A program made the position numbers and the translations under genes. Below are positions 1-64,000 of a DNA stretch of 64,000 nt, one piece after another. Under the pieces are notes generated by a model. The model was not told where the DNA came from and ran no database searches. It was given only the letters and a program-made list of their open reading frames with translations. How positions within the stretch are numbered: position 1 is the stretch's first letter; each line of letters begins with the position of its first letter. The stretch is from an uncultured Dehalococcoidales bacterium (lineage in GTDB: Bacteria; Chloroflexota; Dehalococcoidia; Dehalococcoidales; BS750m-G39): the NCBI GenBank assembly GCA_964396965.1, contig CAYNGD010000001.1:67596-131595 (forward strand), in the 5' to 3' direction.

Positions 1-1113
1 CTGTTTCTCAATCTCGCCGTAGCCCTTGTAGTTGAAGTCGATAGCCTCCCTGACCACATCGGCCGGGGCGGCCACCGGCTTAATCCTCATCCGGCTCAGC
101 GCCGAAAAGGCCTCCAGGGCAAAGATGTCGGTGGGGTCGGACATGGCCACCTCTAGGGTATTGCCGGATACCGCCAGCGGTATGGCACTGTACCTTCTGG
201 CCATAACCTCGGGGATTAACTGCAGTGCTTCCGGCTGGGGGGCATGCCTTAAATGCCTCTGCGCGGACTTGGCCACCGGAGCCTCCGGCTTTTCCGCCTT
301 TACCGGCTCATTCTTGGGCGGGGCCGGCTTTTCTTCCGGCGGGGCCGGTTCCTCTTCGGCAGGCAAGGCCCGGGGAGCCGGCTGGTGATTTAACTCAAAA
401 ACCTTTATCTGCTGGTGCTCAGCAAACTGCCTGGCTTCAGGGCTGAGCCGGGGCGAGACGACGATGACCTTTTCATCAATGCCTACCTCGTAGGCCTTGG
501 TGTCAAATACGGATACCGGATCCAGGCCCACCTCTTCCTCATCGCTGATGAAATCTATGCCCAGGCTGTGGCTGACCTGGTCGGTGTTGGTATAGGCTAA
601 TACATCAAAGTTATACTCTACGCCGGAACGGCCCCGAATCTTGGCCTGTTCCTCCACAGCGTAGCCCCGGTCAATGAGGGCCTCCACCAGCTGCTCTTTG
701 GTCTCAAATTTGAGAGGCTCCAGCGGCGTAGCTGGCGTCTGGCATTTCACCTCAAACATCGACTCAATCTGCTCTATGTCAATGACCTTTATCCGCTGCT
801 TCTGGGCCAGCTGCTTGGCCTCCGGGCTGATATCGGAGGCGACCAGGAGCCGGCTCTGGATACCGGTATCGTAGGCCTTGTTGGCGAAGCTGAAGATAGC
901 CTTTATCTCCTTCTCCCGCTCACCGCCGGCGATGATGCAGATGGCAATCCGGTAGGCGGTGAAGCCGTCATCCTTCTGGGCCAGCATATCAAAGGTATGC
1001 TCAATCCCGGACTTACCCATAAGCCTGGCGTTGTCGGTTATCTGGTAGCCCTGCTTTTCCAGGTAGTCTCTAACCTGGGACTTCAGCTCTAGGTCGCTCT
1101 CAACCTTACTCAT
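1..1113 (-). CDS. GspE/PilB-type secretion or type IV pilus ATPase, N-terminal part (gene runs off the window start)
   Basis: My own translation of the minus strand from ATG at 1113 (GGAGG 7 nt upstream) stays open to nt 1 (371 codons). It is absent from the ORF track because there is no stop in the window. It has two tandem ~120-aa modules, a Pro/Glu/Lys linker, then a T2SSE_N-like segment LIPEVMARRYSAIPLAVSGNTLEVAMSDPTDIFALEAF. Confidence 0.65.
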   Translation of the reverse strand, partial: MSKVESDLELKSQVRDYLEKQGYQITDNARLMGKSGIEHTFDMLAQKDDGFTAYRIAICIIAGGEREKEIKAIFSFANKAYDTGIQSRLLVASDISPEAKQLAQKQRIKVIDIEQIESMFEVKCQTPATPLEPLKFETKEQLVEALIDRGYAVEEQAKIRGRSGVEYNFDVLAYTNTDQVSHSLGIDFISDEEEVGLDPVSVFDTKAYEVGIDEKVIVVSPRLSPEARQFAEHQQIKVFELNHQPAPRALPAEEEPAPPEEKPAPPKNEPVKAEKPEAPVAKSAQRHLRHAPQPEALQLIPEVMARRYSAIPLAVSGNTLEVAMSDPTDIFALEAFSALSRMRIKPVAAPADVVREAIDFNYKGYGEIEKQ

Positions 1114-1235
1114 GTCACCGCCTCCGTCCCCGGCTGCTTCTGTCTCGACCAAACTTTCCACTCAAAATACCCTTCCCTTATCCTAATTTTTTGGAATTAA
1201 CCCCGCGTAGAACCAGCGTTTAAATCCGGTTAAAA

Positions 1236-1919
1236 TCACACCTTTACCACCGCCGGAATCCACCCGTTGCGCATGGCCAGGGCCACGGCATGAGCCCGGT
1301 CATTGGCATTCAGCTTGCGCAGGATAGAGCTGACGTGGTTCTTTATAGTCTGCTCGCTTATCTCCAGAATGTGGGCAATCTGCTTATTGGAGTTGCCCTG
1401 GGCGATATAGTTCAGTATCTGGGTCTCCCGGTAGGTAAGAGGGGCAGTTACCGTCTCCATGACCTTTCCCGCCGAGACTATGTCCCGGAACTGCCTCAGG
1501 ACATGCTCGGCGACGGTGGGCCTGGTGATGAGGCTGTCATTGATGGGGTATTCGCCAAGACAGGCCCGCCGGATAATACTGACCAGCTCTTCGATGGTGG
1601 TGTTTTTATTAAGGTAAGCTACGGCACCGGTCTTGATAACCTCAAATAGCTCATCATCGCTGGAGTTGGGGCTGAGAATTATTACCCTGCTGTTGGGATA
1701 GCGGCGGGTAATCTTCCGCCCCAGCTCTAGCCCGCTCAAGGCCGGAAAATTTATGTCAAGCAGGACAACATCCGGAGACTCGGCTTCAATGGTATCCATG
1801 GTCTCATCATTAGGGGCACCCTCCAGCACCCTGAACCCGGACTGCTCCGATAGCGCCTGCCGGACGCCATAACGAAAAAATGCCTGCTTGTCAATTATCA
1901 TTACCGTAATATCGTTCAT
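1236..1919 (-). CDS. Response regulator, receiver domain plus LuxR/NarL-type HTH
   Basis: 227-aa ORF with an N-terminal receiver (DVVLLDINFP) and a C-terminal LuxR HTH (LTYRETQILNYIAQGNSNKQIAHILEISEQTIKNHVSSILRKL). Confidence 0.9.
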   Translation of the reverse strand: MNDITVMIIDKQAFFRYGVRQALSEQSGFRVLEGAPNDETMDTIEAESPDVVLLDINFPALSGLELGRKITRRYPNSRVIILSPNSSDDELFEVIKTGAVAYLNKNTTIEELVSIIRRACLGEYPINDSLITRPTVAEHVLRQFRDIVSAGKVMETVTAPLTYRETQILNYIAQGNSNKQIAHILEISEQTIKNHVSSILRKLNANDRAHAVALAMRNGWIPAVVKV

Positions 1920-2155
1920 CCGGACACCCCCTCACCATACTCACTAATCTTTTTCCCACCGTTGTTATGCTGCTCAGCCAGGAAGGTGGAAACATCCTCC
2001 GACCGGAACCTCCGGTCACCCCTGGAACCGATGCGATAGGTCTTTATTACCCCCTGATTGCTCCACCGCCTCACCGTATTTATATGCACATTGAGGAGGC
2101 GGGCGACATCGCTGGTGGTCAGCATGGGGTCAATATTACGACTGTCATTTGCCAT
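1916..2155 (-). CDS. MerR/excisionase-type helix-turn-helix DNA-binding protein
   Basis: 79 aa containing LTTSDVARLLNVHINTVRRWSNQGVIKTYRIGSRGDRRF. Its stop overlaps the response-regulator start in an ATGA junction (1916-1919), which suggests translational coupling. Confidence 0.75.
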   Translation of the reverse strand: MANDSRNIDPMLTTSDVARLLNVHINTVRRWSNQGVIKTYRIGSRGDRRFRSEDVSTFLAEQHNNGGKKISEYGEGVSG

Positions 2156-2325
2156 AGCTTGTTCCTCTCCTGAACTATCTAAACCTTACCTCTTACTACT
2201 GTAAATTATCTTACTTCTCGTAACAATCACCCAAAAGGGCTAGCCAAAGGTAGCAATTGGTCATAGTACTTTTGAACTAGAGTGAAAGAGATGGGCAAAT
2301 GAGTGTGGGAGTTTAAGCCAGCTGG

Positions 2326-3909
2326 CTAGCGCTTGCGCCTTTTGTACATCCAGAAGACCAGGCCCACCAGCACCAGGGCAGCCAGGCCGTAAAGGATGTA
2401 CCAGACCCCGGCGGCCATGGCCGTCCTGGAAAAGCCGACGTAGAATAACCCCACCGTTGACCACTCGCTCTCGTTTGAGGCGCCGTCCACCGCCCTTACC
2501 CGCCAGTAGTAGGCTTTCTGACCGGCTGGAGCCAGCTTTTCCTCTTCGGTCAGGGTATATTCCGAGAGGGGCAGGCCCTGTTTATCCACCAATATGTTGG
2601 TGAAATCAACGTCCGAGGCAACCTGAAGGGTATAGCTCACCCTGCTGGGGTCGGTGACATCGCTCCAATCAAAGCGTGCCTTCTCCTCGGCGGTGCCGGC
2701 GGCCTCCGGTACTTTAAGCACCGGCACCGGCGGCGGCGCTGACTCCATGATGAAGGTGGTGGTGGCGGTGATGTTCCCATCGGTGGCTGTTATAAGGTGG
2801 CTTCCCGCGGTGCTGGGGGGTACGGTAAAGTGAGTGGTGAAATTGCCGTCAGCGTCGGCAGTGGCGCTGGTCTGAGATATAACCTCGTCACCTTCATGAT
2901 AACTGATGTTAACGGCGGCCCCGCTGGCAAAGCCATCGCCGTAGATAGTAATCTCCATGCCGACATTTCCGGGGGAGTCAGGGGTGGTAAGCGGCCCCAG
3001 CCGGATGCTGCCCAGCACCGTCAGCTGGGCCTCCGCCTTATTTAAGGCCAGGTCGGTGGCCTCTACATCTATAATGGGGTTCTCGTAGAGGGGGGCGGCA
3101 AAAACACAGTTAAAGCTACCCTGAAGGTCGGTCTCCAGGTAATTAGGGGTGGTCTCAAATCTATTGCCGTCAAGGGTAAGCTTGATGGAAAGCTCGGCCC
3201 CAAAGCCGGTGCCGATAACCTGCACCGTTTTTCCCCCTGTCTGCTGGGCCGGGACCAGGGTTATCTTCGGCTTAACGGTGAATATCGCCTCGGGCTTATC
3301 GCCCGACTGGTCAGCCACCACCACGACGTGCTCACCGATAACGCCATCGGGAATAACCACGGTGCAGCTGAATTTACCCTCGCCGTCAGTCACCGTGTCC
3401 CCGCCGGCTATGTCAATTTTATCATCCCCGTACTTAACGGTGATTGCCTGCCCCGGACCGAGGTCGTCTCCGCTAATCACGACCTCGTCGCCCACCGAGC
3501 CCTCCTCCGGCTCAAGCTGGATTTCACCCTTGATTACGGTAAAGGTGGCCACCGCCACTATCTCCTTGCTGGCACTGGCGGCGTAAAGATAATACTCCCC
3601 GCCGTGCACATCCTCCTTATGGGTACCGTCTTCAAGCCTCTCCGGCACCTTGAAGGTATCGATGGTTATCTGCAGATAGGCCCTGACCTGGTTGCCGATT
3701 TTGTCACCCACTTTGGCTTTATCGCTGGAGAAATAGAAGCGCGCCGACACATCACCCGAATAGCTAATATTAACCCAGTCCCCGATCTTCCCCTCCTTAG
3801 GGGTAAGGCTGAGGGACGCCGCCGCCACCGTAGCCGCGGCCAAGGTCGATAGCAACAGGGCAAGAATAATGCCTAGTGCCAGCAGGCGACAGAGCTCTCT
3901 ATACCTCAT
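2326..3909 (-). CDS. Secreted, C-terminally membrane-anchored surface protein with TIG/IPT-like repeats and an FN3-like domain
   Basis: I trimmed the track ORF to the ATG at 3909, preceded by GGAGGT (revcomp of acctcc at 3914-3919). Signal peptide MRYRELCRLLALGIILALLLSTLAAATVAAA, repeated Ig-like beta modules, FN3-like YYWRVRAVDGASNESEWS, and a C-terminal TM helix plus KRRKR. Confidence 0.8.
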   Translation of the reverse strand: MRYRELCRLLALGIILALLLSTLAAATVAAASLSLTPKEGKIGDWVNISYSGDVSARFYFSSDKAKVGDKIGNQVRAYLQITIDTFKVPERLEDGTHKEDVHGGEYYLYAASASKEIVAVATFTVIKGEIQLEPEEGSVGDEVVISGDDLGPGQAITVKYGDDKIDIAGGDTVTDGEGKFSCTVVIPDGVIGEHVVVVADQSGDKPEAIFTVKPKITLVPAQQTGGKTVQVIGTGFGAELSIKLTLDGNRFETTPNYLETDLQGSFNCVFAAPLYENPIIDVEATDLALNKAEAQLTVLGSIRLGPLTTPDSPGNVGMEITIYGDGFASGAAVNISYHEGDEVISQTSATADADGNFTTHFTVPPSTAGSHLITATDGNITATTTFIMESAPPPVPVLKVPEAAGTAEEKARFDWSDVTDPSRVSYTLQVASDVDFTNILVDKQGLPLSEYTLTEEEKLAPAGQKAYYWRVRAVDGASNESEWSTVGLFYVGFSRTAMAAGVWYILYGLAALVLVGLVFWMYKRRKR

Positions 3910-4003
3910 CTTACCTCCAATAATATGTTCCAAAATGACTCCTGTCAATCACACTTTTTTCCTAGATTGTCCCGGTGGTCGGCAGATTTTTATCGGCTCC
4001 GAC

Positions 4004-4016
4004 TATGTGCTATACT
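4004..4016 (+). promoter_or_regulatory. Candidate extended -10 promoter (TGtGcTATACT) giving a very short-leader tsaC mRNA
   Basis: TATACT at 4011-4016 with TGTGC just upstream. The ATG of tsaC lies 14 nt after the -10 box and there is no Shine-Dalgarno sequence in between. The -35 is weak. Confidence 0.35.
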
Positions 4017-4030
4017 GTGTTTCAAGAGTA

Positions 4031-4669
4031 ATGGAGATGAAAAATCTGACTACTTCCATCCAGAAGCAGGTGGAGCAGGCCATCATCATCCTGAAACAGG
4101 GGGGCATCGTCGCCTGCCCCACCGATACCGTCTACGGAGTGGGCGCCGCCATCTACATTGAGTCGGCGGTGGAGAGGGTCTACCAGATAAAGGGGCGGCC
4201 GCGCAGCCGGCCGCTGCCCATCCTGCTGGCCGAGAAATACCAGATGACCGAAGTAGCCAAAATCGTGCCGCCGCTGGCCCGGCGCCTGGCCGACCGGTTT
4301 TTCCCCGGCGCCCTGACCATAGTGCTGCCCAAGGCCGACTCTGTCCCCGATATCGTCACCGGCGGGCGCAAGACCATCGCCCTAAGAATCGCTGACCACC
4401 CCATACCCACCGCTGTCGTCAAGGGGCTGGGGATTCCCATCGTTGGCACCAGCGCCAACCTAAGCGGAAACCCGAGCGCCCTCACCGCCGAGGAGGTGCG
4501 TGCCCAGCTCGGCGACAAGGTGGATATGATTATCGAAGGCGGACGCTGCCCCGGCGGGCGGGAATCGACCATCATCGACCTGAGCGGGGAGAGCCCGAGG
4601 ATTCTGCGCTCGGGGCCGATATCAATGGAAGAACTTAAGGAGATATGCTCCAGCCTGGTTATGGCCTGA
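4031..4669 (+). CDS. tsaC: L-threonylcarbamoyladenylate synthase (YrdC/YwlC/Sua5 family)
   Basis: I trimmed the track ORF to the ATG at 4031 (MEMKNL...). YrdC signature QGGIVACPTDTVYGVGA and GTSANLSG. Confidence 0.85.
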   Translation: MEMKNLTTSIQKQVEQAIIILKQGGIVACPTDTVYGVGAAIYIESAVERVYQIKGRPRSRPLPILLAEKYQMTEVAKIVPPLARRLADRFFPGALTIVLPKADSVPDIVTGGRKTIALRIADHPIPTAVVKGLGIPIVGTSANLSGNPSALTAEEVRAQLGDKVDMIIEGGRCPGGRESTIIDLSGESPRILRSGPISMEELKEICSSLVMA

Positions 4670-4675
4670 AGGAGA

Positions 4676-5125
4676 ATGGAGATGCGCGTTGCCATCGGCG
4701 CCGACCACCGTGGGGTGGAGCTGAAAAAAACGGTCATCAGCCTGCTTGAGGCCGCCGGATACGAGTACGAGGACTTCGGCAGCTACGGCACCGAGTCGGT
4801 GGACTTCCCCGATTTCGCTATAAAGGTGGCCAACGGGGTGGCCCGGGGTGACTTTGAACGCGGCATTTTAATCTGCGATACTGGCATCGGCATGTGCATC
4901 GCCGCCAACAAGGTGAAGGGAATCAGGGCCGCCCTCTGCTATAACGTCTTCAACGCCCGGCGCGCCCGCCAGCACAACAACGCCAACATCCTCTGCCTGG
5001 GGGCCGGCGAGGGAGAGCTGCAGGACCCGGTAGCCGAAATCGTTAACGCCTTCCTCACCACCGAGTTTGAGGGGGGGCGGCACCAGCGCCGCATCGACAA
5101 GATAACGGCCATGGAGGGCCAGTAG
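4676..5125 (+). CDS. rpiB: Ribose-5-phosphate isomerase B (RpiB/LacAB family)
   Basis: 149 aa. MRVAIGADHRGVELKK..., CDTGIGMCIAANK, NANILCLG are typical of RpiB. Confidence 0.9.
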   Translation: MEMRVAIGADHRGVELKKTVISLLEAAGYEYEDFGSYGTESVDFPDFAIKVANGVARGDFERGILICDTGIGMCIAANKVKGIRAALCYNVFNARRARQHNNANILCLGAGEGELQDPVAEIVNAFLTTEFEGGRHQRRIDKITAMEGQ

Positions 5126-5146
5126 CTACCCCTCAAGGAGGGAAAG

Positions 5147-5175
5147 TTGACAATAAATGGGAACTGTGCTATCTT
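5147..5175 (+). promoter_or_regulatory. Sigma-70-type promoter of the ilv-leu operon
   Basis: TTGACA (5147-5152), a 17-nt spacer, then TATCTT (5170-5175). Confidence 0.6.
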
Positions 5176-5183
5176 ATCTGGTA

Positions 5184-5237
5184 ATGAAAACTCAGAATCT
5201 GGTTCTGGTACTTATTGTTATGAAGCAAAGCCCGTGA
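5184..5237 (+). CDS. Putative ilv-leu leader peptide, 17 aa (MKTQNLVLVLIVMKQSP)
   Basis: Too short for the ORF track. Seven consecutive Leu/Val/Ile codons lie at 5199-5219. The ORF sits between the promoter and an intrinsic terminator just upstream of ilvD. It has no SD, and the ATG lies about 8 nt after the -10 box, so it would be leaderless or nearly so. Confidence 0.5.
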   Translation: MKTQNLVLVLIVMKQSP

Positions 5238-5259
5238 GTGGGGTTTAGCTGCAACGTGA

Positions 5260-5285
5260 GCCGTCCCCACGGGACGGCTTTTTTT
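5260..5285 (+). terminator. Intrinsic terminator/attenuator in the ilvD leader
   Basis: GCCGTCCC-CAC-GGGACGGC (8-bp GC-rich stem) followed by seven T (5279-5285), 25 nt before the ilvD start. Confidence 0.8.
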
Positions 5286-5310
5286 ATAATAAATATAAAT
5301 AGGGGAAAAT

Positions 5311-6978
5311 ATGAAAAGCGACGCTGTCAAAAGAGGTATAGAGCGGGCACCGCACCGGGCTTTGCTGCACGCCCTGGGCTGGAGCCGGGACGATATCGAT
5401 AAGCCGCTCATCGGGGTCATCAACAGCTTTACCGAGATTGTCCCCGGCCACATGCACCTGCCCCAGATTGCCCAGGCGGTCAAGGCCGGGGTGCGGAGCG
5501 GCGGCGGCGTCCCCTTCGAGGTCAACACCATCGCCGTCTGCGACGGCATCGCCATGAACCACCCCGGCATGAAGTACAGCCTGCCCAGCCGTGAGCTCAT
5601 CGCCGATTCGGCGGAGATAATGGCCGAGGCCCACGCCTTCGACGCCCTGGTCTTTATCCCCAACTGCGATAAGATAATCCCGGGGATGCTGATGGCGGCG
5701 GTGAGGCTGAACCTGCCGGCCATCTTCGTCAGCGGCGGCCCGATGCTGGCCGGGCGCCGGGAGGTCGGCGGCAGGACCGAAGCGATTGACCTAAACACCG
5801 TCTTCGAGGCGGTGGGTAGTGTGGCCGCCAGCAAAATGAAGCCGGAGGAGTTGGATGAGCTGGAGGCGCTGGCCTGCCCCGGCTGCGGCAGCTGCGCCGG
5901 TATGTTCACCGCCAACACCATGAACTGCCTGACCGAAGCCCTGGGCATGGGGCTGGCCGGCAACGGAACAATACCGGCGGTGGATGCCCGGCGGCTAGAG
6001 CTGGCCAGGAAGGCCGGAGAGCAGGTGATGAGGCTGCTGGCCGATAACATACGCCCCAGGGATATTATAACCGGGGAGGCTATTTATAACGCCTTCGCCG
6101 TGGATATGGCGCTGGGGGGGAGCACCAACTCCGTCCTGCACCTGATGGCCATCGCCAGCGAGGCCGGGGTCGATTTCCCGCTGACCAAAGTAAACGAGAT
6201 AAGCCAGCGCACCCCTCATCTATCTAAGTTGAGGCCTTCCGGCGACTATCATATCGAGGATTTGGACCGCGCCGGCGGAATACCAGCGGTAATGAAGGAA
6301 TTAAAAACGCTGCTGAATTTAAAGGTAAAAACCGTTTCGGGGAAGGCATTGGGCGAGGTTATCGCCGCCGCCCGAAATACCGATGAAGAGGTCATCCGCC
6401 CCTTTGACCGGCCTCACTCCCCTACCGGCGGCCTGGCTATCCTTTTCGGCAACCTGGCGCCGGAGGGAGCGGTGGTGAAAAAAGCGGCAGTCGCCCCGGA
6501 GATGATGTCCCACCGGGGCAAGGCGCGGGTCTTTGATTCCGAGGAAGAGACCACCAGGGCCATTATGGCTAAAAAGATAAAGGCGGGTGAGGTGGTGGTC
6601 ATCCGCTACGAGGGGCCCAAAGGGGGGCCGGGGATGAGGGAGATGCTCACCCCCACCTCGCTGCTCAGCGGGATGGGTATGGACAAAGAGGTGGCCCTGA
6701 TTACCGACGGGCGTTTCTCGGGGGCGACGCGGGGGGCGGCCATCGGCCATGTCTCCCCCGAAGCCGCCAGCCGAGGGCCCATCGCCGCCCTGAAAGACGG
6801 TGATATAATCAGGATTGATATTGAAAATTGCAAGCTCGACGCTGAGCTTTCTGATAAAGAGATAAGCGAGCGCCTAAAGCTACTGGCCGAGTTCGAGCCC
6901 AGGGTCAAGACGGGCTATCTCAAGCGCTACGCCGAGAAGGTGACCTCGGCCAGCACCGGCGCCGTGTTCACTAGATAG
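5311..6978 (+). CDS. ilvD: Dihydroxy-acid dehydratase
   Basis: 555 aa. IlvD signatures [45 protein letters not shown]. Confidence 0.97.
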
Positions 6979-6988
6979 GGGGGTTACC

Positions 6989-8719
6989 ATGAAGTTGACC
7001 GGGTCTCAGATGATAGGCGAAAGCCTGGTAAGGGAGGGGGTGGAGGTTATCTTCGGCATACTGGGCGGGGCCATCCTGCCCCTGTATGACGTCCTCCCCC
7101 AGTACCCCCAGCTACGCCACATACTGGTGCGCCACGAGCAGGGGGCGGCCCACGCCGCCGACGGCTACGCCCGGGCTACCGGTAAGGTCGGCGTGTGCTT
7201 CGCCACCTCCGGCCCGGGGGCGACCAATCTGGTAACCGGCATCGCCAACGCCTGCCTGGACTCAGTGCCCATGGTAGCCATAACCGGACAGGTAGCCCGC
7301 CCCTTTATCGGCAAGGACGCCTTCCAGGAGGTGGATATCACCGGTATCACCCTGCCCATCACCAAACACAACTACCTGGTGATGGAGGCAGCCTCAATAC
7401 CGGAGGTAGTCAAGGAGGCCTTTCACCTGGCCCGGACGGGGCGGCCGGGGCCGGTGCTCATCGACCTGCCCCGCGACGTCCAGATAGAGCAGGCCGAGTT
7501 CAACTACCCGAGCAAGCCTAACCTGCCCAGCTACAAGCCGACCTTAAAGGGGCACCCCGCCCAGATAAAGAAGGCGGCCAGGCTGATAAACGAGGCCAAG
7601 AAACCGGTGATTATCGCCGGGAGGGGGGTTACTATCTCTAAAGCCTATGACGAGCTGAAAGAGCTGGTGGAGAAGGCCCAGATACCGCTGATTACCACCC
7701 TGCTGGGCATCAGCTGCTTCCCCGAGTCACATGTTTTGAGCTACGGGATGCTGGGGATGCACGGCATGGCCTACGCCAACATGGCCGTTGACGCCTCCGA
7801 CCTGATTATCGCTATTGGGATGAGGTTCGATGACCGGGCTACCGCCAAGGTGAGTGATTTCGCTCCTCACGCCCACGTTATCCATATTGACATCGACCCC
7901 GCCGAAATCGGCAAAAACGTGCGCGTTGACGTGCCCATCGTCGGTGACGTCAAGTACGTCCTTAAAGATTTGAATAAAGAGGTCGAATCGGCCAGGCATA
8001 TCGAATGGGTAAGGCAGCTCGATGACTGGCACCGGGAGCACCCGTCAACCACCATTCGGGACAGCCAGAGCCTGCTGCCCCAGTACGTGGTGCGCTCGAT
8101 TTACGAGGTGACCAGAGGTGATGCCACCATCGTCACCGGGGTGGGACAGCACCAGATGTGGGCTGCCCAGCATTACTGGTACGATAAACCAAACACGTTT
8201 ATATCGTCGGGGGGTCTGGGGACGATGGGCTTCGGCCTGCCAGCGGCCATCGGGGCTAAAGTTGGCTGTCCCGACAGCACCGTCTGGTGCATCGACGGCG
8301 ACGGCAGCCTCCAGATGACAATACAGGAGCTGGCCACCGCCGTCCAGGAAAAGGTGGCGGTCAAGATAGCCGTCCTCCACAACACCTACCTGGGAATGGT
8401 AAGGCAGTGGCAGGAGCTTTTCTACGGGAAGAGATACGTGGCCACACCGCTATCCAGCCCGGACTTCGTCAAGATTGCCGATGCCTACGGCATTGCCGGG
8501 CTGAGGGTGAAACACCGGGAAGAGGTGATGCCCGCCCTTGAGAAGGCAATGGCCGAGCCGGGGCCCTTCCTGATTGACTTCATCGTCGAACCGGAGGAGA
8601 ATGTCTATCCGATGGTGCCGCCGGGGGCGTCCCTGGCCGAAGTCATCGAGGAACCGAAAAAGAGGGCCAGGCCCAGAGCGATTAAGGACTCGGACAAGCT
8701 ACCGGTGAGCAATATCTAA
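6989..8719 (+). CDS. ilvB: Acetolactate synthase large (catalytic) subunit
   Basis: 576 aa. TPP-enzyme motifs FGILGGAILPLYD, GVCFATSGPGATNLVTGIA, GLGTMGFGLPAAIGAK, IDGDGSLQM. Confidence 0.95.
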   Translation: MKLTGSQMIGESLVREGVEVIFGILGGAILPLYDVLPQYPQLRHILVRHEQGAAHAADGYARATGKVGVCFATSGPGATNLVTGIANACLDSVPMVAITGQVARPFIGKDAFQEVDITGITLPITKHNYLVMEAASIPEVVKEAFHLARTGRPGPVLIDLPRDVQIEQAEFNYPSKPNLPSYKPTLKGHPAQIKKAARLINEAKKPVIIAGRGVTISKAYDELKELVEKAQIPLITTLLGISCFPESHVLSYGMLGMHGMAYANMAVDASDLIIAIGMRFDDRATAKVSDFAPHAHVIHIDIDPAEIGKNVRVDVPIVGDVKYVLKDLNKEVESARHIEWVRQLDDWHREHPSTTIRDSQSLLPQYVVRSIYEVTRGDATIVTGVGQHQMWAAQHYWYDKPNTFISSGGLGTMGFGLPAAIGAKVGCPDSTVWCIDGDGSLQMTIQELATAVQEKVAVKIAVLHNTYLGMVRQWQELFYGKRYVATPLSSPDFVKIADAYGIAGLRVKHREEVMPALEKAMAEPGPFLIDFIVEPEENVYPMVPPGASLAEVIEEPKKRARPRAIKDSDKLPVSNI

Positions 8720-8739
8720 GCCGGAAAGAGAGGTGCAAT

Positions 8740-9291
8740 ATGCCCAAACATATCATCGTCGCACTGGTAGAGGACAGGCCGGGGGTGCTCAACCACATGG
8801 CCAGCCTTTTCCGCCGGCGGGGCTTCAATATCGAGAGCATCGCCGTGGGACACAGCGAATCGCCCCACCTGTCGCGGATGACTCTGGTCGTCAACGGGGC
8901 CAACACCATGGTGGAGCAGGTCAGGAAGCAGCTGGACAAGCTGATAGATGTGGTCAAGGTCTCCGATATCACCGGCGAAAAGACGATTATCCGGGAACTG
9001 GCCCTGATTAAGGTAAAGGCCACCTCGGTTACCCGAAGCGAGATTTTGCAGATTGTGGATATCTTCCGGGCGAATATAGTCGATGTCGCCGCCGATTCGG
9101 TGACCATCGAGGTCACCGGCGACGATGCTAAAATAGAATCCCTGCTCGACCTGCTGCGCGGTTTCGGCCTCAGGGAGCTGGCCCGGACGGGGCGCATCGC
9201 CCTGACCCGGGGCGAGACCAGCCCGCTGCCGGTAATAAAGCCGCCCCGGGCCAAGGGGCAGAAAGCAACTAATAAAACTAATAATAAATAG
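8740..9291 (+). CDS. ilvN: Acetolactate synthase small (regulatory) subunit
   Basis: 183 aa. ACT-domain start [34 protein letters not shown], located immediately after ilvB. Confidence 0.9.
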
Positions 9292-9304
9292 AAGGAGTAA
9301 AACG

Positions 9305-10300
<996 letters not shown>

Positions 10301-10345
10301 AGCACGGGTAGTTAGACAGGCAAAACTCTTTAAGTTAGAGAATTT

Positions 10346-10415
10346 AGAGAGGGGCGAAGCCCCTCTTATAGAAAATTCCCCCTTCCCTAGTAAGGGAAGG
10401 GGGTAAGGGGGATAG
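10346..10415 (+). repeat. REP-like double-hairpin intergenic element, copy 1
   Basis: Hairpin 1 is AGAGGGGC-GAA-GCCCCTCT. Hairpin 2 is CCCCTTCCCT-AGTA-AGGGAAGGGG, followed by GTAAGGGGGATAG. About 80 percent identical to the reverse complement of 22290-22361. Confidence 0.8.
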
Positions 10416-10574
10416 GTTGGCAGGAGTGGGAAAAGAGGTTAGTCTGACTGGTAACTAAAATGTATAAAAAACGTTCCTTTTACGGGGGAAAGAAACTCAT
10501 CCTTACCAGCCCCTCTCCGTCACCGGGGAGGGGATAAGCCGCTTTGACCAAATATTTCTCCCGAGGAGGAACCA

Positions 10575-12104
10575 ATGGCTGAGAAAACAGATAGAGTAAT
10601 CATCTTCGACACCACGCTGCGTGACGGTGAGCAGGCGGCGGGGGGAACATTAAATATCCAGGAGAAGCTGGAGATAGCCAAACAGCTGGAGAGGCTCGGC
10701 GTTGACGTCATCGAGGCCGGCTTCCCCATCAGCTCGCCGGGCGACTTCGAGGCGGTCAGCCTCATCGCCAGAGAGGTTCGCCAGCCGGTAATCTGCGGGC
10801 TGGCCAGAGCCCACCCCGACGACATTGACCGCGCCTGGGAGGCCATTAAAGATGCGGCCCGCCCCCGGATACACGTCTTTTTATCGTCATCGGATATACA
10901 CCTGGTCTACCAGCTCAAGAAAAGCCGGCAGGAAGTCCTGGAGACCTCCGCCGAGATGGTGGCCAGAGCCAAGCAATATACCGATGACATCGAGTTTTCC
11001 CCGATGGACGCCAGCCGCACCGAGCCGGAATATATCCACCAGATAGTGAAGGCGGTGATTGAGGCCGGCGCCACCACGGTGAACATACCCGACACGGTGG
11101 GCTACGCCATCCCCGGCGAGTTCGGTAGCCTCATCTTGGGCATCTTTAAGAACGTGCCCAATATCGGCAAGGCGGTCATCAGCGTCCACTGCCACAACGA
11201 TTTAGGCCTGGCGGTGGCCAACAGCCTGGAGGCGGTAAGGCGGGGGGCCAGGCAGGTGGAGTGCACCGTCAACGGCATCGGGGAGAGGGCGGGCAACGCC
11301 TCCCTCGAGGAAATCGTCATGGCCATCAAGACCCGCCAGGACTTCTTCTCCCTGACCACCGGCGTCAAGACCAGCCAGATATACAAGGCCAGCCGGCTGG
11401 TCAGCGACCTGACCGGCTTCGTCGTCCAGCCCAACAAGGCCATTGTCGGGGCCAACGCCTTCCGCCACGAGTCGGGAATCCACCAGGACGGCGTTATCAA
11501 GATGCCCATAACCTACGAGATAATAGACCCCAAGACGGTGGGCATCCCCTCCTCGAGCCTGGTGCTGGGCAAGCTCAGCGGGCGACACGCCTTCAAGGAG
11601 CGCCTGGCCGAGCTGGGCTACAGCCTGAAGGAGGAGGACTTCAACCGCGCCTTCAGCGCCTTCAAGGAGCTGGCCGATAAGAAGAAGGGGGTGTCCGACA
11701 GGGACATCGAGTCCCTCATCGCCGAGGAGCGGCGCACCGTCTCCGAGGTTTATCACCTCGACCGCGTCCAGGTCTCATCAGGCGACCGGGGCATACCCAC
11801 CGCTGCCGTCAGGCTCATCGGCCCCGATGGCAAGGTGCTGGAGGACGCCGCACTGGGCACCGGCCCGGTTGACGCCGTCTATAAGGCCATTAACAGGATA
11901 GTGAATGTGCCCAACCAGCTTACCGAGTTCACCGTCAAATCGGTAACCGAGGGCATCGATGCCATCGGCGAGGTGTTGATAAGGATAGAGAGCCAGGGCA
12001 TAACCTACACCGGCCGGGGCGCCGATACCGATATCATCGTCGCCAGCGCCAAGGCCTACATGAACGCCCTTAACCGGCTCTTAGCCAGCAAGGGAGGGAG
12101 CTGA
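10575..12104 (+). CDS. leuA: 2-isopropylmalate synthase
   Basis: 509 aa. [28 protein letters not shown], and a C-terminal LeuA regulatory domain. GAGGAGG RBS. Confidence 0.93.
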
Positions 12105-12106
12105 CA

Positions 12107-13360
12107 GTGACCTTAGTCGAGAAAATACTGGCCGAGCACAGCAATAACAAAGAGGTCAGCCCTGGCGAGTTCATCAACGTCAGGGTGGACCTGGTCATGG
12201 CCAACGATATCACCGCCCCCATCGCCATAAAGGAGTTCAAGCGGCTGGGGGTGGAGAGGGTCTTTGACCCCAATAAGGTGGCCATGGTGCCCGACCACTT
12301 CGTGCCCAACAAGGACATCGCCTCCGCCGAGCAGGCCAAGATGATGCGGGAGTTTGCCGACGAGCAGGGTATAATCTACTTCGAGGTGGGCGAGATGGGC
12401 ATCGAGCACGTTCTCCTGCCCGAGCGGGGGCTGGTGCTGCCGGGGGAGGTGGTCATCGGGGCCGACTCCCACACCTGCACCTACGGGGCTCTGGGCGCCT
12501 TCGCCACCGGCATGGGCTCGACCGATATCGCCGCCGCCATGGCTACCGGCGACATCTGGATGAAGGTTCCACCCACCATCAGGTTCATCTACCACGGCAA
12601 TCCGGGGGAGTGGGTGGGGGGTAAAGACCTTATCCTCTACACCATCGGCCAGATCGGCGTTGACGGCGCCCTTTATGCAGCCATGGAGTTTACCGGCAAG
12701 GCTATCGAAGCCCTCTCCATGGACGGGCGGTTCACCATGGCCAACATGGCCATCGAGGCCGGGGCCAAGGCCGGCATCTTCGGTGTGGACAACAAGACCC
12801 AGCTTTATGTAAAATCAAGGGCGGACCGCCCCTACCTGGTCTATGAGCCGGACAGTGACGCCAAATACGCCAAAGTCATCGAGTATGACGTCTCCGGCCT
12901 GGAGCCTCAGGTCGCCCTGCCCCACTCCCCGGCCAACATCAGGCCGGTGAGCCAGGTGGGCAACATCGAAATCAACCAGGCGGTCATCGGCAGTTGCACC
13001 AACGGCCGCATTGAGGATTTACGAACTGCCGCCCAGCTATTGAAAGGCAGAAAAGTGCACCCGGGGGTGCGCTGCATCATCATCCCCGGCTCGCAGCAGG
13101 TCTATCTCGACGCCCTGGCCGAGGGGATGCTGGGGGTATTTATCCGGGCCGGGGCGGTGGTCAGCACCCCCACCTGCGGCCCCTGCCTGGGCGGGCATAT
13201 GGGCGTGCTCGCCGACGGTGAAAAGTGCGTCTCCACCACCAACCGCAACTTCGTCGGCAGGATGGGCAGCACTAAATCAAAGGTCTACCTGGCCAACCCG
13301 GCGGTGGCCGCCGCCAGCGCCATAATGGGCAGAATCGCCAGCCCGGAGGAGATTCGATAG
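12107..13360 (+). CDS. leuC: 3-isopropylmalate dehydratase large subunit
   Basis: 417 aa, GTG start 2 nt after the leuA stop. Aconitase-family motifs [34 protein letters not shown]. Confidence 0.95.
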
Positions 13361-13402
13361 GGTGAAGGGGTGTTGAGAAGTCGTTGATGGAGGGGTGATG
13401 CT

Positions 13403-14608
13403 ATGGGATGGCTTATCTTCATTGGCATCATACTTGCCATTTGGTTTATCACTTGGCTTAGTAATAGGTTATCTAACCTGCGGAAGATGGCCAAGAAGTA
13501 TGTTGAGTGGAAACCAAAATTAGACAATTTAGACAACTATAACAGGGAATTGGAATTAAAAGAGTCTCAATTAAAGGAGCAGGAAGTAGCTATTGATACG
13601 CTAGTCAAAGAAAAAACTCAAGGCTTCCCTTGGTTAGTGAAAGTATACGACGACTATTTTTCTTTGCAGGATGGTAAGTTGGCAAATGCGCTCATAATCA
13701 AACCACATCCAGCACTAAGAGCGTCTGAGACTGTGAGACAAATTAGTAAGGAACGCCGTGAAGCTGAGAAGGCGGCGAGGTTAGCTAATTACATCCTAGA
13801 TTACTGTCGTTATCTGGCTCCTTGGTTAGATGAATATATAGGCTTGGAAACTGAGGAGTTAGATGAAATCGTAAAAGAGATACATTCAGCGTGGGAGAAA
13901 AAAGAGAAAGAGTTTGACGAGGAAGTAAGGCGACATTACGGGCCTAAATATGAAGGACTTACGCCAACCGAGAAATTGCAGAAAAAACTAGACTGGTATT
14001 GGGGAAAGCCTAACAAATCCAATTGGCAAATAGGAAGGGATTACGAAAGATATATCGGGTACTTATATGAGATAAAAGGCTGGAATGTTTACTACCATGG
14101 TAAGAAAGGATTTGAAGACTTGGGACGGGACTTGATTTGCAAAAAAGCTAATGCTGTAGAGATAATCCAGTGTAAGCGCTGGGCGCAAGAGAAAATAATC
14201 CATGAAAAGCACATCTATTATTTATTTGGCACTACGGTTGAATATTTTATTGAAAACTTCGGAGGCGAGGATTTACAATTAGCCCTATTTCCTAGCCTTG
14301 TTCGAAAAAGAAATGTAATCCCTAAGTTGGTTACCACGATTGATGTTTCCCCGAAAGCTGAACAAGTAGCGGAAGTGCTTGGGGTGGTAATAGAAAAAGT
14401 ACCATCGGAGCCATATCCCTCGGTAAAATGCAATGTAGCCAGAAGGACAGGTGAGAAAATCTTTCACCTTCCTTTCGACCAGCAATATGATACGATATTG
14501 ATTGAAGAAGAAAGACTAGAGTGTTACGTTGAAACCGTGGCGGAGGGAGAAGCTTTAGGATTTCGGCATGCTTACCGATGGAAGGGTGAGGTTGAAAAGG
14601 GCAATTAA
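13403..14608 (+). CDS. Membrane-anchored coiled-coil protein with an Mrr-type PD-(D/E)xK nuclease-like domain and a C-terminal sunset-like domain. Low-GC insert inside leuCD.
   Basis: 401 aa. N-terminal TM helix GWLIFIGIILAIWFITWL, a Lys/Glu-rich coiled coil, a nuclease-like core GFEDLGRDLICKKANAVEIIQCKRW, and a C-terminal VKCNVARRTGEKIFHLPFDQQYD...AEGEALGFRHAYRW. GC is about 30-40 percent against about 60-67 percent in the flanks (hand counts). Confidence 0.75.
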   Translation: MGWLIFIGIILAIWFITWLSNRLSNLRKMAKKYVEWKPKLDNLDNYNRELELKESQLKEQEVAIDTLVKEKTQGFPWLVKVYDDYFSLQDGKLANALIIKPHPALRASETVRQISKERREAEKAARLANYILDYCRYLAPWLDEYIGLETEELDEIVKEIHSAWEKKEKEFDEEVRRHYGPKYEGLTPTEKLQKKLDWYWGKPNKSNWQIGRDYERYIGYLYEIKGWNVYYHGKKGFEDLGRDLICKKANAVEIIQCKRWAQEKIIHEKHIYYLFGTTVEYFIENFGGEDLQLALFPSLVRKRNVIPKLVTTIDVSPKAEQVAEVLGVVIEKVPSEPYPSVKCNVARRTGEKIFHLPFDQQYDTILIEEERLECYVETVAEGEALGFRHAYRWKGEVEKGN

Positions 14609-14691
14609 ACACGGGTGGGGAAAAGGGCTTTAGCCCTACAATAAGGGCGGCGGGTGGGAAAAGATATAAAATGGGTGGAGGGGTTCTATAA

Positions 14692-15192
14692 ATGCTAAAA
14701 GGCAAAGTGCATAAATACGGGGCAAACGTAGATACCGATGCTATCATACCGGCGCGCTACCTGAATATTTCCGACCCGGCGGAGCTGGCCAAACACTGCA
14801 TGGAGGATATCGACCCGGACTTCGTTAAAAGAGTCAAGCCGGGGGACATAATGATGGCCACCACCAACTTCGGCTGCGGCTCGTCGCGGGAGCACGCCCC
14901 CATAGCTATCAAGGCGGCGGGGATTTCCTGTATAATAGCCAAGAGCTTCGCCCGCATCTTCTTCCGCAACGCCATAAACATCGGCCTGCCCCTGCTGGAG
15001 TGCGACCAGGCGGTGGATGAGACCGGGGCCGGCGATACCCTCGAGGTTGACCTGTCCAATGGAAAGATAAAGAACCTAACCCGCGGCAGCGAGTTCGAGG
15101 CTAAAGCCTACCCCGATTTCATGGCCGAGCTTACCGCCGCCGGCGGTCTGGTTGAGTACACCAAAAAGAGACTAGAAAGCAGGAGAGTCTAG
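14692..15192 (+). CDS. leuD: 3-isopropylmalate dehydratase small subunit
   Basis: 166 aa. [27 protein letters not shown]. Confidence 0.95.
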
Positions 15193-16287
15193 ATGCAATT
15201 TGAACTGGCGGTCTTACCCGGAGACGGCGTCGGCCCCGAGGTTACCACCGAGGGCATTAAAGTTTTGGAGGCAGCAGGCAAAAGGTCCGGACACAGCTTT
15301 AAGCTGCACTACGGGCTGGTGGGCGGTGTCGCCATTGACAAGGAGGGTACCGCCCTATCAGAGGAAACCCTGAAGATATGCCAACAGGCCGATGCGGTGC
15401 TGCTGGGGGCGGTGGGCGGCCCCAAGTGGGACGACCCTCTGGCCAAGGTACACCCCGAAGACGGGCTGCTCGCCCTGCGCAAGGGGCTGGGGCTCTTCGC
15501 CAACCTGCGCCCGGTCAGGGTCTCGCCGGTATTGACCGACTCCACCAACCTCAAGCCGGAGGTCATCCGGGGGGTGGACTTCGTCTTTGTCCGTGAGCTT
15601 ACCGGCGGCCTCTACTTCGCCCGCCCCAAACGGCGCTGGCGGACATCGAGGGGGAGGCGGGCTACAGATTCCATGACCTACTCCGAGCAGGAGATTGAGC
15701 GCATCGTCCGGGTGGGTTTTGAGCTGGCCAGGAGCCGACGCCAGAAGCTGACCTCGGTGGACAAGGCCAACGTGCTGGAGGCCTCCCGCCTCTGGCGGCA
15801 GGTGACCATGGAGGTCGCCACCCAGTACCCCGAGGTGGAGCTGGACCATATGCTGGTTGACGCCTGCTCCATGCGGCTCATCCAGAACCCGGGCTATTTC
15901 GACGTGCTGGTCACCGAGAACATGTTCGGCGACATCCTCACCGACGAGGCCTCGATGCTGGCCGGCTCGATGGGGATGCTGCCCTCAGCCAGCCTGGCCG
16001 GGGTGCCCCGGGAGGGGGTCAATATCTTCGGCATGTACGAGCCAATCCACGGCAGCGCCCCCCGCCTCGCCGGGCTGGATATGGCTAACCCCATCGCCAT
16101 TATCTTAAGCGTGGCCATGATGCTGCGCTACTCCTTCGGCCTGGTCGAAGCGGCGCAGGCGGTCGAGAGGGCGGTTGAAGAGGTGCTGAACCAGGGCTAC
16201 CGCACCTATGATATAATGAGCCAAGGCAAGACCAAAGTGGGGACGAGGCAGATGGGTGACTTAATCACCGGGAAGGTGGCAGGCTAG
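15193..16287 (+). CDS. leuB: 3-isopropylmalate dehydrogenase
   Basis: 364 aa. Its start abuts the leuD stop. NMFGDILTDEASMLAGSMGMLPSASL is the isopropylmalate/isocitrate dehydrogenase signature. Confidence 0.95.
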   Translation: MQFELAVLPGDGVGPEVTTEGIKVLEAAGKRSGHSFKLHYGLVGGVAIDKEGTALSEETLKICQQADAVLLGAVGGPKWDDPLAKVHPEDGLLALRKGLGLFANLRPVRVSPVLTDSTNLKPEVIRGVDFVFVRELTGGLYFARPKRRWRTSRGRRATDSMTYSEQEIERIVRVGFELARSRRQKLTSVDKANVLEASRLWRQVTMEVATQYPEVELDHMLVDACSMRLIQNPGYFDVLVTENMFGDILTDEASMLAGSMGMLPSASLAGVPREGVNIFGMYEPIHGSAPRLAGLDMANPIAIILSVAMMLRYSFGLVEAAQAVERAVEEVLNQGYRTYDIMSQGKTKVGTRQMGDLITGKVAG

Positions 16288-16290
16288 AAA

Positions 16291-17874
<1,584 letters not shown>

Positions 17875-17889
<15 letters not shown>

Positions 17890-18780
17890 CCAGGGGGCAA
17901 CGCTGAGGTATTTCCAGCCGGCATCGGCCAGAATGGCCACGATATTGCCCCTACCCATCCCGGCGGCGGTCTCTACCGCCTGACAGACCACCGCCCCGGA
18001 GGACAGGCCGGCGAAAATGCCCTCTTTCTCCAGAAGCTGCCTGGTCGCCGCCTCCGCCTGCTGGCTGGTGACAGAGGTCTTTTCAGTAAGCAGCGAGGGA
18101 TCCCAGAAAGGCGGCAGCTCCTCCCCCAGGCACTTCAAGCCTTGGATGCTATCGCCGATGGGCGGCTCAACGCCGAACACCCTGACATCGGGGTATCTCT
18201 CCCTGAGGCGGCGGGCGACACCCATCAGCGTGCCGCCGGTGCCGATGCCGCAGACTAGAACGTCAATCTTATCGTAGGGGAAATCGTTTAATATCTCGAC
18301 GGCGGTGGTCTCGTAGTGGGCCAGCGGGTTGGCCGGATTGGAGAACTGGTCGGGCATGAAATACTTTTTGTCCTTGGCCATCATCTCCCGTGCGGTGGCA
18401 ATGGCCTTGGGCATGCCGAAAGCCCCGTCGGTCAGGATAAGCTTGGCGCCGAAGATTTTGAGCAGCTGCCGCCTCTCCTGGCTCATGCTATCGGGCATAA
18501 CAATGGTCACCTTATAGCCCTTCTGCCGCCCCAGCCAGGCCAGGGCGATGCCGGTATTGCCACTGGTGGCCTCCAGTATGGTCTTATCCCTGGTCAGCTC
18601 TCCGCTTCGCTCCGCCCGCTCTATCATGTATTTAGCCACCCGGTCCTTCATGCTGGCACTCCCCCCCAGGTTCTGCCCCTCCAGCTTGGCCAGGATTCTC
18701 ACCGTCTTATTGGGGGTCACCTGGCTCAGCTCAACCAGCGGTGTGTGCCCCAGGGCCTCAATAACATTTTTAAAATACAT
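17875..18780 (-). CDS. cysK: Cysteine synthase family PLP enzyme (CysK/CysM-like)
   Basis: 301 aa. GGSASMKDRVAKYMI (PLP lysine), EATSGNTGIALAW, GIGTGGTLMGV. Its 3' end overlaps the cimA 3' end by 15 nt (convergent). Confidence 0.85.
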
Positions 18781-18784
18781 TTCT

Positions 18785-20245
18785 CTATCCTTTAACTACA
18801 CCGATTGGCCTTGACCTCGCTACCTTGAGCGAGATACCGGCCTTATCAGTTATGTCAACCACTTCACTCACGTCTTTATAGGCTTCGGAGGCCTCCTCGG
18901 CCAGCGAAGACAGGCTGCCCGCCCTGACCGTAATTCCCCTCTCGGCCAGCCCCCGGGCGACATCGGCGCCGCGCAGGCTGCGCTTGGCCGCCGCCCGGCT
19001 CTGCACCCGTCCGGCGCCGTGGCAGGTGGAGCCGAAGGTCTCCCTCATCGCCCCCTCGGTGCCCAGGGCAACAAAAGAATAGCGCCCCATATCGCCGGGG
19101 ATGAGCACCGGCTGGCCGATGCCCCGGTAGATTTCGGGGACAGCGGGGTGCCCCGCCGGGAAGGCCCGGGTCGCCCCCTTACGGTGGACGCAGAGCTTCT
19201 CCCTCTTACCGTTCACAGTATATTCCTCAATCTTGGCGATGTTATGGCAGACATCGTAGATCTGCCTCATGCCCAGCTCTTCCTGGCTTTTGCCGAAGAC
19301 CTTGCTGAAAGATTCCCTGGCCCAGTGCAGGATGAACTGCCGGTTGGCCCAGGCGTAGTTGGCGGCACAGGCCATCGCCGCCAGGTAGTCCCGCCCCTCG
19401 GCGGAGTCTATCGGGGCACAGGCGAGCTGGCGGTCGGGCAGGCTGATGCCGTAGCTCTTCACCGCCTCCTCCAGCAGGGCCACGTAGTCGGTGCATACCT
19501 GGTGGCCGAAGCCACGCGAGCCGGTGTGTATCAGCAGCAGCACCTGCCCCAGCGCCTCGATGCCCATCACTTTAGCAGCCTCAGCATTATAGAGCTCGTC
19601 AACCACCCCCACCTCCAGGAAGTGGTTGCCCGAGCCCAGTGTCCCCAGCTGGGGGATGCCCCGCTTCCTGGCCTTAGCGCCGACCCGGTCCGGGTCAGCC
19701 CCCTTCATAGTGCCTGACTCCTCGGTAACGATGCTGTCCTCAGGCAGGCCGTAGCCCTTCTCTATCGCCCAGCGGCTCCCGTTTACCATGACCTCCTCCA
19801 GCTCCTTCTCCCTGACCCTAATCTTGCCCTCCGAGCCCAGACCTGAGGGAATATCAATAAAGAGTTGATTTACCAGCTCTTCGATTTTGGGCCTGACCTC
19901 TTCCTCGGTAAGATTGGTCCGCACCAGCCTGACGCCGCAGTTAATATCGAAGCCGACCCCGCCCGGCGACACCACCCCGTCCCTCAACCTGGTGGCCGCC
20001 ACCCCACCGATAGGGAAGCCGTAGCCCCAGTGGATATCGGGCATGGCCAGCGAGTAGCCGACGATACCCGGGAGAAAGGCCACGTTGGCTACCTGCTCGA
20101 AGGCGTGCTCCTCCCAGATATGCTCCAGCATGGACCGGCTGGCGAAGATGAGGCCGGGCACCGCCATACCGGTCTTATAGCTGACCGGTATCTCCCAGCG
20201 GTAGTCGTCTATCTTCTTTACTATTTCCTTCCAGGGTGATGCCAT
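18785..20245 (-). CDS. rtcB: RNA-splicing ligase RtcB
   Basis: I trimmed the track ORF to the ATG at 20245 (GGGAGG upstream), which removes the overlap with the next gene. RtcB motifs GGVGFDINCGVR, GSGNHFLE, HTGSRGFGHQV, CHGAGR. Confidence 0.93.
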   Translation of the reverse strand: MASPWKEIVKKIDDYRWEIPVSYKTGMAVPGLIFASRSMLEHIWEEHAFEQVANVAFLPGIVGYSLAMPDIHWGYGFPIGGVAATRLRDGVVSPGGVGFDINCGVRLVRTNLTEEEVRPKIEELVNQLFIDIPSGLGSEGKIRVREKELEEVMVNGSRWAIEKGYGLPEDSIVTEESGTMKGADPDRVGAKARKRGIPQLGTLGSGNHFLEVGVVDELYNAEAAKVMGIEALGQVLLLIHTGSRGFGHQVCTDYVALLEEAVKSYGISLPDRQLACAPIDSAEGRDYLAAMACAANYAWANRQFILHWARESFSKVFGKSQEELGMRQIYDVCHNIAKIEEYTVNGKREKLCVHRKGATRAFPAGHPAVPEIYRGIGQPVLIPGDMGRYSFVALGTEGAMRETFGSTCHGAGRVQSRAAAKRSLRGADVARGLAERGITVRAGSLSSLAEEASEAYKDVSEVVDITDKAGISLKVARSRPIGVVKG

Positions 20246-20280
20246 TACCAGCTCAACCTCCCAAATCCTTAAAGCCAATA

Positions 20281-21780
20281 TCAGGGAACGGTGGTAACAA
20301 AAGGCCTTTTGTCCCTCCGGCAGATAATTTGAGCTACATGGCGCCCGGTGATGGCGCCGGTGGGCAGCCCACCACCCGGCTGAATCCACTGCCCCACCAT
20401 ATAGAACGAGTCCAGACCGGGCAGGGTCTTGCTCATACGGAGCATGGCCGTCTTGGGGGTGGGCAGCCACCCCTCAAAGCTCCCCTGCCAGTTGCCGGTA
20501 TATTGCTTAAATGTGACCGGGGTGGCCACATCGGTCATCTCCACCTGAGAGGCCAGGCCGGGAAAGCGCCTGTCCAGCACCCCTATCACCATTTCGGCCA
20601 GCCCTTCCTTCTCGGCCTGATAGGCCTTGATGTCCTTACTCAGTGACTCCCAGTAGGGGTAGTGGGACGGAAACATTACGGTAATGGCCGTCCTTCCTTC
20701 CGGGGCGAGGGTGGGGTCAAAGTTATGGATGCGCACCAGCACCCAGTTTTGCTCCTCGCCGCCCACCGTCACCGGCTTCTCAAGCTGGAGTAACAAGCCG
20801 GTAGCCATCCTGGGAAAATCGGCGAAGGAGCGCTTTACCCCCAGCCCTATAAAAACCAGCGGCTCAAAGATGGGCATTTCCTGGTAGTAGCCGCGGATGG
20901 TATCATTAACATATTTGCCCCCAAGCATCTCGAAGATGGTGGCATGGCCATCCGCCGCCGAAATCACGTAGTCAGCCCGGTGCTCGCTCCCGTCCGCCAG
21001 CTCTATGCCCACGGCGCGGTCATTCTCGACCACTATCCTGCTCACCGGCGACTTATAGTGTACCGTGCCGCCGAGGTAGAGATAGCGCTTTTCAATGGCC
21101 CGGGCAAACATAAGCGAACCGCCGATGGGATAGCCCTGTGTTTTCTTATGAAAGCCAGCCATGGTTATCGGCAATGCCATCGCGCTTATTTCAGGCGGCA
21201 TGAAGTGCCCCCAGGCATCACGCAGCAGCGGGTTCTGGAATCGGCCGGCGAACTCGGCCATGGTCATGCGCCCCCACTTCCTGAACTCGCCAAAGAAGGG
21301 GAGCATCCTGCTCATCATTTTCATCCCGTCCAGAAAATTAGATAGCTCCGGCGCTTTACCCGGAGACATATCAAATTTAGTAAAGTGGCGCATCGTCCGG
21401 GTGGTCTCTTTTATCACCACCGCATCCTCGGGGGCCGCCTCCAGCAGGTGCTGCTCCAGCCGGTCAATATCGGAGTAAATATCAATAACTTTGCCGTCAG
21501 CACTCTCGGCACGATAGAACTGGTCAAGGTTTATTATCTCCTGTCCCGGCAGGGCACCGAGCTCCTGCCAGATGTGATAGAAGCCAGAACCCGGCGCCGA
21601 GCCTACCAGCCAGTGGATGCAGAGGTCTATAGTGTATTGCTGGTGCTGCCAGGAGGTGCAGAGCCCGCCCGGTTTATCGTGCATCTCAAATATCTGGGTA
21701 CTGTAGCCGTTCATCTGGCCGTAGCACCCGGCGGAGAGCCCGGCGATTCCAGCGCCAATGATAGCTATTGACTTCCCCAT
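20281..21780 (-). CDS. FAD-dependent oxidoreductase, phytoene desaturase (CrtI/RetSat-like) family
   Basis: Start set to the ATG at 21780 (GGTGAGG 6 nt upstream). Dinucleotide-binding motif IAIIGAGIAGLSAGCYGQMNGY. Length is about 500 aa. Confidence 0.75.
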   Translation of the reverse strand: MGKSIAIIGAGIAGLSAGCYGQMNGYSTQIFEMHDKPGGLCTSWQHQQYTIDLCIHWLVGSAPGSGFYHIWQELGALPGQEIINLDQFYRAESADGKVIDIYSDIDRLEQHLLEAAPEDAVVIKETTRTMRHFTKFDMSPGKAPELSNFLDGMKMMSRMLPFFGEFRKWGRMTMAEFAGRFQNPLLRDAWGHFMPPEISAMALPITMAGFHKKTQGYPIGGSLMFARAIEKRYLYLGGTVHYKSPVSRIVVENDRAVGIELADGSEHRADYVISAADGHATIFEMLGGKYVNDTIRGYYQEMPIFEPLVFIGLGVKRSFADFPRMATGLLLQLEKPVTVGGEEQNWVLVRIHNFDPTLAPEGRTAITVMFPSHYPYWESLSKDIKAYQAEKEGLAEMVIGVLDRRFPGLASQVEMTDVATPVTFKQYTGNWQGSFEGWLPTPKTAMLRMSKTLPGLDSFYMVGQWIQPGGGLPTGAITGRHVAQIICRRDKRPFVTTVP

Positions 21781-21792
21781 CTTGAACCTCAC

Positions 21793-22215
21793 CTAGATAT
21801 CGAATACCACCTGAACCCGGTAGCCGTCATTCTTGTCAACCTTGAGCATATGGTAGGTGGCCGCTTTGACCCCTATTTTCAGCCTGTGCCTTGAGACGTC
21901 CGCCTTTTCCCCGTAGCCCCTGGCTTCAAGGTGGCTATTATCAAGCTGGCTAATCTCAAAGCGCTTGAAGAGAATGCCCTCGGTGTCAAAGCGGTAGACC
22001 AGCTCGTTAAGCCAAGCCACCAGCAGGCTCTCTATATCACCGGCCTCTACCTCTATATCCCGATGGGTGACCTCCTTCACATCATCAAGCTCGGTTATCA
22101 GGCTGAAGAGGGCCCGGGCGGCATTGGCGAAGGCCTGCTTCAGGTCAGCCCCGTAGGCGATAATACCGACATCGGCGGTATGGTCTAGAATCTCAAAGTC
22201 CTTCGTCATCAGCAT
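21793..22215 (-). CDS. Archease (RtcB activator family)
   Basis: 140 aa. FEILDHTADVGIIAYG, KAATYHMLKV. Confidence 0.85.
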   Translation of the reverse strand: MLMTKDFEILDHTADVGIIAYGADLKQAFANAARALFSLITELDDVKEVTHRDIEVEAGDIESLLVAWLNELVYRFDTEGILFKRFEISQLDNSHLEARGYGEKADVSRHRLKIGVKAATYHMLKVDKNDGYRVQVVFDI

Positions 22216-22289
22216 CAGCTTTTTGAGAAGTAAATTATATCACAATCATTCACTTCTATAAATATAAACTCTTTATTTTACCTAGCAAA

Positions 22290-22361
22290 CTATCCCCCTA
22301 ACCCCCTTCCCTTACAAGGGAAGGGGGGAGTGATTTTTTAAGAGAGGCTCTGCCTCTCTTC
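22290..22361 (-). repeat. REP-like double-hairpin intergenic element, copy 2 (inverted relative to copy 1)
   Basis: The reverse complement reads AGAGAGGC-AGA-GCCTCTCT ... CCCCTTCCCTT-G-TAAGGGAAGGGG-GTTAGGGGGATAG. Hairpin 1 carries a compensatory G:C to A:T change relative to copy 1. Confidence 0.8.
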
Positions 22362-22470
22362 TACACTCTTATATGGAGTTTAAGAGGTAAAATCTTTTGG
22401 GCGGGTGGGTATGGGAAGAAAAACGCACTTTGAGGCATTGACCGCTATCTAGTATAATATAGGTAGCACT

Positions 22471-23079
22471 ATGAATTTAGAGAACGAAGGCAACCATATC
22501 AAGAGCGCCCGTGAGATAGCCATGGAGAAGGTGGCCGAGCTGGGCGAGGTCACCGAAGAGGAGCGCCTGAGGTGGAAATATGTCCCCGAAGGGGAAAAGC
22601 TGGCCGCCAGATACCTCAAGCAAAACATCAACCTGGCCACCGAGCTGGGCAGCTACGATGAGAAGGTGGTCGGCTACGTCAAAGAGGGGGCCAGCGAGAT
22701 ACTCATCAGGAACATCAACCTGCCCCGGAACGACCCCGCCCGGAGGAACAACAAAAAAGCAATGGATGGCCTGAAGACCCTGAAGCAGGATAAGATAGGC
22801 GTGGAGAATATCTTCAGCCGGATAAGGAATATCTTCAACCACTACACCGAGCAGGGTGAGCAGCAGAGAAGGCAGGCCTACGAGCAGCTAAAGGCCGAGT
22901 TCAGTGCCAGGGTTAAACAGGCGCTCCAGCAGCAGCTGGGCACAGTGATGGGGCTGAACATAGATATAGAGAGACAGCCGCAGTTTCAGGAGGAGTGGCG
23001 CAAGCTGCTGGTCCAGCTTGACTCGCAGTACATCAACCTGCTCAACGAATACAAGCAGGAGCTATCGGCGATAAAATAG
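22471..23079 (+). CDS. Hypothetical coiled-coil protein
   Basis: 202-aa ORF, first gene of a tightly packed four-gene operon. I recognise no motif. Confidence 0.6.
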   Translation: MNLENEGNHIKSAREIAMEKVAELGEVTEEERLRWKYVPEGEKLAARYLKQNINLATELGSYDEKVVGYVKEGASEILIRNINLPRNDPARRNNKKAMDGLKTLKQDKIGVENIFSRIRNIFNHYTEQGEQQRRQAYEQLKAEFSARVKQALQQQLGTVMGLNIDIERQPQFQEEWRKLLVQLDSQYINLLNEYKQELSAIK

Positions 23080-23088
23080 GCAACAGCT

Positions 23089-23802
23089 ATGGACAGTGAG
23101 GACGAAAGAATCAGAGAGGCCGTCAAGCGCACCGAGATATTGAGGCCGCCCAAGCGGAGCCTGGCTACCTTCGGCACCACCAATATCTACTACTACCTGG
23201 TGACCGAGCCCGCCTACGCCGAGCTGGTGGAGACGGCCACCGAGACGGTGGTCAGGGAGGGACGGGTAATCGCCGAGAGGCCGAGGATTGTCACCCCCTA
23301 CTACCTCTCCCACCTGGAGGGCTTCAGCCCGGAGGCCAGGAAATACTTCGATACCCTTATTCAGACCCACGGCCCTAACGCCCCCGGGCTGTTCTACAGC
23401 TACAAGAACGAGCCCAAGGAGCTTAATATCATCTCGGATAACCTGATGGCGGTGGTGGCCAAGATAAACAGCGAAATCGATAAGCGGGGCGACCCACTGG
23501 CCTCCATCATCAGGGGGCAGGATGAGCTCTGGGACGTATCACTGATGAAGTTCATCTACGAGATGACCCGTAGCTCCCTCCCCGATAACCTGATGCAGAT
23601 GGGCAAACGGGGGCTGCTGAATACCGATTCCAGGGGCATCACCGCCGATGTCAGGATAAGGATTGAGAAGCTTTTTGACCAGGCCGCCAGAGGCGACATC
23701 GAACCCAGGGAGCTGAAGGACGAGCTCGACCGCTGGGGCGTCTTTGCCGACTACGAAGACAGGTTTTTCGCCCTTTTCCGGGGTCACAAAGGACTGATAT
23801 AG
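23089..23802 (+). CDS. Hypothetical protein
   Basis: 237-aa ORF starting 10 nt after the previous stop. I recognise no motif. Confidence 0.6.
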   Translation: MDSEDERIREAVKRTEILRPPKRSLATFGTTNIYYYLVTEPAYAELVETATETVVREGRVIAERPRIVTPYYLSHLEGFSPEARKYFDTLIQTHGPNAPGLFYSYKNEPKELNIISDNLMAVVAKINSEIDKRGDPLASIIRGQDELWDVSLMKFIYEMTRSSLPDNLMQMGKRGLLNTDSRGITADVRIRIEKLFDQAARGDIEPRELKDELDRWGVFADYEDRFFALFRGHKGLI

Positions 23803-23803
23803 C

Positions 23804-24682
23804 ATGTACGACGAACAGGTAAGAGTAAGACCGCCCAGTGAAGCCAACAGCTTCCTGCTGCCGGTGACCTTCGGCTGCTCCCACAATACCTGCACCTTCT
23901 GCGGTACCTATACCGATATGAAGTTCAGGATAAGGCCACTGGAGGACATCAAGCGTGACATCGATAAGGTGGCCGGGCACTACAGTTGGAGCGTGAGGCA
24001 GGTCTTCCTGGAGAACGGGGACGCCCTAATCTACAAACAGCCCGGGCTGGTCGAGGTGCTCAAATACCTCAACCAGAAGTTCCCCCAGCTGCACCGCATC
24101 GGCACCTACGCCACTCCCCAATCGGCGCTGATCAAGAGCGCCGACCAGCTCAAAGAGCTGAACCAGCTCGGGCTTAAGATTGCTTACATGGGGGTGGAGA
24201 CGGGCGATGAGGCGCTGCTCAAGAAGATTGACAAAGGGGCGAGCTACGACCAGATTGTTGAGGCGGGGAGGAAAATAAAGCAGGCTGGCATCACCCTCTC
24301 GGTGACGGTGATACTGGGGCTGGGCGGCATTGAGGGCAGCCAGAAGCACGCCCTGGGTACAGCAAAAATACTCACCGACCTTGACCCCGATTTCGCCGGC
24401 GCCCTCACCCTTATGCTCGTCCCCGGTACCCCGCTGCATAAAGAGTGGGAGGAGGGCAAGTTCAGCCTCATCTCGCCCTTTCAGTCCCTGGAAGAGCTAA
24501 AGCTGATAATAGAAAACTCCAATTTTACCAACTGCTTCTTCACCGCCAACCACGCCTCCAACTACCTGCCGATTAAGGCGCGCCTGCCCCGGCAGAAGGC
24601 GGAGGTGCTCAAGCTGATAGACGAGGTTTTAACCAGCCGTGACATGTCCCGGCTGCGTCCCGAGTTCATCCGGGCTCTATAG
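23804..24682 (+). CDS. Radical SAM domain protein (non-canonical CX4CX2C cluster motif)
   Basis: 292 aa. FGCSHNTCTFCGTY near the N-terminus, followed by a TIM-barrel-like GVETGDEALL. Its start is 1 nt after the upstream stop. Confidence 0.75.
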   Translation: MYDEQVRVRPPSEANSFLLPVTFGCSHNTCTFCGTYTDMKFRIRPLEDIKRDIDKVAGHYSWSVRQVFLENGDALIYKQPGLVEVLKYLNQKFPQLHRIGTYATPQSALIKSADQLKELNQLGLKIAYMGVETGDEALLKKIDKGASYDQIVEAGRKIKQAGITLSVTVILGLGGIEGSQKHALGTAKILTDLDPDFAGALTLMLVPGTPLHKEWEEGKFSLISPFQSLEELKLIIENSNFTNCFFTANHASNYLPIKARLPRQKAEVLKLIDEVLTSRDMSRLRPEFIRAL

Positions 24683-24701
24683 AAAAGGGGTAGCTTGAGT
24701 C

Positions 24702-25349
24702 GTGAAGATTTCGGTAATCGAAGCCAGAGACCTCGCCGAGGCCTGGTTCCTCTGCCTGCGCCAGGCGCTGACCGAGGGGTATGACTACAGGATTGACCGC
24801 GGCAGCTATGCCGGCCAGCAACGCAAGGAGCTCGACTTCGTCGTGGTCAGGGTGAAGAACCCGGGAACCAGGCCGATAATACCATCAACGCCCCAGGGAG
24901 TGCCACCCCCCACCTCGATGGAATATATCGATGACTACCTCCCCTATTTAATGACCGCCCACAGGAGACAGGGCGAGCAATACACCTACGGCCAGTACCT
25001 GGAAAAGCAGATAGCCAAGGTAATCGAAATGTATAAGCGTGACGGCCACAACACCAACCAGGCTTTTATGGCGGTGGGCGACGCCGCATCAATAGACCTG
25101 ACCGACCCCCCCTGCCTCAGGGCGATAGACACCCGAATCCGGGACAACAAACTCCATTTCTTCGTCTACTTCCGCTCCTGGGACCTCTGGGCCGGCTTCC
25201 CCTCCAACCTGGCCGCCATCCAGATGCTAAAAGAATATATGGCCAGCGAGATTGGCGTTGACGACGGCGAGTTGATTGCCTCAAGCAAGGGTATGCACCT
25301 CTACGAGTACGCCTGGGAGCTGGCCAGGATTACCGCCAGAATGACCTAA
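24702..25349 (+). CDS. Thymidylate synthase (ThyA)-family protein, short archaeal-like type
   Basis: 215 aa, GTG start. DPPCLRAIDTRIRDNKLHFFVYFRSWDLWAGFPSNL matches the ThyA active-site Cys and RS-D core. It is shorter than a bacterial ThyA. Confidence 0.65.
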   Translation: MKISVIEARDLAEAWFLCLRQALTEGYDYRIDRGSYAGQQRKELDFVVVRVKNPGTRPIIPSTPQGVPPPTSMEYIDDYLPYLMTAHRRQGEQYTYGQYLEKQIAKVIEMYKRDGHNTNQAFMAVGDAASIDLTDPPCLRAIDTRIRDNKLHFFVYFRSWDLWAGFPSNLAAIQMLKEYMASEIGVDDGELIASSKGMHLYEYAWELARITARMT

Positions 25350-25379
25350 GAGGTCTGATAAAGGCCGCCCGGAACGAGG

Positions 25380-26618
25380 TTGAAATATAAACTCAAGTTG
25401 AAACTGAAGCTGTTTGTCCTGGCTCTCCTATCATTCTGCTTGCTCTTCGGGAGCTGTGCCGCCGCCCCCAATTTTGACAGCTCCCTCAGATCAATCGTCA
25501 AGCCCTACCAGTTCAGCATCGCCCGCTGGGAATTCAAGGCAGTGCCGGAGTCACTAAACGGCCTGATTTCAGACCGGGGGAAAGACCTCGAGGACAAGTC
25601 CGGCGTGGTCGTTGACTATTTCAACCTGGTCGAGCAGATAAACAGCCTGAAATCAGAGATAGCCACCGTTAACGCCGGCAACAAAACGGGCGATGCCACC
25701 ACGCTGGGAGCCGAAGTGGACAGCCTGCAAGCCCAAAAGGCGGCCCTGACCGATGAGGTAGAAGGAATAATAGCCCAGCAGATAAGAGAGGTGCTGACGG
25801 AGCAGGGCATCGATAATCCATTGGACAATTTGATAGGATTAAGGGCCAACTTTCCGCCGCTGCTATTCCGGCTGGAGCCACCGCCGCACCTGCTGGTGGT
25901 CTCACCCAGGGACAGGATAGAGAGTATAAGAGAGATAGAGCTGCAGCCGGTGATGAGCGTGTCGGAGATGGAGAGCATTGAAGAGCAGGTTGACAAGCTC
26001 GGCGTCTCCTCGCTGGTGGTGGCGCTGGGGGGCATGAGCACCTATCCCACCTTCGTCATGGACGACGCCAGTCTTCAGTTTACCATCGAGACGGTAGCTC
26101 ACGAATGGCTGCACAGCTATCTAGCCTTTAAGCCGCTGGGGTTTCTCTACCTGCTGGATGCAACCGGCGTGGCACCTAACTATGACATCGCTACCATGAA
26201 CGAGACCGTGGTCGGCATCGTCAGCAAGGAGATAGCTAACATCGTCGTGCAGAAATACTACCCTAGCTTTGAAACTACCACCCCGCCGCCGGCCGAGAAG
26301 CCGGAGTTCGACTTCAACCAGGAGATGAGGGAGATAAGGAAGGCGGTTGATGCCTACCTGGCCCGGGGTGAAATCAGCCAGGCCGAGGCGTTCATGGAAG
26401 AGAAACGGGGGTACCTAGCCTCCCAGGGCTACTACATCAGAAAGCTGAACCAGGCCTATTTTGCCTTCTACGGGACCTACGCCGACAGCCCGACCTCAAT
26501 AAGTCCCATCGGCACCGAGCTGAAACAGCTGAGGACGCAGAGCCCCTCGCTGAAGGATTTCCTAGACACCGCCGCCAATATGACCAGCCGTCAGGACCTG
26601 ATTAACCGCCTGAAGTGA
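25380..26618 (+). CDS. Putative lipoprotein with an HExxH zinc-peptidase-like motif
   Basis: 412 aa, TTG start. Lipobox LLFGSC and motif VAHEWLHSY. Confidence 0.6.
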   Translation: MKYKLKLKLKLFVLALLSFCLLFGSCAAAPNFDSSLRSIVKPYQFSIARWEFKAVPESLNGLISDRGKDLEDKSGVVVDYFNLVEQINSLKSEIATVNAGNKTGDATTLGAEVDSLQAQKAALTDEVEGIIAQQIREVLTEQGIDNPLDNLIGLRANFPPLLFRLEPPPHLLVVSPRDRIESIREIELQPVMSVSEMESIEEQVDKLGVSSLVVALGGMSTYPTFVMDDASLQFTIETVAHEWLHSYLAFKPLGFLYLLDATGVAPNYDIATMNETVVGIVSKEIANIVVQKYYPSFETTTPPPAEKPEFDFNQEMREIRKAVDAYLARGEISQAEAFMEEKRGYLASQGYYIRKLNQAYFAFYGTYADSPTSISPIGTELKQLRTQSPSLKDFLDTAANMTSRQDLINRLK

Positions 26619-26645
26619 GAGCCGGCTAGCAGACTTCTCCTTCCG

Positions 26646-29600
26646 CTACCCCAGCCCGGCGATTATCAGCTCTATCTTGGTGATGTCAAGAGCGTTGACC
26701 ACGCCATCACCGTTGGCGTCGGCGCCGGAGGTCTCGACGTCCATACCGCCGATAATCCGCTCCAACTTGGTTATATCCAGGGCATTGACCACACCATCAC
26801 CGTTGGCGTCGCCCGGTGTCGCCGAGCTAATTTCCACCGAATCGCCCGCCCAGCTCGCCTCTATCTCCCCGGCCTGATTGTCGGAGAGAACGCCGTTGGA
26901 CAGGGTTATGGCGCTGCTGTCACCCTCGGAACCGACGACATGAAAGTGCAGTACTGATAGATAGCCGGAGCCGCTTACCCCGGCCACCCCGGGGACGTTC
27001 TGGATTACCCGGTACGTCCCCGAGCTTATCTCGTTGTACATGTCAACCGGCACTGTGGTCGAGCCTATCAGCCCCGGAGTTACCTCGTCCAGGCGCAGCA
27101 CCGTCGGGTCGAAGGTAACGTCGTAGTTGCCGGAGTCAAAGTCAGTTACCTCGGTGATATCGACGGCGGCAGTGAAGTCGCTGTCGTGAGCAGCGGTAGC
27201 CGGTGCGTCGATGCTGACGCTGACTCCGGGCTGGGCGCCGCTGACCTCCAGCGTCACCGGCACGGTGACCGAAGCCTCGTCGGGATCGTTGCTGGCGACG
27301 ATTATCTCGGCGTTATAGGTGCCGGCGCTGAGGCCGGTGGTATCTACGGTAACTGTTATCGGCTCGGAACCACCCGCCGCCACCGTGCCCGAAGTGGGGC
27401 TCTCGCTCAGCCAGGAGCAGTCCGGGTTAGTCACGCTGAAGCTGGCACTTGCCTCATCAAGCAGGGTCTGTCCCGAGACATAGACATCGGCAGTGATGGT
27501 ATAATCACCCAGCACCGCCTCCGCCGGCAGGCTGTAGGTGAAATTACAGCTGCTCACCTCGCCCGCCGCCACGGTTATCGCTGAGCTGTCCTCAAACACC
27601 GCTGCCCCCTCCGGGTCCGCCACATTAACGGTAACGGTGCCGTCGGTCAGGTCGGCATCACCGCCGTTGCCCACGTCAACATAGATGGTCACGTCTTGCT
27701 CGGCCAGGTAGCTGTCGCTGTCGGTAAAGAGGGTCACAATGCTCACCTCGGGAGAGCCGATTATGGCGCCGGTAGTCCCGTAATAGAAGATTACGTTCTG
27801 GGACTGGCCGGCGGAGAGAGTACCCAGCTCCCAGTACATGCCCACCGCGGTATCCGAGGTTATTGACTGGCCTGAGGTTATGGAATAGGCGAAGGGAGTA
27901 TAATAGATATCCGGCCAGTAGGCGAACTGCACCTTATAAGGCTTGTTGTTGGCGTCAAAGGTACAGTTGGAGGTCAGCGTTGGAGCGGACAGGCTGTCGG
28001 TGGCCTGCCAGTAGTTAAATACCGGATTATTGTACTCCTGCTCGGTGGTGACATCGCCCACCCCCGGCACGATAAAGGGAGCACCGTCGTTGTAGGCCAG
28101 CATGGTGTCGAGGAGAAAGCGTAGCTCTACATCGTGGCCGGCGCTGTCGTTATTGGTAATAGTAGCCTGGTATTTGGTGGTATTCGGCTGCAGGGTCAGC
28201 CTCAGTGAGACGCCGACATCAGTCGGCAGCGACCACTGCGTTATGATGCTGTCGCCGTCTATAGTGGGAGACTGGGTCACGTAGCTGTCCATCACCGAGA
28301 AATCCTGGTAGTAATCGCTGCCGTCCAGCCGCACCGTCATGTAGGAGCTCCAGGGATAGGGATAGCCGTAGAGCAGCAGCATCTCATCGGCGGTGGCCTC
28401 GGTATAGCGGCCAATGCCGTTGTAGTCGGGGAGGTCCTCAACCGAAATGCCCATGTCATAGTCAGTGTTGACCAGGTTCAGGGTACGGCTCTTCTCAGAG
28501 CTCTTCTCTTTTTTAAGCGCCGACGGGTTGCCCTCGGTGCCGTTCGGCCCTGAATCGCCGCCTGCCTCCTGGTCGCTGATGTCATAGCTGAGCTCGCCGC
28601 TGCCGTCGTTGCCGATGGTCAGGGTGTAGTCTTCGATAGTATCGGAGGGCAGGGTCATCTCAAAGCTGGCCGGAGAGACGGTGATATCGGCCACACCGGG
28701 GGTGGTGAAGAGGATGTCATAGAGGAAGGCGCCCCAGTGGGTATCGGTGCTGAAGAGGACGTCAGTCTCGTAGTCGGAGTAGTAGTTGTCCGAAGTCTCC
28801 GGGTAGTAGATGGATATGCCGTGAGAGCCAGCCATCGAGGCGGTGTGGCCCTCGGCGATAACGGCGTTGGTTACCGCCGTCATCACGTCAGCGGCAGCGT
28901 CCCTCACCGCCTGGCTGATGGTGGCATCCTGGTTTACCAGCTGGGCGAAGTGGTAGAGGTCAATGTAGTAGTAATAGTAGTACTCCTGCGCTGAACTCCT
29001 GGCCGTTTCAATGGCGTCCCAGTCGCCGGGGGCGTTGATCATGGCCTGGGCAAAGCTGTCAACCGCCGTCGACAACGCCTCCATATAGTCCAGGTTCACC
29101 GCCGACTGGGTTATGTCCCAGGAAGAGCTGTAGGAGTCCATGTAGTCATTGACTATCTGAGTGCCCAGCTCGGCGGGTGTCATCGCCGGGTCGGCGGCCA
29201 GAGCACCGAGGGTGGCGGCGTAGTCCCAGCCGTCGCCGGGCTCGGTCTCCTCCGAACCTATAGTTATGTCAACCATGGGAGAGTCAGCGCTGCCCATCAC
29301 CTGATAGGCCACCTCGGCCATCTGCATCAGGCAGGCGTCAAAGCCGAGGATATCCAGCGTCTGGCCGGTGCTGGCGTTGGCCTCGTCCAGGGCGCTGCGC
29401 AGTTCAGTCATGGTCAGCTCGTCGCCGGACTGGTCATCAATGCAGACGGACTTCACTGAATTGCCGCTCTCCTCCCTCTCCCGCCAGCCGCTGCCGTGGT
29501 TCCAGAGCACCAGGGCGTAGTGCCGGGCGGGGTAGCTGGTCACCGCCCACTCGATAAAGCTGGTAAGCACCGCCGGGTCGCCCATATTGACCTCGCCCAG

Positions 29601-31775
29601 GTCTGCCACCACCGGGGAGTTGATGATCGAAGTGTCAGCGTCCTGGGTGACGTAGAAGCGCTTGGCCCCGGTCCAGTTGCCGTTGCTGGTGTCATCGGAA
29701 GAGGCCTGTTCGGCGCGGTCCATCTGGACCACAATCTTGACGTTATCGGTAGAGCCGACGGTCTCCATCTCATTGAAATCGTCAATACCAGCGCTCTCCA
29801 GGTTGTTATCGGCGTCAAGATAGACCATAAACAGCCAGTCCGCCTCATAGTCGGCGGCGGTGGCAGCTATCGCCGCCTGTACATCAATCAGGCCGTAGCC
29901 GTCAATATCATCGTTGCTATCCGCCGAGCTGGCCGTTGACTGGAGCAGGCTTCTAACATCGGCGGGGTGTCCCTTCAGTTCCGGGTCGGCCTCGAGTAAC
30001 AGCGCCGCCGCCCCGGCGGCAATGGGAGAGGCCATACTGGTACCCTGCATCACGTAGTAGTCCGCCGGGCCGGAGCCGTTCAGGTCCAGGCCGTCGTTGT
30101 CAATAAAATAGGCGCTGGCACCGCCAGGCCAGGGATAGACATCCTGGTCGCGCGCCGAGATTATGGCGCTGCCCGGCGCCACAATATTCGGCTTCTGGGG
30201 TGCGCCGTCATCCACCCTCGGCCCGCGGCTGCTGAAATAGGCCATGGTGCCCACCGTCAGCTCGGGGTTGACAAAGTGATAGCTGGTCCCGTCATAGGCC
30301 GTCCAGTTCTTGCGGCTGGTGTAGGCGCCGACGGCGATGGCATCCTCGGCATCAGCCGGTGAACTAAGGGTGTAGAAGGGGTCGGGGCTGTGAAACTCCA
30401 CCGAAGCCCCGCCGCTGGCAATGCCATCAAAGTAGATGTGGAAGAACTGCTGATTATCCGAGTTGTTGGTCACCTTAAGGTAGTAGGTCGAGCTTCCCGA
30501 AGGCAGGTAGTAGTACCAGCCGGCTTCCGGGCCGTAGCCGGAAAGCTCATGCTCGGTGCCCTTCCAGCTCTCCTCCTGGTCACCCGCCCAGCTATTACCC
30601 AGAGCCGTCTGGGCGGAATCATAATAGGTCAGGGTCAGGTCGTTGCTCTCGGCCAGGCCGTCGAACCAGACCAGGTTGAAGCCCAGACCGGCATTACCGC
30701 CGGTGGAGCCAGTAACATCGACCTGGATAAAGCCGGTGGTGCTGTGAGCGCTGGCCGTGCCCGAGTAGTGCTCGCCAGCATCGGCATCATTACCCGCCGA
30801 GATAAAGACCACCGCCCCCTGGCTGAAGGCGTAGTCCACCGCCTGGGCGGTCTGTCTGGTGCCGTCATGGTAGTCCCCCCAGCCGCCGTAGCTCATGGTG
30901 ATGATATCGGCATCATAGGTATCCACCGCCGCCTTGATGGCGTTGGTCATGGCATCAAGCGAGGCGCTGCCGGTGGTATCGTTGCCAATCTTGAGAAAGA
31001 CAAGGTCGGCACCCGGGGCCATACCTTTATACTCACTGGCGGCCCCGGCGGACTGTGTTCCCCGCCCCAGCGCCGAGCCGGTGACATGGGTGCCGTGGCC
31101 GGTGACGCTGTTGGCGATGGTGTCGTCCAGCACCGGCCAGTTTGAGTAGTCCTTGCTGGCTACCGGCGCCGGGATATCGGGGTGGGAGGTGTCCAGGCCG
31201 GAATCGAGCACGGCTATCCTGACGCCCTCGCCGGTATAGCCCGAGCCCCAGACGTCGTCGGCGTTGATGGCGGCGGCGGCCAGGTCATTCTGGGGCTCCA
31301 GCATCTGCTCGGCGGTATCCAGCCGGGCGATATAGTCTTTAGTCGCTAATTCGCCGAGCCTATCTACCGGCATCTCGGCCACGATAAAGCCGGTGGGGAA
31401 CTCCCCTACCGGCGGTATCCAGGAGTCGGGGTAAGGGGTAACGCCGAGCGCCTCAAGCTCATTTAGCTGCTTGGCCGTCGGCTCCTGTGCCATGTGGATA
31501 AACACCCGCTGCGTCTCCAAGTCTCTAGTTTTCATACCTTTGGCCCGCATCACGCTCATATCAGCGGCAGCCAGCGGAAGCTGCTGGCAGCGCAGCTTGG
31601 CCTCCACCTGCAGAGCCAGCAGTGAGCTCACCTTGGCCTCTGGCTCAGGCTTAGAAAATGAAATCGCCTGAGGTTCATTTGGGGGTGGGGAAAGAGCCTG
31701 AACACCGGGCATAGTACCAAGGGTGAGTGCCAATAAAAGGGAAAAAACACCCAAAATCTTTAAGGGGGTTTTCAT
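26646..31775 (-). CDS. Giant secreted multidomain protease: propeptide, S8 subtilase, C11 clostripain-like domain, beta-sandwich modules, cohesin-like module, dockerin
   Basis: 1709 aa. AAGGAGG RBS and signal peptide MKTPLKILGVFSLLLALTLGTMPGVQA. S8 triad at D191 (AVLDSG), H227 (GHGTH), S580 (GTSMASP). C11 dyad at H760 (LWNHGSGW), C815 (GFDACLM). C-terminal cohesin-like and dockerin segments. Confidence 0.9.
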   Translation of the reverse strand: MKTPLKILGVFSLLLALTLGTMPGVQALSPPPNEPQAISFSKPEPEAKVSSLLALQVEAKLRCQQLPLAAADMSVMRAKGMKTRDLETQRVFIHMAQEPTAKQLNELEALGVTPYPDSWIPPVGEFPTGFIVAEMPVDRLGELATKDYIARLDTAEQMLEPQNDLAAAAINADDVWGSGYTGEGVRIAVLDSGLDTSHPDIPAPVASKDYSNWPVLDDTIANSVTGHGTHVTGSALGRGTQSAGAASEYKGMAPGADLVFLKIGNDTTGSASLDAMTNAIKAAVDTYDADIITMSYGGWGDYHDGTRQTAQAVDYAFSQGAVVFISAGNDADAGEHYSGTASAHSTTGFIQVDVTGSTGGNAGLGFNLVWFDGLAESNDLTLTYYDSAQTALGNSWAGDQEESWKGTEHELSGYGPEAGWYYYLPSGSSTYYLKVTNNSDNQQFFHIYFDGIASGGASVEFHSPDPFYTLSSPADAEDAIAVGAYTSRKNWTAYDGTSYHFVNPELTVGTMAYFSSRGPRVDDGAPQKPNIVAPGSAIISARDQDVYPWPGGASAYFIDNDGLDLNGSGPADYYVMQGTSMASPIAAGAAALLLEADPELKGHPADVRSLLQSTASSADSNDDIDGYGLIDVQAAIAATAADYEADWLFMVYLDADNNLESAGIDDFNEMETVGSTDNVKIVVQMDRAEQASSDDTSNGNWTGAKRFYVTQDADTSIINSPVVADLGEVNMGDPAVLTSFIEWAVTSYPARHYALVLWNHGSGWREREESGNSVKSVCIDDQSGDELTMTELRSALDEANASTGQTLDILGFDACLMQMAEVAYQVMGSADSPMVDITIGSEETEPGDGWDYAATLGALAADPAMTPAELGTQIVNDYMDSYSSSWDITQSAVNLDYMEALSTAVDSFAQAMINAPGDWDAIETARSSAQEYYYYYYIDLYHFAQLVNQDATISQAVRDAAADVMTAVTNAVIAEGHTASMAGSHGISIYYPETSDNYYSDYETDVLFSTDTHWGAFLYDILFTTPGVADITVSPASFEMTLPSDTIEDYTLTIGNDGSGELSYDISDQEAGGDSGPNGTEGNPSALKKEKSSEKSRTLNLVNTDYDMGISVEDLPDYNGIGRYTEATADEMLLLYGYPYPWSSYMTVRLDGSDYYQDFSVMDSYVTQSPTIDGDSIITQWSLPTDVGVSLRLTLQPNTTKYQATITNNDSAGHDVELRFLLDTMLAYNDGAPFIVPGVGDVTTEQEYNNPVFNYWQATDSLSAPTLTSNCTFDANNKPYKVQFAYWPDIYYTPFAYSITSGQSITSDTAVGMYWELGTLSAGQSQNVIFYYGTTGAIIGSPEVSIVTLFTDSDSYLAEQDVTIYVDVGNGGDADLTDGTVTVNVADPEGAAVFEDSSAITVAAGEVSSCNFTYSLPAEAVLGDYTITADVYVSGQTLLDEASASFSVTNPDCSWLSESPTSGTVAAGGSEPITVTVDTTGLSAGTYNAEIIVASNDPDEASVTVPVTLEVSGAQPGVSVSIDAPATAAHDSDFTAAVDITEVTDFDSGNYDVTFDPTVLRLDEVTPGLIGSTTVPVDMYNEISSGTYRVIQNVPGVAGVSGSGYLSVLHFHVVGSEGDSSAITLSNGVLSDNQAGEIEASWAGDSVEISSATPGDANGDGVVNALDITKLERIIGGMDVETSGADANGDGVVNALDITKIELIIAGLG
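26649..26813 (-). other. Dockerin (two Ca-binding repeats)
   Basis: GDANGDGVVNALDITKLERIIGG...ADANGDGVVNALDITKIELIIAGLG. This is a duplicated D-x-N-x-D-G-x-x-N-x-x-D loop plus helix. Confidence 0.8.
26814..27227 (-). other. Cohesin-like module inside the protease
   Basis: 138 aa (VSVSIDAPATAAHDSDFTAAVDITEVTDFDSGNYDVTFDPTVLRL...YLSVLHFHVVGSEGDSSAITLSNGVLSD). It is a paralog of the three modules in 36596-39313. Confidence 0.65.
28895..29843 (-). other. Clostripain-like (peptidase C11) domain of the 1709-aa protein
   Basis: WLFMVYLDADNNLE, then H760 (29496-29498) in WNHGSGW and C815 (29331-29333) in FDACLM. The C-terminal domain boundary is approximate. Confidence 0.7.
29856..31262 (-). other. 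Subtilase (peptidase S8) domain of the 1709-aa protein
   Basis: Catalytic codons are D191 at 31203-31205, H227 at 31095-31097 and S580 at 30036-30038 (checked against the DNA). A large insert of about 250 aa lies between the oxyanion Asn and Ser. Confidence 0.85.
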
Positions 31776-31909
31776 AGCTGCCTCCTTTTAATTTGTGGAC
31801 AGTTGTGCACCAGTATAGCACATTTTTTGCCCACTGTCAACGAAAAGAGGCGCTAATTTATAGTACTTTTGGGTGACTGTTGGGCAACTTAAGGCAACTT
31901 TGGCGCCTT

Positions 31910-32635
31910 TTAGGCCAGCGGCTCTGAAGCTTGCTCGGCAGAGTCCAGCCGGACTATGTAGGCCTTACCCATCAGCTCGTCGAGCTTATCTATGGGCATA
32001 TCAGCCACCAGAAAGCCGGCAGCAGGCCCTCCTGCGGTGGCTATCCAGGAATCGAGGTAAGGGGTAACGCCGAGCGCCTCAAGCTCTTTTAGCTGCCCCG
32101 CCGTAGGCTCCTGGGCCAGGTGGATAAACACCCGCTGCATTGTCAGGTCGGCTGTGTTCATACCCATCGTCTGCATCTGCTCCAGCCTCTCCGGGGTGGG
32201 ATCAGCCAGCTGCTGCCGCCTTAAGTCTATCTGGAGCAGGAGCCGGCTGGTGGCCTTGGTCGCCTCTACCTCTACTTCTTCAGCCACCAGATAGGGCTCA
32301 CCCTCATCAGTCAGCTCAATGCGTCCGGTAACCTTTATCGGACGGCCGATATCATCCATGGGGTTAAGGTCGCCAGCCGCTTTCCCGCTAACGTAGAGCC
32401 AGCCGGTGTCGTCTTCAACCAGCCAGTCGCTGCGCGTTAGCGGCGGACTGCCGTGACCCTCCTTCCAGCCCTGATACACCCCCTCAACGGCGACCGTCTG
32501 CCCCCGGTAATGGCTGGGGTCGGCCCTTATCTCCCCGATGGTGGCCCCGGCGGGAGGGGTTGGCGGGCAGGCGGTCACCAGCAGGACAGCCAGCAGCGCC
32601 AGTATAACCAGTTTGCCATTCAATAATCTGCGCAT
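31910..32635 (-). CDS. Lipoprotein with a C-terminal copy of the protease propeptide (I9-inhibitor-like)
   Basis: 241 aa. Lipobox LLVTAC. The C-terminal ~110 aa (QRVFIHLAQEPTAGQLKELEALGVTPYLDSWI...FLVADMPIDKLDELMGKAYIVRLDSAEQ) aligns with aa 60-165 of the neighbouring protease. Confidence 0.75.
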   Translation of the reverse strand: MRRLLNGKLVILALLAVLLVTACPPTPPAGATIGEIRADPSHYRGQTVAVEGVYQGWKEGHGSPPLTRSDWLVEDDTGWLYVSGKAAGDLNPMDDIGRPIKVTGRIELTDEGEPYLVAEEVEVEATKATSRLLLQIDLRRQQLADPTPERLEQMQTMGMNTADLTMQRVFIHLAQEPTAGQLKELEALGVTPYLDSWIATAGGPAAGFLVADMPIDKLDELMGKAYIVRLDSAEQASEPLA

Positions 32636-32711
32636 CGTTCTCTAATTATAGCAAAACGGGGCCAGCCCTCGGCTGCTTTCAGCCGAGGGCTTAAACCTGC
32701 TATCTACCTAA

Positions 32712-33410
32712 TTAGTATGCCCGGCTTCTGGCCACTATGAAGGCGATAATCAGCCCCAACAGAACCACGCCGCCGATTACCAGCCAGAGGACCGGCACAC
32801 CGCCGACGCCGTTTGAAGGCGCTGGCGGCGGCAGCGGTGCTGAGGCGCCGGTATCCGGTGGTGTTGAGCCACCAGCGTCAGGGGGCGTCGAGCCGCCGGT
32901 ATCCGGTGGTACTGAACTGCCGGTATCCGTGGGTGCCGGGGCAGTTACATCTGGTGGCGTCGAGCCGCCGGTGTCCGGTGGTGTTGTGTTAATTGGTTCC
33001 TCGGGCTCTTCGGGGGTAGCGCTTTCCTCTATGGTTGCCGACAGGTCTAGTTCGGTCACCTCGCCGCTGTGCCACTGGGCGGTCTGCCCGGTAGAGAAAC
33101 CGTTGACATAGAAGGTCACGGTAGCCCCTTCGGCGATGTCCCCCTGGACAATGAGCTTGGGCTCCAGCGGGTCGGCGCCGCCGCCGTACTCACCCTCAAC
33201 GGTAATCTCTATCGGGTTGTTGCCAACCCCGGTGGTAACCCCCTCTCCTCTCGCCTCGACCTCGGTCCCCACCGGCGCCGGGCTGCCGTTTATCTCGACG
33301 GTACCGTAGAAGGCGTGGGGCAGCGCCGGGGCATTATCAGCATAGGCCGGGCTGACCGCCGTCGCCAGCAACACCGCCAGAAGAATAAAGGCAAACATCT
33401 TCGTTTTCAT
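32712..33410 (-). CDS. Secreted, C-terminally anchored protein with a Pro/Thr-rich stalk
   Basis: 232 aa. Signal peptide ...AVSPAYA, an N-terminal domain ALPHAFYGTVEINGSPAPVGTEVEA (also at the N-terminus of 39447-40949), TPPDTGGSTPPD repeats, and a C-terminal TM helix. Confidence 0.8.
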   Translation of the reverse strand: MKTKMFAFILLAVLLATAVSPAYADNAPALPHAFYGTVEINGSPAPVGTEVEARGEGVTTGVGNNPIEITVEGEYGGGADPLEPKLIVQGDIAEGATVTFYVNGFSTGQTAQWHSGEVTELDLSATIEESATPEEPEEPINTTPPDTGGSTPPDVTAPAPTDTGSSVPPDTGGSTPPDAGGSTPPDTGASAPLPPPAPSNGVGGVPVLWLVIGGVVLLGLIIAFIVARSRAY

Positions 33411-33506
33411 TGCTTTCCTCCTTTGGTTATTTTTAACTCCCTTCTAGCTTTATTTACCTCCCCACCCCTACCCACCGCCGGCTCGACCTGCCAGCGGCGG
33501 GTATTT

Positions 33507-36500
33507 TTAGTCCAGTGACGGCTCTACCGGGGTAACGGTAAAACCGACCAGGGTGCAGTCGTTCTGCATATAGATCCAGTAGCCCTCACCCACCAACATG
33601 TCCTCATCGGTGTAGCTCTGGCCGTAGGAATAGGTCCAGTCCTGGCTGTTCATCGAGGGGCTGATAACCTGCGAGTAGCCGGGCAGGTTGGTCGGGGTAT
33701 TGGCCACCGACTGCACGGCATCATCAACGGGCTTGGTCTCCAGGCTGGCCAGGCCTATCAGGTTCCAGCCGGCATAAAGCTGCCGGGTCGGCAGGGAAAT
33801 ATCAACGGCGTTATACTTCAGCAGGACGCTGTCGGCGGCGTTCATCTTGATGTAGATGGCGTCACACGGGGCAAGCTCATAGTCAGCGGTCACCTGCTCC
33901 CAGTAGCTGCCGTCGTCATCGGCGTCAGCGGCGTCGTACCAGTAGGCGATGACTACCTTATCCAAGTCTACCACCTCGCCGACGGTATCGGTTGAGCTGT
34001 CGAGGATTATCGGCGCCGAAAGGGTATTCCAGCCCACGTTTAGACTTACCGCCCGGCAGTAGTAGGCGGCGTTATCGGCGATAACGTCGGCGATGGGCTT
34101 ATAGAGCCACTCGTAATAGGTGACGCGGTCGGTGATATTCTCGCCGGTGCCCTCGGGGTTGGACACGGTAACACTGGCGCCGGTGGCCGCGGTATAGCTC
34201 GGCCCGCTGGCATCTCCCCACCAGTTATACCTACCGTCAACCGTTGACACCGAGGAGGGCACATAAACACCGTAGCCGGTGTTATCATAGATATCGTTGT
34301 AGTTGATAAGATGGCTTGACGAAGTTAGCTCCACATCAACGCCGTCACCGAGGTTACCGGTGATTACGTTCTTCTTGATGGTATAGGCGGTGCCGGAGAC
34401 ATAGATGCCATCACTGTAACCGCCGGTTAGGCTATTGCCGGTTACTGAAACGGTAGCAGTGTAAGTGTCGCCCTGAAGGCCGTAGCTGGTGGCACTGGTG
34501 ATAGTGTTGCCGGTGATGGTTATCGATGAGACGGTATAGGTGCTGCTGTTACCGGCAAGATAGATACCCTTGCCCTTCTGCCCGGTGATGGTGTTACCGC
34601 TGATGGTAATACTGCTTACGGCATAGCTGGCGCTGGCCCGGACATCAACGGCGGCATCGGTGCTGGCCGGGGGGTCACCGCCGCCGTTAGTGAAAGTATT
34701 ACCGCTTATCGTCCCTTCGGTGAAGGCGGCGCTGGTCGAAACCAGCCTGATTCCCTGATTATATATGTAGCTGAAGACGCAATTCTGTATGGTAAAATAG
34801 TCGGCGGAGCTATTGTAGATGCCGTCGGTAAAGACGGTGCCGCTCCTGAGCCGTTCAAAGGTTATGCCGTCAATGGTAACGCCGTAGGTGGCACTGCCGG
34901 TGGCGGTTATCTCTATCGCCTGGGCCAGGGTGGTGGTTGGCCTGAGGGTGACGGCAGCGCCGCTGGCCGACTCCAGGGTAATCGCCTTGGCCACGGTAAG
35001 GGCGGTATCTAGCTCATATATACCGTCGCCCAGCCTGACCGTCTCGCCGGGCAGGGCGTCATTAATGGCATTCTGCACATAATCCCCGCTGTTAGCCGAT
35101 GCCGATTCGACCACCGGGGCGGTGGCGGTGGGAGAATAGCTACCCACCAGCTCATCGCTGGTGTCATACAGCGCCACCGCCGGGGCCACCGTTATCGTCC
35201 AGCTAGCCTGAGTATAGCCGCCGGCGGTGGCGGTAATGGTATGAGTTCCGGCGGTGGTATCCTTGTATAAAAAGGAAAACTGGCCAGCGGTGGTACCGTC
35301 AGGGTCGCCGGTGCCGTCATATAGCGTGGCCGAGCTTATCTGGGAATCGGCGGCGGAGTAAAACCGGCCGGTAGCCGAAGTCGAACTAAGGCTCGCCGTA
35401 AGGTCACTACCCGGCGCCTTGATATTCCTGTACTGGTCCTGAAGCTGTAAGTATATTGTGCTGGAGTACATATTTATCATGGTGGCGTCGTCGGAATAGG
35501 TGCCGTTAACATTGGCAAACCCCAGCTTGGTAGCGTTACCGGAGGTTACGGCGTAGCCGGTAGCGGCGGTGGCGTATTGGGGCTCGGCGCTGGTAAATAT
35601 CTTAACCTTGGCCGCCGAGGCCGACTCGGTGGGGTTGACCAGCCCGAAACCGGCGGTGAAATAGACATAGACGTTGGCATCATCAGCCACCGACTGGGGA
35701 ACGGTCAGGGTCACGGTGCGGCTGGCGGGGTGGCAGGCAGGGTCAACGGTGCAGGGCGTCAGCGAATAGGTCCCGGCGCTGCCGTCGGCATCCACCTGCA
35801 CATAGCTCATGCTGGCCGAGGCGGGCACGGTGGTCCCCGAGGGGAAGATGACGGTTATAGTGCCCGAACCGCCGGTCAGGGCACCACTGGAACCAACGGT
35901 AAACTCAAACTTATAGCCGGCGGCGGTGCCAACGGTGGCCGGATTGGGGTAACCGGTGAGGTGGTCAACACCGCTGACGGCGGTGCTGCCCAGATAGAAG
36001 TACTCGGAGTAGACCGGAACGGTATCCTGGCTGGTCTCCACCTTCACCCGGTAGAAACACAGGTCACCGCTTTCCGTCTTGCTCTGGGCGGCGCTGGTGA
36101 TATCGGCACCGGTCTCAAACTTGATATAGGGTGAGGCGCCGGCGGCAATATCCTCGGGGACGGTCAGCCTCACCCGGTAGGTGCCGACATCGGGGTCGGC
36201 ATAGCAGTCGGTATAGCCAGTGGTGGTGGTCAATGCCCCATCAGGGTCAACCGCCACGTAGTCCTTGTCTATCGAGGCGGGCAGGTCGAAGGCATATTCC
36301 GAGCCCTCCTCCCCAGCCATATCGGTGCTCCCGTTGGGGAAGGATACGGTTATAGTGTCCCGGCCACCGCTCAGGGCGGTGGTGGTGGTGAAATGGATAA
36401 CGTACTCAAGGGCGGTGCCGGTCGAATTAAGTGCGGTGCCGTCCGATAGCTCAACCCAGGCATTGCTGACACTGGATGCTCTGGCCGTCTCCACGGCCAT

Positions 36501-36575
36501 AAAAGGGGAAAGTGCCATGCCCAGAACAATCAGGACAGGCACCAGTATCCTATAAATCGTTTTTACTTTCCCCAT
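33507..36575 (-). CDS. Large secreted right-handed beta-helix protein (putative S-layer or wall protein), paralog 1
   Basis: I trimmed the track ORF to the ATG at 36575 (MGKVKTIYRILVPVLIVLGMALSPFMAVETARA), which removes the overlap with the upstream gene. It has PbH1-type repeats (ISGNTFTNGG, ITISGNTITGQKGKGIYLAG, ITGNTITSATSYG) and is collinear with 41078-44251. Confidence 0.8.
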   Translation of the reverse strand: MGKVKTIYRILVPVLIVLGMALSPFMAVETARASSVSNAWVELSDGTALNSTGTALEYVIHFTTTTALSGGRDTITVSFPNGSTDMAGEEGSEYAFDLPASIDKDYVAVDPDGALTTTTGYTDCYADPDVGTYRVRLTVPEDIAAGASPYIKFETGADITSAAQSKTESGDLCFYRVKVETSQDTVPVYSEYFYLGSTAVSGVDHLTGYPNPATVGTAAGYKFEFTVGSSGALTGGSGTITVIFPSGTTVPASASMSYVQVDADGSAGTYSLTPCTVDPACHPASRTVTLTVPQSVADDANVYVYFTAGFGLVNPTESASAAKVKIFTSAEPQYATAATGYAVTSGNATKLGFANVNGTYSDDATMINMYSSTIYLQLQDQYRNIKAPGSDLTASLSSTSATGRFYSAADSQISSATLYDGTGDPDGTTAGQFSFLYKDTTAGTHTITATAGGYTQASWTITVAPAVALYDTSDELVGSYSPTATAPVVESASANSGDYVQNAINDALPGETVRLGDGIYELDTALTVAKAITLESASGAAVTLRPTTTLAQAIEITATGSATYGVTIDGITFERLRSGTVFTDGIYNSSADYFTIQNCVFSYIYNQGIRLVSTSAAFTEGTISGNTFTNGGGDPPASTDAAVDVRASASYAVSSITISGNTITGQKGKGIYLAGNSSTYTVSSITITGNTITSATSYGLQGDTYTATVSVTGNSLTGGYSDGIYVSGTAYTIKKNVITGNLGDGVDVELTSSSHLINYNDIYDNTGYGVYVPSSVSTVDGRYNWWGDASGPSYTAATGASVTVSNPEGTGENITDRVTYYEWLYKPIADVIADNAAYYCRAVSLNVGWNTLSAPIILDSSTDTVGEVVDLDKVVIAYWYDAADADDDGSYWEQVTADYELAPCDAIYIKMNAADSVLLKYNAVDISLPTRQLYAGWNLIGLASLETKPVDDAVQSVANTPTNLPGYSQVISPSMNSQDWTYSYGQSYTDEDMLVGEGYWIYMQNDCTLVGFTVTPVEPSLD

Positions 36576-36595
36576 ATCGTTAGTAAGCCTCAACT

Positions 36596-39313
36596 CTAAT
36601 GAGTTCTTCTCCTTGTGGCCAGCCACAGGATAATCACACCGACTACGATTACGCCGGCCATTGTTCCCCAGATGATTGGCCAGTTGATGGTCGGTTTCAC
36701 CGGGGTTTCCGGCGGCGTGGTCGTTTCCGGCGGTTTCTCGGCAACGATGAAGGAAGCGCTGAGACCGCCGACCTCCACCGAGTAGGTGCCAGCCACATCC
36801 TTTAACGTGTTGAAGGTCTCCTCCTCACTGGCATCGGCGTCAAGCGATATATCCCTGGTCTCCTCCACCTCACCGTTTATCTTTAGTCTCAGCGTATAGC
36901 TACCGGCGGCATCGCCGTTGTTGGTAACCAGCACGCTGATTTTAACCGCCTCCCCGACATATACCTTGCCCGGAGAGACCGAGAGCTGGCCGGCGGTGAA
37001 AGCGGACTCCCCCGGCAGGGTGGTGAAGGTGTGCTCCTCGGACTCAGCCAGGTTGCCCGCAGCGTCGGCTGACCTGACCTGGAAGTAGTAGTTGCTGCCC
37101 GGCTTCAGCTCATCAAGGTGGATGTTATGCTGGGTGACCAGCGTGGTATCCAGGGGGGTAGTCACCGGCGGGCTGGCCCAGTACTTCACCTGGCTGTCAC
37201 TAGCCTCATTGGTGCTCCAGGCGATATCGGCACTGGTCTTGGTAACGCCGGACACCCCTACCCCGGAAATTATCGGGGGTGTGGTATCCGCTGGTGCCCC
37301 ACCACCACCGCCGCCTCCTCCGCCTCCCCCACCCCCACCACCGCCGGACGGCCGGGTGATAGTCACCGAATCGGCGACCCATACCGCCGCTATCGCCTGG
37401 GCCTGGGTGCTGGAAAGCGTGCCGTTGGTGAGGTTTATAACGCTGACATCACCCGCGGCGCCGATAACATGAAAGTCCAACGCCGACAGGTAGCCGGAGC
37501 CGGTGGCCCCGTCCAGGCCGGGCACATTCTGGACCACCCGGAATGTCCCGGCGGAAAGCTCGTTGTAGATGTCAACCGGTACTTCGATTGAGCCTATCTC
37601 ACCGGCGGTGACATCGTCCAGCCGCAGCACCGAGGCATCAAAGCTGACGTCGTACTGGCAGGCGTCAAAGTCGGTCACGTCGCTGATGCTGACATTGGCG
37701 GTGAAGTCGCTGCCGGCCTTCGGCCCATCCGGCGCGTCAACGCTGACCAAGACCGTTCCCGGCGGTATAGATTCGGTGGTAAAGCTCCAGGAATAGGCCG
37801 CGGCTAAATGATTGCCGGCGGCATCGGTGATGGTGGTGCTTAAACTGGCAGTGTAGGCGGTGTCATAGGCCAGGTTTGCCGCCGGGGTAAAGGTGGCGGT
37901 ATAGCTACCACTATTATAGGAAACACTACCTGATACAGGCGTGGAGCCAATCTTCAGGCTAAAGCTGCTGGTGGTGATGGTGGACTGGTCCAGCGCCTCG
38001 CTGAAGGTGGCCGTTATCACACTGTCCACGGCCACGTCGGTGGCATCAGACGCCGGTGAGGTGCTGATCACCGTGGGAGGTACTAAATCAGCAATCGCCA
38101 CCGTGCCTCCGCTCCATACCGCCTCTATAGCCTGGGCCTGGACGTCGGAGAGCACACCGTTGGACAGGTCTATTGAGCTGACATCGCCCTCGGTGCCGAT
38201 AACATGAAAGTGCAGCACCGCCAGGTAGCCGGAGCCGGTGACACCGGATAGGCCGGGAACGTTCTGGATTACCCGGAATGTCCCGGCGGAAAGCTCGTTG
38301 TAGATGTCAACCGGCACCGCGGTCGAGCCTATCAGCCCCGAACTAACGTTGTCCAGCCGCAGCACCGCCGCGTCAAAGCTGACATCGTACTGGCAGGCAT
38401 CAAAGTCAGTTATGCCGCTGATAGCGACATTGGCGGTAAAGTCGCTGTCGGCGGTGGCTTCAGCCGGTGCGTCAATGCTGACGGTAACCACCCCTGGCTC
38501 AGAACCGGTGGTAAAGCTCCAGGAATAGGCCGCGGCTAAATGATTGCCGGCGGCATCGGTGATGGTGGTGCTTAAACTGGCAGTGTAGGCGGTGTCATAG
38601 GCCAGGTTTGCCGCCGGGGTAAAGGTGGCGGTATAGCTACCACTATTATAGGAAACACTACCTGATACAGGCGTGGAGCCAATCTTCAGGCTAAAGCTGC
38701 TGGTGGTGATGGTGGACTGGTCCAGCGCCTCGCTGAAGGTTGCCGTTACCGTTGTATCTACCGCCACACCACTGGCTCCGCTGGCCGGTGAGGTGCTGGC
38801 CACGGTGGGTGCCGTTAAATCGGAAACGGTGACGCTATCGCCCGTCCAAGTGGCCGCTATCGGGCTGGCAGTAATATCACTGAGCACGCCGTTGGACAGG
38901 TCTATGGCGCTACTCTCACCCTCGGCGCCGAGAACATGGAAGTGCAGCACCGCCAGGTAGCCGGAGCCGGTGACACCGGATAGGCCGGGCACGTTCTGGA
39001 TTACCCGGTAGTTACCGGCGGAAAGCTCGGTGTAGAGGTCAACCGGCACCGCGGTCGAGCCTATCAACCCCGAACTAACGTTGTCCAGCCGAAGCACTGA
39101 GGCATCAAAACTGACGTCGTACTGGCAGGCGTCAAAATCGGTCACGTCGCTGATGCTGACATTGGCGGTAAAGTCGCTGTCGGCGGCGGCCTCAGCCGGT
39201 GCGTCAATGCTGACGGCGGCTTCTCCCTGCGCTAACACCGGGAACAGCGCCCCACCCCCCAGAAACAGAGCCACAATGGCTACTAAGCCCAGAATCTTCG
39301 CTATCCTTCCCAT
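36596..39313 (-). CDS. Membrane-anchored scaffoldin-like protein: 3 cohesin-like modules, 2 Ig-like modules, Gly16 linker, FN3, CARDB-like domain, TM anchor
   Basis: 905 aa. Signal peptide MGRIAKILGLVAIVALFLGGGALFPVLAQG, modules as listed separately, and a C-terminal PT linker plus TM helix (IIWGTMAGVIVVGVIILWLA) and RRRTH. Confidence 0.85.
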   Translation of the reverse strand: MGRIAKILGLVAIVALFLGGGALFPVLAQGEAAVSIDAPAEAAADSDFTANVSISDVTDFDACQYDVSFDASVLRLDNVSSGLIGSTAVPVDLYTELSAGNYRVIQNVPGLSGVTGSGYLAVLHFHVLGAEGESSAIDLSNGVLSDITASPIAATWTGDSVTVSDLTAPTVASTSPASGASGVAVDTTVTATFSEALDQSTITTSSFSLKIGSTPVSGSVSYNSGSYTATFTPAANLAYDTAYTASLSTTITDAAGNHLAAAYSWSFTTGSEPGVVTVSIDAPAEATADSDFTANVAISGITDFDACQYDVSFDAAVLRLDNVSSGLIGSTAVPVDIYNELSAGTFRVIQNVPGLSGVTGSGYLAVLHFHVIGTEGDVSSIDLSNGVLSDVQAQAIEAVWSGGTVAIADLVPPTVISTSPASDATDVAVDSVITATFSEALDQSTITTSSFSLKIGSTPVSGSVSYNSGSYTATFTPAANLAYDTAYTASLSTTITDAAGNHLAAAYSWSFTTESIPPGTVLVSVDAPDGPKAGSDFTANVSISDVTDFDACQYDVSFDASVLRLDDVTAGEIGSIEVPVDIYNELSAGTFRVVQNVPGLDGATGSGYLSALDFHVIGAAGDVSVINLTNGTLSSTQAQAIAAVWVADSVTITRPSGGGGGGGGGGGGGGGGAPADTTPPIISGVGVSGVTKTSADIAWSTNEASDSQVKYWASPPVTTPLDTTLVTQHNIHLDELKPGSNYYFQVRSADAAGNLAESEEHTFTTLPGESAFTAGQLSVSPGKVYVGEAVKISVLVTNNGDAAGSYTLRLKINGEVEETRDISLDADASEEETFNTLKDVAGTYSVEVGGLSASFIVAEKPPETTTPPETPVKPTINWPIIWGTMAGVIVVGVIILWLATRRRTH
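37298..37345 (-). other. Poly-glycine (16 x Gly) linker
   Basis: Sixteen consecutive GGN codons using mixed synonymous codons, flanked by RPS and APADTTPP. Confidence 0.95.
37358..37753 (-). other. Cohesin-like module 3 (aa 521-652), the most diverged
   Basis: VLVSVDAPDGPKAGSDFTANVSISDVTDFDACQYDVSFDASVLRLDDVTAGEIGSIEVPVD... Confidence 0.65.
37775..38011 (-). repeat. Coding repeat unit (Ig-like module), identical copy 1
   Basis: About 237 nt that read identical by eye to 38507-38743, at an offset of 732 nt (244 codons). Confidence 0.85.
38093..38488 (-). other. Cohesin-like module 2 (aa 276-407)
   Basis: Same pattern as module 1 (VTVSIDAPAEATADSDFTANVAISGITDFDACQYDVSFDAAVLRLDNV...). Confidence 0.65.
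38507..38743 (-). repeat. Coding repeat unit (Ig-like module), identical copy 2
   Basis: See 37775-38011. A third, diverged copy lies in the next gene at about 39948-40195. Confidence 0.85.
38822..39217 (-). other. Cohesin-like module 1 (aa 33-164)
   Basis: VSIDAPAEAAADSDFTANVSISDVTDFDACQYDVSFDASVLRLDNVSSGLIGSTAVPVD...GYLAVLHFHVLGAEGESSAIDLSNGVLSD. Confidence 0.65.
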
Positions 39314-39446
39314 TGCTTCCTCCTTACATCACCCTTCCACCCCCTCTTTTAGAGGGGGGAACCAGGTTCTAACATAGAATGTCACTCCTCCAGGCCCCGG
39401 TCAGGGGTCTTACCTCCTTATTCGTTTATCCTGACTAAAGCTCCTC

Positions 39447-40949
39447 TTAATCCAGGCCGGCAATAATCCTCTCCACCTTGGTAATATCCAGGGCGTTGAC
39501 CAAGCCGTCTTGGTTGGCATCAGCCCCGCCTGTTTCCGCATCCAGCCCGGCGATAATCCTCTCCACCTTGGTAATGTCCAGGGCGTTGACCTCGCCGTCC
39601 TCGTTGGCATCCCCCGGAATCACTGTAGATGACACCGTGAAGGTATCAGTGGCGTAGTTTGCCTCAGCCGTGGTGTTATGAGCAGTATCAGTGGCCCGGA
39701 CATATACCGTGTGCTCCGCATAGGAAAGCTCAGCGGTGGTAAAGGTATAGCCCTCGCTAAGGCTGTCAAAAGCACCATCACTGGCAGCAGCCACAATCCA
39801 GCTGCCATCATCAACCTTGTACTCCACCCCGGCAATATTGCTTTGGCTATCGGTAGCCGTCCCGGTGAAGGTCGGCGTAGTATCAGAGGTGGTGCCAATG
39901 CCGTTTATCGTGACCGAGGGTGGTGTAGTATCCGGTCCGGTGCCGGTGGTAAAGCTCCAGCTGGAGGCTGATGCCAGGGCGTTGCCGGCGGCATCGGTGA
40001 TGGCGGTGCTTAAGCTGGCGGTATAGGTGGTGCTCGAAGCCAGGGTGGCACTCGGGGTAAAGGTGGCAGTATAGCTACCACTATTATAGGAAACACTACC
40101 TGATACCGGCGTGGAGCCGGTCTCCAGACTAAAGCTGCCGGTGGTAATGGTCGAGGCATCCATCGCCTCGCTGAAGGTGGCCGTTACCGCTGTGGTTATT
40201 GGTACATTGGTCTGCCCGGAAGTCGGGTATCGGCTGGCCACGGTGGGCGCGGTGGTATCAACGGTAAAGCTGTCACTGGCGTATTGATCCTCGGTGTTGG
40301 TGTTACCCTGGGAATCGGTCGAACGGACATATACCGTATAACCTCCGTCAGCCAGCGCCGGTATGGTGAAGGTGTATTCCTCGCTGGGACTGTCGAAGGC
40401 ACCGTCAACGGCAGTAGCCGCCGTCCAGACCCTCCAGCTCCCGGCACCAACCTGGTACTCCACCGAGGTGATGTTGCTCAGGGCATCGGTAGCAGTACCG
40501 GTAAAGGTTGGGGTGTTGTCGTTGGTGGGGTCGGGGCTGAGCGGGATTATATCCACCACTGGCGGGGTAATATCAGTAGTAATCGCCAGGTTATGCTCGG
40601 TTACCGCCCCCGGGCTGAAGGTGTAGTCATATGACCGGCCGGTGTCGTACCCATTGATAAAAAAGGATATGGTAGCCCCGGTCTCAATCTCACCGGTGAC
40701 GGTAAGCTTGGGGTCAAAGGCACCCGAGCCGCCGTACTGGCCGGCCACAGTAGTAGTGATGCTGCCGCACTGCACGTCATTTACCTTAGCCGTGACCACC
40801 GTCCCTACCGGGGCCGGAGAACTACCTATCGTCAGTGTCCCATAGAAGGCGTGGGGTAGAGTCGGTATATCGGCATAGGCAGGGATGGCACAGAGGAATA
40901 GCGCCGCTACTATCAAAGGGCAGAGGAGCCATTTTCTCATCTTTTTCAT
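39447..40949 (-). CDS. Secreted dockerin-bearing protein with Ig-like modules
   Basis: I trimmed the track ORF to the ATG at 40949 (GGGAGGG upstream; MKKMRKWLLCPLIVAALFLCAIPAYA). N-terminal PHAFYGTLTIGSSPAPVGTVV domain, two TPTFTGTATD Ig-like modules, one SbsA-type Ig module, and a C-terminal dockerin. Confidence 0.85.
   Translation of the reverse strand: MKKMRKWLLCPLIVAALFLCAIPAYADIPTLPHAFYGTLTIGSSPAPVGTVVTAKVNDVQCGSITTTVAGQYGGSGAFDPKLTVTGEIETGATISFFINGYDTGRSYDYTFSPGAVTEHNLAITTDITPPVVDIIPLSPDPTNDNTPTFTGTATDALSNITSVEYQVGAGSWRVWTAATAVDGAFDSPSEEYTFTIPALADGGYTVYVRSTDSQGNTNTEDQYASDSFTVDTTAPTVASRYPTSGQTNVPITTAVTATFSEAMDASTITTGSFSLETGSTPVSGSVSYNSGSYTATFTPSATLASSTTYTASLSTAITDAAGNALASASSWSFTTGTGPDTTPPSVTINGIGTTSDTTPTFTGTATDSQSNIAGVEYKVDDGSWIVAAASDGAFDSLSEGYTFTTAELSYAEHTVYVRATDTAHNTTAEANYATDTFTVSSTVIPGDANEDGEVNALDITKVERIIAGLDAETGGADANQDGLVNALDITKVERIIAGLD
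39450..39614 (-). other. Dockerin (two Ca-binding repeats)
   Basis: GDANEDGEVNALDITKVERIIAGLDAETGGADANQDGLVNALDITKVERIIAGLD. Confidence 0.8.
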
Positions 40950-41002
40950 ATTTCCCTCCCCAGTTTCTTTCTTGTTTCCATCCCCAATGTTTACTAAAGT
41001 TA

Positions 41003-41038
41003 TGGGGGAGGGGGAGTTGGGGGTCCCCCTCCCCCATC
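41003..41038 (-). other. 14-bp-stem G/C hairpin between the beta-helix gene and the dockerin gene
   Basis: ATGGGGGAGGGGGA-GTTGGGGG-TCCCCCTCCCCCAT. The arms are perfectly complementary and there is no U-tract, so it may be an intra-operon processing or pausing element. Confidence 0.5.
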
Positions 41039-41077
41039 CTAAGTCAGCCAACCATGTTCACCATCAGTAAGGCTGTT

Positions 41078-44000
41078 CTAGTCAAGGTCGGGCACTATCG
41101 GCGTGATTTCAAATCCCGCCAGGGTAGCCGCATTCGACATGTAGACCCAGTAGCCAAGACCGGCGTACATGGTGTTAGTACCAGAACCGGTAGTCTCATC
41201 GACGGAGTATGTCCAGCTCGTTCCGGTGTTGCCGTACATATCTGTCTGAGCGGCATTACCCGATGGGCTAACCACCAGGGAGTAACCGGGCAGGTTGTCC
41301 GCTGTCCGGTAAACCGAAGCTACTACCTGCTTGTCATACTTGCCATCGGAGTCAAGGGCAGCCATACTAATCAGGTTCCACCCCGCATTAAGGTCTTTGC
41401 TCGGGGTAGTGAAGGCAGCGGCGTCAAACTTGAGCTGTACGTAGGTGGCCGTGCTCATCTTGACGTAGACGGCATCGCACGGGCTGAGTACGTAGCCGGT
41501 GGTTATCTGCTGCCAGCCGTTATTGTAGTAGTAGCCGATGGTCATGCCGGAAGGAATCAGCTCATCAATGGCATCGGCGGAGGAGATGAGCTTAACCGGT
41601 GTGGACAGGGTATTCCAGCCCGCAACCAGGTACATCGTGCTCGTTTGGTAGGAGGCATCGTCAGCTACCACGTCTGCCAGCGGCTTGTGCAGCCACGGGT
41701 AGTAGAAGACCCGGTCGGTGATGGTATCACCGGTGCCGTTGGGGTTGGACTTGGTAACGGTGGCACCAGTCAGAGCGGTGTAGTTGGGACCAGAGGCATC
41801 GCCGTAGTAGTTGTACCAGCAGTTAATCTCGGTAACGGCGATAGTGTCGGTTGAATCTACCTTAATGGCATAACCAGCGTTGTCGTAGATGTCATTGTAC
41901 TGGATATAGTGGCAGCCGGTATCCGGCTGACGCTCGATGCGAACCGCATAGCTGGTGCTGGTGCCGGCGCACCCGGTGATGGTGTTCTTCTTGATGGTTA
42001 TCGGGCCGTCGTGGGCCCCCTCAACCTTTATGGCGTAGCTGTAAGCGCCGGTGATAGTGTTACCGATTATGCTCAGCCCGGTACTGCTTATGTAGTCAGC
42101 GATGTCAATAGCACTGTAGCCATTGGTTATGGTGTTGTTGGTGATTTTACCAGTGGCGTCGTTGGTGCTATTGCCGCCAAAGGTGATACCGTACTGGCCA
42201 CAGTTGGTCAGCGTGTTGCCGTCTATGGTCACCCCGCTTATAGCCGAGGTACCACCGAACGCCTGACCGTCAATAATGATGCAGCCAGACTTGGCCCCAC
42301 TGCCCATATCGGGCCAGGTGGTGACACAGCTATTGAAGGTGTTGTTGCTGATGGTGGCCGAGGTTATGGTATCACTGTTGGTGAACCAGACCACACCCTC
42401 CTGAGCTGAACTGTCATCCGGCTCTATGTTATTGAAGACGCAGTTCTGCACGGTGACGTAGTCGTTACCGGCGTTGCGAATAGCCATGTCAATGTCAACC
42501 GTTACCCTCAGCCGCTGGAAGGTAAGGTTCTCAATGACTATCGGGTTGGCGGCACTGCCGTCGGTGCCCACCTCCAGCGCCTTGTCAATCTCGGCGGTGT
42601 TCCTTATGGTGGTGGACGAGGCGCCGTTGACCGAGGTCAAGGTTATCTTCTCGTTCACATTGATGTAGCTATCGCTATCCACCTCATAGATGCCATCACC
42701 CAGCTTCACCGTATCGCCAGCTATCGCCGCATCTATGGCGCTGTTGATATAGTCGGCGCCATATTTTTGGGTAGTAATGGTGGTACTACCAGCAACTTCG
42801 GCCACAGGTGAGGTAGATGTGGCAGCATAGGTATTTACCAGATTACCACTGGCATCATACAGCGAGACCGCCGGGGCCACCGTAATCGTCCAGGTGGCCG
42901 AGGTATAGCCGGTTGCCGAGAAGGTCAGGGTGTAAGTCCCGGCGGCGGTATCCTTGTAAAACACCTGCTGAGCAGCGGTAGCCGGACTTGCTGTGCTCAC
43001 GGTGATACTGGTTATCGTGGTATAAGCGCCTGAGCCAGGAGTGGCACTGGCATTCTTATAGAACGTACCAGAAGCTGAAGATGAACTTGGGGTCACCGTC
43101 ACCGAACTGGCCGAAGCCTTGGCATTGCCATACTCGTCGCCCAGGGTTATGTAGAGGTAGCTGCTGAGCATGTTAATCATAGTAGCGTCATCGGAATAGT
43201 AGGTGCTCGATAACCCAACCTCACCGTTGCAGACCATCAGCTGGGTAGCCGAGCCCGCCGAGATGGTGTGGGCGGAATCAGCCTTGACCCACTTGCCGTC
43301 CTGGCTGGTGCGCAACATACAGTAGTAGTCATCAGTAGACGCTCTCGTCGGATTGGTGATGCCGGCAGCGGAGAGTACCTTCACGTACAGGGTCTCGCTG
43401 GCCGCAGTGATAGTCTCCGAGGTGGTGGCAGTTATCGTCCTCTTGTCGGTATTAACCACGGGTGCCGAGCTGGAGGCGGTATAGGTGCTGCCATCATCGC
43501 TAAACTGGACGTTGCTGGCGGATATGGAGCCGGGAAGAGTTGTTCCCACCGGGAACATGATGGTTACCGTGTCCGTATCCGCGGTAAGGTTGGTGGCGCA
43601 GGTTGCACTTAAGCTGTACTGTGCAGCCGCTCCAGCCGTAGCCGGGCTGACAGTGGTGGAAAGTGACGAGCAGGTGCTGTCGCCCAGGGCAAAGGCACTG
43701 GACAGTACCGGGGTGGTATCCTTGGTGGTGGACACAGATACCTTGTAGGTGGAACCCTCGGTGCTGGCTGAGGTAATGTTGGTGGAAGTAATTCTCAGCC
43801 AGACATCAGTGCCGGCAGCATAGTCAAAGGGCACCAGCACCTTAACCCGGTAGCCACCGACGATGGCATTAGACGTACTTCTATACCAGTTGGCGCTAGT
43901 CACCAGGGAAGTCCCGTAGTCGGTGCTGAACTCAAGGTCAGCCGCCGCTACCGAACTGCCTACGGTAAAGGCATATGCCGAACCAGCACCCCCCATGGCT

Positions 44001-44251
44001 GCCGTACCATCAGGGAAGGTCACCGTAACGTAGTCCACCCCCCGCTCCAGGGCAGTGGTAGGCGTAAAGTGTATATAGTACTCACCGGCTGTGCTGCTGG
44101 TGGCATTTTTAGCCGAGGTAAAAGGAAACTCCACCCAGACATTGGTCACCGCGGTGGCGGCCTGGGCTACCGGCGCCAGTACCAGCACTAGGGTAGCTAC
44201 CAGGAACAGGGCCAGCCCGATACGCCCCAAAAGCTTAAACTTTCCTTTCAT
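41078..44251 (-). CDS. Large secreted right-handed beta-helix protein (putative S-layer or wall protein), paralog 2
   Basis: 1057 aa. Signal peptide MKGKFKLLGRIGLALFLVATLVLVLAPVAQA. PbH1-type repeats (ISNNTFNSC, IDGNTLTNCGQYGITFGG, ITNNTITNGYSAIDI, IIGNTITGAYSYAIKVEG). GGAGGAG RBS 12 nt upstream. Confidence 0.85.
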   Translation of the reverse strand: MKGKFKLLGRIGLALFLVATLVLVLAPVAQAATAVTNVWVEFPFTSAKNATSSTAGEYYIHFTPTTALERGVDYVTVTFPDGTAAMGGAGSAYAFTVGSSVAAADLEFSTDYGTSLVTSANWYRSTSNAIVGGYRVKVLVPFDYAAGTDVWLRITSTNITSASTEGSTYKVSVSTTKDTTPVLSSAFALGDSTCSSLSTTVSPATAGAAAQYSLSATCATNLTADTDTVTIMFPVGTTLPGSISASNVQFSDDGSTYTASSSAPVVNTDKRTITATTSETITAASETLYVKVLSAAGITNPTRASTDDYYCMLRTSQDGKWVKADSAHTISAGSATQLMVCNGEVGLSSTYYSDDATMINMLSSYLYITLGDEYGNAKASASSVTVTPSSSSASGTFYKNASATPGSGAYTTITSITVSTASPATAAQQVFYKDTAAGTYTLTFSATGYTSATWTITVAPAVSLYDASGNLVNTYAATSTSPVAEVAGSTTITTQKYGADYINSAIDAAIAGDTVKLGDGIYEVDSDSYINVNEKITLTSVNGASSTTIRNTAEIDKALEVGTDGSAANPIVIENLTFQRLRVTVDIDMAIRNAGNDYVTVQNCVFNNIEPDDSSAQEGVVWFTNSDTITSATISNNTFNSCVTTWPDMGSGAKSGCIIIDGQAFGGTSAISGVTIDGNTLTNCGQYGITFGGNSTNDATGKITNNTITNGYSAIDIADYISSTGLSIIGNTITGAYSYAIKVEGAHDGPITIKKNTITGCAGTSTSYAVRIERQPDTGCHYIQYNDIYDNAGYAIKVDSTDTIAVTEINCWYNYYGDASGPNYTALTGATVTKSNPNGTGDTITDRVFYYPWLHKPLADVVADDASYQTSTMYLVAGWNTLSTPVKLISSADAIDELIPSGMTIGYYYNNGWQQITTGYVLSPCDAVYVKMSTATYVQLKFDAAAFTTPSKDLNAGWNLISMAALDSDGKYDKQVVASVYRTADNLPGYSLVVSPSGNAAQTDMYGNTGTSWTYSVDETTGSGTNTMYAGLGYWVYMSNAATLAGFEITPIVPDLD

Positions 44252-44328
44252 GTTTCTATCGATCTCCTCCTCTAAATTGATTTGGTTTCGGTGATTATCA
44301 TTAGTTTGGTCAAAACCTTTCCACTAAG

Positions 44329-44393
44329 CATCACCTCCTTCAATCTGGCGTTATTCTCTCCTTCTCCTTTCAATCAATAAACATCACCTCCTT
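44329..44393 (-). promoter_or_regulatory. Two extended Shine-Dalgarno-like boxes (AAGGAGGTGATG) in the 5' UTR of the beta-helix gene
   Basis: The plus strand reads CATCACCTCCTT at 44329-44340 and 44382-44393. Eleven nt are identical to the conserved 16S rRNA 3' tail, so the mRNA strand is complementary to it. A third AAGGAG-rich stretch lies at 44357-44371. Confidence 0.55.
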
Positions 44394-44410
44394 TAAGTAA
44401 AAGCTGGTAT

Positions 44411-44578
44411 TTATTTCTCCCCCGCCGCTTCTTTTTTCTTCCAGCACATAACCAGGTCCCGGATTAGACCCTCGTAACTCTGTCCGGTATGCTTTATAGA
44501 GTCCAGAAAATCTTTGGTTTCCTTTGAAATACTCACTGTCACCCGCTTTTTGCTTTTAGCTTTCACTTTCACGACCAT
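44411..44578 (-). CDS. Small ribbon-helix-helix-like (CopG/Arc-type) protein, 55 aa
   Basis: Not in the ORF track (under 60 aa). ATG at 44578 with GGGAG upstream, encoding MVVKVKAKSKKRVTVSISKETKDFLDSIKHTGQSYEGLIRDLVMCWKKKEAAGEK. The pattern is a beta strand followed by two helices. Confidence 0.5.
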   Translation of the reverse strand: MVVKVKAKSKKRVTVSISKETKDFLDSIKHTGQSYEGLIRDLVMCWKKKEAAGEK

Positions 44579-44690
44579 AACTCCCGAATCAGATTAGCTA
44601 TTGGCGACTATCAGCTATATCGTGACCTTTGGGCACTAATTTGCCAGTTAACTAACTCCGAACTGGACTACAAGTCTATTTACCTATGTA

Positions 44691-44750
44691 GAAGTAAGCA
44701 TTAAAGAATACTTTTGTCAACATAGTAGCATAAGAAAATACTCTTGTCAA
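44691..44750 (-). promoter_or_regulatory. Tandemly duplicated sigma-70-type promoter (30-bp period) reading toward the RHH gene and surface cluster
   Basis: The minus strand reads TTGACAagagtattttcttatgcTACTATg followed by TTGACAaaagtattctttaatgcTTACTTc. Each has a 17-nt spacer. Confidence 0.5.
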
Positions 44751-44886
44751 TACCACCAAAGGGGTAAATTTCCGGCTTTTTTTACAAAAATTAAACGCCA
44801 ATTCTATGGGCAATTAACCCCGCTTTCCTAAACTAAAAATAGAAGCTGGATGCCATTTAAATGGAAAAAAGGATTAAGGGAAGGAA

Positions 44887-45408
44887 ATGAAACGAGATAG
44901 TTTTACCGCTCTATTGTTCGGGGGACTGGGCATACTGCTGGCGTTGGCCCTGCTATCGGGCTGTACCTCATCGGAGGCCGCACCCGCCCAGCCGGTAGTA
45001 CCAGAGCCGCCTGAACTCAGCTACAGCGTTACCGTATCAGCGGTACCGATACAGATAAGCAGCGGCAACCTCCACTGGCAGAGAGAGCTGCCCGATGACA
45101 GCTACACCCTGGAGGACGTGACACTGGAAATCAACAATTTTGGCGATTCTGATATCCCGATTGCCCAGCTGGAGATAAGGGTTGACGATGACACCGCCCT
45201 GTTCAACATTGACCGGGTGGTAGCCGGTGGTGCGAAGGAGAGCCTAGCCCTACAGCCGATGATGGCCGGCTTTGACGGCGGTGTCCACCGTGTTTCCCTG
45301 TCCCTGCTGGACGATAAAGGCGGGATTTTATACCAGACTGAAGGCGAGGACATAGGCCCGCTGGAGCCGATACCGGGGACGGGCAGCTGGCAGTCTGTGC
45401 CAGGCTAA
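44887..45408 (+). CDS. Hypothetical lipoprotein
   Basis: 173 aa. Lipobox LALALLSGC. Confidence 0.65.
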   Translation: MKRDSFTALLFGGLGILLALALLSGCTSSEAAPAQPVVPEPPELSYSVTVSAVPIQISSGNLHWQRELPDDSYTLEDVTLEINNFGDSDIPIAQLEIRVDDDTALFNIDRVVAGGAKESLALQPMMAGFDGGVHRVSLSLLDDKGGILYQTEGEDIGPLEPIPGTGSWQSVPG

Positions 45409-45441
45409 CCCCAGCATAAAAAACAAAAGCGCCGCATTTAT

Positions 45442-45484
45442 CAGTGTCGGCTTCACTACAAAATAGTGAAGCCGACACTTGTTT
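45442..45484 (+). terminator. Intrinsic terminator
   Basis: AGTGTCGGCTTCACT-ACAAAAT-AGTGAAGCCGACACT (15-bp perfect stem) followed by TGTTTA. Confidence 0.75.
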
Positions 45485-45599
45485 ACGGCGGCGACAATGC
45501 ATTCTCTAACTGCCAACACTCAGGTCAACATTGTCGCTAAAAAGCGGCTAACCTGCTTCCCGTTCACCCCGCCGTGCCTCCTGACCAAGGATTCACCGG

Positions 45600-45654
45600 G
45601 TTTAACCAAAGTTTTACCAGATTTTAACAAATTCAAAACACAGCCTTAAACTTG
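45600..45654 (+). promoter_or_regulatory. Pho-box-like array: five 11-bp-phased TTAAC-type direct repeats upstream of pstS
   Basis: GTTTAACCAAA GTTTTACCAGA TTTTAACAAAT TCAAAACACAG CCTTAAACTTG, followed by a -10-like TGAATAAT. Confidence 0.6.
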
Positions 45655-45785
45655 ACCCTGAATAATAAAAGAGGAATGAAGTGCGAAAATGAAGTCCCAC
45701 GGGAGGAGGCCAAGGGTGTAGATGGCAAGAGTGAAGAAACAGAGGATTTGAGAAAGGGAAACAAGGAGGAAGAAATACACTTTTG

Positions 45786-46916
45786 ATGAACAGGATGAAA
45801 TGGTTCTCGTTAGCAATAACTCTAGCGCTACTTCTCACCATCGGGTTAGCCGGTTGCACTCAATCTTACGCACCGGTAGCCGGGGCGACGTCTAACCCGG
45901 CGACCAATCCTGCCCCGACATCAACGACAACCCAAGCGATGAGTCTGGACGGCGCAGGCGGCACATTTATCGCACCTTTGGCTACCAAGTGGTTCGACGA
46001 GTACTACAAACTCACCGGGGTCAAGGTGAACTATAACCCCATCGGCTCCGGGGGCGGCATCAAGGCCATCACCGACGGTACGGTAGACTTCGGCGAAAGT
46101 GACGCTATCCTGACGGACGCGCAGGTCGCCGCAGCCAAAGCCGCCGGCGGTCCCATCCTGCATATCCCGATGACCAGCGGCGCGGTGGCCATCTGCTATA
46201 ACCTACCGGACATCGCCTCGGGGCAGATGAAGCTGACCCCGGATGTCCTGGCAAATATCTACCTTGGTAAGATAACCAAGTGGAACGACCCCGCCATCAC
46301 CGACATCAACCCCGGTCTCAACCTGCCCAACACCGACATCGCCGTGGTGCACCGCTCCGACGGCTCAGGCACCACCTTCATCTTCACCAACTACCTTTCC
46401 AAGGTAAGCGATGAATGGCAGACTGAGGTCGGCAATGCTACGTCGGTGGACTGGCCGGTTGGCATCGGCGGCGAGAAGAATGCTGGTGTGGCCGGGCAGA
46501 TAAAGCAGATACCCGGTGCCATCGGCTACATCGAGCTGGCCTACTCCATGCAGAACAACATCCCCTACGTCCTGCTGCAGAACGCCTCCGGCGACTACAT
46601 CGCCCCCTCGCTAGAGGCCACCACCAAGGCCGCCGAGGGCGTATCATTACCCGACGACATGAAGGTCATGATTACCAACTCTACCAATCCAGATGCTTAT
46701 CCGATTGCCGGCTTCACCTGGATACTGGCCTTCCAGAACCAGAAAGACCAGGCCAAGGGCCTGGCCCTGGTGAACATGCTCTGGTGGGCGATTCACGATG
46801 GTCAGCAATATGGCAACGCGCTGGACTATGCGCCGCTATCAAGCGATGCCGTCAAGAAAGCAGAGAACGAAATACTCTCCATCAGCTACCAGGGACAACC
46901 TCTGCTCAAACGCTAA
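45786..46916 (+). CDS. pstS: Phosphate ABC transporter substrate-binding protein
   Basis: About 376 aa. Lipobox LTIGLAGC. GAGGTFIAPL, HRSDGSGTTFIFTNYL. The start is uncertain (TTG 45783, ATG 45786 or ATG 45795). Confidence 0.92.
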   Translation: MNRMKWFSLAITLALLLTIGLAGCTQSYAPVAGATSNPATNPAPTSTTTQAMSLDGAGGTFIAPLATKWFDEYYKLTGVKVNYNPIGSGGGIKAITDGTVDFGESDAILTDAQVAAAKAAGGPILHIPMTSGAVAICYNLPDIASGQMKLTPDVLANIYLGKITKWNDPAITDINPGLNLPNTDIAVVHRSDGSGTTFIFTNYLSKVSDEWQTEVGNATSVDWPVGIGGEKNAGVAGQIKQIPGAIGYIELAYSMQNNIPYVLLQNASGDYIAPSLEATTKAAEGVSLPDDMKVMITNSTNPDAYPIAGFTWILAFQNQKDQAKGLALVNMLWWAIHDGQQYGNALDYAPLSSDAVKKAENEILSISYQGQPLLKR

Positions 46917-47039
46917 CCAGAGCAGTGGTACAGTAGTAAATGCGGGCGGTCAAAAACTTGCCTGCATTTGCTGTTGTCTTCGTGTCGGTGGTCTAAGCAG
47001 AAGAACGGAGAGGGCGGTACGAAAGCAGTGGCAAGACAG

Positions 47040-47981
47040 ATGACGGTCGGGAAAATTTCCCGACACCGGCGTTTTGGCGACAGAATCTTCGCCAACCTCA
47101 CCCTGTTCTTTGCCTGCGTTATCGTTGCCATACTGATAGGTATGGTCATCGCCCTTAACATCGACGCCATGCCGGCTCTCCGCAAGTTTGGCATCGACTT
47201 TATTGGGAGCATGTCATGGAACGCCGTCACCGGCGAGTTTGGCGCCCTGCCGGCCATATATGGCACGCTGCTGAGTTCAGCCATCGGCCTTATCATTGCC
47301 GTACCGACAAGTCTGGGGGCGGCCATTTTCCTGGTAGAGCTGGCGCCTGGCTGGATACGCGGGCCCGGCTCCTTCCTTATTGAGATGCTGGCGGCGATAC
47401 CCAGCGTCATCATCGGTCTTTGGGGCCTGTTTATCCTGGTACCCTTTGTCCGAGAGCCGATTGAGAAATGGCTGGGGGCAAATCTGGGCTTCATACCCCT
47501 TTTCCAGGGGCCACCATTTGGGCTCGGTTTTCTGGCGGCGGGCATAATTCTGGCCATCATGGTCATACCTATCATAACGGCGATGAGCCGTGATGTCATG
47601 CAGGCGGTCCCCGCTAGCCAGCGTGAGGCCATACTGGCACTGGGAGCCACGCGCTGGGAGATGATTCGGGGGGCAGTGCTCCCCTACTGTCGTTCGGGCC
47701 TGGTAGGAGCGGTAATACTCGGGCTGGGCCGTGCCCTGGGCGAGACAATGGCGGTGACTATGGTCATCGGCAATAAATACGTGGTAACCGCGTCGCTCTT
47801 TTCCCCGGGTACCACCATCGCCAGCAAGATTGCCGGCGAGTTCGGTGAGGCAACCGGCAACCTCTTTATCGGCAGCCTGGTGGAACTGGCGCTGGTGCTG
47901 TTTGCCGTAACGATGCTGGTCAATATTATCGCTCGCTTGATGGTATGGCGCCTGACGGCGGTAAAGGCGGAACAGGAATAG
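47040..47981 (+). CDS. pstC: Phosphate ABC transporter permease PstC
   Basis: I trimmed the track ORF to the ATG at 47040 (MTVGKISRHRRFGDRIF...). Multi-pass permease with the EAA-loop-like REAILALGATRWEMI. Confidence 0.9.
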   Translation: MTVGKISRHRRFGDRIFANLTLFFACVIVAILIGMVIALNIDAMPALRKFGIDFIGSMSWNAVTGEFGALPAIYGTLLSSAIGLIIAVPTSLGAAIFLVELAPGWIRGPGSFLIEMLAAIPSVIIGLWGLFILVPFVREPIEKWLGANLGFIPLFQGPPFGLGFLAAGIILAIMVIPIITAMSRDVMQAVPASQREAILALGATRWEMIRGAVLPYCRSGLVGAVILGLGRALGETMAVTMVIGNKYVVTASLFSPGTTIASKIAGEFGEATGNLFIGSLVELALVLFAVTMLVNIIARLMVWRLTAVKAEQE

Positions 47982-47985
47982 TAAG

Positions 47986-48828
47986 ATGCCAGAGAGTAGT
48001 TACTTACGCCGGAAATGGTTTAGCCGCCTGATGCTGGCCTTGAGCGGAGTCGCCGCCGGTATCAGTATCGCCATGCTGGCCTTAATCCTGGGGTACACCC
48101 TGGCCCACGGCATCGCCTACCTCAACCTGGACCTGCTTACTAATGCGGCCAAGCCAGCCGGAGAAATTGGCGGGGGAATGCGCAATGAAATCATCGGAAC
48201 CCTTATCCTGGTGGCCATGGCTTCGGTACTGGCGCTGCCGGTGGGGCTGATGGCGGGCGTCTTCCTCTCCGATTTTGCCAGCGCCCGGATGGCGTCTGCC
48301 GTCCGGTTTGTCGCCGATATCCTAGCCGGCGTGCCCTCAATAGTCGTCGGTGTCTTCGCTTATGCTATCGTGGTACGCCCGATGCACTCCTACTCGGCGC
48401 TGTCGGGAGGGGTGGCGCTGGCGATCATCATGATACCTATCGTTGCCCGCACTGCCGAAGAGTCCCTGCGGCTGGTGCCGAACTCGATGCGTGAAGCGGC
48501 GCTGGCCCTGGGCATCACCCGCTGGCGGGCGGTGATGGGGGTGGTCGTACCGGGGGCACTGACCGGTATTGTCACCGGAGTCATGCTGGCGGTGGCACGC
48601 ATCGCCGGGGAGACAGCCCCGCTATTATTCACCGCGTTCGGCAGCTACTTCGGGTTTGAGAGCCTGAGCAAGCCAATAGGGGCCTTGCCCCTCTCGATAT
48701 ACCGCTATGCCCTGTCGGCGTACAGTGACCAGAACCAGCTGGCCTGGGCAGGTGCTTTCTTACTGATAATGCTGGTCCTGGGTATAAGTGTCGTAGTGCG
48801 CTTGATTAGCCGCCGGAGGAGGATATAA
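47986..48828 (+). CDS. pstA: Phosphate ABC transporter permease PstA
   Basis: 280 aa. REAALALGITRWRAVMGVVVP. Confidence 0.9.
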   Translation: MPESSYLRRKWFSRLMLALSGVAAGISIAMLALILGYTLAHGIAYLNLDLLTNAAKPAGEIGGGMRNEIIGTLILVAMASVLALPVGLMAGVFLSDFASARMASAVRFVADILAGVPSIVVGVFAYAIVVRPMHSYSALSGGVALAIIMIPIVARTAEESLRLVPNSMREAALALGITRWRAVMGVVVPGALTGIVTGVMLAVARIAGETAPLLFTAFGSYFGFESLSKPIGALPLSIYRYALSAYSDQNQLAWAGAFLLIMLVLGISVVVRLISRRRRI

Positions 48829-48843
48829 CCCCTCCGGGAGGAC

Positions 48844-49701
48844 TTGAGAAAGGAAAGACAAATGGTTATGCTGAATGGTATGGATAGAACCAAGACAGAC
48901 CAACTTCCCCTCCAGCCTGAAGATAAGGCCGGTATCCTGAAGGTGGAGAACCTGAGCGCCTGGTACGGCGATACTCTGGCCATCAAGAACGTCAGCCTGC
49001 TTATCTCGGCACGGGCGATAACGGCCATCATTGGCCCTTCCGGATGCGGCAAGTCAACCTTTATCCGGTGCCTGAACCGTCTGCACGAGGCTTCCAATGG
49101 GGGACGGATAGCCGGACGTGTTTTACTTAACGGCCAAGATATCTACGACCGTAATGTTGATCCCGTGGTGATACGCCGGCGCATCGGTATGGTCTTCCAG
49201 AAACCAAGCCCTTTCCCCACCATGTCCGTTTTTGACAATGTGGCCGCCGGTCTGCGGCTGACGCGCCTCTGGAGCCGCCACGGAGAGCTGGCGGAGGTGG
49301 TGGAACGCAGCCTGCGCCATGCCGCTCTGTGGGACGAGGTCAAGGATAAGCTCAACCAGTCGGGGGCTTCCCTTTCCGGCGGGCAGCAGCAGCGGCTCTG
49401 CATCGCCCGGGCGCTGGCCGTGGAGCCGGAGATAATACTCCTTGACGAGCCGTGCAGCGCCCTAGACCCGGTGGCGACACTCAAGATTGAGGACTTAATG
49501 AGAAACCTAGCCCGGGAATACACCATCGTCATCGTCACCCATAACATGCAGCAGGCGGCGCGCGTGTCGGATATGACCGCTTTCATGCTCATGGACAGCG
49601 ACCGCGCCGGCATGCTGATAGAATACGGGGCGACCGCCAATCTCTTCGCCAACCCTAAAGACAAACGCACCGAAGACTATATCACCGGGCGCTTCGGCTA
49701 A
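48844..49701 (+). CDS. pstB: Phosphate ABC transporter ATP-binding protein
   Basis: Walker [10 protein letters not shown], signature [15 protein letters not shown], Walker B ILLDEP. The exact start is uncertain (TTG 48844 or a downstream ATG). Confidence 0.92.
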
Positions 49702-49723
49702 CTAGAAGGAGGTCTTTTTAAAA

Positions 49724-50392
49724 ATGGAGATAAGAACAGCCTTTCACAGGAAGCTGCAGGAGATACACAACGATGTCCTGTTCATGGGTAGTATGGTGGA
49801 AAAGGCAATCCTCTCGTCGGTCAAAGCACTGAAAAACCGAGACCTGGGACTGGCCGAGCAGGTAATCGCTGACGACGAGAATATCAATGCCAAGAGATTT
49901 GAAATAGAGAACAAGTGCATCCAGCTTATTGTCACCCAGCAGCCGATGGCCGGTGACCTGCGGGTCATTATGGCGGTAGCTAACGTGATAACCGAGCTCG
50001 AGAGAATCGGCGATTACGCCGAGGGTATCGCCAAGATCGTCATCATGATTGGTGACGAGGCGCCTCTAAAACCCCTCATCGATGTTCCCCGTATGGCAGA
50101 AAAGACAGTGGATATGCTGCACCGCAGCCTGGAGGCTTTTGTTAATCATGACGCCGATGCCGCACGGCGGATAGTAACCGAGGATGACGAAGTGGACAAC
50201 CTTTACAGCCAGGTCTTTAGAGAACTACTCACCTTCATGGCAGAAGATCCCAAGACAATCACTCGAGCGACTCGTCTCATCTGGGTTTCTCACAATCTGG
50301 AACGTGCCGCCGACCGCGTCACCAATATCTGCGAGCGGGTGGTCTTTACCGTCACCGGGGAAATGGATGAGATAGGCGCCTCCAAATACTAA
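49724..50392 (+). CDS. phoU: Phosphate signalling complex protein PhoU
   Basis: 222 aa. Two PhoU repeats (ERIGDYAEGIAK and LERAADRVTNICE). Confidence 0.92.
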   Translation: MEIRTAFHRKLQEIHNDVLFMGSMVEKAILSSVKALKNRDLGLAEQVIADDENINAKRFEIENKCIQLIVTQQPMAGDLRVIMAVANVITELERIGDYAEGIAKIVIMIGDEAPLKPLIDVPRMAEKTVDMLHRSLEAFVNHDADAARRIVTEDDEVDNLYSQVFRELLTFMAEDPKTITRATRLIWVSHNLERAADRVTNICERVVFTVTGEMDEIGASKY

Positions 50393-50429
50393 ATTCACCG
50401 CCTTGAAACGTAGTGGCCAGCCCGCCAGG

Positions 50430-50495
50430 CCTTAACCAGGATTTAAACAAAAAATAACCATCCCCTAACCGGCCCTTAACACAGCCTTAAACCAT
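50430..50495 (+). promoter_or_regulatory. Second Pho-box-like array: six 11-bp-phased TTAAC/TAACC repeats downstream of phoU
   Basis: CCTTAACCAGG ATTTAAACAAA AAATAACCATC CCCTAACCGGC CCTTAACACAG CCTTAAACCAT. It shares the 15-mer AACACAGCCTTAAAC with the pstS site. Confidence 0.55.
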
Positions 50496-50545
50496 TGATG
50501 TTATTCTGAAGATGGAGCATTAGTTGGAGGGAATGACATCGACCT

Positions 50546-50800
50546 ATGAATCGCACTATGGAAACAGAGACTAACCATCGAAAGCAAAGACAAACTGCGA
50601 CATATAGAAAGTATGAGGTCAGCTCTAAAAGCTGCGAGGTTAAATTAGGCGAGTTTGTTTCGCCGGAAACAGTCATCGGCAGGCACTTCGCCAGCGGCCA
50701 GGCGGTCCAGGCCGGTATCTTCGGACAGATTGCCACCATCTATTTCAACCCGATGCATGATTCGCTACTGATACTGGCTGTGTCCGGAAGCAGCAACTAA
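50546..50800 (+). CDS. Hypothetical 84-aa protein downstream of the second Pho-box array
   Basis: The call rests on the ORF alone. GGAGGG lies 14-16 nt upstream, which is long spacing. I recognise no motif. An 87-aa antisense ORF overlaps it. Confidence 0.3.
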   Translation: MNRTMETETNHRKQRQTATYRKYEVSSKSCEVKLGEFVSPETVIGRHFASGQAVQAGIFGQIATIYFNPMHDSLLILAVSGSSN

Positions 50801-51195
50801 AAGACAACTCGGCCATGACAGCCAGTCTCCAGAGAATAGCCCTATTGATTAGTGGCTAAGTCTCCTCCCCAAACGCTTCAGGCTTAGTGAATGTCTTCTG
50901 GTTTGTGACCAGAACCCCCCGCCAGCAAGGCTATATTCAAGCGCCGCATAAGAAAGATACTGAGAACTGCGCCAAATTATGCCAAAATAACAGCAGCCAT
51001 GCCCAAAGGAAATAGAAAGTTTGTCTGGTCTGGCGCCATCCTTCTGGCCATCATAGTGATAGGCACGAGGGACCATTATATCGTACGCGGCCTCGGCTCG
51101 GTGGAATAGCAGGCTCCGCCGCTTTAAGTACATACCAGAGGGTAGTAGAATGGAGTTAGTAAAGAAATAAGCTGAAACCGGTGGAGGAGAGAACC

Positions 51196-51828
51196 ATGAA
51201 AACAGTGGGTAAACTGATTATTTTCGAACATCTGAAAGAAATTGTTGACCCAGAACATACCTCTTTAGTCCTCTGGGACTGTCAAAACGGACTGGTCAAC
51301 AACATCTTCAATCGTGATGACTACCTACTAAACCTGAAAACGCTGCTTACCGCCGCCCGCCGTCAAAAAATTCCTGTAATCTATACCAAGATTACGCCGT
51401 TGCCCACCGGCTACCAGTCTGCCTGGAGTATTTACCAAGGTATGAAGCGTTTCAATGTGGACGACCCATCAAAAATCCCCGTTTTCATGAAGCCAGGCAG
51501 TCCCGAAGCTGAAATTAGCACGGAGTTGGCCCCCAACGAGGGCGAGATAGTTCTTAACAAGCATACAGCCAACATCTTCTTCGGCACCAACTTTGAGCAG
51601 TTGATGCGTTTCCATGGCGTGCAGACTATCCTCTTTACTGGCATTGCCACCGAATACGGCGTGGAGCACAGTGCCCGTGAGGCTTCAATCCGCGGTTTCT
51701 ATACTATCGTCGTCTCAGACTGTGTCTCGTCGAGCAACAAGACAGCGCACGAAATGGCACTCAAAATCATGCCTCGTATGTGTCTGGTGCTACCCTCGAA
51801 GGGTATTATCAAGGAATGGGCGGTATAG
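51196..51828 (+). CDS. Isochorismatase-family cysteine hydrolase
   Basis: I trimmed the track ORF to the ATG at 51196 (GGAGGAG upstream). LVLWDCQNG (Asp), a conserved Lys region, and a Cys in VVSDCVSS. Confidence 0.8.
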   Translation: MKTVGKLIIFEHLKEIVDPEHTSLVLWDCQNGLVNNIFNRDDYLLNLKTLLTAARRQKIPVIYTKITPLPTGYQSAWSIYQGMKRFNVDDPSKIPVFMKPGSPEAEISTELAPNEGEIVLNKHTANIFFGTNFEQLMRFHGVQTILFTGIATEYGVEHSAREASIRGFYTIVVSDCVSSSNKTAHEMALKIMPRMCLVLPSKGIIKEWAV

Positions 51829-51987
51829 CTTTTCCGCAGCTCAAGTTTCCACCGGTGGCTGCTCGTTGACATGCTCCATAGCTGTGATTATAATCAGAAT
51901 GTCAAAACCTCGGGATGTGGGCGACGAAGCGATACGCTACTCCCCCCAAAAATTGTGGCATCACCGTGGTTTGCTTGAAGCTAAAGC

Positions 51988-52030
51988 GGGCCGCTAGCTC
52001 AACTGGCAGAGCAGCTGACTCTTAATCAGG
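51988..52030 (+). pseudogene. Truncated tRNA-Lys(CUU): 5' half only (acceptor 5' strand, D-arm, anticodon arm)
   Basis: GGGCCGC-TA-GCTC-AACTGGCA-GAGC-A-GCTGA-CTCTTAA-TCAGg. The anticodon CTT is at 52021-52023. No variable loop, T-arm or acceptor 3' strand follows, and the last stem base is mismatched. Confidence 0.75.
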
Positions 52031-52049
52031 GAATGAGGGAAATTCTGGT

Positions 52050-52173
52050 TGACAAAAGTGCAATTTTCAATGACATTTTGTCATCTTTAGATACGAAGCT
52101 GTCCAAAATGCTGTCCAATAAGTGCTGTCCTGTCTGGGGGATGCTGACCTAAATGTTAGCAAAATGTTAGCAA
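52050..52173 (+). repeat. Cluster of short repeats next to the tRNA fragment (att/arm-site-like)
   Basis: Inverted repeat TGACAAAA (52050-52057) / TTTTGTCA (52076-52083). GCTGTCC occurs three times (52098, 52110, 52124). A perfect tandem AATGTTAGCAA x2 lies at 52152-52173. Confidence 0.7.
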
Positions 52174-52656
52174 AAATGCGTACCCTTTACTCCCCGGCTG
52201 CCCTGTGGTAGCCTGTGCGGGGTGGTCTGGCGCCATGGTCAGGATAAAGAAGTATCGCCTGCCGGCAACAGGAGCACAGGAGTATGTCTGCCAGTGCCCG
52301 CGCAGCCTGACCCTTGAGACCCTGTGGTTCAGGGGTGGTGTCCTGGTCCCGACAAAGAAGTTCAGCCAGGGGGAAGACGGCAGCATCTATCATGATTGTA
52401 ACCGGGGCTCAGCTAGGCCGTGCCGACTGTTCTCCACGTGGAAGGTAAAGCCCCGGATGTTGTAACCGTAAAAAGGTGTATGCCATACACCTTTGTTGTC
52501 ATATCTAAAGCCAATGACCAAGAGTAAACGGCAAAAAGAACTGTCTAAAGATAGATTGAGAGTCTGGATTTAACCACCACCGCCGAGCTAAGAAAGACTT
52601 GCATTTTACGCCGTGCTGGAATAATCTGTATTAGGAGCAGCAGTTAGGAGATTGCA

Positions 52657-53289
52657 TTGGGAGAAGGGAAAGCGAAACCAAGGATTTCACTTTTAGCCAA
52701 CGATATCTTTGTAAAAGCGCCCTGTGTCATGTGTGGCAAGTCTTTTAAAACAGGAGAGATTTTGCCTACGCTTTACGAAGAAGATGGGCTTGGCGGCTAT
52801 GTTTGCGATGACTGTGCTTATGAACCACAGAACTACGCCGCCAAACTAAGAGCGCAAGCCGAGGACTTGGAAAATGAAGCTCAAGGCTTGGCGGCGTGGC
52901 TTAGGAGCTTAGCTGACTCTGGTATCGAGCCACCGGATGCTGACTATAGACTGGAATTGGAGAGCCTTATCGCCGTAGGAGACTCTAAGGAGACCGAGAA
53001 GTTAAATGCTGCGGAGCAGGAAAAGGACCTGCCTGCGGAGAATTTGAAGGGCAAGAAGTTTCTAGGCCTTACCTGGGACGGAGGTGGCAAAAAGTTAGTT
53101 CTCCTCTTCGAGGGGGACAGGATTCTGTGGATTGCACCGGCTAGGAAAGGGGAAGAGGGTGAGGAGCTTGTTGTCGATACAGATGCCGCGTTGATCCTTG
53201 GAGAGGGCCCCCGCGGTGATGAGCTTATTGACCACACCAAGGGATACTTCGGGCCTGCCCCGGGGACTGCATTGCACAAGTGGAGTTAG
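52657..53289 (+). CDS. Hypothetical protein with an N-terminal CxxC...CxxC zinc-ribbon-like motif
   Basis: 210 aa, TTG start. CVMCGKSF...CDDCAY. Confidence 0.5.
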   Translation: MGEGKAKPRISLLANDIFVKAPCVMCGKSFKTGEILPTLYEEDGLGGYVCDDCAYEPQNYAAKLRAQAEDLENEAQGLAAWLRSLADSGIEPPDADYRLELESLIAVGDSKETEKLNAAEQEKDLPAENLKGKKFLGLTWDGGGKKLVLLFEGDRILWIAPARKGEEGEELVVDTDAALILGEGPRGDELIDHTKGYFGPAPGTALHKWS

Positions 53290-53359
53290 TCTGAGCAGTG
53301 GAACGGCCTAATCTACTTCAGCGTTACCTGCCTTACCCTTAACCCAATCCCTCTTTCCC

Positions 53360-53685
53360 TATCGGGGATTCTAGCGGAAGGAATGTCCCATAGCCCCCAA
53401 CAATGTCAAAGCTAGTTGGTCCCATACACCATAGCTGGCCGTTGCCATTATGTCCCATATGCTCGCCTCCAGTTGTTAACGGTCTGGAAACTGGACCGCG
53501 GTAGATTTTCATCCAAAATGCAGCAGCTGGAATGTGAGTCGAGAATAAGTGTAACTGGCGGAAGCTGAACTGATTTTATTTTTTCGTCTTATCCTCCACT
53601 AAGCGCCGTTGGAACCAGTGGGAAGATGATTATATCTAGCACTGCTACCAAATTCTGGGCAGATAGATTGATTGGCGTGTAACCT
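53360..53685 (+). repeat. Long non-coding direct repeat, copy A (about 326 bp)
   Basis: Aligns block by block with 55183-55665 (for example ACACCATAGCTGGCCGTTGCCATTATGTCCCATATGCTCGCCTCCAGTTGTTAACGGTCTGG). No conserved reading frame on either strand. Confidence 0.8.
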
Positions 53686-53750
53686 AATCCTTAAACAACC
53701 TCTCCCCCGGGCGGGGTGAGAATGGTAGGTCTGCGAAACAGAGGAAGATT

Positions 53751-54770
53751 TCAGGCGGGCAGGGTCTCGCGTGCTTTATCCGCTTTACCCAGTTCGTCCT
53801 TGGCCGGCTCCTTAGGCGGTGAAACCTCTTTCTTCATCAGCTCGTCAGTGTCGATATACCTTTCCTCGGCAAGGCGGTTCAACATGCCACTAAGCTTGAG
53901 AGCTCCCTTGACAAACTCCTCGCCATCCTCAAAGTTTAGCCACTCGTCAAAGGCATTAATGAGGTCTTCGTCACGGGCTGTTACTATCCGCTCCCTCCTT
54001 TTGACCATTATCTGGATTATGCTACGCTTTTCCTCGGGGTGCCCGGTAATGATGTTGATGAACTCACGGCAGAGGGGTTGAAGCTCGTCCATATCGTCCC
54101 CCCATTGGAGCTCATTGACCATTTCCAGCTGCGAGCCCAGCGTTCCTGCCCAATCTTCATAGCCGTAATTACCGAGGAATCTACCTACCACACCCTTAAT
54201 GTATTTAGGGCAGGGAATATACCAGGGGAGGATATCCATATAGTGCTGCCTCAGTGTCTCATCTGCTTTTCTTCTTCTGGCTGCCTCTCCCTGGCGTTCC
54301 TTATCTTCCCGCTCGAGGCGTTCCCTTTCCAGCTTAGCATCCTCTTCCAGGACCGGATTCAGCTCCTCACGTTTTTGATTGACTAGATTAGCTAGCGAGT
54401 CCAACTCATCGAGTTTCTCTGCCTTTTTTACTTTGTCTTTGAGAAATCTCAGATTGTCAATAGCCAGCTGTCCCTTCTTTCTCAGCTCGCGGGTTTCCCA
54501 ATGTCTGTTTTCGATCTTGCTGAGCGTCTCACCAATGTCCCAGCTGAGTTCGTTTCTGGTGGTGATCAGGCAGAACTCATCCTCGAGGGAGAGCTTAACC
54601 TCTGGTGTCTCTTCTACCTTGCTTTCTTCCTTCTCCTCGGGCCAGTATTTCCTGACCGTTGCTCGGTCCAGGTTAAGCTCCCTGCCTGCAGCCGACTTGG
54701 AGTAGCCCCGACCAGCGAATTCAGCTATCTTGGCAATCAGGTCTTCGTTTATTATTCTCGGCATTTTCAT
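53751..54770 (-). CDS. Hypothetical protein: N-terminal HTH, central charged coiled coil, C-terminal globular domain
   Basis: About 339 aa. HTH-like FAGRGYSKSAAGRELNLDRATVRKYW and an E/K/R-rich coiled coil. The start is ATG 54770 (or GTG 54773, or ATG 54764). Confidence 0.65.
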   Translation of the reverse strand: MKMPRIINEDLIAKIAEFAGRGYSKSAAGRELNLDRATVRKYWPEEKEESKVEETPEVKLSLEDEFCLITTRNELSWDIGETLSKIENRHWETRELRKKGQLAIDNLRFLKDKVKKAEKLDELDSLANLVNQKREELNPVLEEDAKLERERLEREDKERQGEAARRRKADETLRQHYMDILPWYIPCPKYIKGVVGRFLGNYGYEDWAGTLGSQLEMVNELQWGDDMDELQPLCREFINIITGHPEEKRSIIQIMVKRRERIVTARDEDLINAFDEWLNFEDGEEFVKGALKLSGMLNRLAEERYIDTDELMKKEVSPPKEPAKDELGKADKARETLPA

Positions 54771-55182
54771 CACCGCCTATAACGCTTTTTTCTTTTTAAC
54801 GCTGGGAGTCCGTTTAAGCCTTGATTTTCTGCCTGGTTGAAGACCAGCGTATCAACCCCCAAAAATAATGGTTTTAGGGGGCTTAAGCGGGCATTAGCGG
54901 GCATAAAACCTTAATCAGCACCGAAAAAGCTGACATCCGACAGCTAGCCATTACTTCTTTATCTCGAGATTTTTTACGCTGTTTCATCATCTATATTCTA
55001 CCAGTTTTTCTACTATTCTTCACCCCTGATGTCACCTGGGTGATGAATTAACTTGATAGTGGGTGGTAAATTAAGTCGGTAAACGACAAAAGGTTGGTGA
55101 TTTACAGGTTTTTTTACCCGCCTTTGAATAAAGTTTCTGGCATAAATGAAATAAATACCCTGAGACTTTTTGATGGAACTTT

Positions 55183-55665
55183 GAGGGGGATTATGCCCTA
55201 GTGGGAGTAATGTTCCAGTGGTTTTCAGTTATCTCAAAGCTAATTTGTCGCAGACACCATAGCTTGCCGCTACCATTATGTCCCATATCTCGCTTCCCGG
55301 TTGTTAACAGTCTGGGAATGGACTGGACCACGGGTAGACTTTCATCCCAAATGCGGCGTACAACTGGAATGTAAGTCGAGAATGAGTAACTGGCGAAATA
55401 GAAGCTCCTAACAAGCGGTAAATCATCTGCGAAGATTATTGAGCTTGGCTGTGGGAAACCCGCTGTCTACAAAGTGAGGAAAACGAAACAACCGAATGCT
55501 TCTCCGTCCTGCGGTGCTATATTCTTTAGCACTACTCTGTCTGGCAAGCCCCTCTGATTTTGTTACATTCTCCTCCGCTAAGCACTTGTTGGAACCAACC
55601 ACAACAAGGCTTATATCTGGCAATGCGACCAAATTCTAGGTAGATAGATTGACTGGCATGGAACC
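55183..55665 (+). repeat. Long non-coding direct repeat, copy B (about 483 bp, with an extra internal segment of about 150 bp at 55400-55555)
   Basis: See copy A. It shares the 5' block (to about 55400) and the 3' block (CTCCTCCGCTAAGCACTTGTTGGAACC...CCAAATTCTAGGTAGATAGATTGACTGGC). Confidence 0.8.
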
Positions 55666-55868
55666 AAATGCCATGATAACCCCTTTCTTCAAGCCAGCAA
55701 CCTCAGCTTTAGCAGACCTCCCGCAAAGGGTGGTGACTACCGAATGGATGGCTTACCTGCTGCACAAAGCGATGTTACGTTCAGTGGGTTACAAACTGGC
55801 TAATGGGTGAAGAAGAGAACACCTACACACCGCGCATATACCGAATTCAACCATGACCATCTTACTCT

Positions 55869-56681
55869 CTATGTTTCCTCTTCAGCGTGTTGAGGTGTCT
55901 CTGGTGACTGCGGGAACTCGCCGTCCAGGGCATTTATAGCAATCTTTCTGACCTCCACAGAGAAATCTGCACCGATAATCCAGCTCAGGTAACTCGTATC
56001 TTCCATAGCTATATCTTTTAATTTTCGGCCCCTATGCTTCTTACCGAAGTTGCAGACTGCTTCACCCTCCGACCATATAAACTTGCCCTCTGCATCTATA
56101 TAGTTCTCCTCAACCTTGTAGCACAAGGCACAGAGTCCGGCTACATCCCTAGGCAGGTCTTGATACATCTCTAGCTGACCTTCCAATATCTCAGCCGATG
56201 CCTTGGCATCCTCTTTAGCTATATGGGCATTATTCATTTCCTTACCACAATACTTTTGATAGGCGGCTTGGAGGTCACGTGGTTCACGTTGGTGGTAAAT
56301 GGTCTTACTGTCAACTAGGTACCGACCTTGGCGAGAGAATTCAATGCCAGCTCTCGCAAGTTCAGACTCCAAGCAAGGCAAGTCAAACGTAATAACATTG
56401 AATCCCGCAATATCGCAACCATCAAGAAAGTCACGAATACTCTTTGCGTACTGGCCAAATTTAGGTTTATCAGCAACGTCCTCGTCAGTGATGCCATGTA
56501 CTGCTGTTGCTTCGGGTGGAATGGGTACCCCGGGGTTAATCCTGCGGCTGTGATATCCTTCCGTACCGTCAGGTTGAATCTTGAGAATAGACAATTCCAC
56601 TATTCTATCTGAATATGGGTTGAGACCAGTAGTCTCCAAATCGATAAATGCAAGAGGCCTGTCAAGTTTAAGGTTCTTCAT
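55869..56681 (-). CDS. DEDDh 3'-5' exonuclease (DnaQ/ExoX-like) with a C-terminal FGKHRG...YLSWI domain
   Basis: 270 aa. Exo I FIDLETTGL, Exo II AGFNVITFDL, Exo III HIAKEDAKA. The C-terminal NFGKKHRGRKLKDIAMEDTSYLSWII resembles the DUF3820-type tail. Confidence 0.8.
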   Translation of the reverse strand: MKNLKLDRPLAFIDLETTGLNPYSDRIVELSILKIQPDGTEGYHSRRINPGVPIPPEATAVHGITDEDVADKPKFGQYAKSIRDFLDGCDIAGFNVITFDLPCLESELARAGIEFSRQGRYLVDSKTIYHQREPRDLQAAYQKYCGKEMNNAHIAKEDAKASAEILEGQLEMYQDLPRDVAGLCALCYKVEENYIDAEGKFIWSEGEAVCNFGKKHRGRKLKDIAMEDTSYLSWIIGADFSVEVRKIAINALDGEFPQSPETPQHAEEET

Positions 56682-56766
56682 TACTCAACCCCCTCTGGAA
56701 TTTCCCATTCTCGGTTTTCTAAACCGATGGCGTTTTCAGGCGTTGTGATATATATAGGCAACATTC

Positions 56767-57132
56767 TTATTTCGACAGTATCAGCCTATTGACTATTTCC
56801 TCGATGCGCTTAGTATCTGAAACAACTCTTTTCAGCAGTGTGTTTAGTTCAATCCGTAATTTCTCTCTCTGCCCATCTGATGATAACGATGTTCCTGGTG
56901 ATAAATGACCAGTCATAATAAGCAACTCGTACAGGTCAAAACCAAGAGGTTCAGCAATCTTTTGCAGGGTCAGGGTGGATGCTCCACGCTGTCCCTGTTC
57001 TATACGCCCCAAATGAGCAACAGAAACACCGGACAGCTTGGCCAGTTGATTCAGGGTAAGAGATCGTTTCTTCCTCTGTTCCCTTATCATTTTGCCCAAG
57101 TCCGATTTTCTACCCATCTCTACTCTTAGCAC
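56767..57132 (-). CDS. XRE-family HTH transcriptional regulator
   Basis: 121 aa. IREQRKKRSLTLNQLAKLSGVSVAHLGRIEQGQRGASTLTLQKIAEPLG. Confidence 0.85.
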   Translation of the reverse strand: MLRVEMGRKSDLGKMIREQRKKRSLTLNQLAKLSGVSVAHLGRIEQGQRGASTLTLQKIAEPLGFDLYELLIMTGHLSPGTSLSSDGQREKLRIELNTLLKRVVSDTKRIEEIVNRLILSK

Positions 57133-57285
57133 CTTAATCTCTTTATATTTTGGATAATCCTAGTTCCGAGATGGGAGATTGTCAATAGACCGCTTAAAGA
57201 TGAAGCTCTGGGCGTGCGGAATATTGTTGCAACGATTGAGAGGGGGCATTGACCTTGCGATTACGGGTAAACGTCCAGGAGCAGC

Positions 57286-58200
57286 TTACTTTGTGGTTTG
57301 TATTGTATATTTCTCACCATCGGTAGTTGCTATGATAGTACCGTTAACGTCCGTGCCGTATATCTTGGCTCCAATCTGAGCGAGGGCGTCAAGAGTCTCC
57401 TGGTGAGGGTGACCGTAACTATTGTCTTGCCCAGCCATGTAGACAGCGACTTCCGGGCTTGTCGCTGCTAAAAAGTCTTTTGAGGAGGCTGTTCTAGACC
57501 CGTGGTGACCTACTTTCAGAATCTCTACCTCGGGGACCGGTATGTCCGATGCAAGGAGCATGGCTGCTTCAGCCTCCTGCTCCGCATCACCGGTGAATAA
57601 AAAATCAACGTTACCATAGCTCAGGCTGGTAACTATACTGTTATTGTTTGTAGTGCCAGCCAATGTAGTTGGATTGAGAATCGTGAAAGTGAGCTCGCCA
57701 GCGTTAATATTATCTCCTCGCCTTCCTATATGCACCTGTGCGCCTTCAGACTGGACCGCCGACATAAACTCGGCATATGTTTTAGATGTGCTTGTATCTC
57801 CATTGTGCCAAATCTGCTCCACTTGGAAAGCGTCGAGGACTGCGATTAGTCCCCCTATGTGGTCAGCGTGGGGATGGGTGGCCACCATCACTTCAAGTGG
57901 CCCATCTACGTACTCTTCGAGGTATGGAACTACTCCCGGCGATTTCTCGCCGCCGTCGATCAGCACTTCGGTCTCTCCGAGGTCAATCAGAATCGAATCT
58001 CCCTGTCCGACATCTATGAAGTGAACTTTCAATTCACCTTGGGTCGGTGTAGTAATCGATGGAGGTGGGGACTGTGTGGTCGCAGGTGTTGAAAATGGTG
58101 GGGTTGTAGCTGGTGTGGTTTGCTCATAACAAGCAGCTAATGTCGCCAGAAGAGTGAAGACAAACAGGATAACACAAGAAAGAAGGACCGGCTTTTTCAT
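57286..58200 (-). CDS. Metallo-beta-lactamase-fold lipoprotein (ComEC C-terminal-like)
   Basis: 304 aa. Lipobox LATLAAC, HFIDVGQGDSILI, ATHPHADHIGG. Confidence 0.85.
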   Translation of the reverse strand: MKKPVLLSCVILFVFTLLATLAACYEQTTPATTPPFSTPATTQSPPPSITTPTQGELKVHFIDVGQGDSILIDLGETEVLIDGGEKSPGVVPYLEEYVDGPLEVMVATHPHADHIGGLIAVLDAFQVEQIWHNGDTSTSKTYAEFMSAVQSEGAQVHIGRRGDNINAGELTFTILNPTTLAGTTNNNSIVTSLSYGNVDFLFTGDAEQEAEAAMLLASDIPVPEVEILKVGHHGSRTASSKDFLAATSPEVAVYMAGQDNSYGHPHQETLDALAQIGAKIYGTDVNGTIIATTDGEKYTIQTTK

Positions 58201-58265
58201 TTGCGCTAATTCTCGTTAGACAGTTTAACAGGTTTACAGCTCAAATGAAATCAGAGTATGTATAA

Positions 58266-59171
58266 TCATTTCCCTTTCTCAGGATTTTCCGCTTCATCTT
58301 CTTGAAGCGTAATCTGTACTGGCAGTTCGGTAAAGGGTAACTTTAAAGCTTTCATCATATCAACGGCATTTCGAGGAGCATAACCCTGCCAGTGGTTGTT
58401 GAAGAGCGCGAAAGTCAGCTTGGTTTGCTCCGAGGCAGCTTTTACCTTCTCGGCCAGCTCTTTTATCTCATCGCTCGAATACAGGTAATTGTACCGGCTC
58501 TCGCTGTCTCCCTTCCACCACATCTCCGCGTTCCTGCCATGAAAACGGAAATAAGCCAATTCTGCTGTTATTGGAATCTCGGTTGATATTGAAGACCGGA
58601 ACTTCGGCTCATCAATCTGAACCCAGGCAACGTTATTCTCCCTCAGAAAGCGGGCAGTGTTCTCGTCGTCGCTCCAGCTGCGGTGCCTAAGCTCAACCGC
58701 CAGCCTGTACTCATTGAAAGTCTTGATAACTGCATTCATTATCTGTCGCCCAAAACCGTCGTTTTTAAAGCTAGGCGGGAATTGGGCTAGCAGGGCCCCC
58801 AGCTTCCTGTACCTGGCCAGTGGCTCAAGGCTACGCTTGAACAGGTCAACGTCATCCTGAGAGATAGCTGCCACTTCACCGGTAGCCTCTTCATACATTT
58901 TGGGATGGGTAAACTTCTGCCAGAGCTTGACAGTGAAAAGAAAATCCTCCGGGACTCGCTTTATCCAGTTGTAAACATATCCGGGGTTGGGAGGCCGGTA
59001 GAACGAGTTGTTGATTTCTACAGTTTTGAAAAACTGGCTGTAGTACTCCAGTTCATCAATCTGGCTAGTAGGGTAGAAATGGCCTTTCCAGGTGCCTTCC
59101 CCTTTGGGGTAGGACCAGCCGGAAGTGCCGACGTATATTTTAGACTGGCCGGACGTTTCACTGTTTGTCAT
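58266..59171 (-). CDS. DUF72 (UPF0759/YecE-like) protein
   Basis: 301 aa. IYVGTSGWSYPKGEGTWKGHFYP, VEINNSFYRPP. Confidence 0.8.
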   Translation of the reverse strand: MTNSETSGQSKIYVGTSGWSYPKGEGTWKGHFYPTSQIDELEYYSQFFKTVEINNSFYRPPNPGYVYNWIKRVPEDFLFTVKLWQKFTHPKMYEEATGEVAAISQDDVDLFKRSLEPLARYRKLGALLAQFPPSFKNDGFGRQIMNAVIKTFNEYRLAVELRHRSWSDDENTARFLRENNVAWVQIDEPKFRSSISTEIPITAELAYFRFHGRNAEMWWKGDSESRYNYLYSSDEIKELAEKVKAASEQTKLTFALFNNHWQGYAPRNAVDMMKALKLPFTELPVQITLQEDEAENPEKGK

Positions 59172-59216
59172 TAGGATAATTATACGACATTAAAATGATT
59201 TTCCGCCAAAAACCCC

Positions 59217-59246
59217 TTGACAGTTGAACAAATGTTCTAGTATAAT
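59217..59246 (+). promoter_or_regulatory. Strong sigma-70 promoter with an embedded LexA (Cheo-type) SOS box
   Basis: TTGACA (59217-59222), an 18-nt spacer, then TATAAT (59241-59246). The spacer contains GAACAAATGTTC (59226-59237), which matches GAAC-N4-GTTC. Confidence 0.7.
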
Positions 59247-59277
59247 GGTATTCCCTTTCCCTAATGAGGCCAGTTCG

Positions 59278-59526
59278 ATGTCCAAGATTATCGGTGAACC
59301 GGTCAAGGTGCACGGAAAAGAAGAATCCGCCATAGATGCATTTATCTGGAGGAAGCGGCTTTATCGGGTGAAAGAGGTCGTCGGCTGGTGGCGGGAGCCC
59401 GACGAGTGGTGGAATGGCAAGGCGGCGCGCTTTTTCGTACGTGTTACCGCTACCAACTCAGGCACGGGAACCTACGAGCTTTACCGCCTGGGCGAGGAAT
59501 GGTTCCTGCACCGGGTCCTGGACTAG
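59278..59526 (+). CDS. Small protein (82 aa) resembling the C-terminal Trp-rich segment of ImuB-type proteins
   Basis: I trimmed the track ORF to the ATG at 59278 (MSKIIGEPVKV...). Motif VVGWWREPDEWWNGKAARFFVRVTATNSGTGTYELYRLGEEWFLHRVLD. It lies 9 nt upstream of the polymerase gene. The family assignment comes from memory. Confidence 0.55.
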   Translation: MSKIIGEPVKVHGKEESAIDAFIWRKRLYRVKEVVGWWREPDEWWNGKAARFFVRVTATNSGTGTYELYRLGEEWFLHRVLD

Positions 59527-59535
59527 GGTATCAAA

Positions 59536-62500
59536 ATGGGTTTTGTTCATCTCCACGTTCACTCTCAGTATAGCTTTCTCGACGGTGCCTCTTCCCTGGA
59601 CAGGCTCCTAGAGAAGGCTAAAGCGCTTGGCATGCCCGCCCTGGCGCTTACCGACCACAACCGGCTGACCGGCGTAATAAAGTTCTACGATAAGGCTAGG
59701 GCTCTGGGCATAAAGCCTGTCATAGGTGCTGAGATTGACCTTGAAGGCGGCTACCACCTTACTCTGCTCTGCAAAGACAGTAAGGGCTACTCCAACCTGT
59801 GCCGGCTGCTGACGGAGGCCCACCTGTCCAACCAACGCAAGCAGCCCGCGGTCACCCAGGAGATGTTGGGCAAATTCCACGACGGCCTCATAGCCCTGTC
59901 CAGCTGCAGCCGGGGCGAGATACCAGCTCTTATCGCAAAGGGTAAGGTCGAGCAGGCGAAGGAAGCCGCCCTTTTCTATCGAGAGGTCTTCGGGGATGAC
60001 TTCTTCGTGGAGCTCATCCGTTACCCCTCGCGGGAGGGAATGTCCCGCATCCGTTGGCTCGCTGGCTTTGCCGGGGAAGAAGGAATACCCGTGGTTGCCA
60101 CCAACAACGTCCACTACGTCGAAACGGAGGATTACCGTGTCAAGGAGCTACTCAACGCCATCGACCGGAATATCCCTGTCTCCAAACTGGAGGGATACCG
60201 CACCGTGGAGCAATACCTTAAGTCAGCTCAGGAGATGGCAAGGCTTTTCCAAGATCTGCCAGAAGCATTAGCCATGACGGAAGAGATTGCTTCCAGGTGC
60301 AACTTGGAGCTGGATTTGGGAAAGCGGCATTTCCCCAGGTTCGACGTCCCCGGAGGCGAGACCGAATACAGCTACCTGGCAAAGATAGCTCGGGTTGGAG
60401 CGCTGAAGAGATGTGGCCGTATAACGAAGGGAGTCGAGGAGCGGCTGGTGCGAGAGATGGACACCATCCAGGCCCTCGGTTTCTGCGGCTACTTCCTGGT
60501 TGTCTGGGACATCGTCCGATGGGCCAGGGAGCGTGGCATAAGGTGCCAAGCGAGGGGCAGCGCCGCGGATAGCCTGGTCGTCTACGTGCTGGACATCAGC
60601 ACCGTCGACCCAATAAAGCATAACCTGCTCTTCGAGCGTTTCATGCACCCACTGCGCCACCAGCCGCCCGACATCGACCTCGATATCGACCGGAAACGCC
60701 GGGACGAGGTAAGGGACTATGTCTACCAGAAATACGGCCCTGAAAACGTGGCCTGCGTGGGTACCACCAACACCTACATGGCCCGCGGGGCCATCCGGGA
60801 CGCCGGCAAGGCCCTGCAGATACCACAGGATCTGATAGAGGAAGCCTGCAGGGGCATCCACTGGCTGTCGGCCTCACAGTTGCTGGAATGTATGGATTCC
60901 CGCCCAGAGCTGAAGAAAAGCGACATATATAGGCGGCCCGAGCTAGCCGAGCTCTTCAAACTGTGCGCCGCCATCGACGGCTTTCCCAGGCACATGTCGG
61001 TCCACCTGGGGGGACTGCTCATCGGGGACGGAGGGCTCTCGGGCCTTGTCCCCCTGGAGTGGTCCAGCGGTGGAGACATCATCAGCCAGTACGACAAGGA
61101 CGACATCGAGAAGCTGGGCATCGTTAAGATGGACCTGCTGGCGCTGCCGACGCTCACCGTTATAGAAGACACCCTGGCCGGTATCAAGAAGGACCGCGGC
61201 ATAGACGTCGACCTGGACAGGATAGACCACAATGACCCAGCGGCTTTCGCCATGCTCCGCGACGGTAAGACTATAGGTACTTTTCAGCTGGAGTCTCCGG
61301 CGCAGCGGGAAATGGCGGGCAGGCTGCTACCCAACCGCTTCGAGGACATAATCGTCTCCATCTCCCTGGTCAGGCCAGGCCCGCTCAAGTCAAACATGGA
61401 CAAGATCTACCTCCCGAGGAGACATGGCAAAGAGCCGGTGACCTATATCCACCCCGGGCTCAAGAAAGCCCTGGGTGAAACGCTGGGGGTGATACTCTAC
61501 CAGGAGCAGGTGCTCAAAGTGGCACATGACTTGGCCGGGATGAGCTATGCCGAGGCCGACGGCTTTCGGAGGGCAATGACCCATGACCGCACCGAGGAAG
61601 AGATGGAGAAGATGCGTGAGTCATTCATGGCCTCCGCCGTCAGGTGCAGTGTGAGTAAAACCATCGCTAAAAAGGTGTTTGAGCAGCTTGCGGCCTTCGC
61701 CGCCTACGGGTTCTGCAAGGCCCATGCCGCCGCCTATGCCGAGCTCGCCTACCAGACTCTCTGGCTGAAATGCCACTATCCCGCCGAGTTTTTAGCGGCG
61801 GTGCTCTCAAATCAGCCCATGGGCTATTATCCATCCCGGGTTCTGGTGGCTGAGGCCAGAAGAAGCGGCGTTAAAATATTACCCGTCGACATCAACTGCT
61901 CCGCCGGGGACTACATTGTTGAGGACGGGTCGATAAGGGTAAGTCTCAGACAGCTCAAGGGAATGTCGGCAGAAGCGGAGAAGTCCATATTGGGCGAAAG
62001 AGAAAAGGGTAGCTTTACTTGCCTGAGAGACTTTGTACTGAGGACCAGCGTCAGCCGGCCCATCACAGAGAACCTCATCAGGGTCGGGGCTTTTGATTCC
62101 TTAGGCAATAGGAGCGAGCTGCTTGCAGAAATCACCAAGATCATGGAGCTCAAGCACAAAACCGGCAACGGCGTCAGGCCTCTATTCGAGGACGTGGAGT
62201 TAGAATTGCCGTCAGTGGATAAAACAGCTAACGCTGACAGAAAAGCGAACATGATGGTGGAGAGGGAGCTGTTGTCACTCAATCTGTCGGCGCACCCCCT
62301 TGATTTTTGCTCCATGGACGAAGGGGTGACCCAGATGAAGGACCTGCATTTGATATCTAGAGGTAAAACGGTTAAGATTGCCGGTTCGGTAATCCGCTAC
62401 CAGACACCGCCCACCAGGAACGGCAACAGGGTGGTCTACATAATCATGGAGGATGGGACAGGGGTGGCGGATGTGATCGTATTCGGTGACGTCCAGGAAA

Positions 62501-62619
62501 AGTGCGGGCAGGCACTGTTCCGGGAAGGCTGGTTAATGGTTCGGGGTAAGGTGCAAAGGAGGGGCCCGAAGGCGCTTTCTATTATTGCTGAGGGCTTAGT
62601 ACCTCTAAAGATAACCTAG
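59536..62619 (+). CDS. dnaE2: DNA polymerase III alpha-family protein, error-prone DnaE2 type
   Basis: 1027 aa. PHP domain FVHLHVHSQYSFLDGAS, ALTDHNRL. Polymerase core PDIDLDIDRKRRDEV, FPRHMSVHLGG, FGFCKAHAAAYA. OB fold near the C-terminus. The length and the SOS-box promoter favour DnaE2 over the replicative DnaE. Confidence 0.75.
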   Translation: MGFVHLHVHSQYSFLDGASSLDRLLEKAKALGMPALALTDHNRLTGVIKFYDKARALGIKPVIGAEIDLEGGYHLTLLCKDSKGYSNLCRLLTEAHLSNQRKQPAVTQEMLGKFHDGLIALSSCSRGEIPALIAKGKVEQAKEAALFYREVFGDDFFVELIRYPSREGMSRIRWLAGFAGEEGIPVVATNNVHYVETEDYRVKELLNAIDRNIPVSKLEGYRTVEQYLKSAQEMARLFQDLPEALAMTEEIASRCNLELDLGKRHFPRFDVPGGETEYSYLAKIARVGALKRCGRITKGVEERLVREMDTIQALGFCGYFLVVWDIVRWARERGIRCQARGSAADSLVVYVLDISTVDPIKHNLLFERFMHPLRHQPPDIDLDIDRKRRDEVRDYVYQKYGPENVACVGTTNTYMARGAIRDAGKALQIPQDLIEEACRGIHWLSASQLLECMDSRPELKKSDIYRRPELAELFKLCAAIDGFPRHMSVHLGGLLIGDGGLSGLVPLEWSSGGDIISQYDKDDIEKLGIVKMDLLALPTLTVIEDTLAGIKKDRGIDVDLDRIDHNDPAAFAMLRDGKTIGTFQLESPAQREMAGRLLPNRFEDIIVSISLVRPGPLKSNMDKIYLPRRHGKEPVTYIHPGLKKALGETLGVILYQEQVLKVAHDLAGMSYAEADGFRRAMTHDRTEEEMEKMRESFMASAVRCSVSKTIAKKVFEQLAAFAAYGFCKAHAAAYAELAYQTLWLKCHYPAEFLAAVLSNQPMGYYPSRVLVAEARRSGVKILPVDINCSAGDYIVEDGSIRVSLRQLKGMSAEAEKSILGEREKGSFTCLRDFVLRTSVSRPITENLIRVGAFDSLGNRSELLAEITKIMELKHKTGNGVRPLFEDVELELPSVDKTANADRKANMMVERELLSLNLSAHPLDFCSMDEGVTQMKDLHLISRGKTVKIAGSVIRYQTPPTRNGNRVVYIIMEDGTGVADVIVFGDVQEKCGQALFREGWLMVRGKVQRRGPKALSIIAEGLVPLKIT

Positions 62620-62893
62620 TCTTTGAATATTTTAGCTTTCGTTACGTCTCAATAAGATGAAAAGTGTAGCAATCAACTGCGGCCCTTGTGCGTCTGCAGG
62701 CAGTGTGCTTTTGGCTTTAGGAATTCTCTTTTTCTTCTTAGGGAGTCCGGGAAGCAAGTAGTTCGAGGAACTGAACAGACGACAGACACCAGAAGCGGCA
62801 GCCACAAGGGGAGTCAGGGGATAGGTCACATTTTCCCAGAATGAAAAGAAGCTCCTGTCTAATAATAGTAAGCATCTATACAGAAGGGTTTTG

Positions 62894-63310
62894 TTAGCCC
62901 TTCTGTCGTCCGAGCCAGATTAAAAAGACTGCCAAGGTAGTTAGTGCCAGTAAAGGTTTCCAAGGAGTTAATTGCTTTGGGGGATAAAGCGTTACGCTCA
63001 TTTGGGGCAGGCTCCCTTTTGATTCATAGGGAATGCTATAAGCATCCAATATTTGTGTCAGTTCCAATGTTGCATCCCGCCTATATGTATCGTCAAAATG
63101 CTCTAGGTAATCCCTTGATATTTCTATTTCACTTTCTAAACTTCCGTCACTAAAACCTCTGACGTGCATCTCCCAAACGTTATCGACCTTCTTGACCACT
63201 CCAAAAACCTGGTTTGGCTTCACTGTTTGGAGCATTGTCCCGCTAAAGCTCTCTTGTATTAGTACTTCTTTAACCATTTGAAGCCATTCCCTCGTCCCCA
63301 TCCATTCCAT
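62894..63310 (-). CDS. Hypothetical protein with a C-terminal TM helix
   Basis: 138-aa ORF in a low-GC segment. The C-terminal LLALTTLAVFLIWL is hydrophobic. Confidence 0.45.
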   Translation of the reverse strand: MEWMGTREWLQMVKEVLIQESFSGTMLQTVKPNQVFGVVKKVDNVWEMHVRGFSDGSLESEIEISRDYLEHFDDTYRRDATLELTQILDAYSIPYESKGSLPQMSVTLYPPKQLTPWKPLLALTTLAVFLIWLGRQKG

Positions 63311-63331
63311 CTTTGATTACCCACCTTAACT

Positions 63332-63664
63332 TTATTCTAATGCTCTACCAATCAAATAGGCTAGGGCAGCGATTCCGAGGGCCATCAGTGCCCCTTTGCC
63401 TAAATCAGCAAGTGCGGAGCCAGTATCAACGTTAACTTGCTCTAGCTGAAAGATAGGCTGTCCATAGCCACAATCTTCACATTTGCGGTAGCCTACTCTA
63501 ACTTTAGCGTCGATTCCTTGCATTGTGCCACCACAAAGGGGGCACTTTGTAGGGTTCAAGACTTTTGGAGGCAACGTCTTTACATGATTCGCGATTGCTT
63601 GTGCCCTTATTACCTGTACTGAATCATCAGCATAGTTCGGGACACGCATTACCTTATACTCCAT
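63332..63664 (-). CDS. Hypothetical zinc-ribbon protein with a C-terminal TM helix
   Basis: 110 aa. CPLCGG...CEDCGY, and a C-terminal GALMALGIAALAYLIG. It lies 21 nt upstream of the previous ORF. Confidence 0.5.
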   Translation of the reverse strand: MEYKVMRVPNYADDSVQVIRAQAIANHVKTLPPKVLNPTKCPLCGGTMQGIDAKVRVGYRKCEDCGYGQPIFQLEQVNVDTGSALADLGKGALMALGIAALAYLIGRALE

Positions 63665-64000
63665 GATACTTTACCCCTTCTGTAGATATTGCTACATTTC
63701 TACAATTCTACACTATTAGAGAAAAATGTCAAGCCCCCTTTGTCACAATGGAGGTATAACCTAAAAGTGTATGATAGTGAGGCTCCAATATTAAATTGGT
63801 GCAAAAGAGTACTTGCTGGGGACAACAAGACGAAAAATAAAAACAAACTGGCTAAATGTTACCACTGCGACTAACAGTAGTCTGAGTTGCAATGCTATAA
63901 TAACCCTTGAGAGACGGTGTTTGATAGTAATCTGTAGCCTAGCCAGCGGATATGGAGAGAGACTACTGTAATTGTTGTCAGCCCGTCAGTCTAGCATTAC

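Follow-up and report, generated by a model that had tools for sequence, protein, structure and literature searches.

Two similar stretches of non-coding DNA flank a gene for a helix-turn-helix (HTH) protein in a contig of an uncultured Dehalococcoidales bacterium, which raises the question of what these stretches are. We addressed it in the 64,000 nucleotides of this contig that surround them (the window). The original prediction had described copy A (53360-53685) and copy B (55183-55665) as direct repeats that align in two blocks, and had offered three candidates for them: structured non-coding RNAs, the ends (or att sites) of a small mobile or replicative module that includes the HTH gene, or duplicated regulatory regions. 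Alignment of the two copies, both on the plus strand, agreed with the two-block description. Block 1 (161-168 nt) showed 81% identity (E 1e-35) and block 2 (about 100 nt) 77-78% identity (E 2e-14), and the surplus of about 150 nt in B was indeed found between the blocks, at roughly 55400-55550. This similarity is far beyond chance, and the pair is the only one of its kind in the 1.75-Mb genome, where sequence and profile searches found A and B only. The proposed count of copies in the genome and in metagenomes thus gave two in the bacterium's own genome and further ones in other loci, numbered here with the prefix L. The gene between the copies lies at 53751-54773 on the minus strand and encodes 340 aa from a GTG, or the 339 aa first reported from the next ATG; we call its product HTH340.

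The whole module of the window type, as exemplified by copy A, comprises a core, an extension, an AT-rich stretch and a 3' block. The core is the part that is conserved family-wide. It spans 53369-53462 in A (profile positions 16-109; nhmmer E 1.2e-23) and 55183-55287 in B (profile positions 3-106; E 6.8e-25), on the plus strand in both cases. Core A contains the word GTCCCATA three times, as had been noticed, at 53385, 53419 and 53452; the same word occurs at 55280 in B and once elsewhere, making 5 occurrences in the 64-kb window. Between the blocks lies an AT-rich stretch, GATTTTATTTTTTCG (53572-53586), which on reading was conserved in window-type modules. The 3' block of A (53593-53684, plus strand) has its start at TGGAACCAG (53610-53618) and its end at a degenerate copy of that 9-mer, and the 3' block of B (55590-55667, plus strand) carries a perfect 9-nt direct repeat, TGGAACCAA, at both ends (55590-55598 and 55659-55667). 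Most members of the core family are devoid of a 3' block. This block stands alone beside the integrase start in L005/L015 and L024, while L036 lacks exactly the 3' block, i.e. the stretch between two TGGAACCAG words. The insert of B (plus strand, approximate limits 55400-55550) is lineage-specific, being absent from A and from the counterpart of B in L038, and is partly common to L079.

Copy A aligned end to end with the modules of seven other loci (L020, L038, L039, L040, L043, L057, and L066). One of these, L038, also holds a positional counterpart of B (622 nt, 93% identity) and has the gene order of the window, F8-A-HTH340-B. Pairwise identity amounted to 0.90 between B and its L038 counterpart, 0.89 between A and the L039 module, and 0.76 between A and B. 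Because each copy is nearer (about 0.90) to a copy in another element than to its partner (0.76), A and B can be regarded as old paralogues. Judged from these alignments, one conserved intergenic module is present here twice, in copies that are old and have been conserved independently of each other. The arrangement of F8, then core A, HTH340 on the minus strand and then core B was inherited with the element and did not arise by recent duplication.

The way into the wider family was a BLASTN comparison of copy B with 60 relatives, which gave two chance-level fragments only, one of them (L005) being a true relative. The search with the core profile yielded 110 matches in 69 loci, and the sources found were 64 metagenome contigs, which had been recovered with a 49-nt pattern, 3 genome-contig records (two of which are G056 and G178 again), and G183. 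All five of the core-bearing genomes that are named or grouped belong to the Dehalococcoidia or to the order of the window itself, and a pattern scan of viral contigs gave no match. The core measures about 90-110 nt, from AATGTCC to TATGTCCATATGC, and CTCAAAGCT and CCATAGCTGGC are invariant words within it. It is interrupted by two variable stretches, with lengths of 15 and 9 nt that were fixed in 72 pattern-selected cores, the search pattern itself setting these lengths; most copies outside the pattern selection kept them as well. The use of a pattern inflates the apparent invariance at 24 positions, and this was partly controlled with unselected copies, which carried the same conserved words. 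At the core positions free of the search pattern the mean identity was 0.60, compared with 0.26-0.28 in the ungapped flanks. The core is at least as conserved as HTH340, since between the window and L038 copy B and its upstream region were 93% identical and the gene-containing stretch 91.5%. Two or more cores were present in 33 loci (about half of the 69), mostly in direct orientation and often in tandem, and a truncated core (profile positions 24-109) was often found about 265 nt ahead of a full one.

What carries this module is a family of small integrative elements, mosaic in make-up and so far little known, that occurs in uncultured Dehalococcoidia. A tRNA or tmRNA was found 1.5-2 kb to the left in L016, L019, L024, L036, and L071, and also in L005/L015. 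The genes near the cores encode tyrosine integrases, small winged-helix (wHTH) proteins and the recurring families HTH340, F4, F7, and F8. In one relative a large serine recombinase takes the place of the tyrosine integrase, and L039 encodes a Prim-Pol/D5_N/DUF5906 primase-helicase, the sole one seen, which places such an enzyme in at least one element of the family. In the window, what remains of the element is about 8 kb long, present in a single copy and devoid of an integrase, and it adjoins half of a tRNA-Lys gene. This 5' half of tRNA-Lys(CUU), with the acceptor 5' strand, the D arm and the anticodon arm, lies at 51988-52030 on the plus strand (partial match to positions 10-42 of the Rfam tRNA model, 16.4 bits), and contigs of other organisms run on at this half with the T-arm sequence GGTTCGA. 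The 3' half was found neither in the window nor in the assembly, and ARAGORN detected no tRNA or tmRNA in the window. The half gene is probably the left scar of the island. Same-genus genomes match the DNA of the window only at 49.0-50.4 kb and 58.3-59.3 kb, and the two flanks fall on different contigs, so that the limits of the island are approximate. The read depth of the element was that of its flanks, and the contigs of four runs, compared with the window, showed neither a circle nor an A x B deletion. Two apparent joints (53459>55296 and 55341>53535) were discarded, as they share a depth of 17.1 and look like one contig that represents a mosaic relative. A search for attR within the available contig sequence of five loci revealed none, nor any repeat of a tRNA 3' end of at least 12 nt.

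Islands that integrate into tRNA or tmRNA genes with the help of tyrosine integrases (Islander, PMC4383910) resemble these elements in having a tRNA/tmRNA site with an adjoining integrase, a partial tRNA boundary, mosaic cargo and a sporadic spread among related genomes. The tycheposon-like small islands of streamlined genomes (bioRxiv 10.1101/2020.12.28.424599) can be grouped with the tRNA-integrating islands. In contrast to the att site of such islands, A and B are an internal repeated non-coding module, and the scar in the window is the 5' half of a tRNA, where the gene has not been restored and the integrase is gone. The ssrA-specific islands of Dehalococcoides mccartyi (McMurdie et al. 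2011, PMC3146451) are of the same class; the same tmRNA target is used in L005/L015, L019, and L024, and these islands are likewise tandem or accreted. They rely on the serine recombinases DsiA/DsiB and on an integration module of six genes (PMC3146451), whereas the tmRNA-adjacent genes in our loci are tyrosine integrases and none of the six-gene module was seen. The words 'non-coding' and 'intergenic' do not occur in that paper, which therefore describes no module like the present one.

Could the module be a structured RNA, as the original prediction had proposed? The Rfam scan that it had called for (Rfam 15) gave no match in the whole window at the gathering score and none in 53000-56000 at E<=1. 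Copy A did not fold better than shuffled sequences (z-scores of +0.70 on the plus strand and +0.64 on the minus strand), and RNAalifold, applied to 54 distinct cores, gave 7 pairs, none of them covarying, at -3.8 kcal/mol, i.e. no consensus fold. One candidate hairpin, with an AGCUR/YAGCU stem, was rejected because uncompensated changes break it in pattern-unselected copies. When the pairing of the segment before TCAAAGCT with the downstream DNA was assessed, the z-scores were centred on 0. In the seven full window-type modules, 3 covarying pairs were obtained, a marginal signal that was matched by 30 of 500 shuffles. From these same seven sequences one can derive a folded RNA of 330-480 nt in which the 5' and 3' blocks pair and close a domain with a variable insert. 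RNAalifold proposes for it a long-range helix (53394-53404 with 53667-53679), in which copy B shows two compensatory and four G-U compatible changes; 10 of 500 shuffles equalled its covariation score, and the insert of B does sit between the blocks. We consider this folded RNA very improbable, because its structure was derived from the very sequences that back it, with support coming entirely from one lineage, that of B, because the helix is not the best duplex of A, and because the partner strand, the 3' block, is missing from most family members; the absence of an Rfam match, the positive z-scores and the lack of a consensus fold among the 54 cores argue in the same direction.

The second candidate, terminal or att sequences of a module with the HTH gene, was right in that this is mobile-element DNA. 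It did not hold for the role of the repeats: the copies are only 76-81% alike, they are internal, and each has its closest relative elsewhere, that of B in the same position. By eye, they do not resemble the tRNA-Lys fragment, and in the relatives the cores lie inside the elements, beyond the integrase as seen from the tRNA or tmRNA. Ends of an IS or MITE were rejected because the genome holds 2 copies only and no inverted repeat joins the ends of the module; the 3' block alone, considered as a sub-part in the same test, is bounded by the 9-nt direct repeat in B and missing in L036. The core is conserved in sequence and not palindromic, and no IntI-type integrase was recognised, which speaks against an integron attC. 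A template/variable repeat pair of a DGR was dismissed since there is no reverse transcriptase nearby; Pfam found no transposase, reverse transcriptase or Cas gene in the 8 neighbouring ORFs tested, consistent with what had been stated. The non-coding status of the repeats also stood up to analysis. Neither copy contains an ORF of more than 57 aa, and on reading of the alignments the differences between A and B have no 3-nt periodicity and typical cores have stops in every frame, so that a protein-coding sequence or pseudogene was rejected. The best minus-strand frame has a TAG in GGCCTATAC-type cores, an 18-codon minus-strand frame has an in-frame TAG in many cores, a minus-strand Shine-Dalgarno sequence with ATG opens merely 6-8 variable codons, and a plus-strand mini-ORF (MPWWK-type) is not conserved.

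Of the three original candidates, duplicated regulatory regions came nearest, in that the cores lie either at a fixed distance behind a -10-like box or right behind a co-directional stop codon. An alignment of 52 distinct upstream regions revealed a conserved -10 box about 40 nt upstream of full cores. In the window, this is CATAAAT (55141-55147, plus strand), about 40 nt ahead of core B, which aligns with TATAAT, TAGAAT or TACAAT of the relatives. We infer that the box is a predicted promoter element; the poor -35 region in the same 52 sequences counts against this. Truncated cores begin at the TAA stop of the upstream ORF, and the genes for the integrase, F4, F7, and F8 all run in the same direction as the core. 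In the window, F7 (an 86-aa Cys-rich ORF, 52205-52465, plus strand) belongs to an ORF cluster found just upstream of cores in 7 loci, and F8 (a 210-aa ORF, 52657-53289, plus strand) to one found 117-155 nt upstream of cores in 6 loci. The DNA downstream of the cores is variable and usually contains convergent genes. Since full cores follow a -10 box and truncated ones a co-directional stop codon, the core appears always to be read rightwards, and it is probably transcribed from the conserved -10 box or via read-through.

On balance, we slightly favour the view that the core is an orientation-dependent cis element of the islands, not a folded RNA gene or a pair of island ends. As part of a transcript, it would act in cis and in one direction, its conserved words being recognised as sequence rather than as a fold, whether by a host factor, by a factor of the element or through base pairing. 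This recognition would set the reach of transcription against convergent genes, which are HTH340 after A and, after B, a DEDDh (DnaQ/ExoX-like) exonuclease (55869-56681, minus strand; Pfam RNase_T 5e-22). That the core works in this specific way, within the transcript, is a tentative proposal that we hold somewhat less likely than its being wrong. Lambdoid nutL/nutR and HK022 putL/putR are promoter-proximal RNA sites, of which put and boxB are defined by stem-loops. The analogy would lie in two similar non-coding copies per element, which directly follow promoters or genes and surround an HTH gene of repressor-like type, and in the cis action on transcription proposed here. Unlike these sites, the cores have no conserved stem-loop, A and B are direct and not divergent, and no N/Q-like gene was recognised. 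Against the favoured reading we count that the window shows no -10 box for copy A itself, that no protein partner common to all loci was found (most contigs being short), and that conservation of primary sequence without covariation fits a role at the DNA level equally well. Such a role would also suit the threefold occurrence of the GTCCCATA box and the fact that homology breaks off at ATGTCC and TGGAACC.

A DNA-level role could take the form of a protein-binding array, with three (A/T)TGTCC(C/T)A boxes, spaced at about 33-35 bp, and an AT-rich stretch acting as iterons, operators or partition sites, for instance in replication of the excised element, the binder being the primase-helicase or an HTH protein and the two module copies of an element forming two iteron clusters. 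Iteron origins of satellites, of the type of phage P4 ori/crr and SaPI, consist of separated direct blocks of about 100 nt with short direct boxes, in small integrative elements, and the family studied here is similar in its two direct copies of about 100 nt, its three boxes in each and its inclusion of a primase-helicase. The concentration of GTCCCATA (three within 75 nt of A), the AT-rich stretch that follows the boxes in window-type modules, and the conservation of primary sequence without covariation all fit such an array, and so does the co-variation of the boxes by lineage, GTCCCATA being present in all three boxes of window-type cores and GGCC or TCG box pairs in some others. We nevertheless think it rather unlikely. 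Beyond the window-type lineage, where they are clear, the boxes share little except TGTC; the only initiator candidate, the Prim-Pol/D5_N/DUF5906 protein of L039, is encoded 3 kb from the core, across the integrase, and the window has no initiator gene; no partner protein is common to all loci; and, unlike in P4 or SaPI, the orientation of the cores follows that of promoters and stop codons, when an array would need neither strict co-orientation with upstream genes nor a fixed distance to a -10 box.

The mosaic flanks, the presence or absence of HTH340 beside otherwise similar cores, and the fact that homology between elements begins or ends at AATGTCC, TATGTCC, and TGGAACC suggest another role at the DNA level, in which the cores and the TGGAACC words at the 3' block are joints for exchange, insertion or deletion, site-specific or homologous, and HTH340 with a core is a cassette. 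The deletion in L036, exactly between two TGGAACCAG words and at the place of the perfect 9-nt direct repeat of B, also fits. This is quite unlikely in our opinion, because ordinary recombination turns any conserved segment into a homology break-point, the core has no inverted-repeat core site as used by tyrosine recombinases and is not palindromic, unlike attC, and the four runs contained no A-B joint, the one apparent joint being the mosaic relative mentioned above. Least probable of all, and hardly credible in our eyes, is a face-to-face promoter switch comparable to that of phage 186/P2, in which a minus-strand promoter in the core (TGGACA-17 nt-TATGGT, the reverse complements of TGTCCA and ACCATA) would face the rightward -10 box about 94 nt away and, in B, read into HTH340. 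It would account for the constant length of the 9-nt variable stretch, and it is the sole promoter-like match in 1.1 kb of L024. A minus-strand scan for it was passed by 26 of 88 distinct cores, compared with none on the plus strand of the stretch or after shuffling. This pass rate is only 30%, both window copies fail the scan (8/12 by sequence reading), the final base of its -10 hexamer is among the most variable positions, and the conserved region reaches well past the two hexamers. To come back to the favoured orientation-dependent cis element, its fullest version is a speculation that we think is probably too ambitious: the core would be a new sequence-defined element, transcribed one way, that controls read-out against convergent cargo throughout the island family, both where it is arrayed in tandem and where it flanks a repressor-like gene, and that could double as a joint for module swaps.

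Sediments harbour Dehalococcoidia in abundance; these bacteria have small genomes, and genetic work on them is hardly feasible. A portable conserved non-coding module that marks a family of self-integrating elements, some with a primase-helicase, offers a handle for finding islands in metagenomes, and, should its role be that of a promoter unit, an origin or a recombination joint, it might become a part for vectors in these bacteria. If the proposal of a new one-way cis element were true, the core would be the organising unit of an undescribed family of mobile elements in a phylum with almost no genetics. A false lead is also removed, as A and B are very probably not a new large folded RNA.

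We also characterized the genes around the cores and their signals. The AF2 model of HTH340 (mean pLDDT 72) is all-helical, the HTH lying at the N-terminus and a long helix in the centre, and no match was found for it in the PDB or BFVD, or for the sequence in Pfam. The family is conserved, with 13 ORF fragments in 12 loci, and its six full-length members are 67-86% identical to the protein of the window. F7 had no match in Pfam or NCBIfam, and F8 none in Pfam, PHROG or NCBIfam. The ORF family of the exonuclease (f48) has a member after the cores in L024, and the variable region of the window further encodes an XRE-type HTH regulator (56767-57132, minus strand; Pfam HTH_3 6e-14). Upstream of HTH340, the doubled AGCGGGCAT announced at about 54885-54905 was located at 54887-54905, and L038 and G178 carry the same. 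The palindrome TCACC-TG-GGTGA, expected at about 55033-55044, was found as TCACCTGGGTGA at 55032-55043; it is a candidate operator and, among the alignment rows read, was seen in other loci that share the HTH340 upstream region. Just past the HTH340 stop, a GC hairpin (CCCC-GGGC-GGGG, 53705-53716) may be the terminator of this gene on the minus strand, and relatives have a hairpin of differing sequence at the same position. The HTH of HTH340 weakly resembled that of IS21 IstA (E 0.05), its other matches being weak and of the transposase type.

Copies A (53360-53685) and B (55183-55665) are, as originally predicted, direct repeats that align in two blocks, the first with 81% identity over 161-168 nt (E 1e-35) and the second with 77-78% identity over about 100 nt (E 2e-14). 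The alignment also bore out that B's blocks are separated by an additional stretch of about 150 nt, and the claim that the copies are non-coding held, the longest open frame in A or B being at most 57 codons in an ORF scan of all frames. Of the five GTCCCATA sites in the 64 kb, three are in A (53385, 53419 and 53452) and one is in B. The AGCGGGCAT doublet sits at 54887-54905 and TCACCTGGGTGA, the palindrome, at 55032-55043, in agreement with the reported positions. BLASTN and a profile of the conserved core both gave exactly two copies, A and B, in the genome (1.75-Mb assembly, 91% complete), with many more in metagenome relatives. A 47-codon ORF (55496-55639, plus strand), preceded by GAGGAAAA and containing a hydrophobic stretch, covers B's own insert together with the 3' block; as neither A nor the B copy of L038, a related locus, has an equivalent, it is probably spurious.

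Search patterns were assembled from words common to relatives. Of the order's 363 species genomes, four, including the window's own, matched a 31-nt pattern (TCAAAGCTNNNTKGTCNCANANNCCATAGCT, at most two mismatches). The 49-nt pattern CAAAGCT-N15-CCATAGCT-N-GC-N9-TATGTCC matched three records in genome_contigs, all of them Dehalococcoidia or Dehalococcoidales MAGs, as well as 64 metagenome contigs, and no viral contigs. The core profile search gave 110 copies in 69 loci. At least two cores, mostly in direct orientation, are present in 33 of these; a full core is often preceded, at about 265 nt, by a truncated one (profile positions 24-109), and in a few loci the pairs are divergent, around a centre of 2-3.5 kb. 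One chance-level BLAST fragment turned out to be a genuine relative (L005, a 1.7-kb contig from another family of the order), carrying a tmRNA 3' end, an ORF on the reverse strand that was taken for an integrase by comparison with L019 and L024, the 3' block and, after it, the beginning of a new core.

The universal part of the module spans about 90-110 nt (...GATTATGCCCYGGTGGAAGTAATGTCCTA..CCnTCAACTATCTCAAAGCT-N15-CCATAGCTGGC-N9-TATGTCCATATGC). Identity was 0.60 at core positions left free by the pattern and 0.26-0.28 in ungapped flanks, which could not be aligned across lineages. The extension, AT-rich stretch and 3' block of the window-type module are common to about a dozen copies. The module is real and conserved, and no prior description of it was found in Rfam or by full-text searches of the literature. 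Ahead of full cores, GGAGAAGATTATG followed by CCC TGG TGG RAG TAA makes up a Shine-Dalgarno sequence and a 5-codon mini-ORF with two Trp codons (L024, 10560-10600; window, 55190-55210), which ends in the same TAA where truncated cores start. This ORF is not kept across copies, window B reading ATG CCC TAG. On the minus strand, the 9-nt variable stretch of the cores, which is fixed in length, is usually purine-rich (GAGGAGG, GAAGAGG; e.g., L024 10638-10666) and stands 7-9 nt before the ATG of a mini-ORF of just 6-8 variable codons.

Clustering of the ORFs around cores gave recurring families: tyrosine integrases; small winged-helix proteins (F4), whose ORF ends within the core; F7 (window 52205-52465); F8 (52657-53289); a 340-aa HTH protein present in 12 loci (HTH340; 53751-54773, minus strand); and a DEDDh exonuclease family common to the window and L024. 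In five loci, a tRNA-Arg, tRNA-His, tRNA-Glu or tmRNA gene lies 1.5-2 kb left of the core, with an integrase in between in four and a different ORF in L036. L039, which has the F7-core-HTH340 layout of the window, encodes a 937-aa Prim-Pol/D5_N/DUF5906 primase-helicase (497-3307, minus strand), evidence pointing to autonomous replication of intact members. Because of the integrases, the adjoining tRNA or tmRNA genes and this primase-helicase, the core-bearing loci are classed as small integrative elements, at least some of them putatively replication-competent. In L061, a large serine recombinase (4099-5946; Recombinase + Zn_ribbon_recom) replaces the tyrosine integrase; the module therefore moves between elements with different integration enzymes. 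Published Dehalococcoides ssrA islands (PMC3146451) have serine recombinases and a gene set that differs from that of the core-bearing elements.

The 5' half of a tRNA-Lys(CUU) gene lies at 51988-52030 (plus strand), a site from which contigs of other organisms continue into T-arm sequence. The 3' half is absent from the window and from the 91%-complete assembly, where the only remaining tRNA-Lys is tRNA-Lys(UUU), on contig C19; either the island destroyed the CUU isoacceptor gene or the missing half is located in unassembled DNA. Same-genus genomes match at the DNA level only at 49.0-50.4 kb and 58.3-59.3 kb, so that about 8 kb is variable. No integrase was found among the ORFs tested near the window's copies. 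Sequencing depth was 19.7 over 52000-56388 and 20.7-24.5 in flanking unique contigs, which makes the element a single-copy part of the chromosome in the source sample. The source run has two versions of one stretch of the exonuclease gene (56359-56661), an identical one at a depth of 23.6 and another with 29 differences in 303 nt at a depth of 4; the same sample holds a second strain or a related element. Dense short repeats (52040-52175; TGCTGTCC three times, AATGTTAGCAAAA twice) directly follow the half tRNA, and in several runs contigs link about 52174 back to 51988 over about 21 other letters, which suggests comparable repeat-plus-tRNA arrangements elsewhere.

L038 shares the window's order of F8, core A, HTH340 (minus strand) and core B, with an integrase ahead of F8 and F7 after core B. 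The non-coding B region, which in L038 lacks the 150-nt insert, is as well kept between the two (93% identity over 622 nt) as the adjoining gene (91.5%, both at the nucleotide level). In the genome holding L011 and L016 (G178), cores flank a decayed HTH340 gene on both sides. Global identities were 0.90 for window B and L038 B, 0.89 for window A and L039, and 0.76 for window A and B. Because cores flank HTH340 in L038 and G178 too and identities between elements exceed that between A and B, both core positions have been kept since before the elements diverged, and A and B are old paralogues.

The proposal that A and B represent structured non-coding RNAs was not supported. Rfam 15 gave no match in the window at gathering score and none at E<=1 within 53000-56000. 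Copy A folded no better than dinucleotide shuffles (z = +0.70 and +0.64 for the two strands), and RNAalifold on 54 distinct cores of relatives yielded seven pairs, none covarying, at -3.8 kcal/mol. Pairing in the sole recurrent stem, AGCUR/YAGCU, is disrupted by uncompensated changes in copies outside the pattern selection (e.g., CCGAAGCT, CTATAGCA). With seven full window-type modules, 71 pairs were predicted and three covaried. Of 500 shuffles, 30 reached this count and 10 reached the covariation score. This signal, a weak hint, came entirely from copy B and from one long-range helix (53394-53404/53667-53679), whose structure was inferred from the same seven sequences that score covariation; a duplex scan across the family found no such pairing at large.

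A 9-nt direct repeat bounds the 3' block (53593-53684 in A, 55590-55667 in B). Its sequence is TGGAACCAA in B, where it is perfect (55590-55598, 55659-55667), and TGGAACCAG in relatives. The block contains an imperfect inverted repeat, and exactly the DNA between the 9-nt repeats is missing from L036. It may have been inserted as a small element, or it may be a unit prone to deletion. Right of the core in L079 (Ga0224501_10048645) it takes the form of a fold-back, its leading 21 nt being followed by the reverse complement of the entire block, which may reflect either a real inversion or a chimeric assembly.

The alternative proposal, that A and B are ends or att sites of a small mobile module, was right in assigning them to mobile-element DNA, here an integrative-element family, but a role as att sites was not supported. 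We consider it somewhat probable that they act in cis as a module of the element and are neither att sites nor RNA genes; they are best filed as an internal module of this kind in a Dehalococcoidia integrative-element family. A conserved -10-like hexamer (TAGAAT, TATAAT or TACAAT) lies about 40 nt ahead of full cores, with CATAAAT (55141-55147) as its window counterpart. Truncated cores open at the stop codon (TAA) of an upstream ORF running in the same direction, one also begins two bases past an integrase stop in L016, and cores follow F7 and F8 at 46-155 nt; the DNA to their right is variable, usually with convergent genes. Tentatively, the core would always be transcribed rightwards and its conserved words, not a fold, would act in cis, affecting transcription or the fate of RNA running into the convergent genes.

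The main rival to such a cis-acting role is a DNA-level array of TGTCC boxes functioning as an origin or operator. This reading draws on the triple box and the AT-rich stretch, as well as on the primase-helicase of L039, and we judge it rather unlikely. Homology break-points at ATGTCC and TGGAACC, together with the precise deletion between TGGAACCAG words in L036, would fit cores that serve as recombination joints, which seems to us quite improbable. A further reading is an internal leftward promoter (TGGACA-17-TATGGT), with the 9-nt variable stretch as part of its spacer, but no more than 26 of the 88 distinct cores have this motif.

Members of the HTH340 family share 67-86% identity with the window's protein. 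Its structural model (mean pLDDT 72) consists of helices only, including a central one of 64 residues, and gave no fold match; the N-terminal HTH is weakly similar to the one in IS21 IstA (E 0.05). Because HTH340 is absent nearby in most core-bearing loci, it is not the core's partner throughout the family. Both the palindrome and the AGCGGGCAT doublet ahead of HTH340 recur in relatives, and they are the likeliest candidates for operators of this gene.
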